Assembly (NCBI GenBank): GCA_046570105.1
Contig: JBKHVI010000032.1
Span: 1-31,384, forward strand
Length of the DNA stretch: 31,384 bases
Reading direction: 5' to 3'
DNA from: Bacteriovoracia bacterium
GTDB taxonomy: Bacteria; Bdellovibrionota; Bacteriovoracia; Bacteriovoracales; Bacteriovoracaceae
A program made the position numbers and the translations under genes. A model generated the notes under the pieces. That model searched no databases. It worked only from the letters and a program-made list of their open reading frames with translations, and was not told the origin of the DNA. This document shows, in pieces, positions 1 through 31,384 of the stretch. Numbering within the stretch: the stretch's first letter is position 1; every line of letters begins with the position of its first letter.

Positions 1-120
1 CGCCTTATCGGCAGTTTAGGGCCAAAAGCTATCCTAAAGTAGGGTCTAAATTCGTCCAGTTACAGGGGCGCAGTCCAGTTTTACTTAAGTATTCTTGAGA
101 ATACTCATGATGCTATTGCC

Positions 121-1098
121 GTGATTGAAGACCACAAGACGCTTGTTTTCTCCAATCAGAAATTAAAACGTTTTTTTCCTCAAGGCCTACCTTACGATCT
201 ATTAATTAATACTGATAAATCATTTTTCGAATGGAAGCATTCAGCTAATGGTGGCGAATCCATTTATCTTTGCACCAGCAACAAGCTGGGCACCCAATCT
301 TCTTTTTCTGTCCTCGCTCTAACTGATATAACCGCATTGCGCGAATCTGAGCGAGAGATCTTAGAAAAAAATCGTCAGCTCCAAGAAAACTCACACCTCA
401 TCAATCTCGGTGAAATGGCGGCTGGCATTGCTCATGAAATCAACAATCCATTGGGAATTATTCGCGGCTCAGTTGAACTCATACGCGCCGATAAAACGCA
501 TTCTCCCGAAATATTGAACAAACATCTTGTTTCAATTGATCGAATGATTGATCGCATGGTCAGCATTATACGATCAATGAGAAACCTTTCACGTCGTACG
601 ACAGGTGAAAAGCTAGAGGCCATCAACATAAGGCAGCTGCTTCAGGACGTTCACAACTTGAGCTTGATAAATTTAAAAAACCTAGAAGTTGAAGCTAGAT
701 TCAACGTTGATGAACTACCAATGGACAGCACTGTCGAAGGCCAAGCGGTTCAACTCTCACAAGTTTTTCTCAATCTTATAAATAATTCAGCGCAGGCCGT
801 GAGTGGAAAATATGATGCCTGGGTTGAACTTAAGGCTTTTCTAAAAAATGATCATTATGTCTTCTGGATTACTGATTCAGGCAAAGGCATTCCGCCAGAG
901 CATCAAGGCAAAATTTTTATGCCATTCTTTACCACTAAAGAAGTAGGAAAAGGCACAGGGATTGGACTCTCACTTTCAAAGAGTATTGTCGAAGTTCACA
1001 ATGGAACGCTCGCTCTAGATAGCAAATGTGAAAATACACGTTTTGTAATCGAGCTTCCCGCTATCGTCAATCAATGGGAAGAATCAGATCTTTCTTAG
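121..1098 (+). CDS. Sensor histidine kinase (NtrB-like HisKA + HATPase_c) with a PAS-like N-terminus; true start uncertain
   Basis: H-box AHEINNPL, N-box NLINNS, G1 DSGKGI, F-box PFFTTK, G2 GTGIGLS. The frame is open upstream to position 43. Confidence 0.93.
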   Translation: MIEDHKTLVFSNQKLKRFFPQGLPYDLLINTDKSFFEWKHSANGGESIYLCTSNKLGTQSSFSVLALTDITALRESEREILEKNRQLQENSHLINLGEMAAGIAHEINNPLGIIRGSVELIRADKTHSPEILNKHLVSIDRMIDRMVSIIRSMRNLSRRTTGEKLEAINIRQLLQDVHNLSLINLKNLEVEARFNVDELPMDSTVEGQAVQLSQVFLNLINNSAQAVSGKYDAWVELKAFLKNDHYVFWITDSGKGIPPEHQGKIFMPFFTTKEVGKGTGIGLSLSKSIVEVHNGTLALDSKCENTRFVIELPAIVNQWEESDLS

Positions 1099-2002
1099 AC
1101 TGTGTGAGTTCCTTAGGAAGATTCGTCACTAAAACTTCTTTTAACGCCTTTGCGATTGAGTTTTTTAAAGCAAAAGGTCCTGAAATAATACTGATCTCTC
1201 TCACCGGTCGCTTACCCTTAAAAGGACGGAGTCTTTTTTGAATCTCTGGGCTGAGATGCCTAATGGCCAACTCAGGAACGACGGTGAAGCCTGTCATACT
1301 TTGTAGTAGATTGACTAAAGTCTCAATCGATCCACCTTCAAAAAAGACCGCACGCTCTTGATTCGAAAGTCTCGTTCCACAAAGATGTAACACTTGAGCA
1401 CGTAAGCAGTGACCCTCTTTTAACAACCACGCTTCTTCAATTTTTAAATCTTGCTCACGTATTTCTTTTTCCTTGAGCAAGGGGTGTCCAGGAGAGAACA
1501 GTAACTGAAAGCCTTCATGAAAGAGAACATCTTCTTTAATGTCCTTGATATCAAGCGGAGTAGCGAGAATGCCAGCATCTAACTTGTCTTCTTTCAGCAT
1601 GGCGATGATTTCATCTGTTTGATACTCAAACAGGCGCAATTGGACTTTTGGCCACTGAGTGCGAAATTTTTCGACGAACAAGGGTAATAAATAAGGTGCC
1701 AGTGTGGGAATAACGGCTAGATTAAATTCTCCAGACACTTCTTGGCGAGTACTGCGGGCCAACTCCTCCAGCGCATCTGAGCGATGAATCACCTCACGGG
1801 CCATGACAAGAACTTTTTTTCCCAAAGCGGTAGGACGAACTGGCGTGACACCACGATCAAAAATAGTCACCTGCAAATAGTCTTCAAGCTTTTGAATCTG
1901 CATACTCAAAGTGGGCTGAGTGACAAAGCACTCACGGGCGGCCTGGGCAAAATTATGGCAGCGTTCAACAGCTAAAATGTATTTGAGTTGCGTCAGCGTC
2001 AT
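1067..2002 (-). CDS. oxyR: LysR-family hydrogen peroxide-inducible activator (OxyR-like)
   Basis: LysR HTH (NFAQAARECFVTQPTLSMQIQKLE), IPTLAPYLLP and the redox Cys pair EGHCLRAQVLHLC (C199/C208 equivalents). ATG at 2002 is preceded by AAAGGAAA. Confidence 0.88.
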   Translation of the reverse strand: MTLTQLKYILAVERCHNFAQAARECFVTQPTLSMQIQKLEDYLQVTIFDRGVTPVRPTALGKKVLVMAREVIHRSDALEELARSTRQEVSGEFNLAVIPTLAPYLLPLFVEKFRTQWPKVQLRLFEYQTDEIIAMLKEDKLDAGILATPLDIKDIKEDVLFHEGFQLLFSPGHPLLKEKEIREQDLKIEEAWLLKEGHCLRAQVLHLCGTRLSNQERAVFFEGGSIETLVNLLQSMTGFTVVPELAIRHLSPEIQKRLRPFKGKRPVREISIISGPFALKNSIAKALKEVLVTNLPKELTQSKKDLILPID

Positions 2003-2064
2003 AGACTTTCCTTTCACGTCTTTGTCTTGCTAGCATTGAAGCACGTTTGATTTCGGAGGTCGAT

Positions 2065-2520
2065 ATGTTGGCGCTTTTTCTCATCACAGCTTTTCTGGTC
2101 GGTTGCATGTTGCCCTGGCAGCCCGTCGTAAATGCACGATTGGGAATTGAAATGGCATCGCCACTATGGGCCGGCTTTATTAGTTTTCTAGGGGGAGCGC
2201 TTCTCTTAGGTGCGCTGGCACTGTTGCAAGGCCAGTTCTCAGATAAGATCACACGACTCTCGACTGCTCCTTGGTGGTCGATGACAGGGGGGCTGCTAGG
2301 TGCCATTTTTGTTATTGCAGCGCTAATTCTCATTCCACGAATTGGAGCGACTTCTCTCGGAGTAGCATTTATTTGCGGTCAGCTTTTGATGGCGGTGGTT
2401 ATGGATCACTATGGTCTTGCGGGACTCAGCGTGCGTCCCATCGATTCCATGCGCTTTGTTGGGATTGTCTTAGTGCTCGTCGGAGTTTTTATGGTCATGA
2501 GGCCTAGTCATGCGTCTTGA
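2065..2520 (+). CDS. DMT-family small membrane transporter (YdcZ/DUF606-like)
   Basis: About five hydrophobic segments with motifs Q..VNARL, PWW..TGGLLGA, PRIGA and GQL...VVMDHYG. SD GGAGGT precedes ATG 2065. Confidence 0.85.
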   Translation: MLALFLITAFLVGCMLPWQPVVNARLGIEMASPLWAGFISFLGGALLLGALALLQGQFSDKITRLSTAPWWSMTGGLLGAIFVIAALILIPRIGATSLGVAFICGQLLMAVVMDHYGLAGLSVRPIDSMRFVGIVLVLVGVFMVMRPSHAS

Positions 2521-3508
2521 AAATGTCACAGTCAGTTTTGATCAGCGCGGGATCGCGGGCCTTCATCAAATTTCACTGGGCCTTAAACCAGGTGAAATTT
2601 TTGTTATTATGGGCGCTAATGGGGCCGGAAAAACCACACTACTGCGTCTCTTAAGCGGTGAACTCCATCCGCAATCAGGTTCAGTGACTCCTGCCGTACG
2701 AGTTGCTCAAATGGATGTCCGTTCGCATTTAACGACTCAAGGAAATATTCAAGAGTGGCTCATGAGCGGTGTAAAGCGCTCCCTCAACGACGAACAAAAG
2801 TTACAACTCGCTCGCGATCTGGCCGATGCTTTTGAATTTCCCATGCAACTCAAAAAACGCTTAAACGAAGTTTCAGAAGGACAACGGCAACGAGCACGCT
2901 TGGCCTATGCGCTGGTTGATTCCCCTGAGTTGTTATTACTCGATGAACCCTTTGCGCATCTTGATCAACCACTGCGCTTCGATCTCATGCGTTTGTTAAA
3001 ATCTTATGTTCAATCACGTGAAATAACTGTCGCCTGGGTCACTCATCATCGTGAAGAAGCACTCTCCATGGCGACTCGCTTGGGCGTTTTAAGTTTTGGT
3101 CGCTGGGAACAAATTGGATCACCTGAAGAAGTTTATTGGCGTCCAAAAAGCCTTGTGGTGGCCCAACTGATGGGTCACAGAAATCTGGTCACTGTGACTC
3201 GTACAAACCCACAAGAAGCCTTTCAAACCCCCTTCGGTACTTGGTCCCCCCAAGGTGTGGCCTATGGAAAAACCCATACCGTTCTCTCTTTGCCACCGGA
3301 AGCTTTTGAGCTTCACCCCCAAGGTGTTTTTACTGGCAGCGTTACTGAGACACGATTTATGGGGCACTTAAGTGAGGTCATCCTTGAAAATGCAGGTCAA
3401 CAATGGACGGTTCGCTTTAAAGGGCCACAATTAGACCTAGTTAAGCCTGGAGAAATGCGTCGCTTTAATGTCCATCTTTCTCAAGGTGTTGGCATCGACT
3501 GCCTGTGA
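2510..3508 (+). CDS. ABC transporter ATP-binding protein (PotA/FbpC-like, probable C-terminal TOBE domain)
   Basis: Walker A GANGAGKT, variant signature VSEGQRQR, Walker B LLLLDEP, H-loop VTHH. Confidence 0.88.
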   Translation: MRLENVTVSFDQRGIAGLHQISLGLKPGEIFVIMGANGAGKTTLLRLLSGELHPQSGSVTPAVRVAQMDVRSHLTTQGNIQEWLMSGVKRSLNDEQKLQLARDLADAFEFPMQLKKRLNEVSEGQRQRARLAYALVDSPELLLLDEPFAHLDQPLRFDLMRLLKSYVQSREITVAWVTHHREEALSMATRLGVLSFGRWEQIGSPEEVYWRPKSLVVAQLMGHRNLVTVTRTNPQEAFQTPFGTWSPQGVAYGKTHTVLSLPPEAFELHPQGVFTGSVTETRFMGHLSEVILENAGQQWTVRFKGPQLDLVKPGEMRRFNVHLSQGVGIDCL

Positions 3509-3530
3509 CAAAAATGGTACTCAATTCGTC

Positions 3531-4427
3531 ATGGCCGTCACCTATTTTGACCGCGAAACCTATCAGCGTAAACCGGAATGGTTAAAGGTTCCCCTACCTT
3601 CGGGCGAGGACTTTAAAGATATCCGCGACAACCTTCGTAAGAATGGTCTCTCCACCGTTTGCGAAGAGGCTAAGTGCCCAAATATTTCCGAATGCTGGAG
3701 TGCTCGTACCGCCACCATCATGATCTTGGGTGATACCTGCACACGAGCCTGTAAATTCTGTAATGTGAAAACCGGTAACCCGAAAGGTGTTATCAATGCT
3801 GATGAGATTCCTAATTCTGCCAAGATGGTGGGAATCATGTCGCTTAAGTACGTCGTGATTACTAGCGTTGACCGAGATGATGTCGCCGATCATGGTGCAG
3901 GTCACTTTGCCGCTGTCGTCAACGAAGTTCACAAAGTTCATCCGGAAACAAAAGTTGAAGTTCTGATTCCAGATTTTGCTGTCATTGAAGAGCACATGCA
4001 CACGCTTGCAATGAGTAATCCATTTGTGATTGCGCAAAATATTGAAACCGTTCGCCGACTCACTCATCCCGTGCGCGATCCACGGGCGGGTTATGATAAG
4101 ACTCTCGCGTGCCTGGATTTTTACAAAAAGAACTATCCCCACATCCAAACCAAAACTTCTCTGCAAGTTGGTCACGGTGAAAGTTGGGAAGAGATTCAAG
4201 AGACACTCGAAGATCTTCGTCGTATCGATTGTGACATCGTCACTTTCGGTCAATATTTGCAGCCATCGAAGCGTCACCTTGATGTGAAGAAATTTTATAC
4301 GCCCGATGATTTTGTAGAGATGAAACGGATGGCCGAGAAATTAGGCTTTAAGTTTGTCGCTTCAGGGCCATTGGTTAGATCAAGTTACAAAGCAGCGGAC
4401 TTCCTTGAGTACGCTGGCACACCATGA
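3531..4427 (+). CDS. lipA: Lipoyl synthase
   Basis: RKPEWL, CEEAKCPNISEC (CX4CX5C), radical SAM motif CTRACKFC, GQYLQPS, VRSSY. ATG 3531 is preferred over 3468. Confidence 0.97.
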   Translation: MAVTYFDRETYQRKPEWLKVPLPSGEDFKDIRDNLRKNGLSTVCEEAKCPNISECWSARTATIMILGDTCTRACKFCNVKTGNPKGVINADEIPNSAKMVGIMSLKYVVITSVDRDDVADHGAGHFAAVVNEVHKVHPETKVEVLIPDFAVIEEHMHTLAMSNPFVIAQNIETVRRLTHPVRDPRAGYDKTLACLDFYKKNYPHIQTKTSLQVGHGESWEEIQETLEDLRRIDCDIVTFGQYLQPSKRHLDVKKFYTPDDFVEMKRMAEKLGFKFVASGPLVRSSYKAADFLEYAGTP

Positions 4428-5110
4428 AGACGCCAGAAATTATTCAAACACAAGGCTGGCACTTGGCCACTTGTTGGAACTGGGATTATCAAGATGCGTG
4501 GAATTTTCAAAAACATACTGTCGAGCGAGTGCGCGAATCTGGTGAGCGCTGGCTTATTGCATGTTCTCATCCGGATACTCTCACGCATGGCCGTGGTCTA
4601 CAGAAAGCAAAAAAAGGTCAAAGCTTCGAACTCGAAGACTTTAAGCCACAAAGCTTCCCCTCGCTTCCTGTCCCCTTCTTTCAAATCGAGCGCGGCGGTG
4701 GCCTAACTTTCCATCATCCAGGCCAATTGATTCTCTATCCGATCGTGAGACTTCATCCTCAGCGTTTAGGTCTCTCAGCACTGGTCGATCAACTCTTACT
4801 CTCTACTCAAGGTGCTCTTGAAGAAAGAGGCATCGCAGGTTTGACTCATGAACGTGAACTTTTAGGTTTGTGGCTTGGAGCTAAAAAATTGGCCAGCGTG
4901 GGCATCGCCATTGATAAAATGATTACACTCCATGGTCTAGCACTCAATGTATCGCGCTTCGATGAGCTCAAACAAAAACTCGCCTTCCTTGCTCCTTGCG
5001 GAATGGGTTTTGAAACTTACACATCAGTGGAAGAGTTAACGGGAAGAAAAACATCTCCGCAGGATCTACTGCCGGAAGTAACACGGAGATTTTTCCATGC
5101 GTGGGAATAG
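4424..5110 (+). CDS. lipB: Lipoyl(octanoyl) transferase
   Basis: RGGGLTFHHPGQL, KLASVG, HGLALNV, PCG. ATGA overlap with lipA. Confidence 0.93.
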   Translation: MKTPEIIQTQGWHLATCWNWDYQDAWNFQKHTVERVRESGERWLIACSHPDTLTHGRGLQKAKKGQSFELEDFKPQSFPSLPVPFFQIERGGGLTFHHPGQLILYPIVRLHPQRLGLSALVDQLLLSTQGALEERGIAGLTHERELLGLWLGAKKLASVGIAIDKMITLHGLALNVSRFDELKQKLAFLAPCGMGFETYTSVEELTGRKTSPQDLLPEVTRRFFHAWE

Positions 5111-6080
5111 TTTTGGAAAAATGTTTTCACTCACTAGCTTTGGCGAGAGTCATGGAACTGCTCTCGGTGTGGTCCTTGATGGTGTTCCACCTGGACTATT
5201 GGTAAATCTTGATGATCTACAAGCAGAACTGGCCCGTCGAGCTCCAGGACAAAGTGCTTTTACCACCGCCAGAAAAGAAGCTGATACGGCAGAAATTTTA
5301 TCAGGTGTATTTGAAGGTAAAACTCTAGGAACTCCTATTGCCGTCATTGTTCGTAATACGGATCAGCGCTCAGCTGATTATGACAAACTAAAAACTGAAC
5401 ATCGTCCCGGCCATGCCGATCGTACGACTGAGATTAAATACGGAATTAGAGATCATCGTGGCGGTGGCCGCTCTTCAGGGCGTGAAACAGTCTCACGAGT
5501 GATCGCCGGCTATTTTGCAGGCCTGACCCTTCCTTCCATGAAAGCTTTCGCGTGGAGTGATTCCATTGGCACATTTCGAAATGGTGAAGCCAAAACGACG
5601 GAGCGCTCAGTACTAGGTTTCACCAATCTTGAAGTCTCAAAACAAGTCGAAACTTTTCTTTTAAACTGTAAGTCTCATGGTGAATCAGCAGGCGGCGTTG
5701 TAGGTCTTAAAGTATCAGGCGTCCCTGCGGGCCTAGGTGAGCCAGCTTTTGATAAACTCAAAGCAGATCTGGCCAAAGCCATGCTCTCACTTCCTGGGTG
5801 CCTTGGAATTGAAATCGGTTCGGGCTTTGCGGCGACAGAAATTCCTGGCAGTGAGCTTTCCAAAGATCCAAGTCATTTTGGTGGAATGGAGGGTGGCATC
5901 ACAAACGGAAGTGATCTCACTTTACGAGTGGCTTTTAAAGCGCCATCGACATTAGGAGAGAAGGCCAAAGAAGGCCGTCACGATCCTTGTCTTCTCCCTC
6001 GAGTTCTACCTGTGGTAGAAGCGATGGCAAAAATTGTTATCGCTGATCATTTCCTAAGGCAAAAGGCCTATTTGACCTGA
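5097..6080 (+). CDS. aroC: Chorismate synthase
   Basis: FGESHG, RPGHAD, RGGGRSSGRET, GEPAFDKL, GRHDPC. Confidence 0.96.
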   Translation: MRGNSFGKMFSLTSFGESHGTALGVVLDGVPPGLLVNLDDLQAELARRAPGQSAFTTARKEADTAEILSGVFEGKTLGTPIAVIVRNTDQRSADYDKLKTEHRPGHADRTTEIKYGIRDHRGGGRSSGRETVSRVIAGYFAGLTLPSMKAFAWSDSIGTFRNGEAKTTERSVLGFTNLEVSKQVETFLLNCKSHGESAGGVVGLKVSGVPAGLGEPAFDKLKADLAKAMLSLPGCLGIEIGSGFAATEIPGSELSKDPSHFGGMEGGITNGSDLTLRVAFKAPSTLGEKAKEGRHDPCLLPRVLPVVEAMAKIVIADHFLRQKAYLT

Positions 6081-8129
6081 GGCCTGTGAACGTAAAAATT
6101 CATCCGTTAATCCGATGGCCGCCTTCTTAAATTGTCTGAGAGTTAAAAGTGCTTCTGAGGGCTGACAGCGTTCGAGAGTTTTCGACTGTGCATCTTTCCA
6201 ACAATAGGGATTCTCCCCTACCCACGCCCCTTCATTATTCATTACGATATTATGAGCATTCAAGGCCGCACCACGAGGCCTAAACATGCTCTGGCCAAAA
6301 CCCCAATAACTCGACTCAGATAAAGTGAGCTCATATAGAGTAGGCATCACATCGACATGTGAACCCCAATTATCCTTATCCCATTCTTTGGGGCGTAAAG
6401 CTTCCGGCAGATGGAGATAGAATGGCACACCGAGCTTTTGTGCTAAATTTTCTCGCCCTTTGCTACGGCCAACCCAAAATGAATGGTCACCTGTAACTGC
6501 AATAACTGAATTTTTTGTCTGCTCATTGGACTTAACTTGTGTCAGAAAAGCTGAAAGCTTTTGCGTTGAATACTGCAAACTTTTAGCAAGACCTAAGACT
6601 TCACTTGTAGAGCGACCAAACTTCTTTTGATCTCCTTGTCCTAAGCGATTGAGTCCTTTGGGCTTAAAACTAGTGGGCAAATCAAATGGTGGTTGAGAGG
6701 TTGTCGTGATGATGAAAAAGAATTGTGGAGTGGTTGCTCGACTTAATTCTTTTTGTACATATTCAAAGAGATGTTCATCATAAACCCCTAGATCACTTTC
6801 GCGATCACTTTCTTTTACTTGATAAAGGTCCAGCTCTCTTGAGATTTGATCAGCACCCTCAAGACGATCCCAACCCTGTACTTGTAAATAGCCTCCCAAT
6901 TGTCTCCACCCAAGCTTTCCGCCATATACAAAACGAGTGGTATAGCCTGCATTCTTGTAAGGCAAATGACTTCCACTCGCGATCTGTGTGCGCATATATT
7001 GGCTTTCAGAAAGAAAGCGAGCTCCCGGCCTAAGTGGTAAGCCACTTGTAAGAGCATCGATGCTACCAATTGTTCCACTTTCACTTGCTAAGAAATTGGA
7101 AAAGAAAAAATCCTCAGTCGTATGAACCTTAAAATCTTCCACCACAGGAAGATTAAAGTCCCACCACATGGTTGCGAGATTTCTTACTACCATCACAATC
7201 ACATGGGGAGGTGCAGATTTAACTGTTTCATTTAAGGCCGTGGTCATTTTTAAATTTTCAAGGCCAGTCCAGCCTTCTGAGGGCGGAGTTCGACCGCGGT
7301 ATGACATCAGATCTGTTACCGCAGGCGTGAGTTGCTGATAGCCCTCAAGTGAAAGATAGCGCTGGTCTTCACTTCGAGTGGTTCGTTTTATTCTTACCGA
7401 ACGATTAAGAGCAATAACACCATTCACACTTAATTCATTAATGGATTCTAAATCACTTATATAAGAGTCTTCAATTGAGAGCGGCATGCGAGCTAGGTTA
7501 CCTCTGCCTAAGAAAACGAGAATCACGACTCCAGCAGTCAGAACTAAACTCAATTCCTCTTTTGCCAAAGGCTGAGCATAGAACAAATCAATCCTCTCGC
7601 GTTTAAACCATCGACAAAGAATCCATCCGATGAAACCGAGGAAAACCATCAGGCCCGGAATCCAAACGAAGAGATTATTTTTTTTATGAATTGAACTCAA
7701 GAGCGTTTGCGTATCGCTTTCAAGAAGAGTTAAGAAGATGACATTGAGATGATCCTGGAAATAGGAATAAAAACTCAAATCAGCCAGAGATATAAGTAGA
7801 AGGATACAAATGAAAAAGAATATCCAGATGCGATGAAACCAGGGAATGAATCTTAGGTAACCATCACGAGGAAAGATAAAGCCAACACACGTCACGATAT
7901 AAGGAATCGCCAGAATATAAGCAGCACAGATGAGATCGTAGCGTAGACCTAACAAGAATGAACGAAAAGTAAGATCGAGATTTTTTTTCAGGACCACAAG
8001 TTCACTATACTGACTGACAAAAATCAAACGACTCACCATTAATATGAATGCAATAAGAAGCATTGTTTTAAACAATTGCATGACTTGATGGAATAAATAA
8101 GGCTGAGCCTTTTCCGGAGCGTAACGCAT
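6054..8129 (-). CDS. LTA synthase-family / sulfatase-like membrane protein with degenerate metal ligands
   Basis: About five N-terminal TM helices (GLRYDL; YSYFQDHLN) and an extracytoplasmic alkaline-phosphatase-like domain with GVYDE, VTGDH, VPFYL and SHVDVMPTL. Confidence 0.82.
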   Translation of the reverse strand: MRYAPEKAQPYLFHQVMQLFKTMLLIAFILMVSRLIFVSQYSELVVLKKNLDLTFRSFLLGLRYDLICAAYILAIPYIVTCVGFIFPRDGYLRFIPWFHRIWIFFFICILLLISLADLSFYSYFQDHLNVIFLTLLESDTQTLLSSIHKKNNLFVWIPGLMVFLGFIGWILCRWFKRERIDLFYAQPLAKEELSLVLTAGVVILVFLGRGNLARMPLSIEDSYISDLESINELSVNGVIALNRSVRIKRTTRSEDQRYLSLEGYQQLTPAVTDLMSYRGRTPPSEGWTGLENLKMTTALNETVKSAPPHVIVMVVRNLATMWWDFNLPVVEDFKVHTTEDFFFSNFLASESGTIGSIDALTSGLPLRPGARFLSESQYMRTQIASGSHLPYKNAGYTTRFVYGGKLGWRQLGGYLQVQGWDRLEGADQISRELDLYQVKESDRESDLGVYDEHLFEYVQKELSRATTPQFFFIITTTSQPPFDLPTSFKPKGLNRLGQGDQKKFGRSTSEVLGLAKSLQYSTQKLSAFLTQVKSNEQTKNSVIAVTGDHSFWVGRSKGRENLAQKLGVPFYLHLPEALRPKEWDKDNWGSHVDVMPTLYELTLSESSYWGFGQSMFRPRGAALNAHNIVMNNEGAWVGENPYCWKDAQSKTLERCQPSEALLTLRQFKKAAIGLTDEFLRSQASGQIGLLP

Positions 8130-8216
8130 GAAAGGAAATCCTTGGGGATTGTTTCCTTTATGTTAACGCGACTGAAGCGAATACAGTGATAAGAATGTTA
8201 TGCCTGACTATTTTGC

Positions 8217-9305
8217 TTACTCTTCGGCAAACATCAAGTTTCGCTCGAAATCATCTGGCTTGGATGCATTTGAGCGCGCCTCTTCCAGAGTCACCATCCC
8301 CTTCTTATAGAGATCGGTAAGGTGCTGGTCAAAGGTCTGCATTCCATTGGAGCGCTTCTCGATATAGGTATAAATTTCGACTGTTTTATCTGCCACCTGA
8401 ATGGCTTCACGAATCCCTGGATTGTTTACCATGATTTCTTGAACAGCAATCCTACCCTTTCCATCTGATTTTTTAACTAGTCGCTGACTGACAGTGGCAT
8501 GGAGGTTATCAGCAATACGCTGACGAACGGCATGCTGCTCTTCAGGTGGAAACATCGAGATTAAGCGACCAATGGTAGAAAGAGCATCTGTAGTATGAAC
8601 CGTACCAAAGACCAAGTGACCCGTTTCGGCTGCCTTGATGGCAATCCCAATTGTTTCAGCATCACGCATCTCACCAATCAGAATGATGTCTGGATCCTGT
8701 CGAAGGGCCGCCCTCAAAGCTGAAGCAAAGTCTTCAGTGTCCTGACCAACTTCGCGCTGAGTGATGCGTGCCTTAATAGTCTGGTGCACGAACTCAACAG
8801 GATCTTCCAGCGTAAGAATATGCACTGGCTGAGTGCGGTTAATATAATTAATCATGGCGGCGAGAGTTGAACTTTTGCCAGAGCCAGTTGCACCTGTTAC
8901 CAGAACTAGTCCCTGACCAGCGGAAGCAATTTTATTAATCGCCTCAGGCAGTCCAAGTTCATCAGAAGTAGGAATTTTGTCGGAAATAATCCGCAAAATA
9001 AGACCCATTTTTCCTTGATAGCGCATGAAATTTATTCGCACACGACAGACACCAGGAATCGCATAGGATCCGTCATATTCTTTGAGTTTATCTTTGGCGA
9101 GTTTGGCGAGTATGTCCTCGTCCTTAATGATGACTTGGCATATGGCCCTCATATCAGCATCAGTCAGTGGCTCCATCTTCACTGTCACCAAATCACCACG
9201 TAAACGGAAAGATGGTTTTTCATCCTGACGTAAATGAATATCACTCACTTCATTTGAAACAGCGTTTCTCACAAGACCAACAAAGATCTCTTTATTCATC
9301 GGCAT
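8217..9305 (-). CDS. pilT: Type IV pilus retraction ATPase, PilT/PilU family
   Basis: SDIHL, Walker A GATGSGKS, EDPVE, QREVG, ALRQDPDIILIGEMRD, AETGHLVFGTVHT, GMQTFDQ. Confidence 0.92.
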   Translation of the reverse strand: MPMNKEIFVGLVRNAVSNEVSDIHLRQDEKPSFRLRGDLVTVKMEPLTDADMRAICQVIIKDEDILAKLAKDKLKEYDGSYAIPGVCRVRINFMRYQGKMGLILRIISDKIPTSDELGLPEAINKIASAGQGLVLVTGATGSGKSSTLAAMINYINRTQPVHILTLEDPVEFVHQTIKARITQREVGQDTEDFASALRAALRQDPDIILIGEMRDAETIGIAIKAAETGHLVFGTVHTTDALSTIGRLISMFPPEEQHAVRQRIADNLHATVSQRLVKKSDGKGRIAVQEIMVNNPGIREAIQVADKTVEIYTYIEKRSNGMQTFDQHLTDLYKKGMVTLEEARSNASKPDDFERNLMFAEE

Positions 9306-9424
9306 AGCATAAGTCCTTTTGCTTACTTATCGGCATCGCCTGAAATGGCCCAAGCTCAACCTAATGACAGAGCGTTTAACTCAGAAAACTGCAAAAGACA
9401 CTGAAAGTGCTAGAATATGTGGCT

Positions 9425-10609
9425 ATGGCCGAACTTCCACCCTACGTCTTTCGTCGTGCAGGCTTGCCGCCTTTATGGACAACAGAACAGTTGTACTTCG
9501 ATGGTGATGAATTCTATGCAGATATCTTGCGAGATATCGATAAAGCACAATCGCTAGTGACGGTTGAAGTGTTTATCTTTGCAGATGACCCATTGGGAGA
9601 GCGTTTTTTTCAATCTCTGAACCGTGCGGCCGAAAGAGGCGTTCGGGTTTATTTGATGGTGGATGGAGTTGGGTCTCACCGCTTTACCCAAAAAGTTCAA
9701 CTTCGTGAGTACCATCCCAACATTAAGATCAAAATTTATAATCCTCACCCCTGGACATTCTCGTACGATCACTTAAGTGATGTCTTTCGTGTGGGGGAAG
9801 TCTTTCTTAAGCGCTTAGTTGGTATCAATCGAAGAAATCACCGCAAAATTATTACGATTGATGAACGCACGGCCTACACAGGTAGCTTTAACATCACCAC
9901 CGATCATTCTAAGGAATATAGCCAGGACGAAGCATGGCACGACATTGGTCTGCGCCTGACGGGTTGGATTGCACCACTCTTTATCCTTTCGCTAATGAAG
10001 AACTGGGGCATTCAGGCCTTTTTTAGATACCGTCGCAAAATGCCTAAGAAACGCTTCATTCGATTCAATCATCCTGACATAAGACTTAATCAAGATTTTC
10101 GCTTAAGACGGTCTCTCTACAAAGACTTTCTTAAACGCATCAAGAAATCCCGACGTCGTATCTGGCTTTCAACTGGCTACTTCCAACCCAAGCGGCGAAT
10201 TATTCGTCTGCTTAAAGAAGCGGCCAAACGTGGTGTAGATGTTCGCATCCTGCTTTCTACCAAAAGTGATGTATTTTACTACGCACTCTTGCAAACCTAT
10301 TATCACCATGAGCTCGTAAAAGCAGGGGTCAAGATTTTTGAATATGACCCAACCGTGATTCACGCTAAAAATTATTTCATTGATGACTGGGTGACGGTCG
10401 GTTCCACCAATCTCAATTATCGCAGTTTCATGCATGACCTCGAAGTTGATATACGTATTCAACATCCAGATAATAAAAAGCTGCTAGAAAAAAACTTTGA
10501 AGATCAGCAACATCACTCTCGAGCTGTCACCCAACACACCTTAGACGCGCGTCCTTGGTGGATAAAACTTTTCTGTCGATTCGTTTTTCTTTTTAGATAT
10601 TGGAATTAA
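9425..10609 (+). CDS. clsB: Cardiolipin synthase, phospholipase D family (ClsB/YbhO-like, no N-terminal TM)
   Basis: Two HKD motifs, RNHRKIITID and HAKNYFID...GSTNL, next to a YbhP-like gene. Start at ATG 9425 (alternative GTG 9407). Confidence 0.82.
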   Translation: MAELPPYVFRRAGLPPLWTTEQLYFDGDEFYADILRDIDKAQSLVTVEVFIFADDPLGERFFQSLNRAAERGVRVYLMVDGVGSHRFTQKVQLREYHPNIKIKIYNPHPWTFSYDHLSDVFRVGEVFLKRLVGINRRNHRKIITIDERTAYTGSFNITTDHSKEYSQDEAWHDIGLRLTGWIAPLFILSLMKNWGIQAFFRYRRKMPKKRFIRFNHPDIRLNQDFRLRRSLYKDFLKRIKKSRRRIWLSTGYFQPKRRIIRLLKEAAKRGVDVRILLSTKSDVFYYALLQTYYHHELVKAGVKIFEYDPTVIHAKNYFIDDWVTVGSTNLNYRSFMHDLEVDIRIQHPDNKKLLEKNFEDQQHHSRAVTQHTLDARPWWIKLFCRFVFLFRYWN

Positions 10610-10610
10610 T

Positions 10611-11354
10611 ATGCGCCTAAAAATCCTCACCTATAACATCCATAAAGGCTTCGATATTTTTAATCGTCGCTTCGTACTCGGACTCATCAAACAATCCATC
10701 AGAATGCTTGAACCAGATATTGTTTGCTTGCAAGAGGTGCAAGGTGAACATGAAAAACTAAAAAAGAAAGTCACTGATTGGCCACTCGAGGCTCAGTTTG
10801 AATTTTTAGCTGACACTATGTGGCCACACCACGCCTACGGAAAAAATGCAGTCTACCCGCTTGGTCACCATGGCAATGCTCTCCTCTCAAAATATCCTAT
10901 TAAGTATTGGCATAATCTCAATCTCTCACTAGATAAATCAGAGATGCGCGGCATGCTCCATGCTGAGATTTATCTACCAGAAGAGAATCGTACATTTCAT
11001 ATGATGAATACCCATATCAATCTTTTCCATGGCGCTCGTGTGAAACAGGCCAAGCTCATGCAGAACTATATCAACGAAAAAATTCCTCATGATTCGCCAT
11101 CAATTTTAGTGGGCGACTTCAATGACTGGCTTTTGCGTCTTGACCCCATCATGCGTGAAGGCCTAGGAGCGACCGAACTCTTTCACCACCTCTATGGTAA
11201 ACATGCTCGGACATTCCCCTGCTTTATGCCCAAGCTGCCACTAGATCGAGTTTATTTAAAAAATGCCATTCCCGTTCAGGGAATGGTGCTAAAAGATGGG
11301 CCTTGGAAAGATCTATCTGATCATCTGCCTATCTACGCTGAAGTTGACGTATAA
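10611..11354 (+). CDS. Endonuclease/exonuclease/phosphatase family protein (YbhP-like)
   Basis: TYNIHKG, DIVCLQEV, YGKNAVYPLGHHGNALLS, GDFNDW, LDRVY, LSDHLP. Confidence 0.92.
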   Translation: MRLKILTYNIHKGFDIFNRRFVLGLIKQSIRMLEPDIVCLQEVQGEHEKLKKKVTDWPLEAQFEFLADTMWPHHAYGKNAVYPLGHHGNALLSKYPIKYWHNLNLSLDKSEMRGMLHAEIYLPEENRTFHMMNTHINLFHGARVKQAKLMQNYINEKIPHDSPSILVGDFNDWLLRLDPIMREGLGATELFHHLYGKHARTFPCFMPKLPLDRVYLKNAIPVQGMVLKDGPWKDLSDHLPIYAEVDV

Positions 11355-12343
11355 CGCTCTCGCCAGCTTAGAACTTTTGGATCCATAACTCTAAACCAAA
11401 CAGGTGGTAGGAGTGCCAAGAGAATCATTCCTGGGTAGCCCGAAGGAAGCTGAGGTGCATCTTCGTGATGCTTCAAAATAGTATAGGGAAGATGCGCGAG
11501 TGCATGATGATCGCTGTGACGTTGAAGATTAAATAACAAAAGATTTGAGAACTTATGTGCCGAATTCCATGAATGAATCGGTGTCACTTTTTCATAACGA
11601 CCATTACCTAATGGCTTCCGAGATAGACCATAATGTTCGAGATAGTTCACCATTTCAAGCAGGACAAATGCCACGATGGCCTGACTTAAGAAAAAGATAA
11701 GAACTTTTATTCCTAGAAGGCCTGCTCCTAAAGTAAATAGCATCGCCAGTCCCACACCGTACAAAACTTTATTTCTATCAATTTTGAGAGCATGAACAAA
11801 ACTACCCACAACTGAACGAATAATGAATGAATAGACGTTTTCACCTGAACGCGCGCTGGCAGGATCCTCAGGTGTAGACACCATCAAGTGGTGTCCCCGG
11901 ACGTGCTCAACTGCGAAATGCTGATACCAAACAGATGCTAAAAGAAAATCAGCGACAGTTCGCGGTAGAAATTCTTTTTTATGGCAAAGTTCATGGGCAA
12001 CAGTGATTCCCATTCCGCCCGTGTAGAGTCCGACCACCAAGGCAGTGCCTAAGATGTTTATCCAGCTATTCATATCAAGAACGGCCATCACGGCGACACC
12101 GAGCAAAGCAAAATGAGTGAGAGCGTAAAAATAAAGCGCCGGCCCCCACACTTTCTCGCGCTTCCAACTTTTTTCTTCTTCTGTGTTTGGATTGCGCTTA
12201 TCTGCCCCAATCAAAAAATCGATGAGCGGGATTCCGACAAAGACAAAGAGCACTGGCACTAATAAAGCCGCACCTGACTGGATCACACCCCAGAAAGCGA
12301 TAACGGTAAAAATCAAAAAAGCAAAAAATTGAATTGGGTGCAT
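11333..12343 (-). CDS. alkB: Alkane 1-monooxygenase family membrane diiron enzyme
   Basis: AlkB His boxes HELCHK, EHVRGHH, NYLEHYG (HYG motif) and LQRHSDHH, plus DPASAR and PQLPSGY. Confidence 0.9.
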   Translation of the reverse strand: MHPIQFFAFLIFTVIAFWGVIQSGAALLVPVLFVFVGIPLIDFLIGADKRNPNTEEEKSWKREKVWGPALYFYALTHFALLGVAVMAVLDMNSWINILGTALVVGLYTGGMGITVAHELCHKKEFLPRTVADFLLASVWYQHFAVEHVRGHHLMVSTPEDPASARSGENVYSFIIRSVVGSFVHALKIDRNKVLYGVGLAMLFTLGAGLLGIKVLIFFLSQAIVAFVLLEMVNYLEHYGLSRKPLGNGRYEKVTPIHSWNSAHKFSNLLLFNLQRHSDHHALAHLPYTILKHHEDAPQLPSGYPGMILLALLPPVWFRVMDPKVLSWRERYTSTSA

Positions 12344-12432
12344 GAGGTGATTTTAGACTGATTGTTTCAGGGTTGGAAATTCAGATCATTTAGACAAACA
12401 GTACGACGCATAATTAGGGCAAGACAGGTAAT

Positions 12433-12458
12433 AAACCACCTCGCCGGGAGGTTGGTTT
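12433..12458. terminator. Inverted repeat / possible terminator or insulator hairpin upstream of the TA promoter
   Basis: AAACCACCTC-gccgg-GAGGTTGGTTT, a stem with a one-base bulge. Confidence 0.45.
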
Positions 12459-12486
12459 GACAAATAATGACAATGTATATACAATG
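12457..12486 (+). promoter_or_regulatory. Sigma70 promoter with an overlapping palindromic operator for the brnTA pair
   Basis: TTGACA (12457-12462), 17-nt spacer, TACAAT (12480-12485). Perfect palindrome TGTATATACA at 12474-12483. Confidence 0.75.
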
Positions 12487-12768
12487 AAATACAGACAGCT
12501 GTTTGAGTGGGATGAGTCAAAAGAATGGGCTAATCGCATGAAGCATGGTCTGAGATTTGAATCAGTTTTAGGTCTCTGGGAAGATAAGCTCGCTAGTGAG
12601 TTTGTCGATGAAAACTCAACAAAAGAAATTCGCTACATTCGTCGAGGTTTCAATGAGCTGAATCAATTTCTCGTTGTTGTATTTACCGAAAGAAACGACA
12701 CCATAAGAATAATTAGCGCAAGACTTGGAACACTAAGAGAGAGGAGGCTACATGAGGGACGAATATGA
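12484..12768 (+). CDS. brnT: BrnT-family type II toxin (ribonuclease)
   Basis: FEWDESKEWANRMKHGLRFE and LVVVFTERNDTIRIISAR. Overlaps the downstream antitoxin start. Confidence 0.9.
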   Translation: MKYRQLFEWDESKEWANRMKHGLRFESVLGLWEDKLASEFVDENSTKEIRYIRRGFNELNQFLVVVFTERNDTIRIISARLGTLRERRLHEGRI

Positions 12769-13003
12769 TTTCACAAAGATGAAAAAGAGACCTGGAAAAG
12801 TTAAAGTCATTCCTGAAGCTAGCAAGATTCCTATTAGCTTACGACTAGAAGCCGCCACAATTGTTGCTTTAAAGGACGAGGCTGAAAGATTAGGAATCCC
12901 CTATCAAACACTTATTGGCAGTGTGCTGCATCGTTATGTAACAGGTGAGATGTTGGATCGAGAACAAATGGAAAAGGTTATGGAGATTATAAAAAAACCT
13001 TAA
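12752..13003 (+). CDS. brnA: BrnA/CopG-like ribbon-helix-helix antitoxin
   Basis: MRDEYDF N-terminus and ISLRL...LKDEAERLGIPYQTLI. SD GAGGAGG. Confidence 0.85.
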   Translation: MRDEYDFTKMKKRPGKVKVIPEASKIPISLRLEAATIVALKDEAERLGIPYQTLIGSVLHRYVTGEMLDREQMEKVMEIIKKP

Positions 13004-13662
13004 TTCAGAGCCAATTTCTTTCCATCTTGAAAAAGCCAAGTAGGCCCTACAAAAGTTTTACGTTCACCATCGATAATAATTCCCGCCCCATCTGGGCATG
13101 CGTAAAGCATGCGCTTAGACTTTCGGGTTAGTTTTCTAAACTCAGTATCGTAGCGAGGAGAATTTTTGTAATGAGGAAAGAAATCGAACTCCAAGAGACC
13201 CAAGGAATCGAGATTCTTAATATTGTCATGATTTTCATCACGATCAAATGAAGGCATCGCAGCTGTTGTAATATCGGGAGTCATCATAATGGCTCCGGCC
13301 GAAAGCCCAGTAAGAATCCCACCATGATGAACATAGTCACGAAGGGCTTCCAGCATCTTCGTTTTTCTCAGCCACAATAAGAAATGAAATGTGTTACCGC
13401 CACCTAAGTGAATTATATCCGCTTTGAGGACTTCTCGAAAAAGCGTGCGGTCAAACGGCACATCAACAGGGAAATGCAAAAAACGTTTCACGCGAAAACG
13501 ACGGTATTGATCGACAAAATGTTGGAATTCTATTTCAGAAAGATAGGAGGATGCAGGTATGTACGCCATGAGTGGGTTTTTTACTTCCACCATACGCATC
13601 AACTCATCATCTAAGACTCGATTCGCTCGGGCATCTCCACCCGAGTACAGCACCAACTTCAC
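13000..13662 (-). CDS. Peptidase S51 family (peptidase E / cyanophycinase-like, class I GAT-like fold)
   Basis: YIPAS, IHLGGGNT, nucleophile GLSAGA, LGLL..DFFPHY. The GTG start abuts the stop of the upstream gene. Confidence 0.88.
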   Translation of the reverse strand: MKLVLYSGGDARANRVLDDELMRMVEVKNPLMAYIPASSYLSEIEFQHFVDQYRRFRVKRFLHFPVDVPFDRTLFREVLKADIIHLGGGNTFHFLLWLRKTKMLEALRDYVHHGGILTGLSAGAIMMTPDITTAAMPSFDRDENHDNIKNLDSLGLLEFDFFPHYKNSPRYDTEFRKLTRKSKRMLYACPDGAGIIIDGERKTFVGPTWLFQDGKKLALN

Positions 13663-15522
13663 TTATAATCCTTCTCGGCACTCCCGCACGATTCCTGCCA
13701 TATCACGAAGGATATTCTTCTGACGTGAAGGTGAATTGTCTCCAGGGTCAATCTCAGTTGTTTTTGCACGAAGATCGGGATCCAGTGTTTGATAGTGAGC
13801 AAATTCACTCATGATCTGGAAAACTTCTTCGGCTTTTAAACGCGGACGACACTTCGAAACCTTTTCAACCACATACGTAATCGAGTCACCTGTAACACGA
13901 TCATACTTATTTATGACTGATGAGCGCATAGTGATATCAAGCAATAGTTGGTGACGCTCTTTCTTTTGATCTTTTGCACAAAGATCAACAAGATTGAGAT
14001 AAGCCACTTGGAAACGCTTAATCTGCTTCAACATCATTGGTGTAAGCTGCAAGTCTTGCTTCTTGGCATAACTCGAACGAATAATTTCGATGAATTCATC
14101 CGGCTTAAGTAACTCTCCACGAGTTAAATAAAGCTGAGGAAGCTCACGCAGAATATCGCGCATACAAAATACCGCATCACGGGTAATACCATCGGCGACT
14201 TTATAAGTTCCACGGACACTTTTAGCGCGCTCAAACCAAGTGAAGACACGGCGGAAGACGCGCACATCATTTAAATGAGCTTTAAAAAGTTCTTGGGCAT
14301 ACTTTTCTTTAAAGCCCACTTTATAAAGAACGTTTTGATATTTGGTTTTCTCAAATGTTTCTTCAAAACGCTTCAGTGCCGGATGGTTTTTAAAATCGGC
14401 GAGAGGACGTTTTTTCTTTTTAATTAAGAAGTCAGTGATTTGAGCGAAACATTGCACAATGTATTTAGCTTTTTGCTTCTGCTCCAAAATTGTCGTTGAG
14501 AAGCGCTGAACATCATCGTAACGATATTCACTATGGAACAAACCGAACTGACGAATTGAACCATAATCAATGATTCCGCCATCCATCAAAATATTATCCC
14601 CATCCCAATCGAGCCAGCAGAAAATGTATTCATCTTCAAAGCGAGCCGCAGTTTCTGCAAACGTTTTTGAAACCTGGTCGAGTAAATAATTATAGCGCTC
14701 AGTAGGCGTCTTCGAACGAACATCAGGCCAGTTACCATTCGCCACTTCACGTTCAGTGTAACAATCAGCCACTTGCTTGAGAGCTTTGTAGTTACCTTGC
14801 TTCAAATGACTAAAGAAGTGCGAAGGACGTAATAGATTTTGGTAAGCCCGAACATTAATAGCTAAACCTTTGTCGTACTCAACAGTTGCTAGGAGTCGCT
14901 CCGTTTTCACGCGATTCTTTTTGAATACTTCTGAGAAGAATAACGTCTCTAAACCTTCACCAGTTTCACTACATCCGCAACCGTATGAAACAGAAGGGTC
15001 GCCTGTCTGAAAATATTTCTTTTGAATATTCACTGCTGGTGACAAACGTGTTCCACCCGTTCCACAACTTGAGATGTCCCAAGTTGTTCCTTGATGACGG
15101 ATATTTCCATTCCAAATCGTGCGGCCATCTCCCGATGTACGGCCCGACTTATCAGGATGCTGAAGTTGCAAATAGCGAGTCGCCATATAAGTATTCGGAC
15201 GAATCTCGTCTTCAGGGAATTTGATATTATTTTCAACATCCCATTCGTTAATAATTTGCAGACTAAATGTTTCGAGGATTTGTTTTTCTAATTCTGGATT
15301 AAGTACTGCTGGATGATCTTTCGGGATGAGTCCCATTTCCTTGGCGAGGTCAAAATGAAAGAAAACGACCTTGCCACCCTTCTTAGTACGAACCTTATAC
15401 TCCACGCGTCCATCAGGAACCTGCGTCTTAAAAGGGTGCTCGCCATTAATTTTTTGGAACATCGGGTAAGACTTACGAGCTTCGTCTTCCGTCACCTGCG
15501 GCTTCTTTACTGAACCTACCAT
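13663..15522 (-). CDS. Divergent SelO/YdiU-like pseudokinase-fold protein
   Basis: SGDGR, WDISSCGTGGT (cf. HLKGAGxT), LRPSHF (cf. IRFGHF), WDGDNILMDGGIIDYG (cf. MNTDNM...DYG). ATG 15522 has an AAGGA SD. Confidence 0.68.
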   Translation of the reverse strand: MVGSVKKPQVTEDEARKSYPMFQKINGEHPFKTQVPDGRVEYKVRTKKGGKVVFFHFDLAKEMGLIPKDHPAVLNPELEKQILETFSLQIINEWDVENNIKFPEDEIRPNTYMATRYLQLQHPDKSGRTSGDGRTIWNGNIRHQGTTWDISSCGTGGTRLSPAVNIQKKYFQTGDPSVSYGCGCSETGEGLETLFFSEVFKKNRVKTERLLATVEYDKGLAINVRAYQNLLRPSHFFSHLKQGNYKALKQVADCYTEREVANGNWPDVRSKTPTERYNYLLDQVSKTFAETAARFEDEYIFCWLDWDGDNILMDGGIIDYGSIRQFGLFHSEYRYDDVQRFSTTILEQKQKAKYIVQCFAQITDFLIKKKKRPLADFKNHPALKRFEETFEKTKYQNVLYKVGFKEKYAQELFKAHLNDVRVFRRVFTWFERAKSVRGTYKVADGITRDAVFCMRDILRELPQLYLTRGELLKPDEFIEIIRSSYAKKQDLQLTPMMLKQIKRFQVAYLNLVDLCAKDQKKERHQLLLDITMRSSVINKYDRVTGDSITYVVEKVSKCRPRLKAEEVFQIMSEFAHYQTLDPDLRAKTTEIDPGDNSPSRQKNILRDMAGIVRECREGL

Positions 15523-15617
15523 TAACCATCCTTGGTTACAGACGTATCTAAATAAAATTATAGGACCAGTCGTACGGTATCCCAAACTAAAACTGTCAGC
15601 GGGAGCTTTTTTCCCCT

Positions 15618-16430
15618 CTATAACTGATCAACTAGCTCAAGAAACTTCTTACGATAGCGCCCTTCACGATGGTGAAACACGTCCGTGTGTTGCCCATGTG
15701 GAAGTCGCCACCACCATTTTTTTGCAACTATTTTTCCATAGTTCTTTACCCCAAGCTCATAGGGCACAACCTCATCTTTAGTGGCATGAATACCCAATAC
15801 GGGCACCTTGATTTGTGCCATGGTTTTCTCGGAAGCGAACTCATCTGAGACCGCCAAATAGGCCAAAGGGTAAAACGGCCACAACAAGATCCGCGAGCCC
15901 AGCTTTTGTGCGGCAATACCTTGATAACTCCCAAAAGTTGAGTCCTGTACTAGGAGATTAACTTGGGTTTGATGAGGAAAATCCACCAAGGCCCGGGCGG
16001 AAATCTGACCTCCTAAACTTTGTCCGTAAACGATGAAGTATTTTGTCTTTCGTTTTTCATGATCATGAAACGCCCAATCAAGTGCTGCTAATGAATCCAT
16101 GTGGACTCCTGCTTGAGTTGGGCTTCCTTCTGAGAAACCATAGCCTCGATAGTCAAAAACCAATAAATCAAAACCTTCTTTGATGATCCAGGCCAGATTC
16201 AAAAAGTGCGACGACATATTCTCGGCATTTCCGTGGAAATGCAGAATTGTGCCCTTGGGATTTTTTGCTCGAAACGCCCAAGCATAAATTTTTGTTCCAT
16301 CAGCAGACTTAAGCCATACCTCTTCAGGGGCAAGCCCAACTCGTTCCGGCGCAAACAATGCACCTTTGATCGGTTGGTAAAAAACATGACTGCAGCTCAC
16401 TAGGGACAACAATACAAGGATCTTAACCAC
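15618..16430 (-). CDS. Alpha/beta hydrolase, probable lipoprotein
   Basis: HFHGNAEN, DYRGYG, GQSLGG nucleophile, DEVVP acid, HTD. Starting at GTG 16430 gives the signal MVKILVLLSLVSC. Confidence 0.87.
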   Translation of the reverse strand: MVKILVLLSLVSCSHVFYQPIKGALFAPERVGLAPEEVWLKSADGTKIYAWAFRAKNPKGTILHFHGNAENMSSHFLNLAWIIKEGFDLLVFDYRGYGFSEGSPTQAGVHMDSLAALDWAFHDHEKRKTKYFIVYGQSLGGQISARALVDFPHQTQVNLLVQDSTFGSYQGIAAQKLGSRILLWPFYPLAYLAVSDEFASEKTMAQIKVPVLGIHATKDEVVPYELGVKNYGKIVAKKWWWRLPHGQHTDVFHHREGRYRKKFLELVDQL

Positions 16431-16508
16431 GTCTTGACTGAGCTTTGACCAAGACCTGATTTCCCCAAAACGATTTTTTCGAGGAGCATGAAGAGAATGG
16501 AGGAAAGT

Positions 16509-16661
16509 ATGATTCATTTATTCACTCGTCTATTTTTCATGCTCGCCTCACCGGTACTTTTAGTGATTTATTGGCGCAACAATCTTAAAAAGATAGATTT
16601 GGATGAATTGCACCAACTCCTATCTTACAAAGATTTAGGCAGCTTCTTTTCCGAAAACTAA
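16509..16661 (+). CDS. Small (50 aa) putative single-pass membrane protein, absent from the ORF track
   Basis: SD GGAGGA (16499-16504), ATG 16509, TAA 16659-16661. Translation MIHLFTRLFFMLASPVLLVIYWRNNLKKIDLDELHQLLSYKDLGSFFSEN. Confidence 0.55.
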   Translation: MIHLFTRLFFMLASPVLLVIYWRNNLKKIDLDELHQLLSYKDLGSFFSEN

Positions 16662-17363
16662 TTAATCGATATTAAAATCAAAACTTTTCCCAGGAAAAGC
16701 TTCTTTAACGAGTGAGAAGTGCCACCATTCTTGAGAATAATTTTTAAAGCCATGGCGCTTCATCACATCTAACAATAATTCGCGATTGCTTTTCTGTTCT
16801 TCTGTTAGTCCCGCAGTATGCGTGTGAGAGCGTTCATGGAAAAAATCAAAAATCGTTCCCATGTCGAGTTCAATCCCATTTTCATTAACAATCGTTAAAT
16901 CAACGGCACTTCCTCGTGAATGACTTGATTCAGTGGCGATATATCCTAGCTTAAAAAGATCGAGCTTAGTATGCGTAGGATAGTAGCGTTCTTTAATAGA
17001 AGGAATATCACCTGGTATCTTTGCCCAAGTCTGAAAATATTTAACAGCTTTAAGCGGTCGATAGGCATCAAAAATTTTGAGTCCCAGCCCTCGCCCTTGT
17101 AATTCATCTTGAACTGCGCACAGAGCTTCTGCTCCTGCCTTACTAAAGTAGGCATCGACGGTGTGATATCCATCAACAACTGTTCCTGTAAAATTCTCAG
17201 GAGTTGCATAGCTGGCTGCAATGATTAAGCTTGGGCATTCTTTCGAGAGAGAAACAAAACCTTCCGGCAACATGCTAGTCCCTTCTTTATCATCAAAATG
17301 ATGGGCACAACTTGAGAAAATACTAAAAGAAGCGATAGAAACCCAAATGCACTGTTTCACCAT
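16662..17363 (-). CDS. ddpX: D-alanyl-D-alanine dipeptidase (VanX/DdpX, M15D), possible lipoprotein; start uncertain
   Basis: YAT.ENFTG, IFDAYRP, SSHSRGSAVDLT, DMGT.FD, EWWHF. Possible lipobox FSSC. Confidence 0.88.
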   Translation of the reverse strand: MVKQCIWVSIASFSIFSSCAHHFDDKEGTSMLPEGFVSLSKECPSLIIAASYATPENFTGTVVDGYHTVDAYFSKAGAEALCAVQDELQGRGLGLKIFDAYRPLKAVKYFQTWAKIPGDIPSIKERYYPTHTKLDLFKLGYIATESSHSRGSAVDLTIVNENGIELDMGTIFDFFHERSHTHTAGLTEEQKSNRELLLDVMKRHGFKNYSQEWWHFSLVKEAFPGKSFDFNID

Positions 17364-19242
17364 TCTTCTCATAACCCTCACCCGTGAGTGCTAACGACCA
17401 ATCTTTATTAGCATGATAGCGAACCTCAAGGGAGCGCGTAAAGATTTGATCGACAAAGAACGGGGATTCAAAGTGATTTGACCACTTATAACCAACTTTA
17501 CCCAGCAAACTAAAACGTCGAGAGGGCACTAGTCGTGCCCAAATCTCAGGCCCCACCGCTACCCGAGCGTTATTCTTCAAGCGATCACTATAATCGGCCT
17601 CAAGCTTTGTCAGAAACGCCACAAAATGCTCTGTACCACGAGGCCCCACACTGGCACCGCCCCCTACATCAATATTGGCAGCAAGACATTGATCGCACGC
17701 ATTGTCCTGAATCGTGCGAGCACCAAACTTCGCAGTCCATGAGAGAGAGTTCTGCCAAGCTGTGACTGGCTGAAAACTTGAAACGCGGAAAAAGTCGAGA
17801 TTATCTAAGTAGAGCTTATGGCCTTCACCGTGGCCTGTTTGTTGAACGCGGGCGGTAAGTCCTGCGAAATGAATTTCAGAGAATGTCGGCTGACCAGGCA
17901 ATGGATCAAGTAAATCATGAAGCGCGAAACGCATGGAGAAAGTCTCAAACGTCCCTACACTATCGCGATAACCAAAACCAGCTCCAATACGCTGAGAGCG
18001 GTGGCCATTCTCAGGATGCTCTTCACTTGGTGGGGTCATCTCAAGCGGACTTGAGATATGATCTGTGATCGCTCTTTGAGTCAGAATATGGTGACGGCGA
18101 GCATTGGTTTCTTTGGGCTTATAAACCAAGTCTTGAGCGTAGAGAAAATCAAACGCATCGACAGCAGCATCCAACCTCTCAGCTTTTTTTACCACATCAG
18201 TCAGATCTGCTACTTGTTCAGCAGCACTCAGCGGATTTTCCACTAAATTTCGAATAGCGTTTAATTCTGCTTGAGAGCTTTTTTCAGTTCTCTTCTCTAA
18301 GCGAGATAGCACCGAAGGACGATAACGACTACCGAGAGTCAATCCTTTCTCTTCGGCAACAATACGGACAGTATCAATGGGAATAACATAAAGTGAGGGA
18401 AGCTTGTCTGTGAGTTTTAGCTTGGGATTACCCACCTCCATCAAACTTAAAACATGATAACTGCAGTTCTCAGTAAAGAACTTGTAATCAAAATGCGTAG
18501 GCCCCAATTCCCATAAATGCTCCACCATGCGATCAATCTGAGGTTGAGTGAAGCTCAGTTTGTATTCCCACAAATCGCGTGATTCAAAATCATTGTACTC
18601 GCGGACTTTGTAATAATATGGAATCGCGGTAAAGGTTCCTGGGAACAAACCCAACATAGACTTCGCAGCATAGACTAAAGCATTGTCCGTATCCATAACG
18701 GCAGCATAGTTAATGCCGTAATCCAAAAGCTCCGCTTGGTCTTGATCGTCTTGGCGATGGAGGGCCGAATTAAAACGCAAAAATGTGTGCCCGAATGCTG
18801 ATGCGGGAGAATTTATAAAATAAGAAGAGAAAATTAGACTGACCGATTTGGCGTTCACTTTCGTAACAAATTCACGATAGTCCGCACACTCTACTAAGGG
18901 ATCAAATTTGAGTTCTGTCACTTTCGTTTTAAGCCAATTATAGCGAGCAGGAAATAAGCAAAGAGCTGATTGCTTTTCGAGGGGTGCTTTCAGAGCCAGG
19001 AACTGCTTGAGTGTTTCCCGTAATTCACTCTCGGGATTCTTTTTTCCATCAACAGCTAAGTAACTGGCCACACCATCGGCCTGTCCCTCGGTGCCCCACA
19101 ATGTTTTCTTATAATGAACGAGATTCAGCCATTGAGGATCCTGGGCCCACTTCTCAACCGAAGCATGGCCAGCAAGACAAGAGAACCAAAAAAAAGCGCC
19201 CAGGATAAACCCGGGCGCCAAGCGTTTTAACTTTGTCTTCAA
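17323..19242 (-). CDS. DUF4105 (Lnb-like N-terminal domain) protein with a predicted C-terminal outer-membrane beta-barrel
   Basis: Signal peptide, CLFPARY.WL, SAFGHTFLR, EYNDFESRDLWEY.L, YKFFTENCSY. Alternating strands end in LGFYRFF. Confidence 0.82.
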   Translation of the reverse strand: MKTKLKRLAPGFILGAFFWFSCLAGHASVEKWAQDPQWLNLVHYKKTLWGTEGQADGVASYLAVDGKKNPESELRETLKQFLALKAPLEKQSALCLFPARYNWLKTKVTELKFDPLVECADYREFVTKVNAKSVSLIFSSYFINSPASAFGHTFLRFNSALHRQDDQDQAELLDYGINYAAVMDTDNALVYAAKSMLGLFPGTFTAIPYYYKVREYNDFESRDLWEYKLSFTQPQIDRMVEHLWELGPTHFDYKFFTENCSYHVLSLMEVGNPKLKLTDKLPSLYVIPIDTVRIVAEEKGLTLGSRYRPSVLSRLEKRTEKSSQAELNAIRNLVENPLSAAEQVADLTDVVKKAERLDAAVDAFDFLYAQDLVYKPKETNARRHHILTQRAITDHISSPLEMTPPSEEHPENGHRSQRIGAGFGYRDSVGTFETFSMRFALHDLLDPLPGQPTFSEIHFAGLTARVQQTGHGEGHKLYLDNLDFFRVSSFQPVTAWQNSLSWTAKFGARTIQDNACDQCLAANIDVGGGASVGPRGTEHFVAFLTKLEADYSDRLKNNARVAVGPEIWARLVPSRRFSLLGKVGYKWSNHFESPFFVDQIFTRSLEVRYHANKDWSLALTGEGYEKNGETVHLGFYRFF

Positions 19243-19243
19243 A

Positions 19244-19705
19244 TTAGATTGAAGTACCGCAAGCCATAGCAGCTACGCCATTGATCTTAGTTGCAACTTC
19301 GTTAGTTGCTACGTCAGATGAAGTGTAGATCGTGCTGTAGTTTGTCTTCAAAGCTTTGCCGAATGCAGCTGAATCAGCGCAGCCGTAAACTTTTGAAAGG
19401 CCAGAGATAGTTTCGCCATTGCCTTTCGCAATGTCGTTAGCAAGCGCCATCTTGTTAGCTTCGATATAAGCTTCAACTTGAGCTGTTTTTCCTGCAGTTG
19501 GAGAATCACAGTTCAAAGTACCTGAAGAGATAGCGAAAGTTTGGTTACCAGAAGTACCGTTAGTTGTAGCGGCAAGAACTTGCTTCCACCATGTGTTGTC
19601 TTTTTCAAAAATCATTGAACCCAAGCCGCAGCCTGAAGAACCGTACTGAGCAGCAGAGGCAGACACAGAAACAAGAGCGATAGCAAGAACGAGAAGCTTT
19701 TTCAT
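19244..19705 (-). CDS. DUF3015-family secreted protein
   Basis: Signal MKKLLVLAIALVSVSASA, GCGLGSM, LAATTNGTSGNQTFAISSGTLNC, LANDIAKGNGETI. SD GGAG. Confidence 0.88.
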   Translation of the reverse strand: MKKLLVLAIALVSVSASAAQYGSSGCGLGSMIFEKDNTWWKQVLAATTNGTSGNQTFAISSGTLNCDSPTAGKTAQVEAYIEANKMALANDIAKGNGETISGLSKVYGCADSAAFGKALKTNYSTIYTSSDVATNEVATKINGVAAMACGTSI

Positions 19706-19849
19706 GAAGACTCCAAAGGTTAACGAAACACAGACTGTCTGAGTTTCAAACTGGTATGCAAACCATCGTGCAAGCATTGGGTGTTTAAAACAAGAGGAAA
19801 AATGAAGTGCGCGTCGCATACATGACACAAACGCTCGTGAAACAACGCA

Positions 19850-20380
19850 CTAATTTATGCCGAGACTCTTAAACGTGAGATAAGTGAGCCTTAATCGCTT
19901 TTCGGTACTCTCATCCATAGAGAGAAGCAATTGCTCTAATTCATCGGCCAGCCCCATATCACAAACAAATTTGTCGGCTTCTACTTCGGCCATTAATGGA
20001 TCTTTATCTACTGGATTCTCAAGTTCATAAAGCACTAAGGCCAATTCATGGGCAACAAACGCAACCGCTTCGACAGCACCGCGCTTAAACATTTTTTGAA
20101 ATTCTGGAAAAATCACTACGGTGTTATTCATTTGAAAACGAGCAGCACCTTCAGACTTAAAAACTTGTGACGGAATAAATAGCAAAGGTTGGCGCAGAAG
20201 GGTGGCAAGAAGAGCGCTCGGAAGTCTTTCAAAGCAGGCCTTGAATACACCATAGGTGTTGGCGTCTTCATTCATCCAAGCATGCTCTGGAAGTGAGAAA
20301 AAATATTGGCAGAAATCTTCGCGCTGAATGCGAGCAGATGTGGCACCTAGACGACGATATTTTTGAAATAGATTAAGCAT
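19850..20380 (-). CDS. Hypothetical protein with a degenerate zincin (M48/M78-like) motif
   Basis: VAHELAL (HExxH with the second His lost) followed by EVEADKF. SD GAGGTG. Confidence 0.6.
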   Translation of the reverse strand: MLNLFQKYRRLGATSARIQREDFCQYFFSLPEHAWMNEDANTYGVFKACFERLPSALLATLLRQPLLFIPSQVFKSEGAARFQMNNTVVIFPEFQKMFKRGAVEAVAFVAHELALVLYELENPVDKDPLMAEVEADKFVCDMGLADELEQLLLSMDESTEKRLRLTYLTFKSLGIN

Positions 20381-20400
20381 TTACACCTCAGCTACCTTCC

Positions 20401-20427
20401 TTTTCGGCGTGTGCAGAAAAAACTGAG
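20401..20427 (-). promoter_or_regulatory. Possible sigma28 (FliA) promoter for the 176-aa gene
   Basis: Minus strand CTCAG-N14-GCCGAAAA, about 20 nt upstream of ATG 20380. Confidence 0.5.
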
Positions 20428-20445
20428 GGTGTTATAATAAATTCT

Positions 20446-21201
20446 ATGCGTTGCCTGATAATTCTACTTTTATTCCCCATCGCTCATGCCCAAGAAACGA
20501 GCTTTCTTTGGTACCCCAATAAAACGCGTTTTCCAGAGGGAGAATGTGTGCAAAAACACACTCCATCTAATGGAGATTCCTTTGTGGGCAAGGCCCGTCC
20601 CGAGGACTGCCGGCCTGAAAAAACTAGTTACCTTTGGCTCAAAGACAATTGCTATGAAGTTGACCAAGAGACTCAGGGACAGCTTTTTGGTGTCCGTGTT
20701 CGCGATATCCACAAATGTGCGCCCGCCGATGCCCTCTATGCCTTCAATCAAGAGAAGCGAGAGTGTTGGCTGGTTGATCCCTCGGGTGGCCAAAAATTTC
20801 GTGCCAAGCTTAATCCCCAAGAATGTCGCCCACCCGAAGATGAAATAAAAAAAGAATTCAAACTCAATCAAAATGGCCTGGGTGGTGAGTGTGTTGAAAT
20901 ACACAAAACTCAAGGTAGTGCTCGCTGGGAAAAACGCATCTTGGTTTATGAATGCAAACCAAAAAACGTAACTGCTCTTTGGCGCAAGACAGGTGAACTC
21001 AAAGGTGAATGTTGGTTAACGGGCGATACTGAGAGCTATAGTGAGAAAGTCGCCTTCTCATCCTGTCGACCAAAGAATGTCAGTTATCGTTTTGTGAGAA
21101 CATCGGAAAAAACCGGTGATTGTTTTGAAGTGGATAGTGAAACGCAAGGGGATCAGTACGCTTCAAAAGTAAAACCCGAGCTGTGTATCAATCAGAATTA
21201 A
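20446..21201 (+). CDS. Secreted protein of six tandem two-Cys repeats (36-43 aa each)
   Basis: Signal MRCLIILLLFPIAHA. Recurring pattern [aromatic]...(G)ECxx..G..[FYW]..K....C(R/K/A)P. Confidence 0.8.
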   Translation: MRCLIILLLFPIAHAQETSFLWYPNKTRFPEGECVQKHTPSNGDSFVGKARPEDCRPEKTSYLWLKDNCYEVDQETQGQLFGVRVRDIHKCAPADALYAFNQEKRECWLVDPSGGQKFRAKLNPQECRPPEDEIKKEFKLNQNGLGGECVEIHKTQGSARWEKRILVYECKPKNVTALWRKTGELKGECWLTGDTESYSEKVAFSSCRPKNVSYRFVRTSEKTGDCFEVDSETQGDQYASKVKPELCINQN

Positions 21202-23027
21202 TTTTTATCACTTAGGTAACGAACTAACTTTTCTCTGAGATCTTGTATATTGCGATAAGGATTGTAGTCTGCCGGAGCGTCCGGTCGAATTTTTGAATAA
21301 ATATCTACATCAAAAAGCACGGGCGTTCCATCCTGCTTAATAAATACCTGAAAATCACCTGGATCAATTTTAGCTGCTTTTAACTTTTTTTCCATATCCA
21401 GTAATGCATCCACGGTGTGCTGGCCTAAAGCATAGTCCTTGATCTGTTTTCCTGAATTAGGGAAAAACTTATATCCACCAATTGAACTTTTAAATACTCC
21501 ACCTTCCACATACTCAGATACAATAGCACGTTTTCCATTCGGAAGAACGGTGATTCCTTGATAAGGTGTTTTGATTCCGGCGGCTTCAACCATTTCATAC
21601 ATTGCCGCTTCATCAAGAAGAGCTTCTTCGCGATAATGAGACTTAATCATGACTCTTTTACCATTGCGATTGGCCAGCTGAAGATCTGCAATATTGCTTA
21701 CGAAATGGCGGCCATTGGCATTTTGGCCATTATCGGCCACCAGATTCAATTCAGTACCAGGAACCTGTTGGAGACTTTCAGGTTTTACAGGAACAACTTT
21801 TTCTGTGCGAGCAAGTGTTCCGAACTTCTTGGTGAAGCTAAACACTTTCGCCGTTGGAGCAACCGTCTTGAGAACACTCCCTGCACCAAAACCTGCCAAA
21901 GGGGCCATGACAAGTTCGAGGGCATAGTCTTGCTCAGCTGCAGAAAGCGCATCAAAATCTGTCACGAGTTGGCTATCAAGAGTTGCAGTGAATGTTCGCA
22001 TCTGCTCTTGCTCTCTGTTCTGATGAGCAAGGGCCACATTCGTTCCGGTCATGATAGCACCCGAAGCAAAACATAAAGAAAGACCAACTCCCGTCCAAGC
22101 ACTCGCCAGGCAGCCCACCCCAAGCGCTCCAGCTGCACCCACTTGCATCCATCGCTTGGATTTGTCGTCAGCGAGTTTTTCAGAGATCAAATGCTCGGCT
22201 ATCGTACAGTAGTTGGGATTTTCTAAAACTAAATCAGAGATTAATGGATAGAAGCCCGCTAGATCTTTGGCATCAAAATTTTTCTGCAAAAGATCCTGAT
22301 TATTTTCCAGCATTTTGTCGATCGCTTCAATCACAGCTTCTGAACTTGGGTTAGCAGAATCAACTAACGCCATAATCGGTGCTCTTTTCAGAGTTTCTGT
22401 ATAACGAGATTTGTATGTCTCTTGTAGGTGATCACGAAGACCTGAGTCGAGATGATTTCCAAATTTCTTAAGAGACTCTTCGAAAACTTGTTTGGCCTCT
22501 TGTTTCACTTCATTTGAAATTTTAACTTTTCCACCGAATGGATGTTGCGTTTTAGGAAATTGAAAAAGATCTGGCTGAGTTGCACCAAACTGATAGCGAA
22601 CAGCGGAGTTTTGCTGAAACCCCAGCACCAGAGATAGGTTCATCTCATGCCAATTCTTGCTGATGCCATCTAGGATTTGTTTTCGGACGGCCGCACACCC
22701 TGGGTAATTGGGTTCAACAAAACATCGCTTTTGCAGTTCTAATTTTTTTATATTCGCACGAGTTACAAATTTCACTCGCTGCTCGGCCTGCGACAAAAGC
22801 GAGAGGCGAAATTTTTGCCCGTCGGTATGCTTTGAAAAGTCTTCGATGAAATCATCCATCTCACCCAGCTTTGGGAGCGGCGAACGATACTCACACTGAA
22901 AATCAGTTTGAATTTGATTTCCGTTCGAATTCTGTAATTGATTACACTGAGGAAAATGTTGAAACTCACTTTTTTTTGCAAAAGCGAGAAGCGGAAATAA
23001 AAGCATCAATAGGGCAAAGATTCTCAT
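21198..23027 (-). CDS. Secreted 609-aa protein with a central hydrophobic hairpin and a C-terminal protein-kinase-like domain
   Basis: Signal MRIFALLMLLFPLLAFA, Gly/Ala-rich hydrophobic stretch VGAAGALGVGCLASAWTGVGLSLCFASGAI, then VMIK / DEAAMY / IVSEYVEG / IDPGDFQ / LFDVD. Confidence 0.72.
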   Translation of the reverse strand: MRIFALLMLLFPLLAFAKKSEFQHFPQCNQLQNSNGNQIQTDFQCEYRSPLPKLGEMDDFIEDFSKHTDGQKFRLSLLSQAEQRVKFVTRANIKKLELQKRCFVEPNYPGCAAVRKQILDGISKNWHEMNLSLVLGFQQNSAVRYQFGATQPDLFQFPKTQHPFGGKVKISNEVKQEAKQVFEESLKKFGNHLDSGLRDHLQETYKSRYTETLKRAPIMALVDSANPSSEAVIEAIDKMLENNQDLLQKNFDAKDLAGFYPLISDLVLENPNYCTIAEHLISEKLADDKSKRWMQVGAAGALGVGCLASAWTGVGLSLCFASGAIMTGTNVALAHQNREQEQMRTFTATLDSQLVTDFDALSAAEQDYALELVMAPLAGFGAGSVLKTVAPTAKVFSFTKKFGTLARTEKVVPVKPESLQQVPGTELNLVADNGQNANGRHFVSNIADLQLANRNGKRVMIKSHYREEALLDEAAMYEMVEAAGIKTPYQGITVLPNGKRAIVSEYVEGGVFKSSIGGYKFFPNSGKQIKDYALGQHTVDALLDMEKKLKAAKIDPGDFQVFIKQDGTPVLFDVDIYSKIRPDAPADYNPYRNIQDLREKLVRYLSDKN

Positions 23028-23045
23028 CGAATTCCTGTGCGGAAC

Positions 23046-23072
23046 TCATCGGAATTTAAGGGAAAAACTTTA
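23046..23072 (-). promoter_or_regulatory. Sigma28 (FliA)-type promoter for the 609-aa gene
   Basis: Minus strand TAAA-N15-TCCGATGA versus the consensus TAAA-N15-GCCGATAA. Ends 18 nt before ATG 23027. Confidence 0.68.
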
Positions 23073-23079
23073 ATTATGA

Positions 23080-23358
23080 CTACTGAGGAAAGACCTCATC
23101 GCCATCAAGATTCATATTAATGGCCGTGGCGTACTGTTCGCCGATAGTGGCCAAGAGATCTTGTGGGATTTTGACGGCTTTATATTTTTTGCCGTTAGTG
23201 GTTCTGATCCAAAAGCCGTTGATCAAACGATCAGGGCTCGCAATGCGAATAGGCTTCACTGAAATGATATGATCCAAGTTGATCAACATCTCGACTTCCG
23301 TCTCGCGTGAAGTGACTTGGTCTTTAGGATTCAAAATAGTAAATTTCGCAAATTTCAT
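23080..23358 (-). CDS. Small protein resembling the flagellar FlbD/SwrD family
   Basis: MLINLDHIISVK...IRTTNGKKYKAV resembles the FlbD pattern LNxDLIExI...ITLTNGKKYVV. SD GAGG. Confidence 0.55.
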   Translation of the reverse strand: MKFAKFTILNPKDQVTSRETEVEMLINLDHIISVKPIRIASPDRLINGFWIRTTNGKKYKAVKIPQDLLATIGEQYATAINMNLDGDEVFPQ

Positions 23359-23480
23359 ATAAGCCTCGCTGGCCTATATTCTATGAGACTTTGCCGTCCT
23401 ATAGACCGAATCAGGGAGAATTTACACGACTAGGATTTCGTCCCTTTCACACTCCTCAGAAATCAGCCACTTAGATCGCC

Positions 23481-25775
23481 TTAACCGGTCGTCAGCATCC
23501 CGCTAGAGATTCCCGTCACCGTCAGGCGCAGCAGATCGGCATCTTGTTTTTCAAGAGCGATCTTCTGCAAGACGTTCAATGGATGAATCATACTTGAACG
23601 GAAGACAATACTCTCTTTAAGCCAGCGCCTAAACCAAGTGAAGTCTCGCTCTCCGGTAACTGCGAAAAAGAATTCCTGCGCTAAAGTCATCTCTTCCACA
23701 AAGCGCGCGCGCCAATAGTTTTTTTCCTCAGCGCTCAAATTCGAGCGCTCCAATAGAAACAACCAGACACCAAATTCCATCTTCTCGAAAGTAAAACCTA
23801 AGTGCTTCACGAAAGAGGCCAAGAGAGCTGATGATTTGAAATCTTTAATGATCATCAAGCGATCTTCTGGAGTTGTTTTCTTCCACGCCTCTCCTACTCC
23901 CCACCACATGGGAAGGAGAAGTCGAGTTTGCGTCCAGCACAGAATCCAGGGAATCGCCCGCAGAGAGAACTCTCCACTCTTATTTCTTTTGCTGGGCCGT
24001 GAACCGAGTTTCAGATGATTCAGAAAGCTATAAGGAGTGGTGTGAGAAACGAGATGGTGAAAGGCCGGCTCTGAAGTTAATTTTCGATAGGCCTCTTGCA
24101 CATTTTCGGCCATAGCATGAACGGCCTTCGAGGGACGAGCTTCCCTAGGAGTAAAATGCTTAAACTCATCGACAATTTTTTTCACTTGCGAGCGCACGAT
24201 GAGAGGATGTGAGAAGTGCCGTTGGATCGACTCCCCTTGCACTGTCATTTTGAAAATACTCAAACTCGATTTAGGCCACCAAGCGATTTGCTCTTTGGTT
24301 GAGCCACCACCGCGACTGATGCTCCCGCCTGAACCGTGGAAGAACACGGGCTGCAGGCCTTGGCCTTTGAGATAAGAATCCAATTGATGAATCGCCGACT
24401 CCAGCATCAAGCGACCAGACAACACACCATTCTCTTTGCTGGAATCTGAATAGCCCAACATCACTTCAAATTTCCCATGCCACTTCTGTTGATGAGCGCG
24501 GATAAGGGATCCGCCCTTAAAAACATAAGTCAGAATTTCGATTGAGCGCTCAAGACCTTGAGCATTTTCAAACAAAGGAACAGTCGGAATTTGATTCTTA
24601 CCAAGATACTTAGTAACAAGATCAAGACCTGCTTTCAAATCTTCTGGTGCTTGGCACATACTCACGATTAAGCCGCGAGCATACCATTTAGGATCATGCC
24701 CCTTAGAAAGCTTCTTAATCCATGAAAGCATTTGGCAAATATTGTTCTTGGGCTTTTTTAAACTTTGATGAATGAGTTCGCTATCCTCTCGCAATTCGAG
24801 TGGCATCACGAGAGCTGGATAGAGCCACATAAGACTCTCGATATTGAGCACTTCTTTGCCCATCAATCCGGCACTTTTCAATTTCCTTTTAAAACTGAGA
24901 CAATTTTTTCTGAAACGAACAACTTTCGCCCCATCTCCTGGGGCAAGTTTTTTTAATGCGAGGAGATCTTTAACTAGTTTTTCAACTTCACGCAAATAGA
25001 GCGGATTCTCGGTCATCTCCATATCCTGGACGACCACTTCCATTTGAGTCAAAAGATAATCCACAAGTGCCACTCGCGAGAGCTGCAAACTTTCTTTCAT
25101 CTCTTTGGGACCAACTCCTGGATGACCGTCCTTATCGCCTCCACTCCAAGTGCGAAATCCAACCTCAACTCCATTTTGATGAAGCTTCACTTGCTCACCT
25201 AATACGTCTGGATTGAGTACTAAGTGATAAATTTGCATCGCCTCATCTTTCACTGTCGGACTTTTGTGTTTGGCGATCTCACCGGCCAAAGCGATTCGTA
25301 GATAATATGCGAGCTCCAAACGAACGGCATCAAAGCCTTCAGTCAAAGCACGCTCAAGAAGTTTATTCACTTTGCCCATGATCGAGAGAAAATTTTTGCT
25401 ACGAGCTTCCGTTGGGTGACTGGTGAAAACAAAGATGAGTTTTTGATCGGTAGCCTCAATCGGACCAAGACGTTTTTTTAGTAAATGCGCGCGATAGGCC
25501 GCTTCACAGCTATTGATGAGTTCCAGCATCAAGGAAAAAGATTTCCCTAAAGCATAGAGCTCTTTTTTGTTTCTGCTTTTTAAATTCTGATAAGAGAGAT
25601 TGAGCTTTTCTCGAACAAACTCAAAATTTTGATGACGTGTTTCTTTGAACGAGAGGCGTGTTTCTTCGATCAGTTGGTAAATCGCCTCGCCTTCTTTTTC
25701 CCGCAAAGCTTCCCCAAAGCACTTCACCGCTTCATACACCAACGCTTTCAATTCTTCAGAAATTCCCACGCGCAC
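23481..25775 (-). CDS. ppc: Phosphoenolpyruvate carboxylase, short and divergent
   Basis: TSHPTE, GGDKDGHP, LELRE, VPLFE, VMLGYSDSSKE, FHGSGGSISRGG, GSRPSKR, LRAIPW, PLNVLQ. Start at GTG 25775 or 25769. Confidence 0.9.
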   Translation of the reverse strand: MRVGISEELKALVYEAVKCFGEALREKEGEAIYQLIEETRLSFKETRHQNFEFVREKLNLSYQNLKSRNKKELYALGKSFSLMLELINSCEAAYRAHLLKKRLGPIEATDQKLIFVFTSHPTEARSKNFLSIMGKVNKLLERALTEGFDAVRLELAYYLRIALAGEIAKHKSPTVKDEAMQIYHLVLNPDVLGEQVKLHQNGVEVGFRTWSGGDKDGHPGVGPKEMKESLQLSRVALVDYLLTQMEVVVQDMEMTENPLYLREVEKLVKDLLALKKLAPGDGAKVVRFRKNCLSFKRKLKSAGLMGKEVLNIESLMWLYPALVMPLELREDSELIHQSLKKPKNNICQMLSWIKKLSKGHDPKWYARGLIVSMCQAPEDLKAGLDLVTKYLGKNQIPTVPLFENAQGLERSIEILTYVFKGGSLIRAHQQKWHGKFEVMLGYSDSSKENGVLSGRLMLESAIHQLDSYLKGQGLQPVFFHGSGGSISRGGGSTKEQIAWWPKSSLSIFKMTVQGESIQRHFSHPLIVRSQVKKIVDEFKHFTPREARPSKAVHAMAENVQEAYRKLTSEPAFHHLVSHTTPYSFLNHLKLGSRPSKRNKSGEFSLRAIPWILCWTQTRLLLPMWWGVGEAWKKTTPEDRLMIIKDFKSSALLASFVKHLGFTFEKMEFGVWLFLLERSNLSAEEKNYWRARFVEEMTLAQEFFFAVTGERDFTWFRRWLKESIVFRSSMIHPLNVLQKIALEKQDADLLRLTVTGISSGMLTTG

Positions 25776-25843
25776 CTCAATAGTTGGTTTCTATTATTCA
25801 GTGTGGTGGACGCGTTAACAATATATGATTGGAGAGAATTTTT

Positions 25844-25924
25844 CTGGTGAGGCCCAATGCATGCACATTGGGGTTAAACCCTCACCAGTTTTTTTATTTT
25901 ATAAGGGGACTGGATTTCTTGCAA
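25844..25924 (-). promoter_or_regulatory. Probable ppc sigma70 promoter followed by a 5'-terminal hairpin
   Basis: Minus strand TTGCAA-17 nt-TAAAAT, then CTGGTGAGG...CCCAATG-TGCATG-CATTGGG-CCTCACCAG. Confidence 0.6.
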
Positions 25925-25939
25925 CCTGGGACGAATTAG

Positions 25940-26281
25940 CTAAAAACAAAGCCCACATTCAGGACATTCGGTCTTCTGAGTCGAGAACTGGGTGCCGCAG
26001 GCGGGACAGGTGGCAGAATCTTTAGAGGGGTCAAAAACTTGGCCCAATAAATTCCAGTCAACCGAGAGGCCTTGCGCCAAGTTTTGATACTGCGCCTGAA
26101 GGGTGTCCTGCACGACTGGAATGCTATTTTCCGGTACGAGAACCTCGACTGTCACCGCGCAGCCTCGACGACAAGTCTGCTCATCATGGTTCATAACCGC
26201 TTCAACGCCTTTAGTCGCAAGGACGCGTTGCAGGGACTTAGCTTCATCTAGGGACATGGTGCCGAGTTTGATTAAATTCAT
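25940..26281 (-). CDS. Small protein with a DUF2007/PII-like N-terminal region and a C-terminal zinc ribbon
   Basis: EAKSLQRVLATKGVEA...VEVLVPE, an extra CRRGC, and CPACG...CPECGLCF. Confidence 0.72.
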   Translation of the reverse strand: MNLIKLGTMSLDEAKSLQRVLATKGVEAVMNHDEQTCRRGCAVTVEVLVPENSIPVVQDTLQAQYQNLAQGLSVDWNLLGQVFDPSKDSATCPACGTQFSTQKTECPECGLCF

Positions 26282-26365
26282 GTCAGTAATTGTATCGCGA
26301 ATTTGGCTTCAACTCCTGTTTTTTCCTCTGCTATAGTCGTTTCTTCACAGCTTCTAGGGGTTTCC

Positions 26366-27694
26366 ATGAGTTTCGCGATAGCAAAGTTTGGTGGCACCAG
26401 CATGGCGGACGCCTCCGTGGCGCGGAAATCGGCATCAGTTTTGAAGTCGCGCCCCGAAATCCGCATGTGTGTTATCTCAGCGACCTCCGGTTCAACCAAT
26501 ATTTTAATGACCATGGCCCGCGAAGCTTCGGGTGGTGTTTTTCCTGAGGCCGGTTTCAAAACCTTTCATGAACGCCATCTGAGCTTCATGAAAAACCTGG
26601 GTGGTGAATTAGTTTTAGTGGAAGAGTACTGCTCGCGTGTTCATCAAATCCTGCAAGGGATGATGCTCTTGCGTGAAACCTCTCCTTCAGCTCTTGATGA
26701 TCTCGTGAGCTACGGGGAGTTAATCAGCTCACTTTTATTTGCTGAAGCACTTAAGGCGGAAGGTTTAAAATCAACCTGGCTTGATGCTCGCCATTTAATG
26801 AAAACCAGCTCTGACCACGGACGCGCTCAACCGATTCTCGAACTATTGCGCCAGCATGCCGAAAATGAAATCAAACCTCATCTCGCCAATTCAATTGTCG
26901 TGACTCAAGGTTATATCGGTTCTGATCTCCATGGCCGCACCACAACTCTAGGTAAAGAAGGCTCTGACTACTCTACTGCCCTTTTTGCCGAAGCTCTGGA
27001 TGCCTCAGAGATTCAAATCTGGAAAGACGTCGCTGGAGTCATGACCACTGATCCACGACTTGTTCCCCATGCCCGCACACTTTCTGAAATTTCATTTACT
27101 GAAATTAGTGAACTCACTCGTTTTGGTGCCAAAGTGATTCACCCTGATACTTTTCTCCCAGCGATTCGCGCACAGATTCCAGTTTATGTCGGCTACTCAC
27201 AAGACCCCACGGTGAAAGGTACACGCGTAGTCGTTGCACCAAGTGAAAATCCAGCTGTGCGTGCCATCGCTCTCAAACGTGATCAAAAATGGCTCTCGGT
27301 AAAAGAAGCTGAAGGCCAGAATCATCCCTGGTTCTTGGGCCAAGTGATTCAAGTGCTCCAGCAATATCGCGTGACTCCTACCATGCTCACCACGAGTGAG
27401 AATCGCGTGGGTGTGGTGATTGATAAACTCTATCCCCTCACTCCGGATCTCTTGCGAGATATGACAACGTTAGGTTTAGTGGAAGTCACTGAAGGTGAAG
27501 TCATTGCCGTGGTGGGAAAAAATATTCGCTCTGAATCTCCAATTCAGTCGCGCATTTTGTCGCATCTAAAAAATGTGAAGCCACTCATGATGTCTTGCGG
27601 CGCTAGTGATCACGCCTTCTGTGTCATGATCACTCCCGGCCACTCAGAAGAAATCATCCGCACTCTCCACGCCGAACTCTTGGAGCAGAAATGA
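26366..27694 (+). CDS. lysC: Aspartate kinase (LysC-type, C-terminal ACT-like domains)
   Basis: AKFGGTS, VISA, SYGELISS, TQGYIG, TTLGKEGSDYS, WKDVAGVMTTDPR, FGAKVIHP. ATG 26366 has an AGGGG SD. Confidence 0.94.
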   Translation: MSFAIAKFGGTSMADASVARKSASVLKSRPEIRMCVISATSGSTNILMTMAREASGGVFPEAGFKTFHERHLSFMKNLGGELVLVEEYCSRVHQILQGMMLLRETSPSALDDLVSYGELISSLLFAEALKAEGLKSTWLDARHLMKTSSDHGRAQPILELLRQHAENEIKPHLANSIVVTQGYIGSDLHGRTTTLGKEGSDYSTALFAEALDASEIQIWKDVAGVMTTDPRLVPHARTLSEISFTEISELTRFGAKVIHPDTFLPAIRAQIPVYVGYSQDPTVKGTRVVVAPSENPAVRAIALKRDQKWLSVKEAEGQNHPWFLGQVIQVLQQYRVTPTMLTTSENRVGVVIDKLYPLTPDLLRDMTTLGLVEVTEGEVIAVVGKNIRSESPIQSRILSHLKNVKPLMMSCGASDHAFCVMITPGHSEEIIRTLHAELLEQK

Positions 27695-28362
27695 AAGTCG
27701 CAGTCATCGGCAGCGGAAAAACTGGCGGACATGTTCTGAATCTGATCAGCAAAGAAAATATCGTGGGGCCTTTTGGGCGCTCAAATCCTGTGAGTGCAGA
27801 AAAACTTAAGGCCGCAGATGTGGGAATTATTTTTGTTCCAGGTGATGCCTTCCTTGAAATGATTCCAGAACTGCTTGAAAGTAAAAAACCGATGGTCATT
27901 GGCGCCACCGGCATGGAGTGGCCTAAAAATTTAGACCAGAAACTTAAAGCTCAAGGTGTCACTTGGGTGCATGCCACCAACTTCTCTTTAGGAGTGCAGC
28001 TCTTTCGCCAACTCATCAAGACTGTGAACAAACTGCAAAAATCGCTGCCAAGTTTTAAAGCGGAGCTCTTAGATATTCATCACACAAAAAAACTTGATGC
28101 TCCTTCTGGCACCGCTAAGTCACTTGCCGCCTGGAGTGATTTTCCCGTCGAGATCAAAGCACTGCGCGAAGGTGATGTGGTGGGCTTTCATGAGATGACG
28201 CTGACTTTTCCGCAAGAAACAGTAAAAATCTCTCACAACGCTCATGACCGCGCGCTGTTTGCCCAAGGGGCCCTTGATATCGCTCAAATACTTTTAAAAA
28301 ATCCTCTGGGTGCGGGATTGCACCCTCTAGAAAAACTCATGGATCATTTGGAGCAACAATGA
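27691..28362 (+). CDS. dapB: 4-hydroxy-tetrahydrodipicolinate reductase
   Basis: VIGSGKTG, VIGATG, TNFSLGV, DIHHTKKLDAPSGTA, HNAHDRALFAQGA. Confidence 0.93.
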   Translation: MKVAVIGSGKTGGHVLNLISKENIVGPFGRSNPVSAEKLKAADVGIIFVPGDAFLEMIPELLESKKPMVIGATGMEWPKNLDQKLKAQGVTWVHATNFSLGVQLFRQLIKTVNKLQKSLPSFKAELLDIHHTKKLDAPSGTAKSLAAWSDFPVEIKALREGDVVGFHEMTLTFPQETVKISHNAHDRALFAQGALDIAQILLKNPLGAGLHPLEKLMDHLEQQ

Positions 28363-29255
28363 AAAGCCAAACCGAACTTAACAAACACGTTGTCTGGACT
28401 GCAGTCGTTACGCCGCTGTTAAATGATGGCAAAGTCGACTACACCTCGCTTGAAGGTCTTTTGAAAAAACAGGCCGACGCAGGAAACGGTATTGTGCTCT
28501 TAGGCTCAACGGCAGAGGCCTTGAATCTTTCCAACACCGACAAACAAGAGATCGTAAAATTTGCCACCAAGCTCAATCTTAAAACCAGCATGATCTTAGG
28601 GATTGGCGGTCATCAGCTTGATGAGCAGATGGAGTGGATGAAGTTTGGTGCGGATCACGCCTTTGATGGCTATCTCCTTGTCACTCCGCTTTACGCCAAA
28701 CCAGGCCTTGTCGGTCAAACCAAGTGGTTCGAAACTTTGATGAATCTCTCCACTCGTCCCTGCATGCTCTATAACGTTCCAGGACGCTCGGCCGTGGCCA
28801 TGCACCCGGATGTTTTAAAAAATCTTAAAGGTCACAAAAATCTTTGGTCTTTAAAAGAAGCTTCTGGCTCGATTGAGAAATACTCACAATTTCGTCAGGC
28901 GAATCCATCTCTCACCATTTATTCAGGTGACGATGCTCTTCTTCCGTTCTTTGTGCCGATGGGCTGCACTGGTGTTGTTTCAGTCGCAGGAAACGTTTGG
29001 CCCACAGAAACTCGTCGTTATGCCGAACTTTCACTGGCGCAAAAATTCGATAAAGTTTTCCCACTTTGGGAGAAAGCTTCTAACTCACTTTTCTTGGCCT
29101 CTAACCCCTTGCCAGTCAAAGCTCTGCTTCATCACAAAGGCTGGATTAAAACTCCCGTCATGCAAGCGCCACTTCACCATGACGACTTTAAACAAGTCGC
29201 TGTGCTGGCAGAAATCGATAAAGAAGTTCAATCTTGGATGAAGGAGAACGCATGA
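28359..29255 (+). CDS. dapA: 4-hydroxy-tetrahydrodipicolinate synthase
   Basis: [46 protein letters not shown]. Confidence 0.94.
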
Positions 29256-29992
29256 GCTGGGAGCAACTCTTAACAGATCTTGAAACCGGAAAAGTTCGCT
29301 CAGCCGAAAAACGCGGCAACGAGTGGCACGCCAATACTGCCGTTAAAGAAGGCATCTTGGCGGCGTTTAAGGCCGGCCAATTAAAAGCCGAAGGCGGCTT
29401 TGTGGATAAACACAATCTCTTCCCGCAAGAATTCACCGTTGATCGCGGTGTTCGTCTCGTACCTGGTGGCTCATCAGTTCGTCGCGGCTCTTATGTCGCT
29501 CGCGGAGTTGTTATCATGCCTCCGGCCTATATCAACGTCGGCGCTTATGTGGATGAAGGCACCATGGTGGATTCTCACGCGCTCGTGGGCTCATGTGCTC
29601 AGATTGGCAAACGTGTGCATCTCTCTGCTGGTGTACAAATTGGCGGCGTGCTTGAACCAGTGGGCATGCGTCCTGTCGTGATTGAAGATGATGTGTTCGT
29701 TGGTGCTGGCTCAATTATCGTTGAAGGCATTCTCGTGCGCACCCGCGCCGTGATTGCTCCAGGTGTGATTCTCTCTAAAGCAGTTGAAGTTTACGATGTT
29801 GTGAACCAACGTGTGATCCCTCGTGGTGAAGGTATTCCTGAAGGAGCGGTCGTTGTTCCTGGGACTCGTGCCTTCTCTACAACGAACGACTTCATCAAAA
29901 ACAAAGGCCTTATGCTTCAGTGTCCGATCATCATCAAGTACCGCGATGACAAGACGGATACTTCCCTCGTGCTTGAAGAGGCTTTGCGCTAA
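29252..29992 (+). CDS. dapD: Tetrahydrodipicolinate N-succinyltransferase
   Basis: [46 protein letters not shown], hexapeptide repeats. ATG 29252 has an AAGGAG SD. Confidence 0.94.
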
Positions 29993-30510
29993 TGGAAAAA
30001 ACCGAATGGCAGGGAAAATTCGTCAAGGTAACTACAGAGGTTATGCACGGCCAAGTTTGGGAGCGTGCTTATATCCCTGAGGGCCTCGTCATTTTTCCTG
30101 TCACCGACGATGGCAAAATTCTTTTTATTCGCGAGAAGCGTCCGCACGAAAATCCACCGGTGCGCTTAAAGCCTGTCTCCGGCATGCTCGATGAGGGCGA
30201 AGCACCACTTGAAACTGCGCAAAGAGAGCTGCAAGAAGAGATCGGTTTCATTGCAGGATCGATGGAAGAGTTCTGGGTTTATACCACTAATGGAACAGTG
30301 AACTCGAAAACCTATTTTTATCTCGCCAAAAATCTCACGCCCTCAAAGCTTCCTAACCCAGATGGCGAAGATGCTATTGAAGAGATCATTGCCTTCACCC
30401 CTGAAGAGGTCTCAGCAAAGATCCAATCTGAAGAAGTACGCTGGGGAGTCTCAGTGATGGGCTGGTTCAAACTTCAGCAGATCTTAGGGTCCCAGAAAAC
30501 TAGTCTGTGA
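29992..30510 (+). CDS. Nudix hydrolase (ADP-ribose pyrophosphatase-like)
   Basis: Nudix box GMLDEGEAPLETAQRELQEEIG. TAATG coupling to dapD. Confidence 0.9.
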   Translation: MEKTEWQGKFVKVTTEVMHGQVWERAYIPEGLVIFPVTDDGKILFIREKRPHENPPVRLKPVSGMLDEGEAPLETAQRELQEEIGFIAGSMEEFWVYTTNGTVNSKTYFYLAKNLTPSKLPNPDGEDAIEEIIAFTPEEVSAKIQSEEVRWGVSVMGWFKLQQILGSQKTSL

Positions 30511-30639
30511 CCGTAAATCGTGGCATTTCCAGCAAGATTAATTGATATTTATTAGGACTTTCTTAGTAGTTTTCGAGCTTTCCAGGGCTTATCCCTTAGG
30601 TCCCTGGACCCAAATTCTTGGGCCGTAGAATCAATCCTT

Positions 30640-30996
30640 ATGAAGAACCAAAGAATGGCGCCCTATATTGATCTCCAACAAACCATGCGCTTCTACGAGC
30701 GCCTAGGTTTCACCACTCATGCGGAAGAGAAAGGCGATGACCTTTATCTCGTTTTAGAATGCCAAGATCTCACACTCACGATGAACCAAGAGAAGGAGCT
30801 CAATCCTTTTAAGAATGGCCATATCTTTATTATGAATACAGATAATGTCGGTCACTTAAGTGAGCAATTCGTACAGCAGTACGCTCCGGAACAGACTGAA
30901 TGTGCAGGATGGGTGCAGAAACTAAAAACCGGTGAAGTCCACATCGTGGACCCCAACGGTAATTTGCTGATGATTTCTAAGAAGCTTAAAGGTTAA
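30640..30996 (+). CDS. VOC/glyoxalase-bleomycin resistance family protein
   Basis: DLQQTMRFYERLGF and IVDPNGNLL. Confidence 0.82.
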   Translation: MKNQRMAPYIDLQQTMRFYERLGFTTHAEEKGDDLYLVLECQDLTLTMNQEKELNPFKNGHIFIMNTDNVGHLSEQFVQQYAPEQTECAGWVQKLKTGEVHIVDPNGNLLMISKKLKG

Positions 30997-31384
30997 TGAT
31001 ACATTCGCGAGCATCTTCGGCGATGTCACGATTCTCAGTCTTGATCTTGGCGACCACCACATACTGACGATCTTCAGTCACAGCAATTGTGCGGACGACG
31101 TCTTCTAGCTCTGTTCCGTTGCTCAAGACAGTCTTAGCCGTTGAAAGAAACTCTCTCTTGCCTGGCTTCCACATAAATACTGAATTGAAAGGCACAACAC
31201 GATTCAAAGATTCGCCTTCGCTCTTCACTGTCACCTTAACTCCATTGGCCACATCGGCAACGATAACAGAACAGGCCGCATCGTCTTCAGTTACACCAGC
31301 GTAAGAACCGACTGGCAAAACTTCTTTAAGAGCGACTGTTGCATCAAGGTAGTTGGCCTGGGCCAAAGTAGCTGAAAGAACTAA
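30986..31384 (-). CDS. Hypothetical secreted protein, 5'-truncated by the window edge
   Basis: The frame is open to the window end (LVLSATLAQA|NY, a signal-peptide-like end). The mature part has two Cys. Confidence 0.7.
   Translation of the reverse strand, partial: LVLSATLAQANYLDATVALKEVLPVGSYAGVTEDDAACSVIVADVANGVKVTVKSEGESLNRVVPFNSVFMWKPGKREFLSTAKTVLSNGTELEDVVRTIAVTEDRQYVVVAKIKTENRDIAEDARECIINL

Follow-up and report, generated by a model that had tools for sequence, protein, structure and literature searches.

A divergent SelO-like family and a linked S51 hydrolase in Bdellovibrionota: a candidate amide ligase/hydrolase pair

In the 31,384-nucleotide window analyzed here (contig JBKHVI010000032.1 of a Bacteriovoracia genome), a gene for a predicted SelO-fold protein directly precedes a gene for an S51-family hydrolase; together the two products likely form and cleave an amino-acid amide bond, in place of ordinary protein AMPylation. 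In the specific version that we favor, with a probability of roughly 0.4, an adenylating ligase would form an aminoacyl amide, likely of aspartate, and the S51 enzyme would hydrolyze the same amide. Alignments indicate that the metal-binding and catalytic core of the SelO-like protein is intact, and that its pocket is remodeled and tightly conserved.

Results

The gene pair and its putative promoter occupy the following positions.

13663..15522, minus strand: SelO-like gene, 619 aa, predicted SelO-fold protein of an unnamed subfamily
13000..13662, minus strand: S51-family hydrolase gene, 220 aa, GTG start directly after the SelO-like TAA
15557..15585, minus strand: sigma70-like promoter site TTGGGA-17-TATAAT, a consensus match 5' of the ATG at 15522

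The 619-aa frame runs from the ATG at 15522 to a TAA at 13665-13663. The longest possible frame given by the ORF finder begins at a TTG at 15585 and would encode 640 aa; we favor the ATG because the closest homologs are 614-619 aa long and because a promoter-like site spans 15585-15557. Shuffled sequence is expected to give 8.0 such sites against the 5 observed, so the match is weak when taken alone. The -10 box is nevertheless kept in the nine same-genus upstream regions printed (TATAAT in eight, TATACT in one), and among relatives the spacer varies while the -10 box stays. This candidate promoter likely drives the SelO-like and S51 genes as a two-gene unit.

The original prediction had staked itself beforehand on a SelO fold, and the 619-aa protein is predicted to adopt that fold along its whole length. 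The model (pLDDT 95.4) returns nine Foldseek matches at E <= 0.001, every one of them YdiU/SelO. It superposes on P. syringae SelO (6EAC) with Z 25.8, rmsd 3.8, and 462 residues aligned (runner-up match, Z 8.4), and its residues 16-616 align to residues 0-475 of the SelO chain, to both chain ends. Sequence similarity is far more remote: identity to SelO/YdiU structures (PDB 6EAC, 6K20, 6LNA, 9JYM) is 12-16% in structural alignments, and the NCBIfam YdiU score (38.1 bits, E 9.6e-10) lies far under the cut-off of 431. The Pfam scan gave no SelO (PF02696) match for this protein; some relatives weakly clear the 22.8-bit cut-off (29-36 bits). Profile-profile comparison against 20 canonical SelO sequences gave a probability of 99.5, a PDB search with a 20-sequence family profile recovered YdiU at E 0.18, and a PDB search with the single sequence recovered spurious matches alone.

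The SelO landmarks first read in the ORF of about 619 aa are all present: GDGR at 131-134, R232-x-x-H235-F, D309-N310, and D319-Y-G. All 141 aligned family members keep R116, G131, D132, G133, R134, R232, D309, N310, and D319, and R225 is kept in 139 of them. The catalytic base and Mg ligands of P. syringae SelO, D252, N253, and D262 (10.1101/2020.07.08.194084), match D309, N310, and D319. The phosphate-binding arginines and GDGR loop of SelO are likewise present across the family, with the mapping to R176 made by alignment.

Other canonical elements are replaced, and here too the first reading of the sequence was accurate: Cys153, within ISSCG, aligns with the lysine of the LKG motif (the beta3 Lys, K113), and GCG(CS) stands at the second GDG(R). 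Thr193 occupies the site of the alphaC Glu (E136), where Glu is found in 0/141 members. In SelO, this Lys-Glu pair handles the gamma-phosphate (10.1101/2020.07.08.194084). Position 153 varies across the family (R 63, C 59, S 11, K 2; n=141), and an acid that is new relative to canonical SelO is found at position 189 in 141/141. A basic residue occurs at 153 or 47 in 130/139 members, with exactly one in 126, and may compensate for the lost Lys, a pattern based on few evolutionary events. The pocket also carries conserved motifs that canonical SelO lacks: LQLQH, W303-x-x-W306-D307, R324, H330, R334, D337, and R340. The C-terminal Cys-x-x tail, which is common though not universal in SelO (CSS or CGT terminates 15/20 canonical sequences from Bdellovibrionota), is missing, and 128/141 members end in Ile or Leu. 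The C-terminal region at 346-619 is indeed basic, with 54 K+R against 37 D+E, but it forms no extra domain and aligns to the end of the SelO chain.

The S51 protein matches Pfam PF03575 at 96.7 bits (cut-off 23.9). Its gene abuts the SelO-like stop codon with zero gap and encodes the GGGNT, GLSAG, and PHY motifs, as had been claimed; these are invariant or nearly so in 96 orthologs. The triad Ser121-His164-Asp191 and Asp142 are invariant in 96/96, with Asp191 assigned as the triad acid by sequence alone, through alignment to the acid position of PepE; hydrolysis therefore appears to be under selection. The protein falls under both NCBIfam equivalog cut-offs (PepE, 55.4 against 156; cyanophycinase, 31.5 against 126.6), and its nearest solved sequence is Lmo0363 (3L4E), at E 1.8e-23.

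Bdellovibrionota is a phylum of predatory bacteria. The SelO-like family, for which no name exists, occurs in 143/301 of its genomes, usually as a single copy, and also in Acidobacteriota. Canonical SelO is encoded in 166/301 Bdellovibrionota genomes, including that of the window. The cultured genera Peredibacter and Halobacteriovorax encode homologs annotated only as hypothetical proteins; WP_321397787.1 and WP_321397790.1 are the Peredibacter orthologs of the pair. The branch looks soluble. Viral contigs gave 89 pattern matches and zero relatives, and no RNA holder was among the entries listed. Among the literature matches listed, with subscription journals mostly outside reach, no published account of the family or of the S51 pair was found; the text of a Bdellovibrionota comparative-genomics paper contains none of six terms looked for, although its supplements may list the family (PMC11656739).

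Conservation of the two genes as neighbors, which the original prediction called for, is observed in two geometries. At a threshold of E < 1e-50, an S51 ortholog is found in 88/143 genomes with the family (66 tandem, 7 head-to-head, 1 nearby, 14 unlinked) and in 0/158 Bdellovibrionota genomes without it, a figure that overstates independence since the genomes share ancestry and loss removes linked genes jointly. A possible exception lies just below the cut-off (G190: S51 at E 1.8e-37, family match absent). Stop and start codons overlap by 4 nt at 73/97 distinct loci. Neighbor clustering places S51 at 103/110 loci, against 46 for the next neighbor, with 30 loci having flanks of 1.5 kb only. In a search for fusions with the S51 protein, none of 1181 candidate proteins of 386-2000 aa gave a score, which is weak evidence.

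The S51 protein is not an obligatory subunit, because its ortholog is missing in 55/143 family genomes and it is found near 0/81 Acidobacteriota-type loci, many of which are short; genome G326 has only a distant S51, at E 3e-14. The dependence runs one way. Within one family of genomes (f1), three carry the SelO-like gene without an S51 ortholog (G191, G227, G282), and none of the 11 lacking the SelO-like family has an S51 ortholog alone. Trees of both genes follow lineage, with pairwise identities correlating at 0.93. Covariation between the proteins (101 paired loci, effective number 62) recovered lineage-driven pairs only, with a top z of 5.1, no better than noise-like pairs within proteins, and is uninformative. 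The 14 unlinked orthologs often lie beside genes that, named by reading sequence, are aminopeptidase N-like, Leu/Phe-transferase-like, or carboxypeptidase-like.

Other candidate associations were set aside. A glutathione-synthetase-like ligase is a steady neighbor of the SelO-like gene in a different clade (30/70 distant loci), but it occurs in 38/38 f9 and 7/7 f28 genomes, family-less ones included, and in only 6/74 f1 genomes, and is not supported as a third component; stable neighbors, therefore, need not be functional partners. A glycogen link suggested by the Acidobacteriota neighborhood holds for close relatives only and is missing at several of the most divergent loci. The family was rejected as a replacement for either NAD synthetase or gamma-glutamylcysteine ligase, as NadE and GshA (PF08886) are each present in 5/5 tested genomes regardless of the family. 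NadD and AsnB show no family-tied pattern in five genomes; GCS2 is found in 2/5 tested and PF04262 in 0/5. No biosynthetic or export genes accompany the pair at the loci examined, and the 32 window proteins scanned include no HlyC-like acyltransferase, microcin, siderophore, or exporter genes.

Discussion

In the mechanism that we favor, the SelO-like protein would use ATP to adenylate the carboxylate of an amino acid, most plausibly aspartate, which would then be joined to an amine on a metabolite or a protein; the S51 protein would hydrolyze the resulting aminoacyl amide, as an accessory for product turnover or clean-up. Such an accessory role would account for the asymmetry: the ligase often stands alone, and no S51 ortholog was found in its absence. 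Retention of D309, N310, D319, GDGR, R225, and R232 suggests flipped ATP binding and AMP transfer; the chemistry of the partner and the precedent of MchC/MceJ favor an acyl-adenylate over transfer to Ser/Thr/Tyr; and the PepE/MccG-type Asp142 and triad point to aspartate. The loss of the Lys-Glu pair, the family genomes without S51, and the lack of accompanying biosynthetic or export genes count against this mechanism, as do the unlinked S51 genes beside peptidase-like genes, which fit plain peptide catabolism. The ligase/hydrolase system originally proposed is still the best reading, although not as an obligatory two-part system. Its version as a protein isopeptide eraser is less likely, because the substrates of characterized PepE-type S51 enzymes are small and carry Asp at the N terminus, and MccG leaves the intact peptide untouched (PMC9239234). 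It is decidedly doubtful that the pair governs a reversible aspartyl mark on protein amines, placed via a free amino-acid adenylate by a SelO-fold writer and removed by a dedicated S51 eraser in these predatory bacteria; if true, this would be a tRNA-independent writer/eraser, undescribed for the kinase fold.

A serious, if minority, possibility is that the SelO-like protein, by SelO chemistry, AMPylates a narrow range of proteins, or transfers another NMP, and that it binds S51 as an accessory or regulator rather than as the enzyme of the reverse reaction. SelO is the sole close fold, the catalytic core is intact, translational coupling suits a 1:1 complex, and partner-dependent kinase-fold nucleotidyltransferases are reported for SidJ-calmodulin (10.1101/2021.04.13.439722) and MceI/MceJ (PMC3281104). 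However, the invariant triad and Asp142 argue that hydrolysis is selected, and the window's genome, like many others in the phylum, already encodes canonical SelO. Phosphodiester cleavage would be unexpected for a serine amidase. The reported SelO eraser, further, is RNase Z (PMC12663964). It is rather unlikely that S51 serves nutrition as an ordinary Asp-X dipeptidase, transcribed from a promoter common to both genes but with separate chemistry, and that the two co-occur through descent and joint loss. The lineage tracking of both genes, the peptide-catabolism-like surroundings of unlinked orthologs, and the steadiness of a glutathione-synthetase-like neighbor that also occurs without the family are all consistent with this, but linkage persists in two geometries, losses in f1 are one-sided, and no other neighbor approaches the frequency of S51, in a set where 30 loci have short flanks.

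Loss of the Lys and alphaC Glu, the new invariant acid at 189, and the binding of NAD in recent YdiU structures could instead suit a nucleotide-binding pseudoenzyme, or one taking a diphosphate cofactor (NAD, NDP-sugar) in place of ATP. This is very improbable: the family retains the catalytic base, the two metal ligands, and the two arginines, the basic residue at 153 or 47 may compensate, on few evolutionary events, and the C-terminal Cys that SelO NADase activity requires (commentary, PMC13391479) is missing. Public records name the S51 partner a 'Type 1 glutamine amidotransferase-like domain-containing protein', which would suit a two-subunit amidotransferase in which S51, whose fold resembles that of class I glutamine amidotransferases, would release ammonia or an amine to react with a carboxylate adenylated in the SelO-like subunit, lineages without S51 using free ammonia. 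Glutaminase partners of adenylating synthetases do show one-way dependence. Class I glutaminases use a Cys nucleophile, however, whereas the nucleophile of the S51-type triad is Ser, and the universal presence of NadE and GshA in the five tested genomes leaves no gap in either pathway; this explanation is very improbable.

Pseudokinases of the kinase fold have repeatedly been found with new chemistry, including AMPylation, glutamylation, RNA capping, and NAD hydrolysis. The SelO-like branch is widespread, has lost the Lys-Glu pair, has kept the catalytic metals, and has gained a conserved pocket of its own. An amide-bond cycle, if true, would extend the known chemistry of the SelO fold and, as a new ligase/hydrolase cycle, would add to the enzymology of pseudokinases as well as to the core biology of predatory bacteria, of which little is known. 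The linked small hydrolase points to the bond made, and a direct assay is therefore feasible.

Comparison with known systems

The SelO-like protein shares with SelO/YdiU its predicted whole-length fold, the GDGR loop, two arginines, the catalytic Asp-Asn, and DYG. It differs in being about 140 residues longer, in its new conserved pocket motifs, and in its S51 partner, and it has lost the beta3 Lys, the alphaC Glu, the second GDG, and the C-terminal Cys tail; in the window's genome it coexists with canonical SelO.

SidJ and SdjA glutamylases resemble the proposed chemistry in their kinase fold, flipped ATP, and acyl-adenylate formation. The original analogy to SidJ is nonetheless a poor fit: SidJ is reported to use a catalytic-loop insertion and to activate the Glu side chain of its target (10.1101/2021.04.13.439722), which gives a product unlike known PepE-type substrates, whereas the insertion with its migrated nucleotide pocket is missing here, the loop before D309 being within one residue of SelO's. 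SidJ is not among the fold matches listed for the model.

The beta-Asp-Arg bond itself is cut by isoaspartyl dipeptidases. Its attribution to S51 enzymes does not hold for cyanophycinase, which is reported instead to free Asp-Arg dipeptides from the polymer (PMC11078827). Ser-His-Asp S51 enzymes are reported to hydrolyze Asp-X and Asp-nucleotide amides (PMC9239234, PMC11078827), and by alignment MccG, B. subtilis PepE, and Streptomyces Orf2 have the triad and substrate-site Asp in common with the S51 partner, which differs from PepE by a 6-residue insertion (FPxFDxD) ahead of Asp142. MccG, of S51 clade V, hydrolyzes an Asp-nucleotide amide and is encoded in a cluster that includes a nucleotidyltransferase (PMC9239234); an Asp as the third triad residue is the sole clade feature common to the S51 partner. 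The partner of MccG is the ThiF-like MccB, whereas the partner here has a predicted SelO fold, and no precursor peptide or exporter was seen.

A further precedent, by published description, is class IIb microcin maturation, in which MchC/MceJ, a distant SelO branch, is reported to attach a siderophore to a peptide with its partner MchD/MceI (PMC3281104), so that a SelO branch and an adjacent partner act in ligation. That partner is an HlyC-like acyltransferase, whereas the partner here is an S51 hydrolase, and the SelO-like family is vertically inherited and usually single copy, in a window lacking microcin, siderophore, and exporter genes.

A SelO-like gene followed by an S51 gene

The two genes lie in tandem:

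13663-15522, minus strand: SelO-like ORF, 619 aa (ATG at 15522, stop codon TAA)
13000-13662, minus strand: S51 ORF, 220 aa (GTG start, zero gap after the SelO-like TAA)

Every motif named for these ORFs in the original prediction was found. The 220-aa protein clearly belongs to S51 (Pfam, 96.7 bits) but scores under the PepE and cyanophycinase equivalog cut-offs. The 619-aa protein had no match in a Pfam search and only a weak match to YdiU (E 9.6e-10); its nearest named homologues are from Bacteriovoracaceae. A promoter-like site, with a -10 box kept in relatives, lies about 35 nt upstream of its ATG. A BrnT/BrnA-like type II toxin-antitoxin pair (12457-13003, plus strand) forms a convergent insertion that has a 4-nt overlap with the S51 stop, and none was seen at the equivalent place in same-genus loci. 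Three further ORFs have no Pfam match: 21198-23027 (minus, 609 aa), 19850-20380 (minus, 176 aa) and 20446-21201 (plus, 251 aa).

Predicted fold and active-site residues

An AlphaFold2 model built from 141 sequences (pLDDT 95.4) predicts the SelO fold that had been anticipated for the 619-aa protein: all nine Foldseek matches at E <= 0.001 were YdiU/SelO, and a wide structural search returned P. syringae SelO at Z 25.8 (462 residues; model residues 16-616), with the runner-up at only Z 8.4. Because this alignment spans residues 16-616, the model indicates that the helical region at the C-terminus belongs to SelO itself, made larger by insertions.

The active site of this unnamed subfamily (residues numbered by the window protein) was mapped by profile alignment (probability 99.5) to 20 canonical SelO proteins from Bdellovibrionota. 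GDGR, R225, R232, D309, N310 and D319 are each kept in 139-141 of 141 members. SelO is described as binding the gamma-phosphate through a Lys that Glu positions, with Asp/Asn/Asp as base and metal ligands (10.1101/2020.07.08.194084). The lysine is lost in the subfamily, position 153 being Arg (63), Cys (59), Ser (11) or Lys (2), as is the alphaC glutamate (0/141). Also gone are the Cys tail and the second GDG; Ile/Leu is the last residue in 128 of 141 members, and 15 of the 20 canonical proteins terminate in CSS/CGT. Gained motifs include LQLQH, W303-x-x-W306-D307, R324, H330, R334, D337, R340 and an invariant acid at position 189 (141/141). Lys/Arg occupies position 47 in 86% of Cys/Ser153 members versus 6% of Arg153 members; Acidobacteriota-type sequences (n = 74) have a basic residue at both positions, and 9 of 139 members at neither. 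A basic residue at 47 may thus compensate for loss at 153, a pattern resting on few evolutionary events. The subfamily's C-terminus (13663-13680, minus strand) has a fixed length, ends x-E/D/H-x-Ile/Leu and, in the structural alignment of the model, takes the place of SelO's active-site Cys tail, where it may plug the active site.

Distribution

Profile searches of 301 Bdellovibrionota genomes found 150 matches. Of these, 7 are weak and 143 are strong (E < 1e-100), with one strong copy per genome except in G236. This genome, of family code f1, has a second, strongly diverged copy (L174, G236:C3:37223-38512) with Arg153 and altered activation-segment motifs. A library clustered at 50% identity yields 209 representatives at E <= 1e-30, a large share of which are fragmentary, and one branch carries an Acidobacteria/Pyrinomonadaceae name in public records. 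Canonical SelO occurs in 166 of the 301 genomes, and the window's genome has one besides the SelO-like gene. In a FastTree tree of 81 proteins, grouping mostly follows family code, and members with Arg153 and those with Cys/Ser153 form two clades. Members from cultured bacteria are annotated as hypothetical proteins, and a language-model atlas turned up Bdellovibrionota clusters with a SelO label on 30-47% of their members. A still more divergent SelO-fold group keeps the beta3 lysine (P0223, P0226, L175:3717-5780 and L176:3135-4928, both loci minus strand). By eye, P0223, P0226 and L176 begin with apparent signal peptides; the L175 protein aligns to the subfamily (probability 99), and the catalytic-Asp column is Gly in L175 and L176. 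These are possibly secreted SelO-like enzymes of predators.

Our literature searches found neither the subfamily nor its S51 pairing described, and the supplements of PMC11656739 may list the former; the word 'peptidase' is absent from the main text of a SelO neighbourhood analysis (PMC10364804).

Linkage to the S51 gene

The adjacency proved to be conserved in other genomes. Among the first 110 loci, 105 have a same-strand S51 gene downstream; two of the others reach a contig edge and three have no S51 within 1.5 kb. The 110 reduce to 97 distinct loci, with a 4-nt overlap in 73, no gap in 8, other short offsets in 5, and 11 unparsed for spacing (5 without S51, 6 with). An S51 orthologue (E < 1e-50) occurs in 88 of 301 genomes, all carrying the SelO-like subfamily: in tandem in 66, head-to-head in 7 (49-146 nt between match starts), on the opposite strand 2.6 kb off in 1, and unlinked in 14. 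At this threshold it was found in 0 of 158 genomes without the subfamily and was missing from 55 with it, counts to be read in light of non-independent kin, joint loss of linked genes and incomplete genomes. One genome without a subfamily match (G190) has an S51 match at E 1.8e-37, which in the orthologue tree is nested among the others but long-branched. Linkage that outlived rearrangement, with the putative ligase found alone and the hydrolase not, is the pattern that an accessory enzyme dependent on the ligase's product would show. Elsewhere, in a single case (L299:3011-5733, G245:C9), canonical SelO has a distant S51 paralogue on its own strand, one gene downstream.

The pair is not obligatory. 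Genomes of family code f9 (subfamily in 27 of 38) have no strong S51 match, the S51 gene is found in 0 of 81 Acidobacteriota-type loci, and the sole S51 of genome G326 is a distant one. The Acidobacteriota-type genes (L201-L281) usually follow glgB/GH57/ROK genes and precede a class V aminotransferase gene. In f9 and f13 the gene regularly encoded upstream is for a glutathione-synthetase-like ATP-grasp protein, which also occurs in genomes where the subfamily was not found. It is present in 38/38 f9 genomes and patchy across f1; a model of one copy (L135:8384-9556, minus strand) matches eukaryote-type glutathione synthetases, and the copy in the window's genome (G000:C21:29637-30899, L182) sits, by eye, amid metal-resistance-like genes. 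NadE and GshA are present irrespective of the subfamily (5 genomes each).

Proposed mechanism and alternatives

If the link is chemical, S51 chemistry points to a bond in which a small aminoacyl group forms an amide or ester, rather than to a Ser/Thr/Tyr-AMP phosphodiester, and a writer matching such a hydrolase would activate a free amino acid. The SelO-like protein would bind ATP in the flipped SelO mode, adenylate the carboxylate of a free amino acid, likely Asp, and pass it to an amine acceptor, and the S51 protein would hydrolyse the product or a side product; we give this sequence of steps, each conjectural, a probability of about 0.4. S121, D142, H164 and D191 are unchanged in 96/96 S51 orthologues. 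PepE is reported to use Ser-His-Glu, and MccG and its clade Ser-His-Asp; the latter cleave the Asp-nucleotide amide and leave intact peptide-nucleotide untouched (PMC9239234). Streptomyces Orf2, also Ser-His-Asp, is reported to require a substrate-site Asp and to cleave Asp-X and, more weakly, isoAsp-Leu (PMC11078827). From these sequence likenesses we infer Asp specificity for the linked S51 protein, and only infer it, because other S51 clades are described as lacking peptidase activity (PMC9239234).

A narrow-target AMPylase with S51 as accessory partner seems less likely, the phosphodiester it would make being one that S51 chemistry is not expected to reach. Rather unlikely, too, is a co-regulated nutritional dipeptidase; in its favour, unlinked S51 orthologues adjoin genes that by sequence reading encode aminopeptidase N, Leu/Phe-tRNA-protein transferase and M32 carboxypeptidase-like proteins. 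We hold out little prospect for a pseudoenzyme or diphosphate-cofactor enzyme: SelO NADase activity is said in a commentary to require the terminal Cys (PMC13391479), and an NADase role is disfavoured because the subfamily lacks it. An amidotransferase formed by the two proteins is slightly more improbable still. The pairing is genuine and conserved, and it offers a lead, open to direct testing, towards possible new pseudokinase chemistry, with the mechanism a proposal.

Comparison with known systems

SidJ is reported to adenylate its target's Glu, and carries a loop insertion (10.1101/2021.04.13.439722). This insertion is absent from the SelO-like protein in the profile alignment. Of the idea first put forward we keep the ligase/hydrolase reading and disfavour the SidJ mode. 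The subfamily falls outside SelO in its Lys-Glu pair, score cut-offs and tail, yet probably works like the SelO-fold nucleotidyltransferases that it resembles. MceIJ reportedly acts through an ATP-activated carboxylate. MchC/MceJ, described within the SelO fold, offers a nearer precedent than SidJ (PMC3281104).
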